Source: Bdellovibrionales bacterium (GTDB taxonomy: Bacteria; Bdellovibrionota; Bdellovibrionia; Bdellovibrionales; DASUEL01). From it: a stretch of 64,000 bases of DNA. Location of the stretch: assembly GCA_050250255.1 (NCBI GenBank), contig JBFWOZ010000003.1, positions 68,239 to 132,238 of the forward strand, read 5' to 3'. The position numbers and the translations under genes were made by a program. Below the pieces are notes generated by a model. It was not told where the DNA came from. It saw only the letters and a program-made list of their open reading frames with translations, and did not search any database. This document shows, piece after piece, positions 1 to 64,000 of the stretch (position 1 is its first letter; each line of letters starts with the position of its first letter).

Positions 1-155
1 TCTCATAAAACCGACTTAGCCTCCGTATTAAACCCACATGAGCTTTGCTCGAGGGGAATATCGGAAAAGTAGAGCAATTTGGATGCTCAAAGAGTGGGAA
101 CGGAGCACCCCGAAGAGCTTGCCTTTTTAATGGCTTAGAGGCTGAATAAAAGCCA

Positions 156-1769
156 ATGAGTAAATCCTTGTGGTCGCACCTACTATTAGGCGTACTGTTA
201 TTTGTCTTTTCCAGTCTTGGGCTTGGCTATCGTCATCTTTGGCAAGACGAGATCGAGACGGCGGAGCGTGCTCGAGCTATTTTGCAAACAGGATTTCCTC
301 AGGTCATTTTAAGCGAAGAAGATGTTTCGCTCAATGCCCATGGAAGAGAGTTGGAAGAGGGTAGCCTCCATCGTTATTCTCCTTGGGGGCAGTTTTATTG
401 GGGAGCTACGGGGCTCGCGATAGGGCCTCATTTGGGATTTTCTCGTGATCAATCGGTGAGAGAGCCTTTTGTATTCGCGCATGCTGCGACAAGCACAATA
501 TTGAGTTATGGTCTCGCTCAGCTTGCAGGGGTGCCATTGCCACTTGCGCTCGTTGTGGGTGCAACTTACGGACTTCAAACGACGCGCCTTCTGCATCATC
601 GAACTTCTCGTTATCATGCACTTCTTGATCTTTTTGCCGCTTTAGGAATTTTGGCACTGGGTTTTTGCCGAAGGAATCAAAAGCGAGGCTGGTCGATCCT
701 TGCCATAGTCATTTTTTTAGCACCTCAAGTACATACCTTAGGCGGTTCTTTATTAGCCGCGCTTCTTGGAATTATGAGTCTTTGCGTTCTGATGTTGAAA
801 GAAAAATCTCAACGTGAATGGAAAACGTGGGTTCTATTCTGTGTTCTTCCTGGGCTTATAACTTTGATTACGCTTCTTGGCTTAACTCGCCCTTGGGCCC
901 AAGGTGCATGGGGTACGATGACGGGTGAACATCTCTTTCGCAGTATTACCAACAAATCATTTGTTAGATACGCTCTAGATTACACACTCGTTGCGACGCT
1001 TTTCGCGGTTGTTTTCAAAAAAAGACAATTGGCAGCCGTACTTTGTGTGCTGATGATTTCCGCGTATCTGCTGACGGGAGCCCTCGACGCTCATCCTTTT
1101 TCGCAGGCGCGATATTATCTCTATCTGCCAACATTTTTTCTTTTTTGGAATATTGTTTTTCAACCCTTTATGGTTACGCAAAAAAAGTTTCAGTGGGCTC
1201 ACGGCCTCGTAATTTTGATTTTTATTTTAGGACCGGATCTCACGACAAGACAGTTTTCTGCTTTTCAAGGTTTGAAAGTTGTGTGGAATGATTTTCAAAA
1301 GGCGAGATCCCAAGAAAAACAACCATTGCATTTGGCGCTTGAAGAAATTCGTACTGAGCAAAAGCCAGTTCTGATTGATTACGTCCCGCAATTTGTGAAT
1401 TGGTATTTGCCGGGTTGGCCGCAGGCGCTGTTGCCCGATGCGACTCAACGCACGGAACTCAATCACTCCAATCCTATTTGGCAAAAACCACCCGTCATGC
1501 CGTACTGGCATTTGTGGTATTCCAGCTGGGAAAGTGGGGGATGGGTATGCATGCCTCACTGTGATTATGTGGCGGACGAGTGGAATGAAGAACGAACGCA
1601 GTATAAACTCACATCTCAACGCTTGGGAGAGTCACAAAAAATGTGTGTGGTTCGAGAGTGGTCAACGAACCCCTGGAACAATGCACCTTTTGAATTAATG
1701 CTACCTGAAAGCTTCACTCCGCGCGGGCGAGCCGATGGTCGTCTCACCCTTGCAAAAGTTTGCCCTTAA
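156..1769 (+). CDS. Polytopic membrane glycosyltransferase, GT-C fold (ArnT/PMT-like)
   Basis: N-terminal TM helix followed by LWQDE acidic motif, about 11 hydrophobic segments, soluble C-terminal domain; next to a polyprenol-phosphate sugar synthase. Confidence 0.6.
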   Translation: MSKSLWSHLLLGVLLFVFSSLGLGYRHLWQDEIETAERARAILQTGFPQVILSEEDVSLNAHGRELEEGSLHRYSPWGQFYWGATGLAIGPHLGFSRDQSVREPFVFAHAATSTILSYGLAQLAGVPLPLALVVGATYGLQTTRLLHHRTSRYHALLDLFAALGILALGFCRRNQKRGWSILAIVIFLAPQVHTLGGSLLAALLGIMSLCVLMLKEKSQREWKTWVLFCVLPGLITLITLLGLTRPWAQGAWGTMTGEHLFRSITNKSFVRYALDYTLVATLFAVVFKKRQLAAVLCVLMISAYLLTGALDAHPFSQARYYLYLPTFFLFWNIVFQPFMVTQKKFQWAHGLVILIFILGPDLTTRQFSAFQGLKVVWNDFQKARSQEKQPLHLALEEIRTEQKPVLIDYVPQFVNWYLPGWPQALLPDATQRTELNHSNPIWQKPPVMPYWHLWYSSWESGGWVCMPHCDYVADEWNEERTQYKLTSQRLGESQKMCVVREWSTNPWNNAPFELMLPESFTPRGRADGRLTLAKVCP

Positions 1770-2506
1770 TTCTTTTCGATATTTTGAGTGCGATGTTCCC
1801 AGCCGATTTTGAATACGCCCTTAAGAGCATGAGAGATTTCGCCTAAGTTCGTGTTGCTCTCGCCACGCTGGCGATTCACAAATACGATTGGAAAACTGTC
1901 TAAACGAAAACCCGCTCGTAAAAGATAGCTGATGGTTTCGCTGAGATAAATATAACCTTTGTATTGCTGTGGCATTTTACAGATAAATTCTGCGGCTCGC
2001 CGATTATAAAATCGATATCCATTCGTGAAGTCGCTGATTTTCCAATCAATCAATGTGCGTGCCAGTTGGTTCGCAAAAAAGCTAAACACACGGCGCTTGA
2101 GAGGCCAACCGATGATTTCTCCATGAGGATAACGTGACCCCATCACCATGTCGGCATCTTTGAGCATGCCCACACCTTTTTCAATGTCAGTTGGTGGGTG
2201 CGAGAAGTCGCAATCCATTTCAACGAAGGCTTCGAAGTTTTCTGAGTTTTGAAGTCCCCACTTGAGACCTTCGCGAACGGCGCCACCACGTCCATCTTTT
2301 TTTGAACGTACGATAAGATGAAGGCGACGAGATTGGTCTGCGGGAAGCTCTGCCTTTAGGGATTCAATCGCCTTTGCGGTACCATCGGGACTATTATCGT
2401 CCACAACGACGGTCCAAGAATCGGGTCGTAAATTGAGAATGGTTTTAACCAAATTCGGTAAATTTTCTTTTTCATTGTAAGAGGGGAGGACAACGAGTGT
2501 TTTCAT
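1766..2506 (-). CDS. Polyprenol monophosphate sugar synthase, GT2 (DPM1-like)
   Basis: Motifs PSYNE, VVVDDNSPDGT, EMDCDFSHPP, GSRY, DFTNGYR, FVNRQRGES. Confidence 0.88.
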   Translation of the reverse strand: MKTLVVLPSYNEKENLPNLVKTILNLRPDSWTVVVDDNSPDGTAKAIESLKAELPADQSRRLHLIVRSKKDGRGGAVREGLKWGLQNSENFEAFVEMDCDFSHPPTDIEKGVGMLKDADMVMGSRYPHGEIIGWPLKRRVFSFFANQLARTLIDWKISDFTNGYRFYNRRAAEFICKMPQQYKGYIYLSETISYLLRAGFRLDSFPIVFVNRQRGESNTNLGEISHALKGVFKIGWEHRTQNIEKN

Positions 2507-2515
2507 TTTCAGAAC

Positions 2516-3757
2516 CTATAAGCGAGAAAGTTGGCTAAATGCGTGGGTCAGGATATCACGGTCTTGCTGAGTGAATTCCGCATGGCAGCCGATCATGAAA
2601 CCACGATCTAAAATTCGATCGGAGTTTTTCATTTCACCCACTACGCGAGTTTTGATTCGATCCATCACCGGATGTTTTACAAGATTTCCTGCAATGATAG
2701 GGCGAGTCTCTACCATGTGTTTTTCTAAAATTTCTTTTACTTGGTGTACGTTCACCGGTGACTTTTCATCTAAAACAAAAGGAAGGGTCATCCACGAATG
2801 CGTGCGCTGAGTACGTGAATTTACGGATTGAAGTTTTTCATTCCCGATGAGGCGAATCCAAGGAGCATGTTTTTGAGTCAATTCGTGAGCGAGGCGCGCA
2901 GACTCAAGGCGCGTATCCAAAAATCGATCAATTTTTTTAATCTGAACAAGCCCGATAGCAGCCTGTAGATCTGTAGGACGAACGTTGTAACCGGTTTGTA
3001 CGAACAAGAAGCGGGGATCAAGGTGAGGATATTTTTTTTCCCAATAATTTTTATCAGATCGATCGCGTGACCAACCGTGGGCACGTAGACCTTTTAAGTC
3101 GTCGGCGATCTGGTCGTTGTTAGTGATGATCGTACCACCCTCCATCGTCGTGAGATGATGTGAGAAAAAATGAGAATAAGTTCCACCTACTCCAAAAGTT
3201 CCTACGTGTTCTTCGTTGAAGTAAGCACCCAAGCTCTCACAGCAGTCTTCCATAAGAGTGATGCGATTTTCTTCACAAAAATCAGCGATCGCTTTCATAT
3301 TGGCCGCTTGACCTAAAACGTGAATTAAAAAGAGACCTTTCACTTTTGGTGAAAGTGCTTTACGAGCCGATTCTAAATCAATGGCTAAAGTGGCGGGATC
3401 GATATCGATAAAAACAGGCACTAATCCAAGCTGCACGAGAGGCCAAATAGTGGTGGGCCAAGAAAGTGCGGGCACAAGAACTTCGTCGCCGACTTGAAGC
3501 TTCGGTTCGCCATGAAGTGGTCTCATCATTGCTTCGACTAAAAGTAAATTCGCTGAGGAGCCGGAATTTACCATGATGGCGTGTTTAGCGCCGATCCACT
3601 CCGCAATCGCGCGTTCGAAAGTTTTGGTTTTTTCGCCCATGGTGTAATAACCACTGCGCATGACAGCCATGGCTGCCTCGATTTCCTCTTCGTTAAAGCT
3701 ATTGCTAGCAAGGCGATACTTTTGTTCAGCTCCAGGGCTGTTTGTTTTTAAACTCAT
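2516..3757 (-). CDS. DegT/DnrJ/EryC1/StrS-family PLP/PMP enzyme, ColD/RfbH-like sugar 3-dehydratase
   Basis: Motifs NSGSSANLL, PALSWPTT, EDCCESLG; SHFFSHHLTTMEGG has His where aminotransferases have the catalytic Lys. Confidence 0.8.
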   Translation of the reverse strand: MSLKTNSPGAEQKYRLASNSFNEEEIEAAMAVMRSGYYTMGEKTKTFERAIAEWIGAKHAIMVNSGSSANLLLVEAMMRPLHGEPKLQVGDEVLVPALSWPTTIWPLVQLGLVPVFIDIDPATLAIDLESARKALSPKVKGLFLIHVLGQAANMKAIADFCEENRITLMEDCCESLGAYFNEEHVGTFGVGGTYSHFFSHHLTTMEGGTIITNNDQIADDLKGLRAHGWSRDRSDKNYWEKKYPHLDPRFLFVQTGYNVRPTDLQAAIGLVQIKKIDRFLDTRLESARLAHELTQKHAPWIRLIGNEKLQSVNSRTQRTHSWMTLPFVLDEKSPVNVHQVKEILEKHMVETRPIIAGNLVKHPVMDRIKTRVVGEMKNSDRILDRGFMIGCHAEFTQQDRDILTHAFSQLSRL

Positions 3758-4511
3758 AAGGTGTGCCGACTATATATTGAATATCGTCAGGTCGTCCAGC
3801 GGCTTCCTTTAGTAAATGACCATCCAGGCCATACTCTGCAAAGACCTCAACGGCGACATCTTGAATGGTGCGTCCATGACCTGTGCAAATTAAAACCGTA
3901 GGTGTGAAGGGTTCCTCCGTGAGGGCAACGAGCTGCTTACAGATCTCATCGGTTTTTATGTAATCACGCACATTATATAGCCCTGATAGAGGGGAGAAAT
4001 CCTTCTTTTGGGCTCTTATGTGAAGATTCGTAATGAGATATCCAGGTCTATGCAGCTTCGGCCAAATGCTAAAAACTCGGGCGATTATAAGTTCCGTTTT
4101 AGAGTTTTCAGAATATTTTTTTAGAGCAGTTTCCGCTTCCAATTTTGTTTTTGCATAAACAGATCGGGGGCCAACGGGCGAATGAATATTGAGGGATTGC
4201 CCTTTGGGAGGCGCGGCAAAAACGTGCGCACTGGAAACATAAATAAAACGTTTGCATCCCGCTCCCTCGGCGGCTTGAAACCATTTTAAAGAACCATTCA
4301 CATTCAGTTCGTAGGCCTTTTCAGGGGATCGTTCGCACTCCATAACGGAGGCCAGGCCTGAAAGATGGATCATGCTAAAGGGCGCAGAGGTTTTTTCCTC
4401 AAGCTCCTTGTTCATTTGTTCGACACTCTCTTCGAGGCGCGTTTTTAAAGGAATGGGGCCAGGAGGCATGTCGGAACCAATACTTCCTGTCGAGCCTGTG
4501 TAAACAATCAT
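3726..4511 (-). CDS. NAD-dependent epimerase/reductase (extended SDR)
   Basis: TGSTGSIG nucleotide-binding motif, YVSS, YAKTK catalytic motif, RDYI. Confidence 0.8.
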   Translation of the reverse strand: MIVYTGSTGSIGSDMPPGPIPLKTRLEESVEQMNKELEEKTSAPFSMIHLSGLASVMECERSPEKAYELNVNGSLKWFQAAEGAGCKRFIYVSSAHVFAAPPKGQSLNIHSPVGPRSVYAKTKLEAETALKKYSENSKTELIIARVFSIWPKLHRPGYLITNLHIRAQKKDFSPLSGLYNVRDYIKTDEICKQLVALTEEPFTPTVLICTGHGRTIQDVAVEVFAEYGLDGHLLKEAAGRPDDIQYIVGTPYEFKNKQPWS

Positions 4512-4702
4512 GAGTGAGACTGTAACTGTGCGCTGACTTGAAAATCAATGACAATTTACCAGCGATTCCCAGATGACAAGCTTTCAATATGTTTGCATTT
4601 TTTTTGATGAGTCTTGTTTTAAAAGATCTTTCGTCATAGTCGCGAATTCTTTGTGTGGGTGCCGGTACGGGCGTGGAGATTCTTGCACCAGTTGTTGTAC
4701 GA

Positions 4703-5548
4703 CTAGCCTCCTAGGAAATATCTAGAAAAATTATCAAAAAAAGACTGGTTTGGTTTTAGGTGTGAGAGCTCATCTTTTAATTGATCCATTACAATGACAG
4801 ATAAATCTCTAGCAGTGATTGTAATTTTAGGAAGAGGTCTCGAACGATCACCCTGTGGGCCAGCCATGCGACCTTGGGAGATTGTATTTCTGTAGTGAAG
4901 AGAAGCCTCATTTAATTCTTTAGATTCTAGAATGCGCCTCAGAGCGGGTCCTAAATATCTTAAAATTTTACCTTCTTTTGAAGTTGATTGAGAAAGCGTT
5001 GTGTAGTGATGGGTTAGGTCTCCATAGAAGTCGACTTCCCCTATAGACAAACTCTGTTCAAAAGCAAAGCTACGTTCTGGTTGAAGCGAAATTAAAAGTC
5101 TTGTTAGGCTACGTGGTAGTCCTTTAACAAACATATCACCCAAACTCCTCACTTCTGCGAGTGGGATACGTTGGTGAATAGGGCGAGATGTTTCGTACCC
5201 TTCTGTTGCTACTGGAATTCCATAAGCCTCATGAATTTTATCCAGGCGTCTTGCGAGTATTAATGTCTCTTCATGAGTTACGGGAGACGAAACTGCGTTT
5301 ATATTTCTAGGGTTTCTCAAGAACTGTTCCAAAACACTCAGGATAATCACGAAATTTGTTTTTGGAAAACGAGTGTTAGCATCCATGATTCTTTGAAATA
5401 CCTGGTCTCTCATCTCACGGGGAGAGGTTTCCGTGGGTGTTGAAGCGGATGAGTTAATATGAGCGCAAGTGTTTGTTGCAAGAGCGATGTCGAATAAGAA
5501 GGCTTGCATTAAAGATGTAAGAAAAATGGAGTAAATTAAAAAATGCAT
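4703..5548 (-). CDS. Hypothetical exported protein
   Basis: 281-aa ORF with hydrophobic N-terminus, AT-rich, no recognisable motif. Confidence 0.55.
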   Translation of the reverse strand: MHFLIYSIFLTSLMQAFLFDIALATNTCAHINSSASTPTETSPREMRDQVFQRIMDANTRFPKTNFVIILSVLEQFLRNPRNINAVSSPVTHEETLILARRLDKIHEAYGIPVATEGYETSRPIHQRIPLAEVRSLGDMFVKGLPRSLTRLLISLQPERSFAFEQSLSIGEVDFYGDLTHHYTTLSQSTSKEGKILRYLGPALRRILESKELNEASLHYRNTISQGRMAGPQGDRSRPLPKITITARDLSVIVMDQLKDELSHLKPNQSFFDNFSRYFLGG

Positions 5549-5652
5549 AATTATATCTCTTAAGCCTTCCCTGAGAACATAGGTGTGCCCTCAGATAAAA
5601 ACCTTTTTAAACTGATAAAAGAAAGTAATGCAGGATGTTTGCCAGAAAGGTT

Positions 5653-5738
5653 TGGTGCGCGTGAGTGGACTTGAACCACCATGCCATTGCTGGCGCCAGC
5701 CCCTCAAGCTGGTGCGTCTGCCATTTCGCCACACGCGC
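5653..5738 (-). tRNA. tRNA-Leu(GAG)
   Basis: Reverse complement GCGCGTG...CACGCGC-A-CCA; anticodon arm CCAGC-TTGAGGG-GCTGG; long variable arm; GGTTCAAGTCC T-arm. Confidence 0.96.
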
Positions 5739-6225
5739 AGATAACTTCCATGAATTCTAGAATTCGTGTATTCGCGAATTCATTCAAGAGAACGCACACT
5801 TAAACATTCAAACTGAGATCTTGTCAACGCGAGGCTAACCCCAAAGCGGGGGAGTTCTGTCATAGAAATATAAGAGTTTAGGATGAGCTCTCAGAATTGG
5901 GTCCACGGACGGACCCCTCATTTCTGCAAAACCTATGAGGGACGGAGCTATTCTCTCTCATCCTATGTCTCAGAATGAGACTCCAAGTTTTCTCTCTAAA
6001 AATTCCTCAGTCAAATTGGCCACTTAGACTGGGTGTTTAAACTTCGTACATGAGATACGGTTTGCCTACAAATTCGTAAGTCCTTAATAGTACAAGGCTT
6101 TCAAGTTTTACTTTAACTGCGGAGCCGAAAAAGGTCTCTTTTCAGTAACTTACGAAATCTCCCTGCGCCCATAAGTTTTAGAAATTCATGAATGTTTTCA
6201 AGCTTTTGTAAACTCTTAAAAAACA

Positions 6226-6241
6226 CGGCACAGCCTTAGCA
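6226..6241 (+). promoter_or_regulatory. Putative sigma54 -24/-12 promoter
   Basis: CGGCACAGCCTTAGCA gives GG-N10-GC with a GGCAC core, about 50 bp upstream of the AGGAG RBS and ATG at 6291. Confidence 0.6.
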
Positions 6242-6290
6242 ATTGAGTCCGTTGAGGGACTCTCTTGAAAAAGAGTTTTCTCTAGGAGTG

Positions 6291-7133
6291 ATGAAAGTGA
6301 AACCAAAAACATGGTCGAAAATTTTAGCGGTAGTACTTCTACTCTCGACTCTTGCAGCGTGTAGTAGCGGCGGACCTCAGGCTTCGGTACCTGCGGCAAC
6401 AGCTGCTCCGACAACGCCACCTCCGCGTGGTGATGATTCTGACGGCGATGGTATTCCTGATGAGGATGACCCTGATACTCCTCCAGAAGATGATGAGGAT
6501 ATATCGGAGCGCTACAATTGGCCGAGCGGTTCTACAGTGAACTTACAAGTTGATTCGTACCAAACTTTGGAAAGCTTTCTTCAGCGACCTGCAAATATAG
6601 ATATTAATGTGAATCCGGTAATGAAAATGAATGTGGATTTAGATCGATACCGTACAACTGGATTTTTCTCAGGAAAGATTCGCCTCGCCTTTGAAGAAGC
6701 CTCGAGTACTGGCAGTGGGACAAAATATAATGAGTATATATTTGATGCGGGTAACGAAAGTTTATCGAACCTCACTTTATATAACGGCTTTTATAATATT
6801 GGTGGCGTGATTTACTTTAAAGGTTTTGCTCAAGATCGTTTTGGTGGTTTAATCATCATCGTCGATCAGGCAGATGGTGTAGGACCGCTGAGCGGAACGA
6901 TTTACTTTAAAAATTTCCAATCTACGAACGTACAGAGCCAAGAGTATTGCTGGAATATTAAATCGAGCGGCAACACGGCTTATAGCGGTTATGACTGCCG
7001 AGACTTCTTAGTGAATAACAACATCAATATGACGAGCTCGGTACATCCGAACAGAACAATAAATGGACAAGGATTTTATACGAGACTTGGAACTTTTAGC
7101 ATGTTGAACGGCTCAACGGCCATTAGACAATAA
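6291..7133 (+). CDS. Lipoprotein with Pro-rich linker and acidic DxDGDGIPD Ca-binding-like motif
   Basis: Lipobox LAAC; start placed after AGGAG (ORF track starts at 6243). Confidence 0.75.
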   Translation: MKVKPKTWSKILAVVLLLSTLAACSSGGPQASVPAATAAPTTPPPRGDDSDGDGIPDEDDPDTPPEDDEDISERYNWPSGSTVNLQVDSYQTLESFLQRPANIDINVNPVMKMNVDLDRYRTTGFFSGKIRLAFEEASSTGSGTKYNEYIFDAGNESLSNLTLYNGFYNIGGVIYFKGFAQDRFGGLIIIVDQADGVGPLSGTIYFKNFQSTNVQSQEYCWNIKSSGNTAYSGYDCRDFLVNNNINMTSSVHPNRTINGQGFYTRLGTFSMLNGSTAIRQ

Positions 7134-7175
7134 GGACCGAGAGTAAAGGACTTAGGTTCTTAGGAGGATAGAAAA

Positions 7176-7850
7176 ATGAAAACCACAACTGTTCGCGCAG
7201 CAAACAATTATAAATTGTTTTATCTGTGGTTCACTGTCTTAGCTTTTGCTTTGGCCTTCACAGGCTGCGGTAAGAAAGACAATAACGATAACGGCGGCGC
7301 ACACGGAGGTTATGCTCCTCCAGGCACAGGCCCCGGCGGAGGCGTACTTCCTACGGGAGCGATCGCTGCAGCTGGTGTAGGCCATATTGACGGAGGAACG
7401 GGAGCGCTTCTGGCAGATCTTGTACTCGAAATTCGCGTTGCCAACTACACGGGTCAATTACAACCAGGTGTGAGCTACTCAGGACAAGTCGAAGCTTCAG
7501 GCGTGATCAGAGTTTCAAGAGCTGATCAGTACTGCGGAATTCCGGTAGGTGACTACGTGGTTTCTCCACTTCCAGGACGTCCAGGAACAATGACTTCTGG
7601 TCCAACAGGAAGCCAGCCAACGATTCGTGATTTGAATATTATCATCAATGGACCTTACGGACCCATTCAAGTGAATTTACCAGAGTTTTACCTCTACGCA
7701 AAAGCACCAGCGATTGTGGCCTTTAATGGTGGCCAATACCCATTCACGATGTTCGGTTGGATGCAGATCACAAACCCTCCGGCGAACCCTTACTACAACG
7801 TTTCTATGTGCCGAGATATTCTGTCACAGTTTACGATCACAAGAATTTAA
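7176..7850 (+). CDS. Hypothetical lipoprotein
   Basis: AGGAGG RBS, lipobox FTGC, Gly/Pro linker then beta-rich domain. Confidence 0.75.
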   Translation: MKTTTVRAANNYKLFYLWFTVLAFALAFTGCGKKDNNDNGGAHGGYAPPGTGPGGGVLPTGAIAAAGVGHIDGGTGALLADLVLEIRVANYTGQLQPGVSYSGQVEASGVIRVSRADQYCGIPVGDYVVSPLPGRPGTMTSGPTGSQPTIRDLNIIINGPYGPIQVNLPEFYLYAKAPAIVAFNGGQYPFTMFGWMQITNPPANPYYNVSMCRDILSQFTITRI

Positions 7851-7862
7851 GAGGTTAGAGTT

Positions 7863-8519
7863 GTGAGCTTCATGGGGAAAATCAAATTAAAAGTTCTACC
7901 GATGCTTCTGGCATTTACGATGCTAGGAGCTTGTGCAGAACGCTACCGTGAAGCCGATCCTGGCCGAAGTGCCGAGGAAGTCGAACAATTTCTTTCAGAC
8001 ATTCGCACGCGTGGAGCTTCGGGCTCTCAATCCGCAGCGGCTCTCAATTTAACAAAAGATCAATCCTCCATGATTTATTTTGCAGAATCCGACAACACCG
8101 GAAAAGCAGCGATGGGACCTATCCATGTAGTTGCTCCTTTAAGTTTTGAAGATCTCGGGATCGACATTCAACCTAAAGATATGGAATATCTCCGAATCTT
8201 TTTCGTAGAAAATTTGAATAACGGTGACCGTGAATACGCTCTCATTATTGATGTGAAAAAAACTGGAGCCCAGGCTCAAGCCTTTACGTTTGTTCATAAT
8301 GCGACAACGGCCGAAGTTGGCTCTAGTGTGGATGACGGCGTATTTGAAGTGACTTTCCCTCTTAGTACACAAGGGAACAAGGCCCTCATTCTTCGATCTG
8401 ATGATACGGATGCCGATTCAGAACTCATGGATGTCATCCAAATGCAATTTGGTGTGCTCTCTACCGAAAACGAAGAATTCTCTATCGGCCAAGTCAGCTC
8501 GATGGTCGGCTTCCGCTAA
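7863..8519 (+). CDS. Hypothetical lipoprotein
   Basis: Lipobox LGAC; third gene of a co-oriented cluster. Confidence 0.72.
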   Translation: MSFMGKIKLKVLPMLLAFTMLGACAERYREADPGRSAEEVEQFLSDIRTRGASGSQSAAALNLTKDQSSMIYFAESDNTGKAAMGPIHVVAPLSFEDLGIDIQPKDMEYLRIFFVENLNNGDREYALIIDVKKTGAQAQAFTFVHNATTAEVGSSVDDGVFEVTFPLSTQGNKALILRSDDTDADSELMDVIQMQFGVLSTENEEFSIGQVSSMVGFR

Positions 8520-8622
8520 ACCCCACTCCCTGACGCGAATCAAGGCGCACCCAGAGATATCGCTAAGCAATAAAACCCTATTTTACTTGCAAAGACCCCT
8601 ATAGGTTCAGTTGAATCAAGTT

Positions 8623-9498
8623 ATGTCACTGAAGTACTGGGTCGATTTTTTTGATGATCTCCAACAAATTCGTGGGCGTTCGCTCAACACAGTTATGGCT
8701 TATCGTCGTGACCTTGAACTCTACGCGCAGTTTGCAGACACCAAACAAGACATTCGCCAGTTCTATTCTTTCATGAAAAAACAAAAGCTCAGCACGCGCT
8801 CTCAGGCACGCGTGATTTCGAGCCTTCGTACCTATTTAAAATTTTGTGAGACGAAGGGGGATGAGCGCCCGGAGCTCCGCGAGCTTCGTCCACCAAAAGT
8901 GAAGGTGGGATTACCTCAAGTACTATCTCTCGAAGAGTTTAAATCTTTACTGGAAGCTTGTCGGGTAGAGAATCCGTATCGTTCTGCCAGAAATCAGCTC
9001 ACGTTACTCATGCTCTTTGGAGTGGGTTGTCGTGTGAGCGAACTCATCGCCATGGATTTAAAAGATTTCAATGAAATCGATGGTCACTTAGTGATTACCG
9101 GTAAAGGAAATAAGCAACGTCTTGTTCCTTTGACGGATCGATTGCTGAAAGAATTAAAAATTTATCTTTCAGACGTGAGACAACACTTGGTGAAAAAAGA
9201 GAGTGAACAAGCGATTCTCATCAACGATCGTGGTCACAGACCAAGTCGAGTGGATATTTGGAGATGGCTTGCCGCTTGGTCTGCGAAAGCGGGTGCTAAA
9301 GAAACGATTAACCCGCACAAATTCCGTCACGGTTGCGCAACGGCTCTTTTAGAATCCGGTGCGGATTTAAAATCTATCCAAATGCTTTTAGGTCATGCAA
9401 GTCTTCAGACAACTCAAATCTATACCAATGTGACCACTCAACGTTTAGTGGAGACAGTTCAAGAACACCATCCACTTTCTAAAATTAACGAAATCTAA
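8623..9498 (+). CDS. xerD: Site-specific tyrosine recombinase, XerD/XerC family
   Basis: NTVMAYRRDL, GCRVSEL, GKGNKQRLVP, HKFRHGCAT, LLGHASLQTTQIY with complete catalytic set; XerD versus XerC not certain. Confidence 0.85.
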   Translation: MSLKYWVDFFDDLQQIRGRSLNTVMAYRRDLELYAQFADTKQDIRQFYSFMKKQKLSTRSQARVISSLRTYLKFCETKGDERPELRELRPPKVKVGLPQVLSLEEFKSLLEACRVENPYRSARNQLTLLMLFGVGCRVSELIAMDLKDFNEIDGHLVITGKGNKQRLVPLTDRLLKELKIYLSDVRQHLVKKESEQAILINDRGHRPSRVDIWRWLAAWSAKAGAKETINPHKFRHGCATALLESGADLKSIQMLLGHASLQTTQIYTNVTTQRLVETVQEHHPLSKINEI

Positions 9499-9621
9499 AA
9501 TTTATAGAGTCTGGCGCGCCGCTTTAATCCGTTAAAGCAAGTCGCACTTCGGAAACAAAAAGTCCTCTTTTGCCAGTAAGAAGTTTTCTCCCTTGGCTTT
9601 TGTTTGCAGAGTTGTCTGCTC

Positions 9622-11118
9622 ATGAAAGTGCATTCACTGGTTCAATGGGGTTTAGGATTTAGAAAAATAGAAGTCGAAGTGAATTTGGCTCCTGGTTTAC
9701 CAACCATGCAGATTTTAGGTCAGCCCGATAAGGTGATTAAAGAAAGTGCCTGGCGAATTCGCTCGGCGTTTGATCGGCAGGGCTTTCAGTGGCCAACAAG
9801 TCGGCAGATCTTAGTGAATCTGAAACCTTCTCACATAAAAAAAGTGGGTTCCGGTTTGGATTTAGCCATTGCTTCTGCTCTTCTTTGGGAGACGGGGCAA
9901 GTTCCGGTTCCTGAAGAGGCTGTGCCTCTTTTGTATGGCGAATTGAGTTTAACGGGAGACGTTTCTTGCCCACCGCATTTTGTGGATTATCAGTCAGAAA
10001 CAAAAAAGGAATACATTTATACCGGAAAGACAGAACAAAAATTTCCCTTCGGTAGCTTGCAAATTTCTCAGCTATCGGATTTAGGAAATCCATTGAGGCA
10101 AGACGCTGATTGGAGTTCGCTCGTGGTAGATAGACCAGAACATGGTGAGTGGAAATTTTCTCGCGAGCTCGCAAAGATTATTGCGATTGTTGCGCACGGA
10201 GAGCATTCTGCGCTCTTCGCGGGACCCGCTGGAACCGGAAAGACGACCGTCGCGCACGCGATCTGGAGTCTTCTACAAGAACCTGCAAAGAAAGACGTGT
10301 TGCTACTTCGCCAAATCGCGAGACGCTTTGGACAAACTCTCTCTTGGCGGCCTTTTGTGAATCCCCATCACTCTATGCCTCAGCTATCTTTGATTGGCGG
10401 TGGAAATTCTCCCAGGCCCGGTGAAATTACAAGAGCTCATGGAGGAGTTCTTCTTTTTGATGAACTTTTAGAGTTTCAACCAAAAGTCTTAGAGAGTTTG
10501 CGAGAGCCGATGGAATCGGGGATGGTAAGTATCAGTCGAGGATCTGAAGTAGAGGTTTATCCGAGCCAGTTTTTGTTTTTGGCGACGACAAACTTGTGTC
10601 GCTGTGGGGAATTTGTTCCGGATCGATGGAACCGTTGTCGTTGTACAGATCGCTCACGAATGCAGTATCAAGAAAAACTCTCTGGCCCAATTTTAGATCG
10701 CATTTCGGTGAAAGTTCTATCACATGAATGGCAGCAGGGCCCTCAAGAAATTCTATCGAAGGACATTCTAAAAAGATTAGAAAAATCTCGAGCTTTTATT
10801 TTGGAATCTCGAGCACAGGTACGCCGCAATTCCTCGCTCTCCTTGCAGGATCTTGAACCTATGCTTACAAAAAGCAGTCTCTTTGGCGTGAAGAACGGCG
10901 TGATCGGTTCTCATAGGCGTTATCTACAATGGCTTCAGGTAGCTCGAAGTGTGGCTGATTTAGAGAGTTCCTTAATGATTGAACCCCATCACCTGGAAGA
11001 AGCTCGCAAATTAGGGTCTTTAGAACTCCATAGACCTCTGTGTCAGCCCCCAATAAAGCCCGTAAGAAAGAAAACGAAGACCTCATCTGAGTTGACTCAA
11101 AGCACAGACTCAGTTTAG
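9622..11118 (+). CDS. comM: YifB/ComM family Mg-chelatase-like AAA+ ATPase
   Basis: VNLKP..KKVGSGLDLAIA, Walker A GPAGTGKT, PHHS, PGEITRAHGGVLLFDE, Cys cluster, LSGPILDR. Confidence 0.9.
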   Translation: MKVHSLVQWGLGFRKIEVEVNLAPGLPTMQILGQPDKVIKESAWRIRSAFDRQGFQWPTSRQILVNLKPSHIKKVGSGLDLAIASALLWETGQVPVPEEAVPLLYGELSLTGDVSCPPHFVDYQSETKKEYIYTGKTEQKFPFGSLQISQLSDLGNPLRQDADWSSLVVDRPEHGEWKFSRELAKIIAIVAHGEHSALFAGPAGTGKTTVAHAIWSLLQEPAKKDVLLLRQIARRFGQTLSWRPFVNPHHSMPQLSLIGGGNSPRPGEITRAHGGVLLFDELLEFQPKVLESLREPMESGMVSISRGSEVEVYPSQFLFLATTNLCRCGEFVPDRWNRCRCTDRSRMQYQEKLSGPILDRISVKVLSHEWQQGPQEILSKDILKRLEKSRAFILESRAQVRRNSSLSLQDLEPMLTKSSLFGVKNGVIGSHRRYLQWLQVARSVADLESSLMIEPHHLEEARKLGSLELHRPLCQPPIKPVRKKTKTSSELTQSTDSV

Positions 11119-11182
11119 TTTGATCCCTTCCCGCGGATATCTGATATCACGCTGTCGGATATCTGGTATCTGATAAATTTAG

Positions 11183-11256
11183 GGTGGCGTAGCCAAGTGG
11201 CTAGGCACCGGTCTGCAAAACCGTCTACGCGAGTTCGATTCTCGCCGCCACCTCCA
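11183..11256 (+). tRNA. tRNA-Cys(GCA)
   Basis: GGTGGCG/CGCCACC acceptor stem, U73 discriminator plus CCA, anticodon loop CTGCAAA, GTTCGATTC T-loop. Confidence 0.95.
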
Positions 11257-11416
11257 AACTTCTCTGACTATAGTTTCAAAAACTGAAGTAAGTACTGAAA
11301 TTCAAACAACAATGGATTCAATAAGTTACAGAATTCAGGTCGTCGAAAAATAACAAAAAATAATGAAAGATAATGGGCTCTTCCCCAAAACTCCATTCAC
11401 TTCGAATGGAGTTGTC

Positions 11417-12265
11417 TCAACGACAGCCCATCGTTTTGATAATTTTATGTTCGGGAGCAATATAAATAACAAATTCAAGATCCTCTTTTTTATCCTCTAT
11501 TCTGATAAACTCTATTTCAAAATCCGACGCAATTTCGACCATATTATAGTGCTTTAGAATTCTGGTATGATGCCATCCACTTCCACTGCTCTTGGAAAAG
11601 CCATATAAGCGACATAGAAAGTCTCGATCAAGTGTTTCTCCAGACCAGTTGTGAAGATAAAATGAACCAAGGCGTCCAATTGTCACCGAAGGATTTGAAA
11701 TTACAAGAGTCCCATCAAGAAGTTTCGTAACGAAATCAATGTGTAGTTGTACGCCCTGAACATTTGGGTCATTAAATTGAACTAATGATGGATACGATGC
11801 TGGGGTCGCACTAAAAACCTGGTTCCAGTTATTTCGAACTTCCGTACCCACTTGATAGCGATCTTGAATTCCCAAGAGTCCGCTAATTTCTATGCCGACG
11901 GTTACGTATTTATCTATAATAGTTCCTGAGATCCAGCGATTACGGTCTATTTTGATGGACAACTCTTGACGATCAAAAAGAGCATCCTTTGGATTTCCAC
12001 TTTCATCGAACAAAGGTTCGTTCGAAAAAATCAATTTCGCTTTACCGAAACTATTAAGACTGGTTTGAATCTTCTCAACTACATTAAGACATGTGGTTGT
12101 AGAAATAGAAGGGTGTTTCTTTTGGGTGCCCATCCAAATGCAAATCTTATCAGCGGCAATTAAAAACTCTGTAGCCGCCGGATCACCGCCTCCTCTGCCT
12201 TGGTCCGCATAAGTAATTGATCCGAATAAAAAAGCTACTAAAGCTAAGCCTTTTGTTATTTTCAT
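11417..12265 (-). CDS. Hypothetical exported protein
   Basis: Signal peptide MKITKGLALVAFLFGSITYA followed by a GxGGGD motif; ATGA overlap with the upstream HTH gene. Confidence 0.7.
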   Translation of the reverse strand: MKITKGLALVAFLFGSITYADQGRGGGDPAATEFLIAADKICIWMGTQKKHPSISTTTCLNVVEKIQTSLNSFGKAKLIFSNEPLFDESGNPKDALFDRQELSIKIDRNRWISGTIIDKYVTVGIEISGLLGIQDRYQVGTEVRNNWNQVFSATPASYPSLVQFNDPNVQGVQLHIDFVTKLLDGTLVISNPSVTIGRLGSFYLHNWSGETLDRDFLCRLYGFSKSSGSGWHHTRILKHYNMVEIASDFEIEFIRIEDKKEDLEFVIYIAPEHKIIKTMGCR

Positions 12266-13059
12266 TTTTCTTTTCCTTTCGTTTGAGTCAATGGGTAAAA
12301 ACAAATTCCCAATTGATAAACTTGATTAGATTGAACTTTTTCTCTTTGTAAAAACCCACTAAATTTTCGACGAAAGTCGTTGAGCATCTTTTTAGCCTTT
12401 GGTAGATCGGCCATAGCTATCGCTACCGTACTGCTGATGTTATGCCGACTCTCTTTTTGTACATTCTCAAGAGCTTCAATACCCATGGTGAGGATTTGCT
12501 TTTGATATTTACGAAGAGCCGAATTCGTAAATGAGGTTTCAATTCCAACTTCCGTACGATCCGCATGGCTTATCCACATACCGCTCTTTGGTATTTCTAT
12601 AAGATCAAGACGTTCAAGTCTTTCAAGTGCAATTGTGACTTGGCTTACCGTAATCTTGAGTTGTTTCGCAATCCACTTTGGATCATTTTGGAAAGTCTCG
12701 AGTCTCATCAATTCAAGAATTGCGTCGTGATACCATTCAGACATCACAATAAATGAATCAATAGAAAGGTCTTGAATACCCTGACGAGAACCATCCTTAT
12801 TTAATTTACTTCGAAAAGGTTCAATCTCTTGTGGACCTAAATCTAAAGCGTTCGCTAAGGTTATTAGCATTTTTTCACTAAGGGAGCGTTTTCCGCGCAA
12901 CAGCTGCGACAAAGTGCTGTGATCAATCTTTAAAGCCTGAGCAAAAGCTCTGAGTGAATAACTCGGATTTTTTTCGCAACGGCGTAGTAGCTCCAATTGA
13001 AGATACTGTCGAAAATTTTTAGTACTTAGCGAACCTTGCCGCTTCTCGGTATATTCCAT
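12262..13059 (-). CDS. TIGR02147/DUF4423-type HTH protein
   Basis: NPSYSLRAFA..L....STLSQLLRGKR HTH, EWYHDAILEL, WIAKQL, VYQLGICFYPLT; start MEYTEK preferred over the ORF-track start 13110. Confidence 0.85.
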   Translation of the reverse strand: MEYTEKRQGSLSTKNFRQYLQLELLRRCEKNPSYSLRAFAQALKIDHSTLSQLLRGKRSLSEKMLITLANALDLGPQEIEPFRSKLNKDGSRQGIQDLSIDSFIVMSEWYHDAILELMRLETFQNDPKWIAKQLKITVSQVTIALERLERLDLIEIPKSGMWISHADRTEVGIETSFTNSALRKYQKQILTMGIEALENVQKESRHNISSTVAIAMADLPKAKKMLNDFRRKFSGFLQREKVQSNQVYQLGICFYPLTQTKGKEK

Positions 13060-13098
13060 GTTGCAGAGATTAAAGGCAGACACGTCAAACTGCAATCG

Positions 13099-13134
13099 AT
13101 TTTGCCCCAAAGTGGGGCAAAATATACTGCCCCA
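13099..13134. promoter_or_regulatory. Palindromic operator candidate
   Basis: ATTTTGCCCCA-AAG-TGGGGCAAAAT perfect 11-bp arms plus a third TGCCCCA half-site at 13128-13134. Confidence 0.5.
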
Positions 13135-13298
13135 CCAATTTTTTTCATAGTACCGAGCGGTGCGTTTGCAACAGAGGCTTCAAAAGTATCTAAAGGATAC
13201 CAAAAGCATAATCATGTACAGATGCGCACTTAACCACTGGTTTGATGACTATCGCTGTGGTTCTAAAAGTTCAGATCTGAAGACCAAGTATAAGAGTG

Positions 13299-13562
13299 TC
13301 ACGCACTCCTAGATTTCATGGCGCGATCTAAATCATACGTCGCTTGAAAGTTCATCCATAATTTAGCGGAAGTTCCCAATGCTTGGGCCAAGTCGAGAGC
13401 TGAATCGGCAGTGATTCCACGTTTGCCTTTAATCAATTCATTGAGTTTGGCTTTCGTCCATTTTAATTTTTTTGCAAACTCGGCTTGAGTCATACCCATA
13501 GGTTCGAGAAATTCTTCAAGAAGCATTTCTCCAGGGTGGAATGGATTTTTCGGTTGTTTCAT
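13299..13562 (-). CDS. higA: HigA-family antitoxin (XRE HTH)
   Basis: HPGEMLLEEFL, LNELIKGKRGIT, WMNFQATYDL. Confidence 0.92.
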   Translation of the reverse strand: MKQPKNPFHPGEMLLEEFLEPMGMTQAEFAKKLKWTKAKLNELIKGKRGITADSALDLAQALGTSAKLWMNFQATYDLDRAMKSRSA

Positions 13563-13570
13563 AAGCTCTC

Positions 13571-13864
13571 CTATCTATGGTAGTCTAATATCTTTACTTC
13601 GCTTGCTCTGTCTTCGGACCATTTAAAAATTACTCTCCATTGATCATTAATTCGAATCGAATAAAAGCCGTGCAAGTCGCCCTTCAATGCTTCTAACCGA
13701 TTGCCTGGCGGAACTCGAAGGTCTGTTAAGTTATCAGCTTCATGCAAATACAAAAGCTTTCTGCGTGCAACCCGAAAAAGTTCAGCAGGGAAGGCTCTTG
13801 TTTGCTTTGACTTTTTATCGTCAAAAAGGTCTTGCGCGAGTTGATTGCCAAAGCTGATAATCAT
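13571..13864 (-). CDS. higB: HigB-family (RelE/ParE) mRNA interferase toxin
   Basis: MIISF, RVPPGNRLEALKG, YSIRINDQWRVIFKW, DYH; toxin precedes antitoxin. Confidence 0.92.
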   Translation of the reverse strand: MIISFGNQLAQDLFDDKKSKQTRAFPAELFRVARRKLLYLHEADNLTDLRVPPGNRLEALKGDLHGFYSIRINDQWRVIFKWSEDRASEVKILDYHR

Positions 13865-13865
13865 G

Positions 13866-13899
13866 TTCCGATATTATCGGAATTCGATAATTATTGCAA
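13866..13899 (-). promoter_or_regulatory. higBA promoter/operator
   Basis: Overlapping palindromes TTCCGATA-T-TATCGGAA and ATTATCG-N5-CGATAAT; minus strand TTGCAA-N17-TAATAT ends just before the ATG, so possibly leaderless. Confidence 0.55.
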
Positions 13900-14055
13900 G
13901 AATTTTTTAAAGTTTGGCAGAATCTTGGATTTGAGGGTTTAACTAGACGTAACTACTCATAATTCGACACCACCTCCATAATAGAACCACCACACCTAAC
14001 TGTTAAAATCTGGTTTTATCTTGATTAGATTATTTCGTCGTCATAGTTTGCGCGC

Positions 14056-15084
14056 ATGAAACGGCTTCAAACAGTATTCTGCCTTCTTGTTTTTTTTTCT
14101 ATCTTCAATGCTCAGGCGAAGCTTGCGGTGTGGAGTGAGTTTCTTGATGCCGAAAAAGTAGAACGACATTTCGAGTTTCTAAAAGTTCATCATATCGATC
14201 TCCACCTTGCCGTGCGATCTCACGAGATATCACAACCCGGGCTTTTTGGTTTTATTCGTAAGGCTCAGCAGCAGGGAATTGAAGTGCGACCTTGGATTCT
14301 TTTAGAAGAGGAAAAAGGCTATTGGGCCAACGTTTGGAATGCTGAAGAGTTTCGACAAACGGTGCTCTATTTTCTGACTCGTGCAAAAGAAGAGAGAGTT
14401 CCCGTCAAATGGATTTCCATTGATCTCGAATCGCCGCCCAGACAGTTAAAAGCTGCGGCTGCGTGTTTGTCTCATAAAGACATTTGGTGTGCCTCCAAAG
14501 TGTTTTCAGAAAATCAAAACTCTTTTGTTTTCTGGAAGGCCCACGCAACTTTTCAAAAAATGATCGACGACGTCCATCGTCTGGATGTGAAACTTCATGC
14601 GGTGACGGCTCCGATGGTGCTTCATGATTTTGCGGATGGCTTACCGCAGTTTCAATTTCTCTTTGGTGTACCTGTCCAGGGCTTGGATTGGGATGAACTG
14701 TCCTTTATGGTTTATCGTCCCGAATTTATAAACCTGCTAGGGCCTATTGGTTCTGACATTGTTTACGAATACGCTAAAATGGCGAAACGGTATGTTGGGG
14801 CTAAAGCTGCCATTGATCTGGGAGAGATCGGTTCCAGCGTCTTTCCTATCCCGGTCAAAGGCTTTCAGAAGCCTGAGGAATTGATTTCAGATTTAAGAGC
14901 TGTAAGAGAGGCGAGGATCACGGAGATCAACCTCTATTCTCTCGATGGCTTATCTACCATGCCGAATCCTGATCTATGGATTCAAACCACCGGGACAAAC
15001 ACACCAGCGCCTAGTTGGAAAACGAAATTTTATTTTTCCGTTATCCAGTTTGTTAAAAAATGGCTGCCACTCCCAGGCAGATAG
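14056..15084 (+). CDS. Hypothetical exported protein, possible TIM-barrel hydrolase
   Basis: Signal peptide ending AQA; alternating beta/alpha pattern with SIDLES, ELSFMVYR, AIDLG. Confidence 0.6.
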   Translation: MKRLQTVFCLLVFFSIFNAQAKLAVWSEFLDAEKVERHFEFLKVHHIDLHLAVRSHEISQPGLFGFIRKAQQQGIEVRPWILLEEEKGYWANVWNAEEFRQTVLYFLTRAKEERVPVKWISIDLESPPRQLKAAAACLSHKDIWCASKVFSENQNSFVFWKAHATFQKMIDDVHRLDVKLHAVTAPMVLHDFADGLPQFQFLFGVPVQGLDWDELSFMVYRPEFINLLGPIGSDIVYEYAKMAKRYVGAKAAIDLGEIGSSVFPIPVKGFQKPEELISDLRAVREARITEINLYSLDGLSTMPNPDLWIQTTGTNTPAPSWKTKFYFSVIQFVKKWLPLPGR

Positions 15085-15173
15085 TCATATAGAGACAGAA
15101 AATCGATAGACGCCTCTAGGAAGTTGTTTAAAGCTTAGCCCATGTCTTTTACGTGAATTTTTGTTAATCCCTT

Positions 15174-15683
15174 TTGCATTCCTTGAGGTGGCTTAAAATC
15201 AAGTATAAGTTGTGGGCTCTTGGAGGAATTTTTATGAAAATTATTTTGAGCTTTTTAATCCTTGTAACAGCTATTGTTTCTCAGGCCTCTGGTGTTGAGA
15301 GCATTCAATGTAAAAACGAGCGAATAGAAATTGCGTTTCAACTACAATACGACGAATCTGTTGGCTCAATTTCATTGAAAAATCTTACTACGCAAGACGC
15401 TCTTTCTTTAGATCTTAAGTTGGATCCTGTTTCTGAGAAGTCACCCTACAATGTGTATTCTCAGCGTGATATCGCTGCAACTCAAAGAAGTTACAACTCA
15501 ACTCTCGTGTTGAGAATTCCTAAAACAAGAAATGCGACTTTTAAAGCCTCTCTTGAAGACCGTGATTATGATGACGATTATGAATCAGGCTACCGACTTC
15601 AAGATAAAGGTCCCGACTATAACGGATATGTTCTCCGCTCCGGTTGGTCAGATATAGAGATTTCTTGTACATCTTCTCATTAA
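15174..15683 (+). CDS. Hypothetical exported protein
   Basis: GGAGG RBS before MKIILSF (true start probably 15234), signal peptide, terminal Cys pair. Confidence 0.6.
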   Translation: MHSLRWLKIKYKLWALGGIFMKIILSFLILVTAIVSQASGVESIQCKNERIEIAFQLQYDESVGSISLKNLTTQDALSLDLKLDPVSEKSPYNVYSQRDIAATQRSYNSTLVLRIPKTRNATFKASLEDRDYDDDYESGYRLQDKGPDYNGYVLRSGWSDIEISCTSSH

Positions 15684-15707
15684 GATTTTTTCAGAATTAA
15701 ATGTTTT

Positions 15708-15740
15708 AAAAAGCCAGTTCATTCGCGCTGGCTTTTTTTT
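15708..15740 (+). terminator. Rho-independent terminator
   Basis: AAAAAGCCAG...CTGGCTTTTTTTTT hairpin with U tract. Confidence 0.75.
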
Positions 15741-15789
15741 GTCTTCAGATTGCTCGGGATCCTATACCATCATCTTGAGATGAGAACAT

Positions 15790-15819
15790 AAAAAAGCCAG
15801 CTCGGAGGGAGCTGGCTTT
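15790..15819 (-). terminator. Rho-independent terminator
   Basis: AAAAAAGCCAGCTC-GGAGG-GAGCTGGCTTT downstream of the 15842..16561 gene. Confidence 0.75.
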
Positions 15820-15841
15820 AAAAGAAGATAAGCAAACGAGA

Positions 15842-16561
15842 TTAAAGTGTATGACCGAGAGCCATTTGAAGCTGTTGACGCTGAACAGGGTTTGCATCGC
15901 CGAGCTTTTTACCTTCAGTAGCGATTGAAAGTCTGACGGGTTCGTCCACTCCGTTAAGTCCCCAAACAACATTCACAATTTTTGCGGCTCTTGTTGGGCT
16001 ACAACCAGAGTAGGCGAGAATCATGGCAAATACTGATGGCCCACGGTGTTTCATTCCGTTGCAACCGAAGGCGATATACTTATGATCTGCAAGACACGAG
16101 AGATAGCTAGTGCGAGCGTTCGCAAACTGATCTTTCAATTTTGTCCCGTATTCGCGAGGACCACTTGTAGTCGTCAAATCTTTTGGATTTGTAAGGTAGA
16201 TGTGAGTGAAATCTTCTTCGGCTTCATCATTCCCTTTGTTGTAGTACCATGTGCAGTAATTTTGGCTTGCACTTGCTGTAGAGCGAGCTGCCGCAAAATT
16301 CTTGATGGCCTTTGCGTCAGAATTACCTACACCGAGTCCTAAGATGGTAATGTTCCCCACTTTAAAGAGGTGAGCATTGTCCATATCTTTTAAGTCCGCT
16401 TTTACTTCTTTTTCCAAAAAAGTTTTTGGATCGCAGTAAGCGGGTTCACCTGGATCTAAAACTTCTTTTTCGGTTGGGGGTTTTACTTTTCCAGAACCCA
16501 TTGCGTGGCCTTGTGAGGTCATCACAAGGGAAAGTGTGAATATTAATATGAGAGTTTTCAT
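15842..16561 (-). CDS. Exported protein with a CX5R (PTP-like) motif
   Basis: Signal peptide, AAGGAGG RBS, IAFGCNGMKHRGPSVFAMIL. Confidence 0.6.
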   Translation of the reverse strand: MKTLILIFTLSLVMTSQGHAMGSGKVKPPTEKEVLDPGEPAYCDPKTFLEKEVKADLKDMDNAHLFKVGNITILGLGVGNSDAKAIKNFAAARSTASASQNYCTWYYNKGNDEAEEDFTHIYLTNPKDLTTTSGPREYGTKLKDQFANARTSYLSCLADHKYIAFGCNGMKHRGPSVFAMILAYSGCSPTRAAKIVNVVWGLNGVDEPVRLSIATEGKKLGDANPVQRQQLQMALGHTL

Positions 16562-17157
16562 GAGCGCCTCCTTGGCTGTGTTTGAAAACGTTTCCGGGAT
16601 GGAAGACCTAGATGAGGATCACTTTGGTTGTTCATTTATTAATTTCATTCTAGAAAAAAAAGTGTCCGACCGTGCACGACAAAAAATAAAACTAGTCATT
16701 GTGCCGAAGTGCGATTTTTACAGTTTTCGATTAGAAAAATTAATATCCATACTTTCGCCGCGTGCAAATTGACCCATTTAAGTCGAGTTGTGATTTAAAT
16801 GATTTCCTCGAGAGAAAAAATATTTTGTTCGAGGGAGGGGCTGAAATGTTTTTTTACAGAAACATTTCAGCTTTGTAAGGTTCACTAGACTAGATTTTCA
16901 AATTTCTGCTCGAGTTGGGAGTTTTCAAACAAAGTTCGTTCATGTGTTGGTGAAAAAAAATTCATTTATTTGTGCCTGCAGGATGAGGGTGGATGTTCAA
17001 AATGTAGCGATTGGTGAATCGAGTTTTTGCAAAGCAGAGGTTTTTCGATCATGTATGAGAAATTGAAGTAAGAGCTTGTAATAGGGGTAGGTGAGTTATT
17101 TCAAAGCCCTGAGAATCTTAGGGTTCAAGGTCGAGTCGAGAATATAAGAAAAACGCA

Positions 17158-17186
17158 TTGACTTACGCATAACTTACGCACATACT
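17158..17186 (+). promoter_or_regulatory. lexA promoter with tandem ACTTACGCA repeats
   Basis: TTGACT-N17-CATACT; the spacer holds ACTTACGCA twice with 11-bp period. Confidence 0.55.
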
Positions 17187-17194
17187 ATGGATGT

Positions 17195-17827
17195 ATGAAA
17201 ACAGACTCTTCCTCTCCTCCTAACAACCTGACCCCCAAACAGAAGAAGGTTCTGGACTTCATTCAAGACTTCTTGCGCGAGAGGGGCTACGGCCCCTCTC
17301 AGCAGGAGATCGCTCGTCACTTCGGGTTCAGTTCACTAGGCACCGTACAGAATTACCTCGTGCGTTTAGAGCAGAACGGTTACCTCTCCCGCTCTTGGAA
17401 TGCAAAGCGGGGCCTGACTCCGACCTTTAATGAAAACAGTCTTCCCCTTTTAGGTCACGTAGCGGCGGGGAAACCCATCGAAAGTCTATTGAATGATGAA
17501 CGCATCGAAGTTCCGCCTTTCATGTTGGAGAAACTAAGAAAAGATCCAGATAACTTATTTGTTTTAAAAGTTGTGGGTGATTCCATGCTCCAAGACGGCA
17601 TTCTTGAAGGTGACTACGTGATCATACGAAAACAAAAGACGGCCGAGAGCGGACAGAAGGTTGTAGCCCTTATCGAGCACGGAGCGACGATCAAAAGATT
17701 CTTTAAACTTCGTGATCGTATCGAACTTCACTCTGCAAATCCTCAATATGCTCCCATTGTTGTACGTCCCCATGATCCTTTTGAAATTGAAGGTCTATTC
17801 GTGGGCTTAATCCGTGTCGAACAATAA
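17195..17827 (+). CDS. lexA: SOS repressor LexA
   Basis: Winged HTH (GYGPSQQEIA..FG), Ala-Gly cleavage site VAAG, catalytic Ser (GDSM) and Lys (TIKR). Confidence 0.95.
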   Translation: MKTDSSSPPNNLTPKQKKVLDFIQDFLRERGYGPSQQEIARHFGFSSLGTVQNYLVRLEQNGYLSRSWNAKRGLTPTFNENSLPLLGHVAAGKPIESLLNDERIEVPPFMLEKLRKDPDNLFVLKVVGDSMLQDGILEGDYVIIRKQKTAESGQKVVALIEHGATIKRFFKLRDRIELHSANPQYAPIVVRPHDPFEIEGLFVGLIRVEQ

Positions 17828-19108
17828 ATGAATTCAAACTCTGAGAACACGAAGGAAGAATGGGATGAAGTCAGCGAACAAGCGCCAAGAAACGAAGTGG
17901 AATTTGTTGACTGGCTTTTTGTGGATCTCAACTCTTTTTTTGCTTCTGTTGAGCAACAGCTAAATCCTGTACTTCGCAACCGACCTGTTGCGGTTGTGCC
18001 TGTTCTTGCAGAAACCACTTCCTGCATTGCTGCGAGCTATGAGGCGAAAGCTTTCGGTGTAAAGACGGGGACAAGAGTGTCTGAAGCGAGGCAGATGTGC
18101 CCCGGGATTCGTTTTGTAAAAGGAAATCATAAAAATTATGCCGATTACCATCATCGTATTATAGATGCGGTGGAATCGTGTCTTCCGGTGACAGTTGTCA
18201 TGTCGATTGATGAGATGGCCTGTCGTCTTACAGGATCCGATCGTGGTATTCCAAAAGCGATGGAGATTGCAAAAGGGGTTAAACAGAAAATTCGTGAATT
18301 AGGGAGCGAACTCGGATGTTCAGTGGGACTAGCACCTAATCGATATTTGGCAAAAGTCGCTTCCGATATGCAAAAGCCTGACGGACTGACAGTGGTTCGA
18401 CGAAGTGAAATTCCTCAAAAATTTTTTCGGCTCAAGCCGAGAGATTTTCCAGGCATCGGCCACAATATGGAGATTCGGTTACAAAAAGCAGGGATCTATA
18501 CCGTAGAACAAATGTATCAAGCCGATCTTCATAAAATGCGAAGCATTTGGAGTGGGGTCGTTGGGGAAAGGTTTTACAAATGGATTCGCGGCGAAAACTT
18601 AGAAATCTCAACCGAAAAACATAAATCCATTAGCCATTCTCACGTTTTGGCTCCTGAGCTGCGAAATCCTAAGGGATCCTACGCCGTCGCTCAAAAACTC
18701 CTGCACAAAGCAGCTTATCGGCTTCGCAAAATCAATCATTGGGCGTGTGGAATGTCGGTTTCATTAAAATATTTAAATGGATCAAAGTGGCGAGAAGAAG
18801 TGCGAATGCTCGAGTGTCAGGACACATTTAGTTTTAATAAAATTTTACAAGAGATGTGGAAGACTTGCCCTGGGGGATCACCCATTAAAGTTTCGGTGGT
18901 GCTTTCTGATTTAGTAGCGGATGAAAATCGTAATGCTTCTTTTTTTGAAGAAACTAAGGGATTAGATTTGAGCCGGGCGATGGATCGTTTAAATAACAAG
19001 TACAATAAAAATTTAGTTTATCTCGCAGGAGTAGACCAAGCCAAAGTAGCAGCGCCTACGCGAATTGCTTTTTCGAATATTCCAAGCTTTGATTTAGAAG
19101 GAGAATAA
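17828..19108 (+). CDS. dinB: Y-family DNA polymerase (DinB/Pol IV-like)
   Basis: VDLNSFFASVE, AASYEAK.FG, SIDE, AKVASDMQKPDG; starts directly after the lexA stop. Confidence 0.9.
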   Translation: MNSNSENTKEEWDEVSEQAPRNEVEFVDWLFVDLNSFFASVEQQLNPVLRNRPVAVVPVLAETTSCIAASYEAKAFGVKTGTRVSEARQMCPGIRFVKGNHKNYADYHHRIIDAVESCLPVTVVMSIDEMACRLTGSDRGIPKAMEIAKGVKQKIRELGSELGCSVGLAPNRYLAKVASDMQKPDGLTVVRRSEIPQKFFRLKPRDFPGIGHNMEIRLQKAGIYTVEQMYQADLHKMRSIWSGVVGERFYKWIRGENLEISTEKHKSISHSHVLAPELRNPKGSYAVAQKLLHKAAYRLRKINHWACGMSVSLKYLNGSKWREEVRMLECQDTFSFNKILQEMWKTCPGGSPIKVSVVLSDLVADENRNASFFEETKGLDLSRAMDRLNNKYNKNLVYLAGVDQAKVAAPTRIAFSNIPSFDLEGE

Positions 19109-19111
19109 AAG

Positions 19112-19963
19112 TTAGCGAGAAGCGAGAGAATCAACGATTTCTTGGTAAAGAGTCGGAAGATCCTTAAGGGACGGAGTTGTGCCAACACTTGTTGGAAGAA
19201 CAAGAATTTTGAGCTGTTGATGGTTTTCTTTTAATTTTTCGAGGTTCTTAAGAGAAAAAATATTTTCGATCAAAAATAAATCAATATTCTCTTTTTTTAT
19301 CATCGAGAGGACTGCTGCTAAATGTTGGGGTGAAGGAGCTTGACCGGGATGACTTTCCAATACTGCGCGCGTATCGATCCCAAAACGTTTGAGAAAATAA
19401 TAGAATGTCGTGTGATAGGTGATCACTTTTTTACCTTTGAGAGGGTTGAGCTGGGTTTTCCAAAGAGCGAGTTGTTTTAAAAGTTGAGATTGAAACTCTT
19501 GCGCTCTTTTTTTAATCTCCATCCCTTGCTCAGGAAAAACTTCTATAAGTTTTAAAGAAAGGGGAGTGATAACATCGGCCACTCGCTGGGGATCTAAAAA
19601 GAGGTGAGGATTTCCCTCAGGATGATTTTTATGGGAGAGAAGAGGGTCTGTCTCCGGGTTCATGAGTGGGCCGAGGAGAAAGATTTTTTTTTGATCAACC
19701 TTTAATTTCTTGAGCCACTCTTCATAACCTAATCCGATGGCGACAACCAATTTGGCTTTTTGGGCCACCACGACATGGCTGGGCTTGATATCAATGTGAT
19801 GAGGATCTTGTTTTGCATCGGTAAAAGATTGGACTTTTAAAAATGGGGCTAAGGTAGAGACGAGAGATTGTATGTCGGTGGTTGTTGTAGCAACAAGAGA
19901 AGTTTCGGCAAAGACAGAGGTCGAAGACATAAAAATCGCAGAACAAAAAAGAAGACACCGCAT
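19112..19963 (-). CDS. Metal ABC transporter substrate-binding protein (ZnuA/TroA family)
   Basis: DPHH, GNPHLFLDP, TYH..FYYF motifs; no permease or ATPase nearby. Confidence 0.85.
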   Translation of the reverse strand: MRCLLFCSAIFMSSTSVFAETSLVATTTTDIQSLVSTLAPFLKVQSFTDAKQDPHHIDIKPSHVVVAQKAKLVVAIGLGYEEWLKKLKVDQKKIFLLGPLMNPETDPLLSHKNHPEGNPHLFLDPQRVADVITPLSLKLIEVFPEQGMEIKKRAQEFQSQLLKQLALWKTQLNPLKGKKVITYHTTFYYFLKRFGIDTRAVLESHPGQAPSPQHLAAVLSMIKKENIDLFLIENIFSLKNLEKLKENHQQLKILVLPTSVGTTPSLKDLPTLYQEIVDSLASR

Positions 19964-20036
19964 TTTTACTTCATACTATGAATAGCAATTTTTTTAAAGC
20001 CAACAGTGAGGGAGGGATGACCTACAATGCCACATA

Positions 20037-21545
20037 TTGACTTGGGCTCACCTCAAGAGGAGCATGGTCGCATCCATGAAGGTATTAACAAGCCCACTTT
20101 CACCAATGAAGATGTTCCTAGTGATTTTTACACTCGGCATTCTCACCCGTTCTTACGGAATTACCGACCACTGGAAAAATAATGACCATTACAATTTTGC
20201 GGGTGTCTCGACAACACACGCTTTGAAGTGCTTAAAATCCACGCCTTTTGACATTTCACGCGGTCTCTATCTTTCATTTTGTGACACTGCCAGTCCAGAC
20301 CTCTATGAGAACCATTCGCCCGCTTTTTTGTATCCCATGTGGGGACTGACCTTGGTTTTTGGAGAGGGGGAATGGGTCACGAGACTCTCCACATTGATTC
20401 ACTCTGCTTTAGCTATTCTTCTCGTTTTTTTAATAGGGCTTCAGGTGTGGCCTCTCGAACCGTATCGAGCGGTCTTTGCAAGTTTCTTTCAGGCCTTCTT
20501 TTTAGGGCCTATGTATTTTGGAACGCACATCGATCCGATCACCGAGTTCACGCTGACGTTCATGCTACTTTCCACCTACGCAGCTCTTAGAAATAAAATC
20601 TTTTGGTCACTTTTTTGGGCGCTGATTGCGGGATTCACGGCTTGGATCGGATTTTTTCACTTCGCTTCGCTTTTGGCCTTTGCGTGGCTTCGTGGAAAAG
20701 ATTTTAAAAAGACGCTAGCAGGAACGTTTGTTGGATTTCTTTTTTGTGTCGCTTTGCTGATGTACCTTCAAGGTACTTGGGACATCTTAGCCTTTGTTCA
20801 AAAAAAGATTTTTAATCCCGAATATATTCCGGCGGAAGACTGGGTTGAAAAGGCTTTGTGGCCAGTACGTTTTGTAAAAAACTTTTTTGTCTCCCAAGCC
20901 CGTCTTTTAGGGCCTTTGTTTGCAAGCTTTGTGTTCTATGAGCTTGTTTTCGGTAGAGCTTCAAAAATTTTTAGTTATAAAAAGGGTGTATGGTCCCAAG
21001 CCACAAACTATCAGTGGGCACTACTTCTTTTGTCGCTCGGTTCGGCCATTTACTCTGTACTCGGCGTGAAGTACGTAATGGTGCATATCTATCTTTTTAA
21101 TTTTTTCATGCCTCTCTATGCGCTTCTCGCGACAGAGTTTGTATGGAAAGTGTTTCAGCAAGGCGTACAAAGCATTGAGCCCAAAAAGTATGCTCTTTGG
21201 GCTTTGCCACTCGTCGCTCTTTATCCCTACGGAATTTATAAAACCAACGTGCTTCATGATGCGATTACCAGCGGACTGATTGTTCTTTTAAGTGGCTATA
21301 TGTTATGGGCTATTTTTAAACGTCGACTGTCGTCTCAGGTTTTACAATTCTGTTTAGTAGCGGCAGCTCTACTTAATTTTAGCCAAGTGGTGAATTACCG
21401 AAACGAAGCGGATACCGAATTTCCGTTTTGTGAATGGGCCAGAGCTGAGTACGCACGTACGGGTCAACCTATACGCACGAAAGAGCCGCACACACGCAAT
21501 AAAGAATTTCTTTACTGCCGTGGCATTCCGATCATTTACGAATAA
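20037..21545 (+). CDS. Polytopic membrane protein, GT-C/ArnT-like glycosyltransferase candidate
   Basis: YENHSP, FGEGEWVTRL (ArnT-like FG..EW..RL), many TM segments; start uncertain. Confidence 0.6.
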   Translation: MTWAHLKRSMVASMKVLTSPLSPMKMFLVIFTLGILTRSYGITDHWKNNDHYNFAGVSTTHALKCLKSTPFDISRGLYLSFCDTASPDLYENHSPAFLYPMWGLTLVFGEGEWVTRLSTLIHSALAILLVFLIGLQVWPLEPYRAVFASFFQAFFLGPMYFGTHIDPITEFTLTFMLLSTYAALRNKIFWSLFWALIAGFTAWIGFFHFASLLAFAWLRGKDFKKTLAGTFVGFLFCVALLMYLQGTWDILAFVQKKIFNPEYIPAEDWVEKALWPVRFVKNFFVSQARLLGPLFASFVFYELVFGRASKIFSYKKGVWSQATNYQWALLLLSLGSAIYSVLGVKYVMVHIYLFNFFMPLYALLATEFVWKVFQQGVQSIEPKKYALWALPLVALYPYGIYKTNVLHDAITSGLIVLLSGYMLWAIFKRRLSSQVLQFCLVAAALLNFSQVVNYRNEADTEFPFCEWARAEYARTGQPIRTKEPHTRNKEFLYCRGIPIIYE

Positions 21546-21558
21546 ACATTTCCTAACA

Positions 21559-23310
21559 TTAAACCCACAGAACCTCTTCGACCCGTTGAATGCCGAGCTT
21601 ATCCATCACGACGCGATAAAGTTTATCTTGTGAGTGGGTGGGTTGGGTCTCTGCGGATTTGCTCAAGGAAAGAAAACTTTTCTTCTTAGCGTTCAATTTG
21701 ATTCGGACGAGAAAATAAAAATGATACACCTTGTGGGAACGGTAGGCCGCGAGGGTCCCGTCCGTCTGAAGAATCGAAATATCTTTATGAGGATCATCCA
21801 TGTGGCGTAAAAATCGTTCTAAATTAATACGAATGTTTTCTTGCACGGCCCAGATGGAGTGAGTGCCAAGACAAGTTTTGGAGGCCGTAGAAGAAATCTC
21901 CTGAGCTTTTTTATAAACGATCAAGTCTTCTTGTACAGAAGAGAGAATGGCTTTCGGCGTATAAGCCTCTCTCCACTGTGTCCACTCAGCGGAATCTTTT
22001 GCGGAACATTTTTGTAAGGATTGAATACGAAACCATTCTTTCACGTAGCCTACGGAATCGTTCCCGTTTTCTTGATCGGTCATAAGCTGTTGGTCGAAGT
22101 CAGGAATAAGTTCAGTGGCTCGCTGACTTAAGCGCTCGCGCGCCCAGTCCTTAATGCGATCGCGAAGCACGTAAACGATAACCCCAAAACAAAAAATAAA
22201 AAGACCTTGAAAGGCCACGCCAAAAAGATCGGGGCGATTGAGCTTTTGAAAGAGCATCGCCCAGCTACCGGCACAAGTGGCGCCAACGAGAGCCATGGTC
22301 TCAGAGATTTTTTGCGCAGATGGTTTTCGAGTCACATCAAGAAACATGCGTGATTGAAAGAATTTTTTGAGTTGCCCCATGTGATGGAGATAGGCTTCGC
22401 CTTGTAGCGGAGTGCTGTTTGGCTCCATCTTTTTCTTCTTTTGTGAATACTCAACCTCGCGGAGCTGAATCGACTTCATCTTCGATATGAGTTCTTGATG
22501 AAGTTCCGCAAAGTGTGTGCCTTTGCCTTGGGCTTGCCCTTGTTCAAGTGCGATTTGCATTTGCCCTAAATATTGAATGAAAGCTTGGGTGATAAAATCG
22601 TCGAGAAAATGTAGGAGTTGTTGAAGCGGATGTTGCGAACTCCACTCGCGAATCGTTAAAAGGTGTCGCGAATAAAGGTCCATCTCGTAAATCACGTCGA
22701 ACATTTGGGTAGTGCCTAAGTTGTCCGGCGCGAGAAGGGAATAAGACATCAAAATATGTTTTTTAGATTTAGAGCCAGAGTATTTGAGATTCTCGCTAAA
22801 AATAGCGCCGAGCTCTTTAATGCTTTCTTGCAAATTTTCGACGTAAGAAAAGGGTTCGTTGAGTTGAGATCTCTGGGTTTGTTTTAAATCTTGCGCCACG
22901 TTTTCCAGCGCAATTTTCTGTGCCGAGTGACCAAGGCGATTCTGCATGGGTATAGAAAGTCTTAGTCGCGGCCGAAAATCTCCGTAGATATCTTGTTTAC
23001 GCCAGCTGGTTGCTTGCAAACTTCTCGGGACAAAAAGTGCGACTTCCATTTCGCTGTGGAACTTCTCTTGCGAGACTTCAAAGTAATTTTTAATTTCTAC
23101 GTTATGGTGGTCGTGGTGGGAAAGCGTGCTTTTAAGATGGCAGTCGAGAGGCAAAGCAGGTTCTGGTTGAAGCTGCAGCCAGGAAGTAAAGTCGAGCGCC
23201 CTTTTTGCGGGACCCTTTATTCGTTTTGAAAAAGTGATGAATTCTTGAACGATGAAAAACCTCCGAAAGTACCTCCCAACGGCCAGTTGGGGTAAATATA
23301 AGGCTATCAT
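21559..23310 (-). CDS. Hypothetical protein with two central TM helices
   Basis: 583-aa ORF; TM pair followed by YVLRDRIKDW; start uncertain. Confidence 0.6.
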   Translation of the reverse strand: MIALYLPQLAVGRYFRRFFIVQEFITFSKRIKGPAKRALDFTSWLQLQPEPALPLDCHLKSTLSHHDHHNVEIKNYFEVSQEKFHSEMEVALFVPRSLQATSWRKQDIYGDFRPRLRLSIPMQNRLGHSAQKIALENVAQDLKQTQRSQLNEPFSYVENLQESIKELGAIFSENLKYSGSKSKKHILMSYSLLAPDNLGTTQMFDVIYEMDLYSRHLLTIREWSSQHPLQQLLHFLDDFITQAFIQYLGQMQIALEQGQAQGKGTHFAELHQELISKMKSIQLREVEYSQKKKKMEPNSTPLQGEAYLHHMGQLKKFFQSRMFLDVTRKPSAQKISETMALVGATCAGSWAMLFQKLNRPDLFGVAFQGLFIFCFGVIVYVLRDRIKDWARERLSQRATELIPDFDQQLMTDQENGNDSVGYVKEWFRIQSLQKCSAKDSAEWTQWREAYTPKAILSSVQEDLIVYKKAQEISSTASKTCLGTHSIWAVQENIRINLERFLRHMDDPHKDISILQTDGTLAAYRSHKVYHFYFLVRIKLNAKKKSFLSLSKSAETQPTHSQDKLYRVVMDKLGIQRVEEVLWV

Positions 23311-23370
23311 TAGGCCCGAGGGTCACAAAGAAATTTCTGATGAAAGTCTAGGATCTAAAGATGGTCATGG

Positions 23371-23793
23371 TTGGAATTGCTTGACGAAATGTTTCATGAA
23401 AATCTTAAGGAGATGCCAAAAAAGAATCTCAAAGTCCTTGTTATAGATGACGACGCTGAGTCTGCACAAGGCGTTGCGGAATGTTTTCAGATTTATGGAT
23501 TTACTTCTCAGATCTCGATGAGCTCAGAGGCGATTCGGCAAATTCAGGAAGCGACCTTTGATGTCATTCTGGTCGATATGAAAATGAAAAACGCCTCTGG
23601 TTTAGACCTCTTGCGACATTTTCAAAAACAAATACATTCACAGAATCAAACCACCAAAATTTTTGCCATGTTTGAAGGGCAAAAAGCACCGGGCCTCGAT
23701 GACCTCGAAATTGACGGGTCTGTTTCTAAGCCTGTCACCGCGCAAAAAATTATTGAGATTGTACGTAAGGCGAGTTTGTCACGAGTGGGTTAA
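23371..23793 (+). CDS. Single-domain response regulator (receiver)
   Basis: VLVIDDD, DVILVDMKM, SGLDLL, SKPV; start probably downstream of 23371. Confidence 0.8.
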   Translation: MELLDEMFHENLKEMPKKNLKVLVIDDDAESAQGVAECFQIYGFTSQISMSSEAIRQIQEATFDVILVDMKMKNASGLDLLRHFQKQIHSQNQTTKIFAMFEGQKAPGLDDLEIDGSVSKPVTAQKIIEIVRKASLSRVG

Positions 23794-24755
23794 AGCTTGA
23801 TGTGTAAACCTTCGTACGCGAACTGCCAATCCACTTCATTTAGCTTTTCAGTTTTTGCCGACTTTAATCTTTGTTCGTAATACTGCCGGGTCTGTCGTTC
23901 ATTTTCGACAAGATCCTCATCGCTCGCAAAAGGATCGTGATGAACGAAAGCAACTTGTTTAATTCCTTCGCGCATCGCAAGGTCTAGGCCTACACTCGGA
24001 ACGGAATGCCCCCAGTTCGCTTTATCAATCACTTCTTTTACAGAGTACTGGCCATCAAAGATCATGAGATCAATGTTTTGGTAAAGTGGAAGATCTGGGC
24101 CTAATTGCTCTGGCGTAAAACGTGTGCATTCCGTGTCGACACAATAAGCGAGACTCTTATTTTTATGAGAAATACGATAACCCCAAGATGGATCTGGATG
24201 ATCGAGCATGTAAGGAGTGATGGTCATGTCTCCAAGAGTGAGAGGTTTTCTTGGTTGTAAGGCATTGAAAGTGATTTTTGCGCCGAGATCTTTGAATTCT
24301 ACAGGGAAGATGGGTCGATGAAAAATAGCGCGAATGGAAGGCTCTAATTCTTCTTGGACCGCATAAAAGTGAATGATGTTTCCAGGTACAAAAATGGGTC
24401 TGAAAAAGGGAATGCCAATCAGATGATCTAAGTGAAAATGAGTCATTAAAATATGAACTTCGCCTTTTCCTTTTCCACAAGGACCTGACATAAGTTCTTC
24501 GCCCGCTTGTTTGAGACCACTGCCTCCGTCGATAAGAATTTGAAATTGGTCCGTGCGGATTTCCGTACAAGTCGTGTTGCCCCCAAAGCCTTCCACCTTC
24601 CAGCGATCTTCAGATTCCAGGAAGCGACCGATATTGTTGGCTTGTGCACCAAATTCAATGAAGTCAGATAAAAGCCTACGGCCTCGCTCGCGAGTTTCCC
24701 ACACTGTACTAGGGCGGGGTACAGAACCTCGCACGCCTAAAAAACGAATATTCAT
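23790..24755 (-). CDS. MBL-fold metallo-hydrolase (phosphodiesterase-like)
   Basis: GVRGSVP, GGNTTC, THFHLDH, DHP, DGQY, WGHS, HHDP. Confidence 0.85.
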   Translation of the reverse strand: MNIRFLGVRGSVPRPSTVWETRERGRRLLSDFIEFGAQANNIGRFLESEDRWKVEGFGGNTTCTEIRTDQFQILIDGGSGLKQAGEELMSGPCGKGKGEVHILMTHFHLDHLIGIPFFRPIFVPGNIIHFYAVQEELEPSIRAIFHRPIFPVEFKDLGAKITFNALQPRKPLTLGDMTITPYMLDHPDPSWGYRISHKNKSLAYCVDTECTRFTPEQLGPDLPLYQNIDLMIFDGQYSVKEVIDKANWGHSVPSVGLDLAMREGIKQVAFVHHDPFASDEDLVENERQTRQYYEQRLKSAKTEKLNEVDWQFAYEGLHIKL

Positions 24756-24833
24756 GTTTGTTAACCTTTGCTCGTATGCTTCAGGCTATTTTTAAGCTTC
24801 GGTTCTGTCAATTTTTGAGCTTTTACAAAGGCT

Positions 24834-25625
24834 GTGCGTCTAAGATTCGGCTTGTCTCTCGGAGGGAGCTGTTTCAGAATCAATTCCGTGAAAAAATTCA
24901 ATTCCATTCTTCTTTTTTGTGACGGTGCTTGCTCTGGAAACCCCGGTCCTGGGGGTTGGGCGACAGTTTTGGCGTCTCCTGATAAGGGAGTGTTAGAGCT
25001 TGGAGGCCGAGTCCTTGCCACAACGAACAACCGTATGGAAATGCAAGCGCTTCTCGAAGGCTTAAAAAAAATTAAAAGTAGTACAACGCCTATTCTTGTA
25101 TTCTCTGATTCCGTCTACGTACTTCGTGGCGTGTCGGCATGGGCTCATGGTTGGAAAAAAAGAGGTTGGAAGACCGCCGAAGGTGAGGATGTCGCCAATC
25201 GCGATTTATGGGAGCTCATTTTGCCTGAGGTTTCGCGTTTAGGTTCATCACGCTTTCAGTGGAATTATGTGCGCGGACATACGGGCGTTCCGGGAAATGA
25301 GCGTTGTGATGTCATTGCGGTGGAATTCTCTCAGGGGCAAAAGCCTGACCTCTATGAAGGAAGCTGGGATGGCTACACTTACGATTTACTCGAATTGCCT
25401 GCAGACTTGTCTTTACCTGCGATGAAATCTGCTAATTCTGGCCCAAAAATGCCGATGACCTATTTGAGTTTGGTGAACGGGGTGCTGCAACGGCATAAAA
25501 CATGGTCGGAATGTGAAGCGCGTGTGAAGGGCCGCCCTGGAGCAAAATTTAAAAAAGCAAAAAATAACGAAGAAGAAACAGCTATTGCCATTTCATGGGG
25601 TGTTGATCCCAGCCAATTGGTATAG
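24834..25625 (+). CDS. rnhA: Ribonuclease HI with C-terminal hybrid-binding (viroplasmin-like) domain
   Basis: DGACSGNPGPGGW, TTNNRME, DSVYV, NRDLW, VRGHTG..GNERCD; C-terminal TWSECEARVKG.PGAKFKK; start probably near 24888. Confidence 0.92.
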   Translation: MRLRFGLSLGGSCFRINSVKKFNSILLFCDGACSGNPGPGGWATVLASPDKGVLELGGRVLATTNNRMEMQALLEGLKKIKSSTTPILVFSDSVYVLRGVSAWAHGWKKRGWKTAEGEDVANRDLWELILPEVSRLGSSRFQWNYVRGHTGVPGNERCDVIAVEFSQGQKPDLYEGSWDGYTYDLLELPADLSLPAMKSANSGPKMPMTYLSLVNGVLQRHKTWSECEARVKGRPGAKFKKAKNNEEETAIAISWGVDPSQLV

Positions 25626-25628
25626 GAG

Positions 25629-28280
25629 ATGAATATGAAAGTTTCCATTTTATTAACAGGGTTCATTTTGTTTGCAGCCTCTTTTGTTCAAGCAAATGTT
25701 GATGCAAATTTAAAAGAAACATTTGCATTGGAACGTTCACGCTTGGTGAAGGATCCAGTTTATAAACTTCACATCAAGCTCGAAAAAGAGAAAGAAACTT
25801 TTGCGGGTGAAGAAACTCTCTCTTTTCGGCTCGTTGAAAAAGAAGACGACGTTTGGGTGGATTTTAAATACGGTGAAGTGACCGAGCTTCTCGTAAACAG
25901 AATCAAAGTGGAGAAAGTCGAGATCAAAGATTTTCGTATTCGGTTACCTGAAGACCTGTTGGTGGCAGGACAAAACGACATCTTCATTCGTTACACGCAG
26001 AAATTTTCTAAAAACGGAACGGGCCTGTACCGGTTTCAAGATCCGCAGGATAAGCAAGTCTACATCTATTCGATGTTCGAGCCTTACGACGCCAATCACA
26101 TGTTTCCAAGTTTTGATCAACCGGATATGAAGGGAGTTTTTCATCTCACAGTCGAAGCTCCATCTGACTGGGTGGTGATTAGTTCAGGGAAAGAAAAGCA
26201 GGTAGGAAGATCAGGGAGAATGATTAAATGGGCTTTTGAAGAAACACTTCAAATCAGCCCTTACATTTTCTCTCTTCACGCTGGACCTTACAAAGTTTGG
26301 AAATCTCAAGCAGGAGAGATCCCTTTAAGACTTTTTGCGCGAAAGTCGCTTGCCAAGTACGTTCGCGTATCTGATTGGTTTGAACCGACTCGTCATGGAT
26401 TTAAATTCTTTCAATCGTATTTTAATTACCCTTATCCTTTTAAAAAATATGATCAACTGATCGTTCCAGATTTTAACTATGGAGCGATGGAAAACGTGGC
26501 GGCGGTTACGTTTGCGGAACGCTACGTGATTCGTGGCACCCCAACGACTTTAGATCGCGAGCGCCTCGCCGAGACTCTTCTCCACGAAATGGCACACATG
26601 TGGTTTGGAAATTTGGTTACGATGAGATGGTGGAACGGTTTGTGGCTTAATGAAAGCTTTGCGACTTACCTATCAATGATGGCCGTGGTGCAAATGAAAG
26701 ACTTCTCGTACTCATGGCAAACTTTTAATACAAGCATTAAGTCATGGGCTTATTGGGAAGATCAGCTTGTCACAACCCATCCGATTGAAGGGCAAGTTCC
26801 TGACACTCTCTCGGCTTTTGTGAATTTTGATGGAATTACTTACGGCAAGGGCGCCAGCGTCTTAAAACAACTTCATTACTTTTTGGGCGAAGAAGCTTTT
26901 CGTGATGGACTCAGGATTTATTTTAAAGCCCATGAGTATGGTAATACAGAAATTAAAGATTTTACGGGAGCTCTCGCTTCAAGTTCCGGAATGGATTTAC
27001 GTGAGTGGTCGAAGCTTTGGCTTGAAAAAGCAGGTTTAGATTCTATCAGGCCAGAGTATGAGTGTGTACAAGGCCGTGTAAAAACATTTGACCTTCTTAA
27101 AACACCTCCTGGAGCAGAGCCGGTGGATCGCCCGCATCGCACTCAGATTGCGCTCTTTGATGTGAAAAATAATCGTCTCGTAAAACGTAAGACGGCGAAC
27201 TTGCGTTACCAAACGGCTTCGACGATTGTGAGCGAATTCATTGGTGAAAAATGTCCAGGCTTTGTTTACTCCAACTTCGGCGACTATGATTATGTCAAAG
27301 TCGAGCTAGACGGAAATAGTATCGAAACAGCGAAAAAATATCTCTCAACGATTGACGATGTTCTCTTGCGTACGATGATTTGGGGCAACCTCTTTGAGAT
27401 GTTGAGAGATGCGAAAATTTCTTTAGCAGATTATCTGGAAATTGTGCTTCAGCATTTTCCTAAAGAACAAAGTTTGCCGGCGATGAAGCTGGTGCTCGAC
27501 TCGCTTCACGGTCGTGGTTTTAACGCCTTAGACACTTTTACTTATTATTATCCTCAAAGCGAAAAGCGTTTGGCAGTGATTTCTCAGCTAGAAAAGATGT
27601 TATGGAATAGATTAATCAAGGCGAAGGCGGGAAGTGGACATCAAAAAATTCTTTTTACGTCTTACACCAAGCTCGCAGAATCTCTTGAGGCGCAAAAACG
27701 ATTAGCAGGATTTTTAAAAAGCGCCCGACCGTTAAAAGGCTTCAAGGTGGATCAAGATCTTCGCTGGACCGTGATTAAGCGTTTAAGCCAGAATAATTAT
27801 GCAGGTGTCGCAAAACTCATTGCAGCCGAAAAGAAGCGTGACAGTTCTGAAGAGGGAATGAAGCAAGCCATAGCTGCGGAAGTGCTTTCGCCAGATATAA
27901 AAGTGAAGAAAGCATGGCTTGAAAAACTGGGTCAGAAGAATGAGGAATCGCTCGGCCGACAAAAGGCAGCGATGGATCATCTTTTCACAGGAGCTCAAGC
28001 GCAAGTCTATGCCGAATTACTGAGCCTGGTTTTAGAACAAACGGCCACTCTTGCGACGGAAAAAGATCAAGAGTTTATGGGAACTTGGGCGGAATCCATG
28101 ATTCCTCGTTACTGTGATGAATCCAGCCGTGAGAAAATGGAAAGTTTTTTGAAGAGCAAAAGCTCTCGATTACCGCCGGCAATCGTGAAACCGTTACGTA
28201 TTCATTTACAGGAAGAACAACGTTGTATTCTCATCCGAGCGAAAATGGGTGAAGGCGCCGCCATTAAAACCGGCACCTAA
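25629..28280 (+). CDS. pepN: Aminopeptidase N (M1), exported
   Basis: GAMEN, HEMAHMWFG..NES zinc motif, FDGITYGKG; N-terminal signal peptide. Confidence 0.93.
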   Translation: MNMKVSILLTGFILFAASFVQANVDANLKETFALERSRLVKDPVYKLHIKLEKEKETFAGEETLSFRLVEKEDDVWVDFKYGEVTELLVNRIKVEKVEIKDFRIRLPEDLLVAGQNDIFIRYTQKFSKNGTGLYRFQDPQDKQVYIYSMFEPYDANHMFPSFDQPDMKGVFHLTVEAPSDWVVISSGKEKQVGRSGRMIKWAFEETLQISPYIFSLHAGPYKVWKSQAGEIPLRLFARKSLAKYVRVSDWFEPTRHGFKFFQSYFNYPYPFKKYDQLIVPDFNYGAMENVAAVTFAERYVIRGTPTTLDRERLAETLLHEMAHMWFGNLVTMRWWNGLWLNESFATYLSMMAVVQMKDFSYSWQTFNTSIKSWAYWEDQLVTTHPIEGQVPDTLSAFVNFDGITYGKGASVLKQLHYFLGEEAFRDGLRIYFKAHEYGNTEIKDFTGALASSSGMDLREWSKLWLEKAGLDSIRPEYECVQGRVKTFDLLKTPPGAEPVDRPHRTQIALFDVKNNRLVKRKTANLRYQTASTIVSEFIGEKCPGFVYSNFGDYDYVKVELDGNSIETAKKYLSTIDDVLLRTMIWGNLFEMLRDAKISLADYLEIVLQHFPKEQSLPAMKLVLDSLHGRGFNALDTFTYYYPQSEKRLAVISQLEKMLWNRLIKAKAGSGHQKILFTSYTKLAESLEAQKRLAGFLKSARPLKGFKVDQDLRWTVIKRLSQNNYAGVAKLIAAEKKRDSSEEGMKQAIAAEVLSPDIKVKKAWLEKLGQKNEESLGRQKAAMDHLFTGAQAQVYAELLSLVLEQTATLATEKDQEFMGTWAESMIPRYCDESSREKMESFLKSKSSRLPPAIVKPLRIHLQEEQRCILIRAKMGEGAAIKTGT

Positions 28281-28283
28281 ATA

Positions 28284-28347
28284 TCCATAAGGGTCGTCGG
28301 ATATGTTGTTGCTCGGTCGCGCCGAGCCTCTCTCCAAGCTTTATGGA
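28284..28347. repeat. Short derivative of the palindromic element at 51834-51957
   Basis: TCCATAA/TTATGGA arms enclose GTTGCTCGGTCGCGCC, which fuses two segments of the 51.9 kb element; lies between convergent pepN and dcp. Confidence 0.45.
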
Positions 28348-28350
28348 AGT

Positions 28351-30402
28351 TTAGGTGGAGATTAGGCCTGAGCGGCGTAGGAGTGCGTTCGGGTCTGGCT
28401 CTTGCCCACGGAACTTTTTATAAAGCTCCATCGCATCTTCGGTGTTTCCTTTAGAGAGAATGTTCTCGTAGAAAGATTTTGAAATATTCTCGTTGAAAAG
28501 ACCATTCATCTTGAAATGTTCGAAGGCGTCTGCATCGAGCACTTCGGCCCACTTATAAGAATAATATCCAGCAGAATACCCGCCAGCAAAAATATGCTGA
28601 AATCCTGCAGAGAAGCTCGTGTTCTCGATGAGTTTAAGAAGTCGCGTGGTGCTTGTGACTTCTCGTTCAAACTCGAGAACGTTGCCGTTAAAATCTTGCT
28701 GCTGTGAATGCCAAGCGAGATCAAGAAGTGCAAACTGCACTTGTCGTAAGGACATCCATCCTGCCATGAATTTTTGGCTCTCTACTAATTTTTTGTAAGT
28801 CTCTTCGGGAAACGCAGCGCCTGTCTTTCCGTGTTTGGCGATGGAGTAAAAAACTTCTTTTTCTAAAAGCCAATTTTCCATAAACTGTGAGGGAAGCTCT
28901 ACAAAATCCCAAGTTACGGATGTTCCGCTAAGACTTCGGTAAGTCACGTCTGAGAGGAGCCCGTGAAGAGCATGACCAAATTCATGAAAAAGCGTATTCA
29001 CATCGTCAAAGCGTAAAAAAGTTTCCTCATTCGGTAAACCTTTGCTGAAATTCATCACTATGGAAATGTGGGGGCGGCAAACTTTCCCTTGAAAGAGTCC
29101 TTGGTTACGAAATTGAGTCATCCAAGCACCAGCACGTTTCGATTCTCTTTGGTAGAGGTCGACATATAGAAGGCCAACGTATTGATTTGTACTTTTTGTG
29201 ACTTCAAATACTTGAACGTCTTTATGGTAAACGGGAATATCTTGGCGTTCTTTTAGTTCAATTCCGTAAAGTCTTTTAGCAAGTCCAAACATTCCTTTTA
29301 AGACATTTTGAACTCCAAAATAAGGTTTGAGTTCTTCCTGATTTACATCAAATTTTAGTTGAGTGAGTTTTTCGACAATGAATCCCGTATCCCAAGGAAA
29401 AACTTCACTTGAGCCCATATACTGTTTTTTGTAATCGGAGAGCTCATTCATTTCTTTTTTGGCTGCCGAGAGGGACACACCCCTGAGTTTCTCGAGGAAG
29501 TTCTGGGCGGTTTTCGTGTTTTGAACCATACGATCATCAAGAACAAAGTCTGCGTGAGAAGAAAATCCGAGAAGTTGGGCACGGTCTTTTCTTAAGTTAA
29601 CAATTTTTTGTATAACTTCTTCGTTGCTGTATTTACCATGAATGCATTTGCCATTATAAGCTCGGTAGAGTTCTTCACGAAGTTTGGCGTTTTCTCCCAT
29701 CTCCATAAAGGGGACGTAGGTGGGGGCATGGAGAGTCAGAGCCCATTCTTTTTCGTGACCGCGTTTTTTTGCCTCTTCTTGAAGTTGAGCTTTAAACTCT
29801 GGAGAGAGTCCGGCAAGTTCGGACTCATTTTTCACAAGGCGGACGTACTCATTGGTGGCTTCTTGTACATTTTCTTTAAATTGAGTGGTGAGCTTCGAGA
29901 GCTCTTGATCAATCGTACGGATTTTCTTTTTCTGCTCTTCGTTTAGCTTAGCTCCGTTACGTACAAACGAACGATGAGTTTCGGTGAGTAATCTTTTTTG
30001 TTCGGAATTTAGGCCTAAGGTATCTTTTTTCTCAAATAACTCATCGACTCGTTCAAAAATTTTTTGATCCAAAAACAAATCGCTTGAGAAGTCTGACTGA
30101 AGAAGGGCCATCTCTTTGGAGATTTTTTTAATTTCCTCAGAGGCTTCGGCGCTAAATAGATTGCTAAACACCGTAGAGATGGCTTCAACATCTTCGGCAA
30201 AAGTTTCAAACACTAGAAGTGTATTCTCAAAAGTAGGGACGGAGCTCTGTTTTATTTGATCTAACTTGGCGCGAGCTTTACTCATCTCTTTTTTGATAGA
30301 TGAGAGAAAATCTTCGTGGCTGATTTGATCATAAGGGATGGCGCCGTCGAAAATTGATGTTTTGGAGAGAATTTGCCCCATATTATCGTGAGTTTTTGTC
30401 AT
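28351..30402 (-). CDS. dcp: M3A metallopeptidase (peptidyl-dipeptidase Dcp / oligopeptidase A)
   Basis: PTFENT, KRAGAWM, FHEFGHALH, DFVELPSQFMENW, HIFAGGYSAGYYSYKWAE. Confidence 0.92.
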   Translation of the reverse strand: MTKTHDNMGQILSKTSIFDGAIPYDQISHEDFLSSIKKEMSKARAKLDQIKQSSVPTFENTLLVFETFAEDVEAISTVFSNLFSAEASEEIKKISKEMALLQSDFSSDLFLDQKIFERVDELFEKKDTLGLNSEQKRLLTETHRSFVRNGAKLNEEQKKKIRTIDQELSKLTTQFKENVQEATNEYVRLVKNESELAGLSPEFKAQLQEEAKKRGHEKEWALTLHAPTYVPFMEMGENAKLREELYRAYNGKCIHGKYSNEEVIQKIVNLRKDRAQLLGFSSHADFVLDDRMVQNTKTAQNFLEKLRGVSLSAAKKEMNELSDYKKQYMGSSEVFPWDTGFIVEKLTQLKFDVNQEELKPYFGVQNVLKGMFGLAKRLYGIELKERQDIPVYHKDVQVFEVTKSTNQYVGLLYVDLYQRESKRAGAWMTQFRNQGLFQGKVCRPHISIVMNFSKGLPNEETFLRFDDVNTLFHEFGHALHGLLSDVTYRSLSGTSVTWDFVELPSQFMENWLLEKEVFYSIAKHGKTGAAFPEETYKKLVESQKFMAGWMSLRQVQFALLDLAWHSQQQDFNGNVLEFEREVTSTTRLLKLIENTSFSAGFQHIFAGGYSAGYYSYKWAEVLDADAFEHFKMNGLFNENISKSFYENILSKGNTEDAMELYKKFRGQEPDPNALLRRSGLIST

Positions 30403-30497
30403 TGTTTCTTCTCCTTAGCGGTTGAATTCGCAGCATAAGTTTCACTATAATAGTCTAAACCCAACCCTGACACAGGGTCTATGAGATTGAGGCAAAG

Positions 30498-31310
30498 ATG
30501 ATTCTTCATTGGGGACCCAGTCCTGAAATTTTCTCGTTAGGTCCCTTAAGTATTCGCTGGTATGGCCTTCTTTTCGCTTCTGGGTTCATGATCGGTTATC
30601 GTATTATGGACAAAGTGTTTCGACGCGAGGGATATAATCGCGAACACCTTGACCACTTGCTTCTTTATTTGATCCTTGGCACCACGATTGGTGCACGTTT
30701 GGGACATTGTCTTTTTTATGAGCCAGAAATTTATCTTCGTGACCCTCTCCGTATTCTGGCGATTTGGGAGGGAGGACTTGCGAGTCATGGTGGGACCCTT
30801 GGCAACTTCTTCAGCTTGTGGCTTTTTGTACGAAGATTTAAAGAGTTCGACTACATTTGGCTGATTGACAGATTGAGTTATCCTATCGCTCTTGTTTCGT
30901 GCTTCATTCGTTTAGGAAATGTGATGAATTCCGAAATTCTCGGGAAGCCAACGAATAGCAGTTGGGGAGTGGTCTTTGACCATGTCGACTCGATCCCTCG
31001 TTATCCAGCCCAGCTTTTTGAGGCCATTATCTATTTGTTGACGTTTTTTCTCATGCGCTACCTCTACGACAAAACAAAAGCCTGGCAATACAGGGGACGG
31101 ATGTTCGGGATTTTCTTCTGTTGTATTTTCGGAAGCCGCTTCTTCATTGAACTCGTCAAAGAGAATCAAGTCCCTTTTGAAAACGCTTTGCCATTGAATA
31201 TGGGCCAGTTACTCAGCATTCCTTTTGTACTGTTGGGGATTGGATTCATTATCTACAGCCGTACTCATCGGGTAGAGCCTGCGTTAACTGCTAAGAAAAA
31301 GAAAAAATAG
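30498..31310 (+). CDS. lgt: Prolipoprotein diacylglyceryl transferase
   Basis: IRWYGL, GARLGH, GGLASHGG, RLGN.MNSE, RYPAQLFEA, MGQLLS. Confidence 0.95.
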   Translation: MILHWGPSPEIFSLGPLSIRWYGLLFASGFMIGYRIMDKVFRREGYNREHLDHLLLYLILGTTIGARLGHCLFYEPEIYLRDPLRILAIWEGGLASHGGTLGNFFSLWLFVRRFKEFDYIWLIDRLSYPIALVSCFIRLGNVMNSEILGKPTNSSWGVVFDHVDSIPRYPAQLFEAIIYLLTFFLMRYLYDKTKAWQYRGRMFGIFFCCIFGSRFFIELVKENQVPFENALPLNMGQLLSIPFVLLGIGFIIYSRTHRVEPALTAKKKKK

Positions 31311-31334
31311 TTTTAAGAACCCTTCTTTATAGCG

Positions 31335-32479
31335 GGGACGGAGCATAACTCCTCAAATTAGAAGAAGATTCATAAGTGAGCTTTGAGTTTAGTCGTTTTA
31401 AAGATCATGATTGGAATTCATCCGCACAAATAAACCTATTTGATGAATTTAAATTTTTTAGTTTTCTATTCGTAAGTAATTTTAATAAAAAGATGGTACT
31501 TTTTTTGTCTTAAAATACACGTTGGCCATCAACTTCTTTGAAATTGTTTTTTATAATTTAAAATATATTTTAACCTTCAGGCTGAAGATGTAATAGAAGC
31601 TTCTTTTACTAATTGAATCACGAACTGCCTGGTATTTATTTGCCAAATTGGCGAACCAATAAATGAAGAAAAAAACTCTGGATACTCTCTGTTTTTGTCG
31701 AGGTACTTATTAAACAGTGTTCGATATTTTGCCTGCCGTTCTTTTGCCGTAATTCCCAAAGCTAAATACCAGTTAGGTATAGTCAGAGTTCCTGAAAACT
31801 CATCTTTAATTCCGTAAGCATAAAACCTATAGCTAGAATATTTATAGGCCCTCAGCTGTAACTCTGTGCATTTTCCAGAGCGAATAGGATTTGCTTCTAT
31901 ATAAAAATGAACTCGAATCTGATGTTCGTCATTTTCAATTAAAGAAGTTTTAGGTCTGCCTTCAGCAACTTTACCGGATCTATTATGAATTTTATTATAC
32001 CTAGCGCCAAATAATGAATGTGCTTGTCTCAGGAAATTTGAGAGTTTTGAGCTTTCTTGTGTGTAATTCATCAGACTATGGAAATGATTGTCCATACAAG
32101 CGTAAGCCTGTATTTTAAGAGAGCTTTCTTTGTTATGGGATTTAAGAGCATCTTTGACGCTTTGAAGATAAAGCGACTTCGTTGAGGAAGAATTTAAGTA
32201 ATATTCTTTGTTATGACAGCGCCAATATTGATGAATAATGCCACATGAAGGAAAAAGCTGGATAGATCTAGGAATTCTCACAAATGAAAAGTCTTGCGAA
32301 ATAAAATCCTAGCTTATGTGCTAATGAATATAGAAGGACCATGTCTAGTAGAACTAAACCGGAAATGGTCCGGACGCTGCACATTAATATTATTTTTTTA
32401 TTGTAGCCACGAACTGTTCAATGTCCTGAGAGGTTGTGTCGAAGGCTGTCATCCAACGTACAATAGAGTGCTCCGTCCC
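31335..32479. mobile_element. RAYT cassette bounded by inverted GGGACGGAGCA repeats
   Basis: GGGACGGAGCA at 31335-31345 and TGCTCCGTCCC at 32469-32479 face inward around an AT-rich Y1 transposase gene. Confidence 0.6.
31577..32281 (-). CDS. REP-associated tyrosine transposase (RAYT, HUH/Y1, IS200 superfamily)
   Basis: HxxxRCHN, AYACMDNHFH (HUH), YNK...RSG, YIEANPIRSG (catalytic Tyr), YSSY, C-terminal WYLALG..ERQAKYR. Confidence 0.88.
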   Translation of the reverse strand: MRIPRSIQLFPSCGIIHQYWRCHNKEYYLNSSSTKSLYLQSVKDALKSHNKESSLKIQAYACMDNHFHSLMNYTQESSKLSNFLRQAHSLFGARYNKIHNRSGKVAEGRPKTSLIENDEHQIRVHFYIEANPIRSGKCTELQLRAYKYSSYRFYAYGIKDEFSGTLTIPNWYLALGITAKERQAKYRTLFNKYLDKNREYPEFFSSFIGSPIWQINTRQFVIQLVKEASITSSA

Positions 32480-33421
32480 TTTTTCCCATAAGTAAAAATG
32501 AAATGTTTTTTGTAGTTTTTCGATCAAAGAGTTAGGGATTCGGACGAAGAGGGCATTGGCATCCACAGATTGAGTGATCTCCACTCTTGAAAGAGCTGTT
32601 AGCTCTTTGGAAAAAAGCTGAGCCATCTTGTTAGAATGCTCCGCATTTTTTAACCATAGGCTATCGGTAAGGAGAGCTTCAAATTGTGCGGAGATAAAAC
32701 GCATTTTCGAAGCGAGCTGCATATTTTGTTTGCGGTAGAATTTCATCTTCTGAGCGAGCTTTTTATTAAAAAACACGATGGCTTCGCCGTACATAAGGCC
32801 ATTTTTAGTGCCGCCAAAACTTAAAACGTCCACACCATGAGTGGCCGCTTTGATATTTCTATCAAGATGTGCGATAGCGTTGGCGATTCGTGCTCCATCC
32901 ATATGTACAAAGATTCCATGTTTTTTTGCGACTTCAGAGATTTGTTTTAATTCTTTTTGGGAGTATACGGTTCCAAGTTCGGTGCTTTGGCTCAAAGAAA
33001 TCGCACGTGTTTGCGTTTTATGTTGGTCGCCATTCACTAAAAGACTTTTTTCGATTTGTTGAGCGGTGATTTTGCCATTTTCGGTGGGTAGAGTAACGAG
33101 TTTGCAACCTAAGATATTTTCGGGAGCGCCACATTCGTCTTCCTGGATATGTGCCCGTGCAGAACAGATCACAGATTCGTAACGGTCGATCATGGATCTT
33201 AAACTTAAAACATTGGCGGCAGTCCCGTTAAAAACAAAAAAAACCTCCACGTCGCCAAAGATTTTCTGAAACTTTTTTTGCGCACGTGCGGTGTACTCGT
33301 CATCACCATAAGCGGTGGCGTGGCCTTCGTTGCAGTTTACGAGCGCTTTCATGATGTCAGGATGAACGCTGGCGTAGTTATCGCTTGCGAAATGTCTTGG
33401 ACGTAAGTTTTTAGATTTCAT
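32390..33421 (-). CDS. ltaE: Low-specificity L-threonine aldolase
   Basis: FASDN, YGDDEYT, NGTAAN, HMDGARIANA, SFGGTKNG (PLP Lys), SKMRF. Confidence 0.9.
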   Translation of the reverse strand: MKSKNLRPRHFASDNYASVHPDIMKALVNCNEGHATAYGDDEYTARAQKKFQKIFGDVEVFFVFNGTAANVLSLRSMIDRYESVICSARAHIQEDECGAPENILGCKLVTLPTENGKITAQQIEKSLLVNGDQHKTQTRAISLSQSTELGTVYSQKELKQISEVAKKHGIFVHMDGARIANAIAHLDRNIKAATHGVDVLSFGGTKNGLMYGEAIVFFNKKLAQKMKFYRKQNMQLASKMRFISAQFEALLTDSLWLKNAEHSNKMAQLFSKELTALSRVEITQSVDANALFVRIPNSLIEKLQKTFHFYLWEKGTEHSIVRWMTAFDTTSQDIEQFVATIKK

Positions 33422-33428
33422 TTACTGA

Positions 33429-34103
33429 TTATGTCGTTGTCGGGAGACCAAAATCAAAAGGTCTTTCGGCTATCATGCAGAGCGCTTCTGCAAAAGCCTT
33501 CGCCGAAGCTTCCACTTCATCAAGGGATCCAGTGAGGTAGGCACCGCCAAAGTTCGTCTCTGTGGGCGGTTTAAAGTGTTTTACAAGCTTTACTTCTGCG
33601 GCTTTGAGTGCGCAATCAAGAGCGATCACAGATTCAATCGGCGGCGCGATGAGATAAGCCATGGGATCTCCAGGCTTTAGTCCTGACTCTTTCGAGAGAT
33701 AGTAACCAAGAGATGAGATGACGTGAGGAAAGAAATTGATTTCGCGAGAGCCGGTTGTTTTATAAAACCAAGCAGTTCGTTCCAGTTCGGCAAGACATGA
33801 ATTGATACCATCTTGTACCGACTGGTTATCGCTCCCATGAATGATGCCAAGAACTTCTCCCGATAGAGGACCTGAGGAATGTCCAGAGCCAGCATAAAAC
33901 GACTTTGCAAAGATCACGTTCACTTGAGAAGCTTTCGTGCATTCATCAAGGGCAGCGTAGAGGGCGTCATCCATATCGCAAGTGATAAGACCAAGAGAGG
34001 TGCCATCTTTAGGCGAAGCGCTGAAAGACTCGAGCAAACTTTTATGTGCGTCGGGGATGAGTTTAACGCTTAACACTTTTGGTTTTACAGGCACGATATT
34101 CAT
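33429..34103 (-). CDS. eutL: Ethanolamine utilisation microcompartment shell protein EutL (BMC-T)
   Basis: SLGLITCD.DD..YAALDE.TK, AKSFYAG, GPLSGE, AYLIAPP.E, PPTETNFGGAYLTG. Confidence 0.9.
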   Translation of the reverse strand: MNIVPVKPKVLSVKLIPDAHKSLLESFSASPKDGTSLGLITCDMDDALYAALDECTKASQVNVIFAKSFYAGSGHSSGPLSGEVLGIIHGSDNQSVQDGINSCLAELERTAWFYKTTGSREINFFPHVISSLGYYLSKESGLKPGDPMAYLIAPPIESVIALDCALKAAEVKLVKHFKPPTETNFGGAYLTGSLDEVEASAKAFAEALCMIAERPFDFGLPTTT

Positions 34104-34111
34104 GGTGGCTC

Positions 34112-35089
34112 CTATCCGATATCGAGATCGACGCCGCTTTTTTTTTGTTCAAACATTTTACTCACAGTAAACCCAATGTAACGAGCGGCATCTTGAGCGT
34201 TTAGCCCACGTGGATGAATGTTCGAGATACAATTGCGATTCGCGTGAGTGGAAGTCGGGTTGGGATTGTAAATGAGATAGGCGCTCAAGCCATCGCCGGT
34301 ACCAAGTCCCGGTCGCTCTCCAATCAAAATAATGGAAACTTTCGTATTTACGATTTCGCCGATGCGATCTTGCAAAGTGACACGACCGTAGCGGCAATAA
34401 ATAGGTGTTCCAATTTTATAACCTTTGACTGAAAGCTCCTGTTTTAAAAAAGGTAGGAGCTTTTCGATGTTCACATTAAGGGCGATACCGCTCAGTCCAT
34501 CACTGATGACAATTTGCACATCAGGGTTCTGTTCAACATGTGTTTTGAGGCGAGCGGCGCACTCAGGCTTTAAAACCCGGCCTAGATCAGGTCGCAGTAA
34601 AAAATTGTCTTTATTATCGATCTGCGTACGCACTTCAAAACATCCCAAAGCTTTCACTTTTTCTGAGGGGAAATCTTCATAAACGGCGCGTTTTGCGATC
34701 GCATGATCCGCAAGAAAATCAAGCATCACTTTGGTTTTAGGCCGCACGCCCGCACGCCACACACCGAGGCGGGCGGCCGTGCACTGCAAAAATTCTTTCA
34801 GCCTCTGAGCGTTCTTCGGATTTGGAATCAGTTGGTAACGAGGTTCGTGTTTTTGTTTCGTTTGTGAGTCATCGCCTAAAGCTTGATGATGGGGGACTTG
34901 GCCTTCTTCCACCTGATGCCAGGGGCGAGAACCAATTTTCAGGCCTGGCTGAGAACGCTTAGGAATTTTTACTGGTTTTGAAGCTTCGTCTTGGTTTTTT
35001 AAAAAACGATCAAGTACACCGCGATTTCTATTGATTCGCTCGGCGTCTCGTTGATTTTTAATTTCCTGCTCGATCTTTTCGTCTAACAT
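34112..35089 (-). CDS. eutC: Ethanolamine ammonia-lyase small subunit
   Basis: TAARLGVWRAG, FLADHA.A..AV, LLRPDLGR, SDGLS, LIGERPGL, NRNCISNIH; about 85-aa N-terminal extension. Confidence 0.93.
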   Translation of the reverse strand: MLDEKIEQEIKNQRDAERINRNRGVLDRFLKNQDEASKPVKIPKRSQPGLKIGSRPWHQVEEGQVPHHQALGDDSQTKQKHEPRYQLIPNPKNAQRLKEFLQCTAARLGVWRAGVRPKTKVMLDFLADHAIAKRAVYEDFPSEKVKALGCFEVRTQIDNKDNFLLRPDLGRVLKPECAARLKTHVEQNPDVQIVISDGLSGIALNVNIEKLLPFLKQELSVKGYKIGTPIYCRYGRVTLQDRIGEIVNTKVSIILIGERPGLGTGDGLSAYLIYNPNPTSTHANRNCISNIHPRGLNAQDAARYIGFTVSKMFEQKKSGVDLDIG

Positions 35090-35098
35090 TCTTTTACC

Positions 35099-36475
35099 TT
35101 AGTGAAAGAGGGGTGAAGATTCAAAAATGGTAGGGTCTCCCGCACGTGGACCAAGCTGACCATTTTTCCAAATACCCATTTTCTCAAGCCACTCCTCAAA
35201 TTCCGGAGTGGGTTTCATTTTAAAAATTTCTCTGACCGATGCGTTGTCGTGAAAACTGGTGCTTTGGTAGTTCAGCATGATGTCGTCCCCCATGGGAAGG
35301 GACATAAAATAATTTACGCCTGCGGCGGTGAGAAGTATTGCCAAGTTCTCTAAATCGTTTTGGTCGCAAATCGCGTGATTTGTGTAACAATCATCAACGC
35401 CCATGGAAATTCCCATGAGTTTTCCCATAAAGTGATCTTCAAGAGCCGCACGTGTGATCTGTTTGGCATCGTAAAGATATTCAGGGCCGATAAATCCCAC
35501 AACGGTGTTTACGAGAAACGGTTTAAAGTGACGAGCAAAACCGTAAGCGCGGGCTTCCATGGTAAGTTGATCGGTACCGTAGTGAGCATCGGCAGAAAGA
35601 GCGGTGCCCTGGCCGGTTTCGAAGTACATACGATTAGGACCCTTAGCTGTTCCGAGTTTCGCGATCATGTCGGATGCCTCTTGAATCAGACTTACGTTGA
35701 TTCCAAACACTCGATTTGCGCGCTCCGTCCCCGCGAGGGATTGGAAAAATAAGTCGACGGGTGCGCCCAAGCGCAAGGCTTCCATTTGGATGGTGATGTG
35801 GGCAAGTACGCAATTTTGTGTGGGAATTTTGTATTTTTGAATGAGTTCATAAAGAGCGGCGAGGATATCGGCCGTGTTTCTCACGGATTCGGTGGCGGGG
35901 TTAATTCCTAGTACTGCGTCCCCGGTTCCGTAGGAGAGGCCTTCTTTGATGCCGGCAAGAATACCTTCGACGTTGTCGCGAGGGTCGTTCGTTTGAAGCC
36001 TTGAAGAAATGCGGCCGGGGAGCCCTAAAGTGTTATTACATTTTACGACCACGCGAATTTTGGAAGCCGCTAAAACAAGGTCCATGTTGGACATAATCTT
36101 GGTCACAGCCGCCGCCATCTCAGGAGTAATTCCGTAAGCAAGGCGTGCGATGTCTTTGCCGGAAGTTTTGTGATCTAAAAGAAACTCTCGAAATTCGCCG
36201 ACGCTTTTGCCACGCAGGAGGTTATAGGCGGTTTGATCTAAGTTGTCTTCGATAAGCCTCGTGATTTCATCTTGTTCATAGGGGACGGAGGGATTTTCGC
36301 GAAAGATGGAAAGAGGTTGTTCTGCCAACACCAATTTTGCGGCGACACGTTCGCTGAGGTTTTGTGTACCAAGTCCGGCTAAACGATCTCCGGATTTTTC
36401 TTCATTAGCTTTTGCCATAAGGTCTTTGATAGAAGAAAAGCTGTGGTGACTCCCATGGAGTTTAGTTGTGAACAT
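35099..36475 (-). CDS. eutB: Ethanolamine ammonia-lyase large subunit
   Basis: KANEEKSGD.LAG, PYEQDEITR, YFETGQG, VNTVVGFIGPEY, LEDHFMGKL, NYQSTSFHD; ATG start 36475 (ORF track uses TTG 36502). Confidence 0.95.
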   Translation of the reverse strand: MFTTKLHGSHHSFSSIKDLMAKANEEKSGDRLAGLGTQNLSERVAAKLVLAEQPLSIFRENPSVPYEQDEITRLIEDNLDQTAYNLLRGKSVGEFREFLLDHKTSGKDIARLAYGITPEMAAAVTKIMSNMDLVLAASKIRVVVKCNNTLGLPGRISSRLQTNDPRDNVEGILAGIKEGLSYGTGDAVLGINPATESVRNTADILAALYELIQKYKIPTQNCVLAHITIQMEALRLGAPVDLFFQSLAGTERANRVFGINVSLIQEASDMIAKLGTAKGPNRMYFETGQGTALSADAHYGTDQLTMEARAYGFARHFKPFLVNTVVGFIGPEYLYDAKQITRAALEDHFMGKLMGISMGVDDCYTNHAICDQNDLENLAILLTAAGVNYFMSLPMGDDIMLNYQSTSFHDNASVREIFKMKPTPEFEEWLEKMGIWKNGQLGPRAGDPTIFESSPLFH

Positions 36476-36665
36476 GGCATTTTTTATGTGCTCCGTCCCC
36501 AATGGTCTACAGAAAATGGAGTGATGTCTTTTTGCGGAAATGCTGCGTCACAGGCGATGGTCAGAGTGAGTCGCAAAGCCCATTAGTTGAGCTCCGTCCC
36601 TCAAAAATACGTGTAAGGGCTGAGGAAAGCTGCTCGTGCTTTATGCGATGCATAAGGCGTAGGGA

Positions 36666-37301
36666 TTATTTCAACTGATAAATCGTTTTGTTATTCTTTG
36701 GCTTACGGTTTCGACCGAGAGTCATGTCGGTGAGCTCGAGACTCACGTGATCTGCTTCTTCTTTGAGCGTGTAGGTGTTCTTCAGAATATAGCGTGCGGA
36801 TTTTTTACCGACTTCTTTAATAAGGTAATCATAGGTTTGAATAAGTTCAACTTTACCGTTTGAAACTTTCGTTGCTGGAGTAGGCGGAGATTCTGACTCT
36901 GATTTTTTTTCTTCCTTTTTAGCGGCAGGGATTTCGTTTGCAGGTAGAGGCGCAGCGGTACGCGTGACTTTATAAACGAGAAGCTGTGTTTCCTCTATGT
37001 TTGCATCTCTACCCAGTAGGCCTTTAAAATATTCAATAACAATGATATTTTTATTTGAAAACAGATGGATTTGTTCGCAGTTTTTTTCTGGACCATTGGA
37101 GTAAATCATAACGGGTTCCAAATCGCCGACAACAAGGAAATGTGTTTTCTCTTTATAGACGACGCGAACAAATTGTTCGCCTAAGTTACCATCACAAGCG
37201 ATTTCTTCTTCTTGATTGGGAACACGTTTTACAGGAGAAGGTTTTGCAAAAGCAAACGAGAAGCTAAGAGCAATCATGAATATGAGAGGAGATTTAATCA
37301 T
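36666..37301 (-). CDS. Hypothetical exported protein
   Basis: Signal peptide; ATGA-coupled to the upstream 706-aa gene. Confidence 0.6.
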   Translation of the reverse strand: MIKSPLIFMIALSFSFAFAKPSPVKRVPNQEEEIACDGNLGEQFVRVVYKEKTHFLVVGDLEPVMIYSNGPEKNCEQIHLFSNKNIIVIEYFKGLLGRDANIEETQLLVYKVTRTAAPLPANEIPAAKKEEKKSESESPPTPATKVSNGKVELIQTYDYLIKEVGKKSARYILKNTYTLKEEADHVSLELTDMTLGRNRKPKNNKTIYQLK

Positions 37302-39418
37302 GGCAACTCCGTATAGAAACTATCGTCATAAACTTCCATACAGGCGCCAACAGTGAGTGGTTTGCCATCAATGGTGGGAACCTTACTAATATTACGCTCA
37401 ACTTCATATGCTTTTACATAAACTTTTTCTTTTTTCCCTGTTTTTCTATTTTTTCTAGTTCTCTTAGTATTAACTAGAACTTCCTTTATGATGCGATCTT
37501 TTGGTTGAGCTTTGTACTCACTTATAGCAAGTCTTACAAGTGCCCTGTGGGGCGCTGCTTTCATGGGCGGCATGCCGTGGAAATCCTTCCAGTCCGTACC
37601 AGAAGTATAGAATTTTTGTTTGAAACTTTCTTTCCCTTTTAAAAACTTTGGAGAATCAAAAATGGCATCATAGCACTCGCGTTTGCAAACATTAAAACTT
37701 TCTACTTGCTCTGCTGTTGCTTTAGCTTGTACTCCCCCAGCCCAGAACTTTTCGTCTACTTTGTACGGAGGACACAGTGCGCGTTTATAGTCATCACCTG
37801 GAGCATCCCATACAGAGTAGGCCTTGTTTCTCAGTATAACATTAATAAATGGATGTGCCTCTAGGCCTTTTGCAGACGTAGAGAGCTGAGATTTTCCCCA
37901 TGTCGAGGCAGTACGACCCGTTCGAGAATCACCAAAAGCCTCCGTATAGCGATTGTAAACACTGGCTACGACTGCTTTAAGATATTCATGCTTTTGGCCA
38001 CACTTGCCGCCGCCCATTTCTGCACTGCAGTTGCGTGAACAAAGATCCGCGGCTTGCAGATTTTCTACAACGCCAGGCATATCATTCTTGAGTGCTGTAA
38101 ACTCAGGATCTGCATTTAAATCACAGGCCAGTTTATGAAGACCGATAGGCCTTTTTGTAACAGAAATGTTAATGGGATTACCTTTTTTGTCTTTGCCTTT
38201 TTGAGTCGTTGTTTTAGGAACGCAATCTGCTGGATCCCTATTGAAAAGAGTACGGTCGTGAACGGTGTATTCATCACCAATCGTCTTGCAGTCGTTAATT
38301 GGTTGCCCCAAGTATTTTTCGACAATTACATAGAGCTCGTCGAGTTTATTGTTGGGTTTTACAAGAGACGCGATATGTTGCTGAAGACCATTTTTCTCTC
38401 CACAGTCGTTACATTCTGGAGTTGCAATTCCGGCTTCGGTTTTGGATGAAGGAGGTTTGGGAGCTCCCTGAGAGCGCTTTGGTGGAGGAGATGAAGTCTC
38501 ATCCAGGACTTCTACTGTAGGATTTTTTTCATCCAACCTCATAACGGGATTAGTGATGAGAAGTGGGCCCCTTTCAATTGCCGAAATAGTAAGACGAAGA
38601 CCATTGTCAGTAGGAGTTTCGTTGGTTTTAGCTTCAATTTTTTTAGTGGTGGTGTCCGCTCGAAGTACTGGTAAATCGGGATAGCTTTTAAGTGAAGAAA
38701 ACATGACTCCGCCTTCGCGAAACTCTTCTTCAGACTCCTTGTCGATTTTCTCATCCTTGGGAATAGGTTGAGAAACTATCGCTCGTGGGGCAAACACGGG
38801 ATTCTTATTTTTGTCTTTTAATTCCCAGATTGCTGTTCCGGTAATTTCCATGATCGGAGGGACTTTATTTTCTGACGGGAGAATAGGTTTTTGAGTAGCA
38901 GGTTCATTGTTTTCAGCGGGTTGATGTTCAAAAATCACTTGCGCTCTTTTTTCGTCAATGAACATTGTGCGACGAGGAGCGGTAGTTTTTAATTCCTGTA
39001 AAAATATTTTTCCAGATTTGTCTTTGGCGGTGATATCTATGGCAACTTCTTGATCAGGTCCGTTGAGACGTTTAACAGGAATGATAAGATAGTTGGATTC
39101 AATCCGTCCTAATAAAAAACTTCCCTGAGGAATGGTGACTTTGTAATTGCGAGTGACCTTGCCACGAGGAACATCAATGCCTATCGTGAGAGGCACGGTT
39201 ACACGGAAAGGCGTCAACCCATCCTGCGGAGTTTTGAGAAGCTCAGGCGGTATGGGCTGTACAAGCGGTGCCTGTTGCACAACTGGTGTTCTTGCGGGAG
39301 GTTGCATAGATCTATTGGGTGCAGGCCTCGGCGCCGCAGGTTTTGCGGTGCTTTTTTGTCCCTGAGCAAAAGCTGTAGTGGACAGACAGAATAAAAGGAA
39401 AATCAGCGTTTTTTTCAC
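37298..39418 (-). CDS. Large exported protein with a putative SleB/Hydrolase_2-like cell wall hydrolase domain
   Basis: Signal peptide, Pro-rich linkers, CxxC, then SRNCSAEM...KAVVASVYNR...VILRNKAYSVWD. Confidence 0.55.
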   Translation of the reverse strand: MKKTLIFLLFCLSTTAFAQGQKSTAKPAAPRPAPNRSMQPPARTPVVQQAPLVQPIPPELLKTPQDGLTPFRVTVPLTIGIDVPRGKVTRNYKVTIPQGSFLLGRIESNYLIIPVKRLNGPDQEVAIDITAKDKSGKIFLQELKTTAPRRTMFIDEKRAQVIFEHQPAENNEPATQKPILPSENKVPPIMEITGTAIWELKDKNKNPVFAPRAIVSQPIPKDEKIDKESEEEFREGGVMFSSLKSYPDLPVLRADTTTKKIEAKTNETPTDNGLRLTISAIERGPLLITNPVMRLDEKNPTVEVLDETSSPPPKRSQGAPKPPSSKTEAGIATPECNDCGEKNGLQQHIASLVKPNNKLDELYVIVEKYLGQPINDCKTIGDEYTVHDRTLFNRDPADCVPKTTTQKGKDKKGNPINISVTKRPIGLHKLACDLNADPEFTALKNDMPGVVENLQAADLCSRNCSAEMGGGKCGQKHEYLKAVVASVYNRYTEAFGDSRTGRTASTWGKSQLSTSAKGLEAHPFINVILRNKAYSVWDAPGDDYKRALCPPYKVDEKFWAGGVQAKATAEQVESFNVCKRECYDAIFDSPKFLKGKESFKQKFYTSGTDWKDFHGMPPMKAAPHRALVRLAISEYKAQPKDRIIKEVLVNTKRTRKNRKTGKKEKVYVKAYEVERNISKVPTIDGKPLTVGACMEVYDDSFYTELP

Positions 39419-39656
39419 TACTTAATTTTATCGGAAGAAACGATTTGTATTCGCCCCACAAAGGTCGATTTTTATGAGATTCCAAACTTTAGTCTGGTAA
39501 AAAAATGTAGGTTCTCATTTTGAGATGAAGTTAAATCATTTTATTTTTAATCGTCTGGGTGACAGGCACATAGCAATTTAAGGAAGATTTCCTCGTATCT
39601 CTTGGGTGCTCCTGGGTATTGCGATTGCACAGTCACGAGGTACCCAAGGAGTGGTT

Positions 39657-39938
39657 ATGTTGATGAGTACATGGATGTGGTTACTGGTTTTGAGCATGAT
39701 GCTTTTTCACCCGCTAGAATCAGTAGCAGCTGACAAGAAGTCAGCTTTTAAATTGGACAGGAAGTCCCCGAGAGTCGTGAAAAAAACGATTCGTTATCGA
39801 CAGCCTCTGCCAGAGATCCAAACAATCACTCAGCAAATTGACCAAGAAGTGGAAATGTTTGAAGTGAAGTCGGCCGACCAGCCGACCTTTGATGATGAGC
39901 CACTTGATAGTGACTGGCGTTCTCCAGCCTCCGAATAA
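39657..39938 (+). CDS. Small hypothetical exported protein
   Basis: AGGAG RBS, hydrophobic N-terminus, acidic RxPAS-type C-terminus. Confidence 0.5.
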   Translation: MLMSTWMWLLVLSMMLFHPLESVAADKKSAFKLDRKSPRVVKKTIRYRQPLPEIQTITQQIDQEVEMFEVKSADQPTFDDEPLDSDWRSPASE

Positions 39939-40081
39939 CAAAAGTGCCAGTGTCTTTTTTCTGGCTACATCGCTTCACGAAGTGGCCGCGGTGTAGCCAG
40001 AAAAAAGACACTGGCACTTTTGTTATCGCTTCACGAAGTGGCCGCGGTGTAGCCAGAAAAAAGACACTGGCACTTTTGTTA
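39936..40081. repeat. Long inverted repeat plus exact 56-bp tandem duplication (REP/REPIN-like)
   Basis: 34-bp perfect arms 39936-39969 and 39992-40025; segment 39970-40025 repeated exactly at 40026-40081. Confidence 0.9.
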
Positions 40082-40825
40082 GCCTTTTCCGAGAGTCGCT
40101 TTGCGGTAATCCGATTTCATGAGAGCGATGTTAGAAATCGAAATCTCTTTCGGGCAAGCGGCTTCACATTCACCAATGTTTGTGCAACCACCAAACATTT
40201 CGGCGTCCATTTGGTGAACCATCTTCTCCACGCGAGTGGTACGTTCAATTTGGCCTTGAGGTAAAAGAGCTAATTGAGCAATCTTCGCGGAAGTAAAGAG
40301 AGAAGCCGAAGCATTTGGGCAGGCGGCCACGCAGGCGCCGCAGCCGATGCATGTCGCTGCATCAAAAGCTTTATCCGAAGCTTCTTTTGAAACAAGGATT
40401 GCGTTTGCGTCAGCGTGTTTTCCTGTTTTTGCCGAAATGTAACCGCCAGAGGCGATAATGCGATCAAAACTTGCGCGATCGACCACGAGATCTTTTACAA
40501 TCGGAAATGCCGTAGCTCTCCAAGGTTCCACCACGAGAGTGTCGCCGTCTTTAAATTCACGCATGTAAAGTTCGCAAGTGGTCGTACCGCGATTGGGGCC
40601 GTGAGCTTGACCGTTGATCATGCAACCGCAGGATCCGCAGATGCCTTCGCGACAATCGCTATCAAACTCTACGGGGCGTTCGCCCGCTTTTAAGAGTTGA
40701 ATGTTGAGTACATCGAGCATTTCGAGAAAAGACATATCGGGAGAAATGTCGCTGATCGAGTAGCTCTTCAAAACACCTGGTTTGCCTGGACCATCTTGAC
40801 GCCAAATTTGTAATGTTAGTTTCAT
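40079..40825 (-). CDS. sdhB: Succinate dehydrogenase/fumarate reductase iron-sulfur subunit
   Basis: [34 protein letters not shown]. Confidence 0.95.
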
Positions 40826-40846
40826 AGTTTCAAAGTCCTTTTTTAA

Positions 40847-42769
40847 CTATTTATAACTTCGCTGAGCGAGTTTAATGTTTTCAAACGACAAGGCTTCTTT
40901 ATGTAACTCTTCTTTGCCAATACCTTTGTATTCCCAAGCACCCACGTAACTGAATTTTTCATCATCACGTTTTGCTTCGCCCTCGGGAGTTTGGCTCTCG
41001 GTACGGAAGTGACCACCACAAGATTCTGTGCGGTGTTCAGCATCTTTTGCCATGAGTTCGCCAAGCTCTAAGAAGTCGGCGACACGACCAGCAACTTCCA
41101 AGTTTTTATTAAACTCATCACCTGTTCCACCAATCAGAACCGAGTTCCAAAACTCTTCACGCATTTCGGGAATTTTCTTTAAAGCCGCTTTTAAACTTTC
41201 ATTCGAGCGAGCCATACCGACGTTGTCCCACATAGCGAGTCCGAGCTCTCGGTAGTACTCAAGAACTGTTTTGCCCCCTTTATTTTTTGAACCCGCTTGA
41301 AGAAGTTTATGGACTTGTCCTTTGACCTCTTCTTCGCAGCGTTGAAACTCAGGGTGATCGGTTGTCACTTTTGTTTGCTTCATTTGAGCTAAGTAATTTC
41401 CAAGAGTGTTTGGAATCACAAAGTATCCGTCCGCAAGACCTTGCATGAGCGCGCTCGCTCCAAGGCGGTTTGCACCGTGATCGCTGAAGTTCGCTTCACC
41501 AAGGGCAAAGAGGCCAGGCACCGTTGTCATGAGGCTGTAATCGACCCAGAGTCCACCCATTGTGTAGTGAACAGCGGGGTACATCTTCATCGGTGAAGAC
41601 CAAGGATTTTCGCCAGTGATTTTTTGGTAGATGTCGAAAAGATTTCCGTACTTTTCCGAAATCACTTTTTGACCATCGCGTTTAATCGCATCGCGGAAAT
41701 CAAGATAGACGGCGCGGCCACTTCCTACGCCGCGGCCTTCATCGCAGACATCTTTCGCGTTTCGAGAGGCCACGTCACGGGGAACGAGATTCCCGAAGCT
41801 AGGATATTTTCTTTCGAGATAATAATCACGATCGCCTTCAGTGAGGTCGTTCGGACTTTTCTTAAGATCGGTTTTATTTTTTGGAACCCAAACGCGTCCG
41901 TCGTTTCTTAAGCTTTCGCTCATAAGAGTAAGTTTGGATTGGTGCTCACCAGAGACAGGAATGCATGTTGGGTGGATTTGTACGTAACAAGGATTTGCGA
42001 AGTAGGCACCACGTTTGTGCGCTCGCCAAATCGCCGTTGCGTTGGAGTTGAACGCGTTTGTCGAGAGATAATAAATGCGTCCATAACCGCCAGTACAAAG
42101 AAGAACAGCATCTCCGGCGTGGCGTTCAATTTTTCCAGTCACAAGATTACGTGTAATGATTCCACGCGCAACTCCATCGACGTTCACGACATCTAAAAGT
42201 TCTTGTCTTGTATGGAGCTCTACTTTTTTGGCGTCGACTTGTCTCATCATCGCCGAGTAAGCTCCGAGGAGAAGCTGTTGGCCGGTTTGTCCGCGAGCGT
42301 AGAAAGTCCGAGAGACTTGAGCGCCACCAAAAGAGCGATTCGCTAATTCTCCACTATACTCTCTGGCAAAAGGAACACCTTGAGCGACACATTGATCGAT
42401 AATGCTCACACTCAGTTGAGCAAGACGATACACATTTGATTCACGTGAGCGGAAGTCTCCGCCCTTAATCGTGTCGTAGAAAAGGCGATAAATACTATCA
42501 CCGTCGTTGGAATAATTTTTTGCAGCATTAATGCCCCCCTGAGCGGCAATACTATGCGCGCGCCTTGGAGAATCATGAATCGAAAAAGCTTTTACGTTAT
42601 AACCAAGCTCCGCGAGTGTTGCGGCGGCCGAAGCGCCGGCAAGGCCAGTGCCCACAACGATGACGTTGTATTTTCTTTTGTTCGCGGGGTTCACAAGCTT
42701 CATGTCACCTGTGAATTTATCCCATTTTCCTTCGACAGGTCCGGTAGGGGCTTTAGCGTCAAGTATCAT
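40847..42769 (-). CDS. sdhA: Succinate dehydrogenase/fumarate reductase flavoprotein subunit
   Basis: [39 protein letters not shown]; start MILDAK overlaps the sdhC stop (ATGA). Confidence 0.95.
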
Positions 42770-43485
42770 GAGTTTCCTCCTTGCTGAAGGACATAGAGAT
42801 AAATCGGGAGGAGTAAAAAACCCACGGCGAGAAGAGTTGCCATCACCCAGGCGAAACAATAAATCGGCCCTGAAATACGAGGATATAAAACTCCAAGAGA
42901 TTGATAAGCACTCCAGAATCCATGGCGAAGATGGAACCAGAGAAAGGCCATGGCAATCACGTAAATTCCAACATTTAAAGGATCAGAAAAAGTTTCAGCA
43001 ACCAGTCGGTAAAGATCGCGCGCTGATTCACCGTTGACGTCAGTGGTGTAACCCATATCGATACTTGGCCCGAAACGAAATTGTTTTACGTGCAAAATGA
43101 GAAATGCGAGGAGTAGAACTCCCGTAATAATCATATTCCGTGAGCCGACACTCGACTTCGAATGACCACCTTTACTCGGGGTGGAAGAAGCATAAGCTTC
43201 TTTGCGAGCCGCTTTATTGTCGCGAGTCACCAAAACGGCGTAGACGATATGAACGAGAAATAATCCTAAAAGCGCAAATTCTCCAGCTATGGCGAGATAG
43301 CCAAAGTCATGAAGACTTTTCGCGTAAAGGTTGAAGGCTTTTCCTGAGGGATCAAGAAGTGTGAGGTTGCCGGCCAAATGCGTAATGGCAAAAAACACCA
43401 AAGCTATGCCAGATAGACCCATCACAAACTTTTTCCCGACAGACGAGGAGAGAGATCGCTTGAGAGGTATCACAAGATGCTCCAT
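42766..43485 (-). CDS. sdhC: Succinate dehydrogenase cytochrome b subunit
   Basis: SSVGKK..MGLSG, HLAGN, five TM helices with His ligands, [13 protein letters not shown]. Confidence 0.92.
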
Positions 43486-43731
43486 GTAATATGTTAGGTA
43501 ACATTACAGTAACCCTGAAGATTATGTATTTCAAGTAGACGCTTCAGGATACATGTATGCGGTTAACAGTATTCTTGGAAACGGTAGGGTATTCCAGAGC
43601 CCTGTACGGTTTCCCGGGATTCAAGAAAACGAGTATACAGGTTTTCAGGAGATTCTCCTGGACCAAAATCTTATGTATTAGTGGGTCCATAGGACCTTGT
43701 AGGAAATGAGAATAGATCGCAAAATAAGAGA

Positions 43732-43989
43732 ATGAAGTTTGTGCTTTATGGAACCCTTGTTTTCTTCGCATGTTCGCTCAGTGGATGCTCTCTTTTAAGA
43801 GAATTGGCCGAGCGTTTCGAGGAACCTTCGGTCACGGAAGTAGGGGAAGAAGATACGTGTGTGGGTGAGAATTGCGACGCAAGAGCGCCGGCTTCTTATC
43901 GTCCACCTATGGGATCTCATGAAAGTACGGGCTTTGATGTCAATCGTGGCTCTTCGGCTGTCTTACCGGAAGAATACTACAAAGAGTAA
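43732..43989 (+). CDS. Small lipoprotein
   Basis: Lipobox LSGC, RAPAS motif. Confidence 0.6.
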   Translation: MKFVLYGTLVFFACSLSGCSLLRELAERFEEPSVTEVGEEDTCVGENCDARAPASYRPPMGSHESTGFDVNRGSSAVLPEEYYKE

Positions 43990-43991
43990 AT

Positions 43992-44020
43992 AAAAAAGCC
44001 GAACTCATAGCTCGGCTTTT
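43992..44020. terminator. Bidirectional terminator
   Basis: AAAAAAGCCGA...TCGGCTTTT between convergent small genes. Confidence 0.7.
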
Positions 44021-44043
44021 GAAAACATGAAAATTTAAATCAA

Positions 44044-44247
44044 TTAGTGAGTATGGCTGTCATCTTCGTGAGCGTGGTCCTCAGCTTTATGGTCCTTCTC
44101 TGCTTTTTTCTTAGCAGTTTTTTTAGCTGGAGCTGTTGGAGCAACAGTTGTTTCTGGGTGGCCAGGGGGCATAACAGGTTTTTTGTCTGTAGCAGAAACG
44201 GAAAGAGCAAAGCTAGTAACGATCGCAAGTGCAAGAAGCGATTTCAT
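44044..44247 (-). CDS. Small exported protein with Lys-rich and His/Asp-rich tail
   Basis: AAGGAG RBS, signal peptide, MPPGHP, DHKAEDHAHEDDSHTH. Confidence 0.65.
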   Translation of the reverse strand: MKSLLALAIVTSFALSVSATDKKPVMPPGHPETTVAPTAPAKKTAKKKAEKDHKAEDHAHEDDSHTH

Positions 44248-44404
44248 GAGGAATCTCCTTTTAAATGATGCTTTTTTAAAAGCATGTTGTTTTTGATTTA
44301 CTTCATCATTCGCCCGCTTTCGAAAGCTGGCAAATTAATTTTCTTTAATTCGATTTCGTTCGATGGGGTGGGGAGGCGACGGCCTTACTTTGGGCAAAAA
44401 GGTT

Positions 44405-44441
44405 TTTCCTGAAAGGCTCGAGAAATAGGCCTTTCAGGAAA
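44405..44441 (-). terminator. Terminator hairpin
   Basis: TTTCCTGAAAGGC...GCCTTTCAGGAAA 13-bp arms just after the 44448 stop. Confidence 0.6.
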
Positions 44442-44447
44442 TGTAAC

Positions 44448-45764
44448 TTACTGTTCCTTTGATCGGTCACTTGCGATAGAGGGGGCATCTGAGCGGGTCA
44501 GTGAAGGCTGTGCGCTGAGAGTTTTTAGCATAGCCTTTGCGCCCACGTTGTATTGAAGGGCGACGCTGAAGTTTTCATTCATCTCTAGGGTTTTCTCTGA
44601 GAGATAGATCGTCTTATAGGCTTTTCCTTGGACCTCAGGGTTTCCAACGATGTAAAGAAGGTTGGAAAGTCCGATAATGCAGTTTGTTTGGTTGATCCAT
44701 AGACATTTAATTTCTACGTTTGAAATTTGCTTTTTAGCCTGTTCTGTCAGCATTTCGATCTGTACTTTTTGGGCTAAGAGACTCGCAACCGTGTCGGAGT
44801 CTTTGTGAGGTTGGCGTTTTAAAACTTCAAGCATCTGACTTGCGGTGGAGCTTGCAGAAATGAGTACGGTAAAAGATTCGCTCATGTCACTCGTATTGGA
44901 ATTGAGGAGAATACTTTGCGTGGCCCGACCTCTTAAAGCTCCATCATGAGCGATGCTCTCCAGTTGTGAAAGAGCTTTCAAACAAAGATCAGATTCCACA
45001 GCACAAATGACAGAGGTGACTTCCGTTCCTTCAAGCTTGGCAATGATTTTGGCTTTAAGGTCACTGATTTTTTCATCTTTCTCTTTTTGTTGATCAGCCA
45101 CTTTTTGATCAAACGCCGGCTGAGCTTTGAGAAAATTCAAAGTCGCATCTGCACCATCGTTATATTTGATGGTGATACGGCCCAAAACGTCAGTAGATCG
45201 ATTTTCAGAATCGATAAGAATGGATTTAAAAGCCTTTCCTTTCAATTCTTCGCTTCCCGCGATGTAATTGAGGTTTGTGAGACCTTCTAAACATTCTTGA
45301 TCTTTGCTCACACAGTAGAGGTAAGAGACTTTTGTGTTTTTCTTAAGCTTCTGGAGGATTTCTTCTTCGAGAGATTGAATTTGGGATTTACGGTTTTGGA
45401 TTTTGGCAATAGCAGGATTGATCTCTTCGGTTGTTTCGCTAACTTCTTTGCTTTCACAAACCTCAGAGGACGCTAGTAGGCTCTGACTTTGCGTGTGGAT
45501 CATAGATTTTGAGGTTTGCTTTAATTCGGCGACGAGGTGCTGCAGTTTTTTTCTGAGTTCAAGACAGCGTGTGGTGGATCGATCAGGTTCTGACTCAAGA
45601 GCTTTGATTTCGCTTTGGAGTTCTTGAGAGGTTGTTTGAAGCTGAGCTTCCTTATCTACGGCGGTGACGGTGGTGAGTTCACCCTCAGCAACCTTAAAGC
45701 CTTTTTGACAGGAAATGGCACCGACGACTAACACACAAACAGCTAAACGCTGAGAGAGCTTCAT
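44448..45764 (-). CDS. Lipoprotein with three internal repeats of about 100 aa
   Basis: Lipobox AISC; repeats of C-x6/7-C-xxxL..L.....L.G.A.....I....L.xQP. Confidence 0.75.
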   Translation of the reverse strand: MKLSQRLAVCVLVVGAISCQKGFKVAEGELTTVTAVDKEAQLQTTSQELQSEIKALESEPDRSTTRCLELRKKLQHLVAELKQTSKSMIHTQSQSLLASSEVCESKEVSETTEEINPAIAKIQNRKSQIQSLEEEILQKLKKNTKVSYLYCVSKDQECLEGLTNLNYIAGSEELKGKAFKSILIDSENRSTDVLGRITIKYNDGADATLNFLKAQPAFDQKVADQQKEKDEKISDLKAKIIAKLEGTEVTSVICAVESDLCLKALSQLESIAHDGALRGRATQSILLNSNTSDMSESFTVLISASSTASQMLEVLKRQPHKDSDTVASLLAQKVQIEMLTEQAKKQISNVEIKCLWINQTNCIIGLSNLLYIVGNPEVQGKAYKTIYLSEKTLEMNENFSVALQYNVGAKAMLKTLSAQPSLTRSDAPSIASDRSKEQ

Positions 45765-45798
45765 AAAACCTCCATAGAATGATTCAACTATGGAGAGA

Positions 45799-45813
45799 GC
45801 AAGGCTTGTGCCA
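45799..45813 (-). promoter_or_regulatory. Sigma54 -24/-12 promoter
   Basis: Minus strand TGGCACAAGCCTTGC matches TGGCAC-N5-TTGC, 35 bp upstream of the ATG with GGAGG RBS. Confidence 0.75.
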
Positions 45814-45814
45814 C

Positions 45815-46303
45815 TTAGCGAGCGGAGTTGTTATTGCCGCCGCGAAGATCGCTAGGTCGAGCGTTCGTTGTTTCACACACAGGTTTTTTGCTCAAGGCAG
45901 CTCGATAGCCCTTTAAGAACCCATCGCTTCTTGATCGAACAGCGCTGCAGTAACTGAGACAATCTGTAACAGAGTCATCTTTGGTTAACTCAGATTTAAT
46001 TCTTGTGACTTCCTTGCGGCAGGTATCCTTGCAGGCTGAATCTGCATCTTCAATAAAGGCCTTAGGTGGTTTACTTGTACTATCCTTACAACGATCCGTA
46101 ACATACGTATAAGTCCCAATTGCGACGAAATCGAAATAATCTTTATCCGGTGACCCAGCCGTTCTTGATGGATCTGCATTGAAGGCATTTCTGAAGTCGT
46201 AGCGGTTTTCTTTTTTGCAAAAGAGCTCATAAAAAGAATCGATCTCTTCAGCCAATCCTATAGATCCTGAGAGTAGAATTCCTAAAATAAGAAGTGCTTT
46301 CAT
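45815..46303 (-). CDS. Cys-rich exported hypothetical protein
   Basis: Signal peptide, paired CxxxC motifs. Confidence 0.6.
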   Translation of the reverse strand: MKALLILGILLSGSIGLAEEIDSFYELFCKKENRYDFRNAFNADPSRTAGSPDKDYFDFVAIGTYTYVTDRCKDSTSKPPKAFIEDADSACKDTCRKEVTRIKSELTKDDSVTDCLSYCSAVRSRSDGFLKGYRAALSKKPVCETTNARPSDLRGGNNNSAR

Positions 46304-46387
46304 TTGATACCCCTCTGCTATTCTATTCGGTCTTAAACTCGGTTTAATCCACTAGCCAAAGGCCGGGTTGAGTGGGATTATTAACAC

Positions 46388-47536
46388 GTGGAAACCAAAG
46401 AGACTCAGAAATGGGATAGAGAAGAAGTGTTTTACGACGGCGAAGAGCTCTTCCAGCGTCTTTGCCACCAAATTGACCACGCCCAAGAGTCTATAGAAAT
46501 TGAAGTTTATATTTTCCAAGACGAAGAAAAGCCACGACTCATTCTTGAGAAAATGATCGCGGCCGCTCATCGGGGGGTCAAGGTTCGCTTCATGGTGGAT
46601 GGCATTGGATCGTTTGGATTTAGTCGAACTCATCTTCAGAGACTTCGACAAAATAATGTAAAAGTACGCATTTATCATCCCACACCTTGGGATCATAACT
46701 TCTCTCAATATCTCTGGTGGGTGCGTTGGAAAACTTATTTAAAGTTTTTAGGATTTATTAATCGGCGCAATCACCGCAAAGTGTATCTGTTTGATCAAAA
46801 ACGCGCCATCGTGAGCAGTTCTAACCTCACACAAGTCGAATTAATTCCTTCAAACGATCCTACAAGCTGGAGAGAGACTTCGGTTTATGTCGAAGGCGAA
46901 GAAGTGTCACAGCTTCATCAGTCCTTTCAGCGTGCGTGGAAATATGCCACGGGTTTAGCCGAAGTTTTGGATCGACGAGGGCTCAAGCGGTTCACCCAAA
47001 ATCTTATTTATTTTAATTTCACCAGAAAACAGCGCCGCAAATCGTATATAGAACTGATTTATCGCATTTATTCTGCTCAGAAAAAAATAGGGATCACGAA
47101 CGCCTATTTTGTTCCAGACGGTACCTTGATTCGAGCTTTGCGTTATGCCGCTTGGACCGGTGTGGAGGTCTATGTCCTTGTCCCTCACAAGTCAGATCTC
47201 TTTTTCATGCGTTGGGTGACGTCGGCCTTTTATTTTGGTCTTCTGCTTGCAGGAGTTAAGATTTTTGAATACGTGCCGCGAGTTTTGCACGCAAAAAGTG
47301 TTATGATCGATCATTGGGGGCGAGTGGGTACGAGTAACTTAAATCATCGAAGCCTTTTTCAAGATTTAGAGGTGGACGTCGTCATCACTCAAGTGAAAAA
47401 TCTTGAGAGTTTGAGTCGACAGTTTGAGCAAGATTTAAAGGAAGCAAAAAGCATAACGATGGAAGATTGGCTCGTGAGACCACGTTTTGAAAAATGGATG
47501 GGCCAATTGCTTTTAAAATTTAGGTACTGGTTATGA
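46388..47536 (+). CDS. clsB: Cardiolipin synthase ClsB-like phospholipase D
   Basis: Two HKD motifs (RNHRKVYLFD, LHAKSVMID), NAYFVP; followed by a YbhP-like gene. Confidence 0.85.
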   Translation: METKETQKWDREEVFYDGEELFQRLCHQIDHAQESIEIEVYIFQDEEKPRLILEKMIAAAHRGVKVRFMVDGIGSFGFSRTHLQRLRQNNVKVRIYHPTPWDHNFSQYLWWVRWKTYLKFLGFINRRNHRKVYLFDQKRAIVSSSNLTQVELIPSNDPTSWRETSVYVEGEEVSQLHQSFQRAWKYATGLAEVLDRRGLKRFTQNLIYFNFTRKQRRKSYIELIYRIYSAQKKIGITNAYFVPDGTLIRALRYAAWTGVEVYVLVPHKSDLFFMRWVTSAFYFGLLLAGVKIFEYVPRVLHAKSVMIDHWGRVGTSNLNHRSLFQDLEVDVVITQVKNLESLSRQFEQDLKEAKSITMEDWLVRPRFEKWMGQLLLKFRYWL

Positions 47537-48264
47537 AAATCCTCTCTTATAATATTCATAAAGGGTTTTCGACTCTGAATTCCAAATTTGTTTTAAGTTC
47601 TATTAAAAAAGCCATTCGTACGGTTGGTGCGGATATGGTTTTTTTGCAAGAGGTGTTAGGCCAGCATGAAAAACACAGCCAGAATCATAAGGACTGGCCC
47701 ACACAGTTCGAGTTTCTTGCTGATGAAATGTGGCCTCACTACGCCTACGGAAAAAACGCGGTTTATTCTGAAGGTCATCACGGAAACGCGATTTTAAGTC
47801 GCTATCCGATTATCAAATGGGAAAACTGGGATATTTCCACTAACCAGAGAGAAAAACGTGGTTTACTGCATTCGGAAATTAAGTTACCGAAAGATCAAAT
47901 CATCGTACACGCGATTTGTCTTCACCTTGATCTCTTAGAAAAGGGTCGGCAGCTACAGGCGGATCGACTTCACGCACACATCAAGAAAATTCCTAAGGAA
48001 ATGCCGCTCATTTTGGCAGGAGATTTTAACGATTGGCGAAGTCGTATTTCTGAAAAATTATTTCGCGAGTTAGGGATGAAGGAAGCTTTTGAAGAATGGA
48101 GTGGAGAACACGCCAAAACTTTTCCAAGTTTTTTCCCGCTCTTAAGATTAGACCGTATTTATTATCGCCATTTGAAGTTAAAAAATGTCGAATGTTTAAG
48201 CGGGAAGCCGTGGAACCAACTCTCCGATCACGTCGCTCTCATGGCAGAGTTTGAAAGCCTATGA
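47533..48264 (+). CDS. Endonuclease/exonuclease/phosphatase family protein (YbhP-like)
   Basis: SYNIHKG, LQEV, HHGNAILS, AGDFNDW, LDRIY, LSDH. Confidence 0.9.
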   Translation: MKILSYNIHKGFSTLNSKFVLSSIKKAIRTVGADMVFLQEVLGQHEKHSQNHKDWPTQFEFLADEMWPHYAYGKNAVYSEGHHGNAILSRYPIIKWENWDISTNQREKRGLLHSEIKLPKDQIIVHAICLHLDLLEKGRQLQADRLHAHIKKIPKEMPLILAGDFNDWRSRISEKLFRELGMKEAFEEWSGEHAKTFPSFFPLLRLDRIYYRHLKLKNVECLSGKPWNQLSDHVALMAEFESL

Positions 48265-49025
48265 GTCGACCAGTTGTTTTAACGACGGATGATATGAACC
48301 AATCCCTATACGGTACGGCACGATCGCGCACGCTTTTTCTTGTCGGAGTACAACTGGCACATCTTCTTCGGGCCGATCTGCATATGATTCATGTTGACGA
48401 CCCTAATGATCTCAACTTTCGTGAGCCAGTTTACCGGAAATATTTGGCGAGTCTCTCAGAGAAGGGGAAGGTCAGAAATTACAAGCTTGATGATCACAGT
48501 GTCGTAAAAATTTACTATCGTCTGCTTGAGGGGTCTCCGTTTGAAAAAATCTTAGAGGCCATTGAACACACACAGAACTTAGCATTGGTTGTCATGGGTA
48601 CCTATGGACGCTGGGGATTTCGGCGCTGGCTCATTGGAAGTGTCACGCGTAAAGTGATTCAGCGAGGTCATGCCTCTGTCGTTTTAGTAGGGCGTTCCTG
48701 TGTGCAGGCAAAACGTGATCGAAATCCCTTAGGAGTCTGTCGACTCTTGGCGGTCGTAGATAAGTCGGTCCCTCAGTATTGGATCGACCATGTCTTACGT
48801 TTAGGATCCTCACCGAAGTTTGAAATACAAATGTATGAACTGATAAAAAAAACTTGGTTCTCTAGATTCAGAAACACCCAAAGTCTTAAGCGTCTCATTG
48901 CCAAATCCTATCGCGAAAATAAAGTCACTCACGTTATTATACCTAAAGATTTCCCAGTGAGCTTAAGAAGCCTTGCTGGCGATGCCCCGGTGCCCATCAT
49001 TGTGAGTGCGATTAAGGAGTCGTAG
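48261..49025 (+). CDS. Universal stress protein family
   Basis: LVVMGTYGRWG..RWLIGSVTRKV motif. Confidence 0.75.
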   Translation: MSRPVVLTTDDMNQSLYGTARSRTLFLVGVQLAHLLRADLHMIHVDDPNDLNFREPVYRKYLASLSEKGKVRNYKLDDHSVVKIYYRLLEGSPFEKILEAIEHTQNLALVVMGTYGRWGFRRWLIGSVTRKVIQRGHASVVLVGRSCVQAKRDRNPLGVCRLLAVVDKSVPQYWIDHVLRLGSSPKFEIQMYELIKKTWFSRFRNTQSLKRLIAKSYRENKVTHVIIPKDFPVSLRSLAGDAPVPIIVSAIKES

Positions 49026-49039
49026 AGTTTTTCCGATGA
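49013..49039 (+). promoter_or_regulatory. Putative sigma28 (FliA)-type promoter
   Basis: TAAG-N15-TCCGATGA, 6 bp before the ATG at 49046. Confidence 0.4.
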
Positions 49040-49045
49040 GAATTC

Positions 49046-49483
49046 ATGGCACTTAAAACATTTACCGCACAAATCGATCATCGAGACTCTCTACAAGTAG
49101 ATGTGGAAGTGTCTCAGGATGAAACAAAAGGTGTGTTAAAAGCGGTGCGAGCCATGGGATGTCACATGCATCTTCAAAAGGTTCAGGAGCTGAGAGCAAA
49201 TGTAGGGAAACCTCTGCATGAAATTAGCGCTCCCATCGGCTCCCATCACACAGACCTTTTAGTACGCGAAGTTTTAGCGAAAGCCCAAGGACAATTTGCT
49301 CTACCGTACAAAGAAGAAGAGCTCTGCCACTGTCGAGCGATTCCTACTCATGTTGTAGACCAATCTATCCTCTCTGGTTGTCACACGCCCGAACAAGTCA
49401 GTCGTGCCACTTCCGCGTCTACAGCCTGCGGCTCCTGCCGCCATGACGTTGTGAAGCTCCTTCAGTACCGTCTTAATAAGTAA
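49046..49483 (+). CDS. Protein with C-terminal BFD-like (2Fe-2S) domain
   Basis: LCHCRAI...ASTACGSC. Confidence 0.8.
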   Translation: MALKTFTAQIDHRDSLQVDVEVSQDETKGVLKAVRAMGCHMHLQKVQELRANVGKPLHEISAPIGSHHTDLLVREVLAKAQGQFALPYKEEELCHCRAIPTHVVDQSILSGCHTPEQVSRATSASTACGSCRHDVVKLLQYRLNK

Positions 49484-49827
49484 CTTTAGGTTTGGCGGAA
49501 ACATGAGCAGCGTCAAAAAGCTCAGACAGTCCTCGCGCCGATAACTCCAATGCATGATACTATTTTTTTATAAATTAAAAATTGAGGATTGTTTGTATTT
49601 AAGCTCCGGTATCTAGCACCGTTCTGATCGTATCGGTGTACCCATAACATTCCCTAAATTGTAACCATTTATATAAAGTCTCTAGACACAAATAAATCAA
49701 TAACATCATATAATTGGAGGGCTATTAACGAAGGCTCTGAGCTATTCGTCGACAAATTGGCGAGCCAAACTGGGTTGGCATTGATTGCAGTTATTCCGAA
49801 GTGTGTATCTACAAAGGAGAAGAAGTA

Positions 49828-50400
49828 ATGGAAAGATTGTTATTTGCACTTATATTGACAGTTGGCTCTATGGGCCTTGCGTCTGATCAAATTTGTGATT
49901 TTCGTTTTTCGAAGAAGCATCAGTCTTTTGAAGTCTTAGAAGGAGATGGAGTCGTTCGACGAACTTATGACTATGATTCGGCCTTGGAATTTAGAAATCG
50001 TTTGATTCGCAGTGGAGTCTGTAAAGCTAAGACAACTTTAGAAAGCTGCGAGATCACGAGGCACGGAAGAGATTACTACCGTGTTTTGAGAGGGGACAAT
50101 ATTGAGCAGACCCTAGAGTCGAGAGAATTTGCTCAGTTTCTTTACAACAGAATGATTTCAGATGGACTTTGCACCCAAGGTTCTGTTCCCTTATACTCGG
50201 TTCCTTGTCAACGTCAGGGAAATACAATTCTAATTGGCGATCCGGCCAAGTGGTATGTGGGTAAGAAACGCTACTACGGGGATGATGGCGAGTTTCACGC
50301 TCAAAGAGCTTTAGAACATTTTTTAGATATAAAAATATGCAGTGAAGTACATGGTCAAGCGCAGAGCCACCAATCAATTTCTAATGGAGTTAGCCAATAA
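49828..50400 (+). CDS. Exported protein with three Cys-bounded repeats of about 48 aa
   Basis: AAGGAG RBS, signal peptide, repeats ending LIRSGVC / MISDGLC / LDIKIC. Confidence 0.6.
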   Translation: MERLLFALILTVGSMGLASDQICDFRFSKKHQSFEVLEGDGVVRRTYDYDSALEFRNRLIRSGVCKAKTTLESCEITRHGRDYYRVLRGDNIEQTLESREFAQFLYNRMISDGLCTQGSVPLYSVPCQRQGNTILIGDPAKWYVGKKRYYGDDGEFHAQRALEHFLDIKICSEVHGQAQSHQSISNGVSQ

Positions 50401-50518
50401 CCGCAACCACTTCGATTTCAGTTGACGGCGGGCATGGTACCCGCCAGATCCGTCGGGCCAAAATTATGGTTCCGCTTCTTGAAAAATATATGACAAGCTC
50501 AAGCGATCTTCTAGCCGT

Positions 50519-50773
50519 CTAAATGATTTTGCGTTTTTTGCCGGTCATGTCGGGACGAATCGTCTCCGGGAACTTGCCTGAAGCTAGATACTCCTCAAGA
50601 AGTGGAGCGAGCTTGCGACGGCAGGATCCGCCACAGGCACCTACACCAGCTGTTGTTGCATCGAAAATTTTATTAAGCGTATCGGCACCGTCACGAATCG
50701 CTTGTTCGATGGTCTCACGAGAAATGTTGTTGCAGAAACAAATGATTTCTTGTTTTGGTTTTTGTCCCATCAA
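50519..50773 (-). CDS. BFD-like (2Fe-2S)-binding protein
   Basis: ICFCNNI...TAGVGACGGSC. Confidence 0.8.
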   Translation of the reverse strand: MMGQKPKQEIICFCNNISRETIEQAIRDGADTLNKIFDATTAGVGACGGSCRRKLAPLLEEYLASGKFPETIRPDMTGKKRKII

Positions 50774-51753
50774 GACACCAACTTAAAATGTGTTAGCATG
50801 AGACTTAACGTTTTCGATTTCAATTGATCGAAGTTTCCTTTTTTGTAAGCCCCTGCGGAGAACGGATGGCCTCCGCCACCTAAATCTTCAGCGATCTGTA
50901 GAACGCGGTATTTCCCTTTGCTTCGGAAACTGATTTTATAATCGTCGACGCCATCTTCACGAAAAACCACGGCAACTTCGATGGATTCGATGTTCATGAT
51001 CATATCAATGATATCGTTTGTTTCATCGGTGTTAAGGCCATGATCTATGAGATCCTTATCGCGAACTTTAAGGACTGCAATTTTGCGATCTGAGTAATAT
51101 TCAATTTGTAAGAGGGCTTTGGCAAGAAATGAAATTTTACTGATCGTTTGATTTCCAAAGAGAGATCGATGGATTTCTTCAGCGTTAATTTTATGTTGCA
51201 GGAGCTCCGCAGAAATCAGATGAGAATTGGGCGAGCTGCGAATAAAACGAAAAAGCTGTGTATCAAAAACGATGCTCGTATAAAGATTTTGAGCGATGTT
51301 GGAATCGAGTTCAATTCCTAAATCTTTAATGATGTTGTATGCAATTTCGCCGGTGCTTGCGGCATTCGTATCGATGTAAGAGCCAAGAGTTGGGGTGGGG
51401 CCTTGTTCAAGTACGGGATGGTGATCTACAAAAATCACTTCGCGAGAATGTTTTTTGAATTCATGAAAGAGCTCGCCGAGAAGACGCGCATCATTGGTAT
51501 CAAAAACCAAAACCAGATCCGTTTTTGCAATAGGATCATAGGCGCGCTCAAAATATTGAATCTCCTGAAAGCCTTTAAGAAACGCATATTTTTTAGGAGT
51601 AGGGTCAACATTGAGAATACGTACTTCTTTCCCAATTTTTACGAGTGCGTGATAAAGCGCGAGCTGTGCGCCGAGGCCATCACCATCACATTGTCGATGT
51701 GTGCTGAGAATAATATTTTTTGCTTTCTGAATCCGCTGAATGAGCTGCTTCAT
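50770..51753 (-). CDS. nrnA: DHH/DHHA1 oligoribonuclease / PAP phosphatase
   Basis: H..CDGDGLG, FVDHH, SFRSKG, GGGHPFSAG. Confidence 0.88.
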   Translation of the reverse strand: MKQLIQRIQKAKNIILSTHRQCDGDGLGAQLALYHALVKIGKEVRILNVDPTPKKYAFLKGFQEIQYFERAYDPIAKTDLVLVFDTNDARLLGELFHEFKKHSREVIFVDHHPVLEQGPTPTLGSYIDTNAASTGEIAYNIIKDLGIELDSNIAQNLYTSIVFDTQLFRFIRSSPNSHLISAELLQHKINAEEIHRSLFGNQTISKISFLAKALLQIEYYSDRKIAVLKVRDKDLIDHGLNTDETNDIIDMIMNIESIEVAVVFREDGVDDYKISFRSKGKYRVLQIAEDLGGGGHPFSAGAYKKGNFDQLKSKTLSLMLTHFKLVS

Positions 51754-51833
51754 GCTTACACACCTTACCTCTACTTTTCGAGAAAAAGGGGTGAAGGATA
51801 GAGTCTAGAAGTCCAAAGAAACACATCTTTTGT

Positions 51834-51957
51834 CGAGGCAATCCGTAAAGGCCGTAGTCGAGGCGCGACCGAGGGAAGCGCGGAAGGCCTACTTCCTGTA
51901 GGCCGCACAAGCGACCCGACCGAGCAACGAAGGATACGGCCTTTACGGGCCGCCTCG
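51834..51957. repeat. GC-rich palindromic MITE/REP-like element
   Basis: Outer CGAGGC/GCCTCG and CCGTAAAGGCCGTA/TACGGCCTTTACGG arms; inner GGCCTAC-TTCCT-GTAGGCC hairpin. Confidence 0.75.
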
Positions 51958-51958
51958 T

Positions 51959-53314
51959 CTAGGGATTGCCGAAGTATTTAAGAGCAAGTGTTGCGATGCC
52001 TAAAAACGAGAAGAAACCCGCACAGTCTGTGAAGGTCGTGACGATAACTCCGCTACCTACGGCAGGATCCCACTTCAACTTTCTTAAAATGATAGGAATC
52101 ATGGAACCGAAGGTGGTTGCGATAAAGCAGTTGATGATCATCGCGGTCGCAATAACTCCAGAAACGAGAAGACTCCCTTTCCAGAAATAGACAATGAAAG
52201 CACAGCAAACACCGGTGACCGCACCGATAGAAACTCCCACGAGCATTTCTTTGAGCACCGCTTTAGAATAAGAAATAAATTTAAAATCGTCGGTAGCGAT
52301 ACCGCGTGTGACAACTGTGAGAGATTGGATCGCGGCGTTTCCGCCCATGCCGGCAACAATGTTATTAAGAACCGCAAGGATGATGAGCTCGTTCATGGTT
52401 TCTTCAAACATTCCTACGACGGAACTGGCCAAGAAGGCCGTGAAAAGGTTGAACACCATCCAAGGGAGTCGAAACCCAAAACTCCGACGAGCTTGCGAGT
52501 AAATACGATCATCTTCTTGAAGACCCGCGGAGGCGTAAGCCTCGGCCGTAGCTTGTTCTTGAATGATGTCAACCACGTCATCAACTGTGATAATTCCCAA
52601 AAGCTTTTTCTCAGGATCCACGACTGGAATTGCAATTAAGTCGTAGTGACTCACAATTCTGGCGACTTCATTTTTTGGAAGTTGCGGGGGAATCGTGACG
52701 ATGTCGGTTTTGGCAAGATCCACAAGGGGAACGTTGGCTTGAGCCGTGGTGAGGGCACGAAGTGAGCAGACTCCAAAAAGTTTTCCCGATGAATCTGTAC
52801 AGTAAATGTAATAAAGCGATTGCTCTGGAGCTTTTTGTCTTAAGTAATCAATCGCTTCTTGTGCCGTTAAATGAGAAGGCAAAGTGAACACTTGTGTGTC
52901 CATGATTCGACCCGCAGAGTCTTCAGGGAAATCAAGAAGCTGAATGAGTCGTTTTTGTCTCATGGGATCAAGCTTCGAAAGAACCTCATCGCGTTTGTCG
53001 GCCGAAAGTGTTGAGAGAATGTAGGAGGCATGGTCCTCAGGGCAGTAAGTGAGGAGACTGTAGAGTTTATTCGCTTCAAACATCTCCAAAAATTCGGTCA
53101 GCTGATGGACGGGAAGCTCCATGAGAGTATCAGTGGCTTTGTCGATGGACATGAGGGCTTCCACGAGAAGCTTTTTCTCGCGGTTAGAAAGGGCGATAAA
53201 GAGGGTTGTGAGGTCAGCTGAAGGAATGCGCTTTAAAATCGCTCTTAACGGCCGGTTATGGCGCCCACCAAGCAATCTTCTGACAATGAAAACGTTTGTT
53301 GGGTTAAGAGTCAT
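51959..53314 (-). CDS. mgtE: Magnesium transporter MgtE
   Basis: N domain, CBS pair (EDSAGRIM, GIITVDD), RLPW, GMGGN, DPAVGSG..VTTFTD. Confidence 0.93.
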   Translation of the reverse strand: MTLNPTNVFIVRRLLGGRHNRPLRAILKRIPSADLTTLFIALSNREKKLLVEALMSIDKATDTLMELPVHQLTEFLEMFEANKLYSLLTYCPEDHASYILSTLSADKRDEVLSKLDPMRQKRLIQLLDFPEDSAGRIMDTQVFTLPSHLTAQEAIDYLRQKAPEQSLYYIYCTDSSGKLFGVCSLRALTTAQANVPLVDLAKTDIVTIPPQLPKNEVARIVSHYDLIAIPVVDPEKKLLGIITVDDVVDIIQEQATAEAYASAGLQEDDRIYSQARRSFGFRLPWMVFNLFTAFLASSVVGMFEETMNELIILAVLNNIVAGMGGNAAIQSLTVVTRGIATDDFKFISYSKAVLKEMLVGVSIGAVTGVCCAFIVYFWKGSLLVSGVIATAMIINCFIATTFGSMIPIILRKLKWDPAVGSGVIVTTFTDCAGFFSFLGIATLALKYFGNP

Positions 53315-53510
53315 TGGTCAGTCCGCCCTTATTTCTGCTTTTTGTCCGCTTTTTCCCAATCGAGCTCGGCTTATTAGCAGTTCTAATACTTAATGCCTCA
53401 ATATTCTACTTAAAAAGAACTAATTGCTTATGGGGTCGGGCTTTAAGGTTGATCGCCACAGCGAGTTCAGCTATAAACTTTGCCTTCGTTTACGTAAAAA
53501 GGAATTTTAT

Positions 53511-53987
53511 ATGTCAGACATTCTACCTATTACCGTTAAGGGAAAACTGAAGCTTGAGACAGAACTCAAAAATTTGATTTCTGTTGAACGGCCTGCAGTG
53601 ATTCGCTCGATCGAAAGCGCCCGTGCTCAAGGCGACCTTAGCGAAAATGCGGAATACGATGCCGCAAAAGAACGCCAGTCTTGGATTGAATCCCGCATCG
53701 GCGAGATTCAGGGTCAATTGGCGGGAGCCGAAGTCGTTGATCCAGCGACCATTAAAGCGGACAAAGTGGTTTTCGGTGCAACGGTAACGATGGAAGACGC
53801 TGAAACTGAGAAGTCTGTGACGTACCAAATCGTAGGGGTTGACGAAGCAGACGTTAAAGAGGGAAAAATCTCTATCATTTCGCCTCTCGCAAGGGCCCTC
53901 ATTGGTAAAAAAGTAGGAGATTTGGTCGAACTGAAGACTCCTCAATCCGACAAAGAATACGAAGTTAAAAATATCGTTTTTAAGTAA
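53511..53987 (+). CDS. greA: Transcription elongation factor GreA
   Basis: GDLSENAEYDAAKE, V.FGATV, YQIVG.DEAD, SPLARALIGK; AAGGA RBS before ATG 53511. Confidence 0.95.
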   Translation: MSDILPITVKGKLKLETELKNLISVERPAVIRSIESARAQGDLSENAEYDAAKERQSWIESRIGEIQGQLAGAEVVDPATIKADKVVFGATVTMEDAETEKSVTYQIVGVDEADVKEGKISIISPLARALIGKKVGDLVELKTPQSDKEYEVKNIVFK

Positions 53988-54140
53988 AAAAAGTCAGTAA
54001 AAACACAGGTTTTTTTTTATTATTTCGAGATCAACTTACGGTTTTTTTAGTGAAAGAAAAGCCCACCGAACCGACTAAAATCGAAAAACTTCTGTAGTTT
54101 TATGGCGAGCTCCTACGTTTAAATTAATATTTGACCCTTT

Positions 54141-55565
54141 TTAGCCATTCAGAGTGCGACCATGAACGGCGAGAGCCGCCTCTTTAGTGGCTTCAGAAAT
54201 GGTAGGATGGCCATGCATCGTGAGCGCGACGTCTTCGGCAGTAGCTCCAAACTCCATCGCTACACAAATCTCGTGGATCATCTCGGAGGCGTTCGGAGTC
54301 ATCATGTGAGCTCCTAGAATGCGATCCGTTTTTTCATCCACCAAAAGTTTTACGAAACCGTCGGTTTCACCAACGCTGATCGCGCGGCCGTTAGCTCTGA
54401 GATTAAATTGTCCTTTTTTGTAAGCCACACCCTCTTTTTTTAATTCCTGTTCTGTTTTGCCCACGCTTGCCACTTCCGGGTGAGTATAGAGAATTCCGGG
54501 AACAAGACCATATTCTACTTCCGGTTTTTGACCGGCGAGTATTTCGGCACAAGCCACACCTTCTTCTTCCGCCTTGTGCGCGAGCATCAGCCCACCGATC
54601 ACATCCCCAAGGGCGTAAACGCCGGGGACGGAGGTCTCAAAATGTGTGTTCACTTCGATAAATCCACGTTGGCTTGGTTTTAATCCGATATTTTCTAAGC
54701 CTAACCCTTCCGTGTAAGGTTTACGGCCGACGCTCATAAGAACGCGATCGGCTTCGATCTTTCGCTCTTTGCCCTCACTATCTTTTACGGTGACGATGGC
54801 CTTTTTGCCATCCACTTTTACGCCTTGAACCGCGGTTTTAAGAGAGAAGGTGAGTCCTTGTTTTTGAAGAATTTTGAGAAGTCCCGAACTTAAAGCATCA
54901 TCCATATTGGGAATGATCTTGTCTTGAAATTCCACAACCTCAACAGAGGATCCAAGTCGCGCCCATACGGAACCCAATTCTAATCCGATGTAACCGCCGC
55001 CAATCACCACCAGTTTTTTAGGAACTTCAGAGAGAGAAAGGCCGCCCGTCGAAGAGACCACGCGATCTTCATCGATTTTTACACTTGGCAAGGAAGAGGG
55101 GACACTGCCGGTTGCAATGATGGTATGTTTTGATTTTAAAATCGTTTTTGTTCCATCTGCGCCGGTTACGAGAATTTCGTGAGCCGATTTAAAACTGCCG
55201 GTTCCGCGAAAAGAAGTGATTTTGTTTTTCTTAAAAAGTCCGGCTACGCCACTTGTAAGAGTGTTCACAACTTGCGTTTTTCTTTCGAGCATTTTTTTAA
55301 GATCGAGTTTTATGCCTTCAATCATCACACCGTGCTCTTTGGCTTCTGTGTGAGACTTGTGAAACAGGTGACTCGATTCAAGCAGCGCTTTGCTAGGAAT
55401 ACAGCCGACATTGAGACACGTGCCACCGAGAGTAGGATCTTTCTCTACGCAAGCGGTGTTGAAACCTAGTTGGCTCGCGCGAATGGCCGCGATATAACCA
55501 CCGGGGCCGGAGCCAAGGATTACCACATCAAACTCTAAATTTTCGGTAGAGGAAGCCATGATCAA
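54141..55565 (-). CDS. lpdA: Dihydrolipoamide dehydrogenase (E3)
   Basis: [26 protein letters not shown]. Confidence 0.96.
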
Positions 55566-56764
55566 CCTTTCATCACTTCTTCAACAGAGACTTGTTCAAG
55601 GTATTCTTTTACTTTCACGAGGAAAGTGACGGAATCTTTTCCATCGATTACTCGGTGATCATAACTAAGGGCCACATACATCATAGGTCGTACTTCCATC
55701 GCAAAAGTTCCGTCTGATTTTTCAATGGCCATAGGACGATTTTGTGTTTTGTGCATTCCTAAGATCCCGCTTTGTGGAGGATTGAGAATCGGCGTCGAGA
55801 GAAGTGAACCGAATACCCCACCGTTCGTGATCGTGAAAGTTCCACCCATCATGTCTTCAATGCCGAGTTGGCCCACACGCGCTTTTTCAGCTAAGGTGCC
55901 AATTCCTTTTTCAATATCCGCATAGCTTAATTGATCGGCGTAGCGCAGGACGGGAACCACAAGGCCTCGTTCAGTACTCACGGCGATACCAGCATGCAAG
56001 TTCTCATGATAAAGAATATCAGTGCCGTCGATAAAAGCATTTACGACGGGAACCGCGCGTGCGGCGTGAGCTACGGCTTTTGTAAAGAAAGACATAAATC
56101 CAAGTTTCACATTATGTTTCTTTAGGAATTCATCTTTCAACTGACCACGAACTTTTAAAATCTGAGTCATGTCCACTTCGTTAAAAGTAGTAAGTGTTGC
56201 AGTGGATTGTTGAGAGTAGATGAGTCGTTCCGCGATTTTTTTGCGGATCACACTCATGGGTTTACGTGTGACACCTGTTTGAGATGGGTCCGTAAAAGCT
56301 CCAGCACCTCCACTATGAGAAGGCGCTTGAGCGCGACCTTCGCGAACGGCTTTTCGTTGAGCGGGGCCCATGCCGGCTGTGTGAGTGGCAAGTCCACCAC
56401 CACCAGAAAAGGAAGCCGCTGGTGCAGAAGGTTTAGCAGCTGAGGGAGGAGGTGAGGATTTTGTAGGCGCAGGAGCTGCCGGTTTTGCCGGAGCGCTCGT
56501 AGTTGCCCCACCTGCTGGTTTCGCAGCAGAAGTATCGACACTTCCTGCAACAGACCCGATTGCAACAACATCACCTTGATTTACTTTTGCAGAGAGAACT
56601 CCGCTTGCAGGAGCCGTTACTTCCATCGTGGCTTTTTCAGTTTCAATTTCAAAAACGACGGCGTCTTTTTCCACCCACTCACCATTTTTAAAATTCCAAC
56701 GACCAATGGTCGCTTCGTTAATAGATTCACCGACTGGAGGAATTTTAATATCGACGGATGCCAT
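55562..56764 (-). CDS. sucB: 2-oxoglutarate dehydrogenase E2
   Basis: Lipoyl domain ETEKAT, Ala/Pro linker, [10 protein letters not shown]; start MASVD after AAGGAG. Confidence 0.95.
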
Positions 56765-56886
56765 GAAAGACTCCTTTTTGCGCACTCAGGGTTGAATCTT
56801 AGTTTTAACGTGCAAACTTTTGTTTTTCAAAGCATTTACATGGATTTAAGAGACCCAGACCTAGGGCCATTTAACGCACTATTGCT

Positions 56887-56915
56887 ACCAAAAGGTGCGG
56901 CGCACCTTTTGGTTA
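56887..56915. repeat. Palindrome overlapping the sucA stop codon
   Basis: ACCAAAAGGTGCG-G-CGCACCTTTTGGT with 13-bp arms. Confidence 0.7.
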
Positions 56916-59687
56916 GGTTCCGAGTGCTTCCTTGAGAAGCTGCTCGAGTTCGCTGATGTGCATTTTTGGTGAACCAGTTGCGGGACTTGCGTTGGCTTTA
57001 CGACCTGCATACGTGAGATTTAGAAACTCTAACGTATTCAAACGAATGAATGACCAAGCGCCCATGTTTTGTGGTTCTTCTTGTGCCCAAACCCACGTGG
57101 CTTTTGCATATTTTTTTGCAAGCTCTTGAAGCTGTACTTTATCAAGAGGGTAGAGTTGCTCCACGCGTATGAAAGCGGTTTGTCCATCGACACCTTTTGT
57201 TTTTGCTTCTTTCTGAAGATCCCAATACACCTTTCCGCTACACACAACAACGCGTTTTGCTTTTGAAGCTTCCGCACCGCTCACGAGAAGTGTTTGGAAG
57301 GAACCATTGGTGAAGTCTTCTTTTTTAGAAACCACTTCGGGCATGCGGAGTGGGCTCTTTGGCGCCATTATAATTAATGGCTTACGAAATTTACGAACCA
57401 TTTGGCGACGTAAGAGATGCATGTATTGCGCGGGAGTTGTGGGGTAGGCCACTTGAATGTTTGCATCCGCACACTGCTGTAAAAATCGCTCTAAACGGGC
57501 GCTGGAATGTTCCGGTCCCTGACCTTCGTATCCATGTGGTAATAATAGAGTCAAACCGCTGTGACGATTCCATTTTTTCTCGGAAGAAACAATGAATTGA
57601 TCGATGATCACTTGGGCGCTATTCACGAAATCCCCAAATTGTCCTTCCCAAAGAACGAGCGTCTTAGGATCTGACAAACTAAATCCGTAATCGAAACCCA
57701 TCACCGAAAATTCGGAAAGAGGACTGTTCCAAGCGCTAAGTACACTGCCCTTCGCTTGAAGAGATTTGAGTGGAATTAATTTTTGACCATTTTCATGATC
57801 GGTCACCACGAGATGACGATGGCTGAAAGTTCCACGTCGTGCATCTTGTCCGCTTAAGCGGACACTGTAGCCATCCATCAAGAGAGAACCAAAGGCGAGT
57901 TGTTCGCCGGCCGCCCAATCAAGAGTATTTTCTTTTAAAATTGTTTCTTTGCGTGTCTCTAAAACCTTTTGAAGTTTTGGTAACAGCTTTGTGCCTTCAA
58001 ATGGCGGGTGTATCACATCGATGACTTGTTTAAATTGGTCTTCGCTAATTGCTGAATTTACGTTTGTTACCATCTCGGCTTCGGTTCCGGCTTTGAACCC
58101 ATCCCAAAGACTCTTGAAAGGGACGAGTGGTGGTGGAAGTTCGCCTTTTTTAATTTGTGTGAGAGTCGCCTCAAGCTCGTTTGAAAAATCCTGTACGATT
58201 TTTTTAGATTCTTCTTCAGTAATCACTCCGGCCTGAACCAACTCTTCGGCGTAAGTCGCGCGAGGAGATTTGATAGCGCCAATTTCATTATACATTTGAG
58301 GTTGAGTGAACCGCGGTTCATCACCTTCGTTATGCCCATATTTACGATAACAATAAATATCGACAAAAACATCGCGTTGAAATTTCACTCGGAATTCGCT
58401 GGCCACTTGCGCGGCGAACACCACATGCTCGGGTTTATTGCCGTTCACGTGAAGGATCGGAGCTTGAAGAGCTTTCGCGAAATCGGTGCAGTAGTTACCC
58501 GTACGCGCCTCGATAGGATCAGTGGTAAAGCCGATTTGGTTGTTGATTACAAGATGTACGGTTCCACCTGTGCGATAACCATCAAGGCCTGCCATATTTA
58601 AAGTTTCGGCGACCACCCCTTGTCCTACAACTGCGGCATCGCCATGAATGAGAACCGGAAGAACTTTTGAAAAATCTCCGTCATAAGTGCGCATTTGTTT
58701 TGCGCGCGCCATACCTTCAACAACGGGATTGACCGCTTCGAGATGGCTTGGGTTAAAGGCGAGAGAGAGATGCAATTTTCTTCCGTCGTACTCGACATCG
58801 CTCGAATAACCTAAATGATATTTTACGTCGCCGCCGCCTTCAAAGTCTGGTTTTTTTAATCCATCAAACTCCGCGAAGATAGAACCGTAAGGTTTCTTCA
58901 TGATGTTTGTGAGTACATTCAAGCGACCGCGATGAGCCATACCGAACACAACTTCGGCGCCACCATTTTGTGCGAAAACTTGATTCACGCGTTCCAGAGA
59001 GGGGATAAGACTTTCTCCGCCTTCTAATGAAAAACGTTTTTGCCCGGTGTAAGCTTTTTGCAAGAAAGTCTCGAACACTTCGGCCTTTGTGAGAGATTTT
59101 AAGATCTGAACTTTTTCTTCTTTTGAAAGTTGCGGCTGACTCTGAACGGATTCTAATTTTTGTGTGAGCCAATCCACCACGGTGTCATCATCGATGTAAG
59201 TGAATTCCGCACCAAGAGGACCGCAGTAAGTTTTTTCTAATTTTGCGACGACATCTTTTAAAGTTTCACCCTGAAAACCGGGGAGAGTGACCTTGCTATT
59301 GAGATCACTTCCTGAAGCATCTAATTTTTTTAATTGCGGAATAATTCCTGTTCTTTGCGCGGTACCGAGAGGACTAATTTTTGCTTTGTGATGTCCGAGT
59401 CTTCGATAATTATCGATGAGAATTCTTGCTTGTAGTTGAGAGTCGCCCGCCGCTCCCGAAATTTGTTTTGTAGCGGCACCGTTTGTAAGAGCCGCACCAT
59501 TGGTGTGGCCGTTTGCATGGCCGTTGACCGCGGGTTTTTCATATTCAGCCGACTCATGAAGTTCTTCGCCGAATTCCATTCCATCAAAAAATACTCTCCA
59601 ACTTGCAGGCACAAGCTGAGGATCTTGACGGTAAAGTTCACGGAGTTGTTCGAGATATTCTGGAGAAATTTGTGATAGATAGCTCAT
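56913..59687 (-). CDS. sucA: 2-oxoglutarate dehydrogenase E1
   Basis: KRFSLEG, GMAHRGRLN, GDVKYH, HGDAA..GQG, LLPHGYEGQGPEHSS. Confidence 0.96.
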   Translation of the reverse strand: MSYLSQISPEYLEQLRELYRQDPQLVPASWRVFFDGMEFGEELHESAEYEKPAVNGHANGHTNGAALTNGAATKQISGAAGDSQLQARILIDNYRRLGHHKAKISPLGTAQRTGIIPQLKKLDASGSDLNSKVTLPGFQGETLKDVVAKLEKTYCGPLGAEFTYIDDDTVVDWLTQKLESVQSQPQLSKEEKVQILKSLTKAEVFETFLQKAYTGQKRFSLEGGESLIPSLERVNQVFAQNGGAEVVFGMAHRGRLNVLTNIMKKPYGSIFAEFDGLKKPDFEGGGDVKYHLGYSSDVEYDGRKLHLSLAFNPSHLEAVNPVVEGMARAKQMRTYDGDFSKVLPVLIHGDAAVVGQGVVAETLNMAGLDGYRTGGTVHLVINNQIGFTTDPIEARTGNYCTDFAKALQAPILHVNGNKPEHVVFAAQVASEFRVKFQRDVFVDIYCYRKYGHNEGDEPRFTQPQMYNEIGAIKSPRATYAEELVQAGVITEEESKKIVQDFSNELEATLTQIKKGELPPPLVPFKSLWDGFKAGTEAEMVTNVNSAISEDQFKQVIDVIHPPFEGTKLLPKLQKVLETRKETILKENTLDWAAGEQLAFGSLLMDGYSVRLSGQDARRGTFSHRHLVVTDHENGQKLIPLKSLQAKGSVLSAWNSPLSEFSVMGFDYGFSLSDPKTLVLWEGQFGDFVNSAQVIIDQFIVSSEKKWNRHSGLTLLLPHGYEGQGPEHSSARLERFLQQCADANIQVAYPTTPAQYMHLLRRQMVRKFRKPLIIMAPKSPLRMPEVVSKKEDFTNGSFQTLLVSGAEASKAKRVVVCSGKVYWDLQKEAKTKGVDGQTAFIRVEQLYPLDKVQLQELAKKYAKATWVWAQEEPQNMGAWSFIRLNTLEFLNLTYAGRKANASPATGSPKMHISELEQLLKEALGT

Positions 59688-59758
59688 GATGATTTTATCG
59701 GATAGTTACGACACTCCATTGATAGACGTAAGTCTAGCAAAGGAGTGAATCACTGTCA

Positions 59759-61255
59759 TTATTCTAAAATCATCGAGTTGCGACTGACCTTTGAACTCGA
59801 GAGAAGTGTCTTTTCCCAAGACATAAGCACTTCGCTTAAACGGCCACGCGCAAGTTGTTCTGAAACCGCAGGTTCTTGAGGATTTTTAGTATCCTTTTTC
59901 GCCAGAGCGACATCGCTCGCCGCCTTATAGCGAATAGCATAAGCTTTTGATGCAAAGCGTACCACGCGATTTGCTAGAGGCTTTTGCGGAGTGAGTTCAA
60001 AAACAGTTTGCGTGAAATCTTCAACGGGGCCCACTTTAGGAATAGTTTGCGTCGTAAGATCGAAAGGGCCTGTGCTTTGCCATTTTAAGTTATTTTCTGC
60101 CACGACTTTGTTAAGGCGAGTATTGTCTTGCGCTTTTAAAGCTTCGTCTAATTGAGTCACTATTTTTTCAGCCTTTTGTGCAGCCGCTGCCTCTTTTGCC
60201 AATTCCATTTTGGCTTTTTCAAAAGGAATGCTCTGCGCTGGTTTTTTCTCCATCACTTTAATGAGGTGGTAACCAAATTGGCTTTTAACAGGCTCGCTCA
60301 CAATGCCAGGTTTTAACTCAAAAGCTGCTTTTTCAAAGGTTTCATCCATTTTCCCACGCGTGAAAAAACCAAGATCTCCCTTTTTTGCTTTTGAGCCAGG
60401 ATCTTCACTCGCTCGAGCTGCAAGATTGCCAAAATCTTCCGTTTTTGCGCGGCGGGCAAAATCTTGAGCCTTTTTAAGAGCCGCTTGCTCGCTAGCCGGT
60501 GTGTTGTCAAAACGAAATAAGATGTGGCTCGCGCGAACTTGTTCAGTGGTTTCATAACGTTGCTTGTTTTGTTCAAAGAGACTTTTTAACTTTGTTTCTG
60601 CATCGGGTTGCGCCAAGAAAGCTTGAACTTCGCTTTCGCTTACTGGCAGTTTTTGAACTTCATTGGTATCGACTTCGACGTAATCCGCATCGGCTCTTAA
60701 ATTTGCGAGTTCTTTATTTTTTTGAAGTTCCAGTTCTGTAGGCTTAAGAACATCTGACATGACCGAACGCACGCTACTCACACGCGCGGAATCTTTGAGG
60801 TCTTTCTCAAATTGGCCTGCGGAAATCTGAATTTGTTGGAGGTAGCCCTCGTAACGATCCCTTTGGAAGCGGCCATCTTTTTGGAAAGCGGGAATAGAGA
60901 GAATCTGATCACGGATTTGTGCGTCAGAAGCGCGAAAACCTGCTTGTTCTGCGGCTTGAGCAACCAATTTTTCACCGATGAGCTGCTCTAAAACATCATT
61001 TTTCAAACGCGCAAGCTGTGGGCCTGTAGGATTATAGTTCCCACCAAACATCATGGAGTAAAATTGAAGCCGCTGGTCAAATTGTCGTTTAAAATCGGCG
61101 ACAGAGATGATTTCGTGATTCACTTGGGCTGCGTAGCCTGCAGAACCGGAATCCACGGTTTTAAACCCGAAGAATACAAATACCAGAATAATCGCTCCGA
61201 AAAGAATATAGGCGGTCCAAGTTTGTCGTCGGCTGGCTTTTGTGACTTCAAGCAT
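59759..61255 (-). CDS. ppiD: SurA N-terminal domain / parvulin PPIase (PpiD-like)
   Basis: TM anchor, FQKDGRF..RY, VRASHIL, SEDPGS..KGDLGFF, SQFGYHLIK; start at AAGGAG-preceded ATG 61255. Confidence 0.82.
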   Translation of the reverse strand: MLEVTKASRRQTWTAYILFGAIILVFVFFGFKTVDSGSAGYAAQVNHEIISVADFKRQFDQRLQFYSMMFGGNYNPTGPQLARLKNDVLEQLIGEKLVAQAAEQAGFRASDAQIRDQILSIPAFQKDGRFQRDRYEGYLQQIQISAGQFEKDLKDSARVSSVRSVMSDVLKPTELELQKNKELANLRADADYVEVDTNEVQKLPVSESEVQAFLAQPDAETKLKSLFEQNKQRYETTEQVRASHILFRFDNTPASEQAALKKAQDFARRAKTEDFGNLAARASEDPGSKAKKGDLGFFTRGKMDETFEKAAFELKPGIVSEPVKSQFGYHLIKVMEKKPAQSIPFEKAKMELAKEAAAAQKAEKIVTQLDEALKAQDNTRLNKVVAENNLKWQSTGPFDLTTQTIPKVGPVEDFTQTVFELTPQKPLANRVVRFASKAYAIRYKAASDVALAKKDTKNPQEPAVSEQLARGRLSEVLMSWEKTLLSSSKVSRNSMILE

Positions 61256-61363
61256 GTTGTGTCTCCTTAGTGTTAGAGTGAATGTTATCACTCTGAATAG
61301 GATTTGATTCAAATCATTTTTTAGATGACACTTTTAGGTAGATCATAATCCGGGGGCATAATC

Positions 61364-62299
61364 TTGTTTCACTTATTTCAGTTTGACCTGAAGAAAGCTA
61401 TTTTGGTGGCCTTTGTCGTTGCGCTTCCATTACTCTCGATTAACATTCAACGTGGACCGGATGAACCACCTTGGTATGCCCAACCTTTTTCTTATGTTGC
61501 AGGCAATATTCAAAATGGTTACGCAAGCTTCAGCCAGGGTGTGCGTGGGACAGTTGCGCTTTATCTGAATTTGATTGATATTAAAGTCGACAATCGACTT
61601 TTAAAAAAAGAAATCGCGGAACTCAAAGCTCAGCTCGGACAGATGGCGGAACTTTCGCTAGAAAACGAAAGGCTGAACAAACTTCTTAACTTTCAACAGC
61701 AAGCGCCTATGAAACTTTTGGCCGCGCGAGTGACAGGCCAAGATCTCTTGCGAGATCATCGTACCATTCGCATCAATCGAGGGACTGAAGAAGGCATCGT
61801 AAAAGGCCTTGCGGTCATTACATTTGAAGGCGCCGTAGGTTACGTTTTAAATGCGGAGCCACACTCTTCCCAAGTTTTAGTCATTACCGATCGCTACGCG
61901 GTCGTGGATGCCCTCATTCAGAGGACAAGAGCTCGTGGAATTGTTGCGGGAGCTGCCATAGATCGCTGTCGATTAAAGTATCTTCACCGTGCAGATGATG
62001 TGGTGGAGGGTGATGTGATTGTGACGAGCGGCCTTGATAATATTTTTCCTAAAGGATTTCCGATCGCAACCGTTGTCGGTGTCGAAAAGAAAAATTACGG
62101 AATCACTCAAAAAGTGGATCTAAGGCCGATCGTCGATCCTTCGAGACTTGAAGAAGTGTTTGTGGTTCTCCATGTGGATAACGCTAAAATTCCTGATGTC
62201 AATGAACCTAAGCCAGACGCTGCATTGCCAGCAGCAGTAACGACAACAACAAAGTCAGCAACCGTAACGCCCACAACGACAAAACCTACGAAACAATGA
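61364..62299 (+). CDS. mreC: Rod shape-determining protein MreC
   Basis: Coiled coil ENERL.KLL, INRG..GI, GDVIVTSGL..IFPKG. Confidence 0.93.
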   Translation: MFHLFQFDLKKAILVAFVVALPLLSINIQRGPDEPPWYAQPFSYVAGNIQNGYASFSQGVRGTVALYLNLIDIKVDNRLLKKEIAELKAQLGQMAELSLENERLNKLLNFQQQAPMKLLAARVTGQDLLRDHRTIRINRGTEEGIVKGLAVITFEGAVGYVLNAEPHSSQVLVITDRYAVVDALIQRTRARGIVAGAAIDRCRLKYLHRADDVVEGDVIVTSGLDNIFPKGFPIATVVGVEKKNYGITQKVDLRPIVDPSRLEEVFVVLHVDNAKIPDVNEPKPDAALPAAVTTTTKSATVTPTTTKPTKQ

Positions 62300-62832
62300 C
62301 AGAGAAACGTAATATCCTTTTTCGATTCATAGCATTTGTGATTGTGACTCTTATCCTTGCAGGAGCGCAGACCTCTTTTTGGGTTCACGTGTTTGGTTCG
62401 ATGACGCCACCAGCGTTTTGGCTTATTGTGATTTTATATCTTTCGCTACAGAGAGAAAACAATGAAGGACTTCTAACAGTCTTTTTCTTAAGTTTTATAT
62501 TGGCGGTTTTTACTTCTCTGAACGACGGATTGCTCACCCTGACCCATCTTGCAATTTTCTTCACGGCACGTTTTGTGAAGTCACGGGTTTTTGCTTTTAG
62601 TGGATGGTACTTTGGTGCGGCTTGTGGCTTAGCTGTACCGTTTTTTTCGCTCTCCCATTTTTTATTATCGCAACCTTTCGATTCCAATCCACCGACAAAC
62701 ATTGAGTGGTTGGGCCTGTTGTTTCAAATCCCGCTCACCGCTTTCTTTGGTCTCGTTTTATTTCCCATGTTTCTCTTTATTGATTCTTTCTTTAAAGATG
62801 AAATCACGGAAAACTGGAGAGGAACTCTATGA
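62296..62832 (+). CDS. mreD: Rod shape-determining protein MreD (divergent)
   Basis: Hydrophobic 178-aa protein between mreC and mrdA with overlapping start/stop codons. Confidence 0.7.
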   Translation: MTEKRNILFRFIAFVIVTLILAGAQTSFWVHVFGSMTPPAFWLIVILYLSLQRENNEGLLTVFFLSFILAVFTSLNDGLLTLTHLAIFFTARFVKSRVFAFSGWYFGAACGLAVPFFSLSHFLLSQPFDSNPPTNIEWLGLLFQIPLTAFFGLVLFPMFLFIDSFFKDEITENWRGTL

Positions 62833-64000
62833 GTGACTTTTTAGCAAATCCTGATGAAACAAAAGAATTTGGGCCGCGCTACCGACTTCTTTATATTGCG
62901 ATCGCCGCGGTCATGGGCATTTTTGCTATTCGACTTTGGTATCTGCAAATCATTAAAGGAAGCGAACTCAGAAGCTTCTCCGAACAAAACCGCATTAAAG
63001 AAAATTACTTGCCGGCTCCACGAGGAATGGTGTTTGACCGAGACGGACGCGTGCTCGTTGATAACCGACCGGGTTTTGTTGCGACTTTAACTCCTCAATA
63101 CGTTGCGGATTTTGAAAAAACCGCGAATGCCATCAGCGCCGTTTTAAAAATTCCTGCTTCGTCGATTGTGAACCGCCTCAAAATTAGCAAAAGAAAAAAT
63201 GGTCACTCGTGGGCCGTGCGTATTAAAGAGAACTTGACGTTAGATGAAGTCGCAAGACTTGAGCGCATGAAACTCGACCATCCAGGGCTTGATATCGAAA
63301 TGGCGATCACTCGTAGTTATCACTTGGCGGGAAGTGGCGCGCAGATGTTTGGTTATGTGGGTGAGATTTCCGAATATGAATTAAATCGCGTGAACAAAGA
63401 TCGACCGCTGGAATCCAGATTTCGTCAGGGTGAACTCATAGGTAAAAGTGGGTTGGAACAAGTGTATGACGGCCAACTCCGAGGGAAAAAGGGTCTAGAA
63501 TTTGCTCAAGTTGATGCGCGTGGACGGCAGGTGGAATCAAAGGATGTGGATCTTCTTCAAGACATGCCTCAGTTTGTAGATGCGGAGCCAGGCGAAAATC
63601 TCGTGCTCAATATCGATAAAGACATTCAAGACGCGGCTTATAAATCTTTTGTAGTAGAGAACCAAAGAATCGGTGCGGTCGTCGCGATGAATCCCAACAA
63701 CGGAGAAGTTCTCGCGTGGTTGAGTGCGCCTACTTATGATCCGAACGAGTTTTCAAAGGGAATTACCGCGAAGCTCTGGTCTGATTTAGCCAGTGATCCT
63801 TTCCAAATTCTGCGAAACAAAGTCATCCAAACGCATACGCCTCCAGGATCTACATTTAAAGCGGTGGTCGCGCTGGCGTCTCTTCAGGAAAAGTTGATCA
63901 CTCCACGCACGACATTCTTCTGTCGTGGGGCCTTAAAGTTTGGACGTCGTAATTATCACTGCCATATTAAGTATGGTCATGTGGACGTAAACGTTTACCA
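62829..64000 (+). CDS. mrdA: Penicillin-binding protein 2, truncated by window end
   Basis: Read from sequence (absent from ORF track): MSDFLANPDETKEF..RLWYLQII..PAPRG.VFDRDG..GYVGEI..GKSGLE..PGSTFK (SxxK). Confidence 0.92.
   Translation, partial: MSDFLANPDETKEFGPRYRLLYIAIAAVMGIFAIRLWYLQIIKGSELRSFSEQNRIKENYLPAPRGMVFDRDGRVLVDNRPGFVATLTPQYVADFEKTANAISAVLKIPASSIVNRLKISKRKNGHSWAVRIKENLTLDEVARLERMKLDHPGLDIEMAITRSYHLAGSGAQMFGYVGEISEYELNRVNKDRPLESRFRQGELIGKSGLEQVYDGQLRGKKGLEFAQVDARGRQVESKDVDLLQDMPQFVDAEPGENLVLNIDKDIQDAAYKSFVVENQRIGAVVAMNPNNGEVLAWLSAPTYDPNEFSKGITAKLWSDLASDPFQILRNKVIQTHTPPGSTFKAVVALASLQEKLITPRTTFFCRGALKFGRRNYHCHIKYGHVDVNVY

Follow-up and report, generated by a model that had tools for sequence, protein, structure and literature searches.

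A resident TIRtron-like Y1/HUH element whose short end motif recurs, mostly facing inward, in the surrounding genes and was likely pasted there by its enzyme

The 64-kb window, the whole stretch of DNA that we analysed, contains a 1.05-kb element built around an open frame on the minus strand (31577..32281), whose 234-residue product carries the NHFH, YIEANP and SS motifs of a Y1/HUH tyrosine transposase. The element lies among host genes: an M3 peptidase gene (Dcp/OpdA-like, PF01432; 28351..30402, minus strand) and lgt (PF01790, TIGR00544; 30498..31310, plus strand) to its left, and eutB-eutC-eutL-ltaE (32390..36475, minus strand) to its right. GC3 in neighbouring genes showed no obvious dip. 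The right terminal inverted repeat is an exact copy of a 10-base motif (31335..31344, plus strand), in register with the right ends at C20, C57, C56 and C93. The left one has eroded to a degenerate copy (32374..32383, minus strand), in register with the left ends at C20, C57, C83 and C75; both ends are present in C20 and C57. The boundary of the element is the first base of the motif, and left and right ends match one another over only ~9–13 bp.

This genome holds at least four full genes and three end fragments of the element at unrelated sites, and one relative has up to nine matches. The copies are 87–88% identical to one another. Neither of the two complete young copies showed an evident target duplication, and none of the empty insertion sites that we sought was usable. 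The preliminary description had taken the gene for a domesticated RAYT, which is contradicted by these copies and by the motif being a short terminal inverted repeat: the window gene is a TIRtron-like Y1/HUH element, not a domesticated REP-type RAYT. Its product scores 46.6 bits against the RAYT equivalog NF047646 of NCBIfam, under the cut-off of 80. The structure model (pLDDT 93.9) has TnpA-REP, 4er8, as its best fold match, and a PDB sequence search with the homologue alignment gave 0 matches. Across 36 homologues the HUH, Tyr, N and P residues are invariant or nearly so; the segment that separates HUH from Tyr reads GKVAEGRPKT in the consensus, and no W[EQ]/FQ motif was detected. The C-terminal tail is helical in the model, with no Pfam match to an HTH-like domain and none among the fold matches listed. 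Conserved residues and fold together suggest that the enzyme cleaves single-stranded DNA and transfers strands through a 5'-phosphotyrosine.

The exact 10-mer occurs seven times in the window against 0.07 expected from dinucleotide shuffles, none of 100 of which reached seven. All seven positions in the preliminary description proved correct, as did its four one-mismatch copies, to which we add a fifth at 55504, and its coding frames (SSVP in dcp, KGTEH in ltaE, AGTE in eutB). Six exact copies are local and polarised, with plus-strand copies to the left of the gene and minus-strand copies to its right, so that all face the gene; the one at 31335 is, by end alignment, the element's own right terminal repeat. 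To the left, the copy in the dcp/M3 peptidase gene (S-S-V-P; 30236..30245, plus strand, antisense to the gene) sits in a variable loop and is absent in 29 of 29 orthologues, with an alignment gap nearby in 16 of the 29 rows.

To the right, six copies lie inside or border eutB-eutC-eutL-ltaE. The copy in ltaE (K-G-T-E-H; 32470..32479, minus strand), which lies ~90 bp beyond the eroded left end, falls in a loop equal in length to that of the closest homologue, P0002, most others being 2 aa shorter. In eutB, the site of an exact copy (A-G-T-E; 35722..35731, minus strand) has other codons in both orthologues (2 and 4 mismatches). Two further copies in this gene are a variant with G-to-C at core position 6 (G-D-A; 35914..35923, minus strand, facing the element) and a 9-mer core (P-S-V-P; 36282..36291, plus strand, facing away). 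The copy in the eutB start region (36490..36499, minus strand) is just upstream of the probable ATG at 36475 and is coding only under a TTG start at 36502; the outermost (36591..36600, minus strand) is intergenic, upstream of eutB. In most window copies the motif is not folded into a stem.

Under a null of synonymous codon usage, the seven ORFs between 28.3 and 36.7 kb hold four exact copies (36490 counted) against 0.031 expected, and ORFs elsewhere in the genome hold six against 1.4, which confirms the local excess. The whole 3.1-Mb genome contains 21 exact copies, and they are clustered. In line with the preliminary description, the motif is local and not spread evenly over the genome; orthologues away from any element have other codons at these sites.

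The same halo surrounds related elements. Across 44 of 47 related loci, in 15 genomes that are not independent of one another, motif density drops across 9 kb, from 3.72 per 10 kb to 0.22. Distal copies face inward in 67 of 92 cases and outward in 25 (about a quarter); a reversed-pattern control yielded five copies in total. At L173, 19 of the 20 copies in 20 kb are within ORFs. Large halos surround copies with eroded ends, and young copies are without a halo. The motif is also associated with the enzyme family: among 151 genomes the enzyme has seven carriers, patchily placed among their relatives, and these have the strongest genome-wide motif excess. All seven stand above control (copies/control: 31/8, 64/4, 62/10, 103/7, 106/14, 26/14 and 10/2), and relatives that lack the enzyme mostly lie close to control. 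For G002, no congener was found. Since other members of the family have a halo too, this is no one-off system. The element is of an already named kind; for the halo, our literature search found no published account.

How does the motif sit in coding DNA? Among the 28 coding sites for which orthologues were available, 21 are replacements without a gap, each with at least one residue unlike the orthologue majority (e.g., GEGV to GDGV, GAE to GTE), and 7 of 28 have a gap nearby. Orthologue sites differ from the motif by 2–9 of 10 bases, and many of the changes are non-synonymous and in housekeeping genes; most of these orthologues are only ~70% identical, a distance at which a patch and slow substitution look alike site by site. 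The preliminary idea that the motif is tied to the Y1 enzyme and written into intact genes, with length unchanged and at sites whose codons were already near it, thus held up.

In 14 loci selected because they are haloed, the perfect 9-mer occurs 65 times against 1.2 expected (~50-fold); partial motifs in those loci (4–7-nt prefixes and 4–8-nt suffixes) are not enriched. With no excess of short prefixes, a 5'-anchored patch of variable length was rejected. Near-match depletion was dropped as evidence, since element-free controls show an equal shortfall. The motif logo has its limits at about −2 and +11, with variants tolerated only at core positions 6–8. The G-to-C variant at position 6 was observed eight times in halos against 0.5 expected; its tolerance is equally compatible with recognition of the site, with selection and with copying. 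A mini-hairpin reading of the motif, which the tolerance at this position had suggested, was abandoned, as DNA folding backs it in one of nine sequences, a young left end. The halo variant can match the local end: in the same genome, 4/4 copies at L009 are of the GGAC type and 11/11 at L015 of the GGAG type. At several loci the variants are mixed.

The ends themselves are repeatedly re-copied. By hand count, ~40 of 60 repeat rows at motifs include at least 4 outer-flank bases, with nested inner ends, and one orthologous end has been re-duplicated differently in two close genomes. These duplications begin 7–15 nt beyond the motif, whereas outer flanks are seldom common to halo copies (at least 4 nt in common in 1.7% of within-locus pairs vs. 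0.7% between loci), an observation that counts against the patch model described below. In the same close pair, two coding sites have a perfect motif vs. a near-match, with clustered changes and one core base different at both; a search of 40 other genomes gave no outgroup to polarise the change. A larger close-pair comparison, covering 114 kb of G156, took in 151 sites and was mostly uninformative: 84 lacked a counterpart, 59 fell at breakpoints, for the most part ends of elements, and 6 were shared. Of the 2 polymorphic sites, one proved to be an artefact of aligning a tandem duplication. Between close genomes, three non-terminal sites that both possess have been kept perfectly. Away from this locus, motif copies also lie at synteny breaks between close relatives.

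On balance, we take this to be a resident TIRtron-like Y1/HUH element whose 10–11-base end motif recurs for several kilobases on each side, mostly inward, probably because its enzyme, working close to where it is encoded, writes the motif over host sites that resemble it. The reading that we infer to be best is cis nick-and-paste of a patch of ~11 nt. The enzyme would nick the strand that bears the motif, a few bases to the motif's 5' side, and hold the 5' end on its tyrosine, while the free 3'-OH would prime repair synthesis and regenerate the donor. Rejoining at the same site would give nested end duplications; a nick-prime-rejoin model of this kind is already published for TnpA-REP (PMC3333891, in the portion available). 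Rarely, the tethered end may instead be joined to a nearby same-strand near-match and trimmed, leaving an ~11-nt patch of unchanged length, and selection on host proteins would retain only tolerated patches. The halo would grow with residence time, which fits big halos at eroded-end copies and none at young ones. The outward quarter of distal copies and the loci with mixed variants fit this reading less well.

An unlikely alternative is a ratchet by recognition, in which ordinary point mutations give rise to the motif and any perfect site close to the gene is then retained, either because binding benefits the element or host or because motif-bounded DNA is preferentially transferred, a local molecular drive like that of uptake sequences. 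Targets that are mostly near-matches at the protein level, the binding-logo-like restriction of variants to core positions 6–8, the single core base separating both close-pair sites and the three perfectly kept sites would all suit it. The same data contain no excess of intermediates, however; orthologue sites are up to nine bases off, many changes alter housekeeping proteins, and the patchiness of the element limits the time available.

As a general account, local hopping is improbable. Here the element or one of its ends would jump a short way, excise or collapse and leave one end motif behind, frame-preserving scars surviving. The 21 gap-free coding copies, on pre-existing near-matches in housekeeping genes, are poorly explained by such scars, and a lone scar has no reason to face the resident element. 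In its favour, one element site has collapsed in a close genome to a dimer of abutting ends beside a deletion, several places have very small facing pairs or fragments of flank plus motif, motifs lie at synteny breaks, and there are the seven coding sites with gaps. Footprints of this kind probably explain many non-coding copies.

It is very unlikely that the outer copies are alternative ends of a composite transposon that brought in the eut-ltaE genes or lets a cassette be swapped or inverted, even though the left end is eroded, inward copies bracket eutBCL-ltaE, and a close EutB match occurs in three of 151 genomes, each of which carries this Y1 enzyme family. Around eutB, G034 has 17 kb with neither motif nor Y1 gene, and in G058 no Y1 gene occurs in the 20 kb examined; copies inside genes and halos around core genes would also be left unexplained. 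No inversion, excision or other joint between window copies was seen among the joints listed for contigs of three runs from one study, one of which may be the assembly source, and contigs drop rare variants. The swappable cassettes of the preliminary description are thus unsupported at this locus. Finally, a chromosomal polarity motif (KOPS- or Ter-like), uptake sequence or methylation site unrelated to the gene can practically be dismissed: terminus-polar motifs switch strand at one point, as the copies here do, but GC skew is positive along the whole contig without a flip, and clustering of the 21 exact copies, near-control levels in most non-carrier relatives and the halo pattern refute terminus polarity and genome-wide spread. 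A Legionella HUH/terminus system was also considered and set aside, the literature search having given only an Xer-type dimer-resolution paper without 'HUH'.

On the nick-and-paste reading, a mobile element here would alter the sequence of intact host genes, residues included, rather than just interrupt them. More tentatively, TIR-flanked Y1/HUH enzymes in general might be natural cis-acting short-patch writers that overwrite ~11 bases with their end motif, without indels, in fixed orientation and over a range of ~7 kb, altering host codons and residues and seeding spare ends. If true, this would be a mode of mobile-element mutagenesis for which no description was found. TIRtrons were named in 2013, and the halo adds a quantitative footprint of enzyme action (range, strand and site length). 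Because it defines a site of 11 nt and predicts where the nick falls, the halo makes the de novo origin of RAYT-family repeats directly testable, and a scar-free short-patch writing activity could interest tool development.

DNA uptake sequences are reportedly ~10-bp motifs built up inside genes in several frames, where they shape codons and residues. The motif here is like them in all these respects; where uptake sequences are genome-wide, however, it is found locally, in a polarised arrangement, and is linked to a single mobile gene. With IS200/IS605 (subclass 1.1) the element shares the Y1/HUH fold, a small multi-copy form and the lack of an evident target duplication at two complete young copies, and it differs in having Y-x-x-x-NP and inverted ends in place of Y-x-x-x-Q and subterminal hairpins (PMC6006769, available portion). 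Its copies also lack the near-identity of IS200/IS605 copies.

REPtrons (TnpA-REP/RAYT groups 2 and 3 with REP/BIME) have the same fold (PDB 4er8). The nick-prime-rejoin model published for them (PMC3333891) accounts for the tandem end copies here, and the available portions of the papers (PMC3333891, PMC8266576, PMC5581495) report that the DNA can be cut some way off the site that is bound. REPtrons differ in their GT[AG]G-tagged hairpin REPs of high genome-wide number, as opposed to few exact copies without a GTAG foot, and in a single-copy, sessile gene, as opposed to an element that has multiple copies and moves as one unit. Its repeats stay close by, largely in coding sequence, where they take the place of host bases instead of adding a hairpin; the enzyme is also below the equivalog cut-off for a REPtron RAYT.

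The closest match is the TIRtron/TIRYT described by Di Nocera, De Gregorio and Rocco in 2013 (PMC3733652), mostly assigned to TnpA-Y1 subclass 2.1 by Quentin et al. in 2018 (PMC6006769); what follows draws on the available portions of both. As in TIRtrons, a RAYT-like Y1 gene has inverted repeats on both sides that are unrelated to GTAG REPs; the end motif is G-rich, the paralogues have diverged, and end repeats are dispersed singly, as dimers and in groups (PMC3733652). The repeat here is ~10 bp, however, where those of TIRtrons are long. It fits GGGGWSAS, known from only some members, at 7 of 8 positions, position 7 being G. NHFH, YIEANP, YSSY and 234 aa agree with subclass 2.1 (NH[VYF]H, Y-x-x-x-NP, SS, ~238 aa; PMC6006769). 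The W[EQ]/FQ motif of that subclass was not detected here, and its HTH-like C-terminal domains (Bac_DnaA_C, HTH_23, HTH_28) gave no Pfam match. The available portions of the TIRtron account (PMC3733652, PMC6006769) make no mention of a polarised halo that decays with distance or of gap-free writing into coding DNA.

All seven exact copies of the motif, a 10-mer with a 9-mer core, that the preliminary description had located were recovered at their positions (7 versus 0.07 expected), and copies with at most one mismatch number 12 in the window against 2.3 expected. Two of the six local copies lie on the plus strand to the left of the transposase gene (31577..32281, minus strand) and four on the minus strand to its right, so all six face it. 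Under a null that fixes the protein sequences, the seven ORFs of the 28.3-36.7 kb interval contain 4 exact copies where 0.031 would be expected, including the copy at 36490, which is coding only if an upstream TTG start is used. ORFs outside this interval hold 6 against 1.4 expected.

Younger copies of the element in this genome end exactly in the motif, in inverted orientation and ~1.05 kb apart. The window copy keeps an exact motif as its right end (31335) and has an eroded left end (32374-32383). The preliminary label of RAYT gave way: the anatomy of this motif-bounded, multi-copy element is of the TIRtron type, not the REPtron type, and the 234-aa protein scored under the cut-off of the NCBIfam RAYT model. 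It had no match in Pfam. Its predicted structure (pLDDT 93.9) matched TnpA-REP 4er8 best, followed by IS200/IS605 transposases, and N65-H66-x-H68, Y127, N131 and P132 show little or no variation among 36 homologues. The genome carries three other full genes (73-75% amino acid identity) and three end fragments; from these paralogues the window gene differs by 65-82 synonymous and 38-41 non-synonymous codons over 190 codons. One paralogue (G000:C20:39189-39893) is probably inactive because its HUH motif reads NHFL-N; a 15-bp duplication crosses the element boundary at its right end. Elsewhere in the window, two adjoining ORFs at 36666-39418 (211 and 706 aa) have hydrophobic N-termini and no Pfam match, and at 39940-40350 many foreign contigs stack up with a sharp edge near 40351, probably marking a conserved structural RNA.

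The halo is a real feature, and it is general across related elements. A scan of 185,579 genomes yielded 47 related loci, whose titles read Bdellovibrionales, Bacteriovoracaceae, Oligoflexia or the like, of which 44 from 15 genomes entered the halo statistics (L010, L011 and L047 were left out). Counted beyond the element zone and with tandem copies collapsed into one, in related genomes whose kin are non-independent, motif density fell from 0-1 kb to 7-9.5 kb as 3.72, 2.47, 1.65, 0.71 and 0.22 per 10 kb, while the reversed motif stayed at or below 0.18 per 10 kb throughout. With the same non-independence, 67 copies face inward and 25 outward. Carriers of the transposase family (E < 1e-50) make up 7 of 151 genomes of the order, and all seven have an excess of motif over reversed control (31/8, 64/4, 62/10, 103/7, 106/14, 26/14 and 10/2). 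Most non-carriers lie near the control count; a smaller surplus, with no match to the transposase query, is present in G064 (32/16) and G093 (18/7). Big halos surround copies with eroded-looking ends (the window, L019, L041 and L173, the last with 20 copies per 20 kb, 19 of them in crudely called ORFs), and the young copies on contigs C20 and C57 have two end motifs only.

Several other arrangements were seen. At L173:3477-3502, a back-to-back motif pair 6 bp apart, in frame within an 889-aa ORF, resembles a joined right-end/left-end junction. Near a contig end in the window's genome (G000:C66:1319-1697, L178), three copies lie in a single 324-aa gene whose product looks, by eye, like an ornithine cyclodeaminase; this contig has no Y1 gene, and the cluster may be an orphan halo or belong to an element past the contig end. 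Dense clusters occur at G003:C8:6281-11510 and on G156:C68 and C123 (13 copies in 5 kb; regular 66-bp spacing). A sub-family (L012-L014, L016, L018 and L022) whose end motif has T as the second base of the core (GTGAC type) has few halo copies and offers a natural specificity variant for assays.

We compared coding copies with orthologues at 18 query loci, counting only coding sites with at least two orthologue rows (n = 28). Twenty-one sites were gap-free, each with at least one residue unlike the orthologue majority, which was often a near-match; at the other seven a gap lay close by, mostly where the alignment was poor. Coding copies are found in each of the three reading frames and on either gene strand. 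The 21 gap-free sites fit the preliminary proposal that near-matches are converted without breaking reading frames, probably by the enzyme. The window copies in LtaE and Dcp (28351..30402, minus strand) sit in variable loops, the LtaE loop having the length of that in its closest homologue. As the preliminary description had proposed checking, none of 29 Dcp orthologues has the motif, and EutB orthologues use different codons at its site; in both EutB-orthologue genomes (G034 and G058) the transposase family is present, though away from eutB. A EutB that matches closely, at 53-100% identity, occurs in only three of the 151 genomes (window 32390-36475; G034:C10, L122; G058:C17, L172), all three carrying the transposase family, possibly through shared gene exchange. 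Of the species genomes scanned, G034 also has the nearest Y1 relative (69%).

We counted core matches in ORFs lying within ~6 kb of 14 elements that had been selected for having halos. Perfect 9-mer cores numbered 65 where 1.2 were expected. Sites with one mismatch came to 35 (expected 23), the surplus falling at positions 6-8, and those with two mismatches to 217 (expected 253). Neither 4-7-nt prefixes nor 4-8-nt suffixes were enriched; since a slight shortfall of this kind is also present in element-free controls, we call these only not enriched. Writing of the motif would, on these counts, be all-or-none. In a logo built from 90 coding copies, the information extends from about -2 to +11. 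In one genome, halo copies match the local end variant (4/4 at L009, 11/11 at L015); at other loci the variants are mixed.

A repeat of at least 9 nt lies just upstream of the motif in 60 of 257 contexts, and by hand count ~40 of the 60 span at least 4 outer-flank bases; these typically begin 7-15 nt beyond the motif and have nested inner ends. Between two genomes that are 92-96% alike, one orthologous end is re-duplicated in different ways, another element is reduced to an abutted end dimer, and a flank-plus-motif fragment lies at different places in each. In one gene shared by this pair, each genome's perfect motif is the other's near-match with clustered extra changes, one of these differences including an in-frame 3-nt gap. 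Synteny breaks are marked by motifs. The re-duplicated, collapsed and nested ends appear to reflect the enzyme acting at the motif.

The excerpts of PMC8266576 and PMC3333891 describe HUH cleavage as yielding a 5'-phosphotyrosine together with a 3'-OH, which can either prime synthesis or attack the link; they also describe TnpA-REP as cutting some way from where it binds. We lean towards a mechanism in which the enzyme would work close to its own gene, nick 5' of the motif and occasionally join a motif-bearing end at a same-strand near-match, leaving a patch of ~11 nt, with host selection filtering the patches. A ratchet of point mutations with a recognition or transfer bias is a possible but rather unlikely source of the copies. 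Footprints of hopping and excision, somewhat less likely still as the general explanation, probably do account for many of the copies outside coding sequence. A composite eut cassette (32390..36475) is improbable: the window locus is backed by contigs of three runs, and these contain no joints between copies. At this locus they likewise give no support to the swappable cassettes suggested in the preliminary description. We looked for the even genome-wide spread that it had set against its own reading and found only 21 exact copies in 3.09 Mb, clustered, with no sign change in GC skew along the window's contig, which excludes terminus-type and genome-wide motifs and leaves next to no room for an unrelated chromosomal motif.

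The literature searched, whose coverage omits most subscription journals, yielded no published description of such a halo and mentions TIRYT or TIRtron in just two works. The Ssn nuclease, as presented in the available part of PMC11893778, is a different enzyme, with flanking hairpins. The accessible portions of PMC3733652 describe TIRtron anatomy and those of PMC6006769 place TIRtrons mostly in subclass 2.1; the TIR tables of both papers may bear on the classification of the window element. Set against these portions, the window element shares the TIRtron anatomy but differs in repeat length and departs at one position of the end motif, and its protein departs from subclass 2.1 in the W/FQ motif and possibly in the HTH tail.
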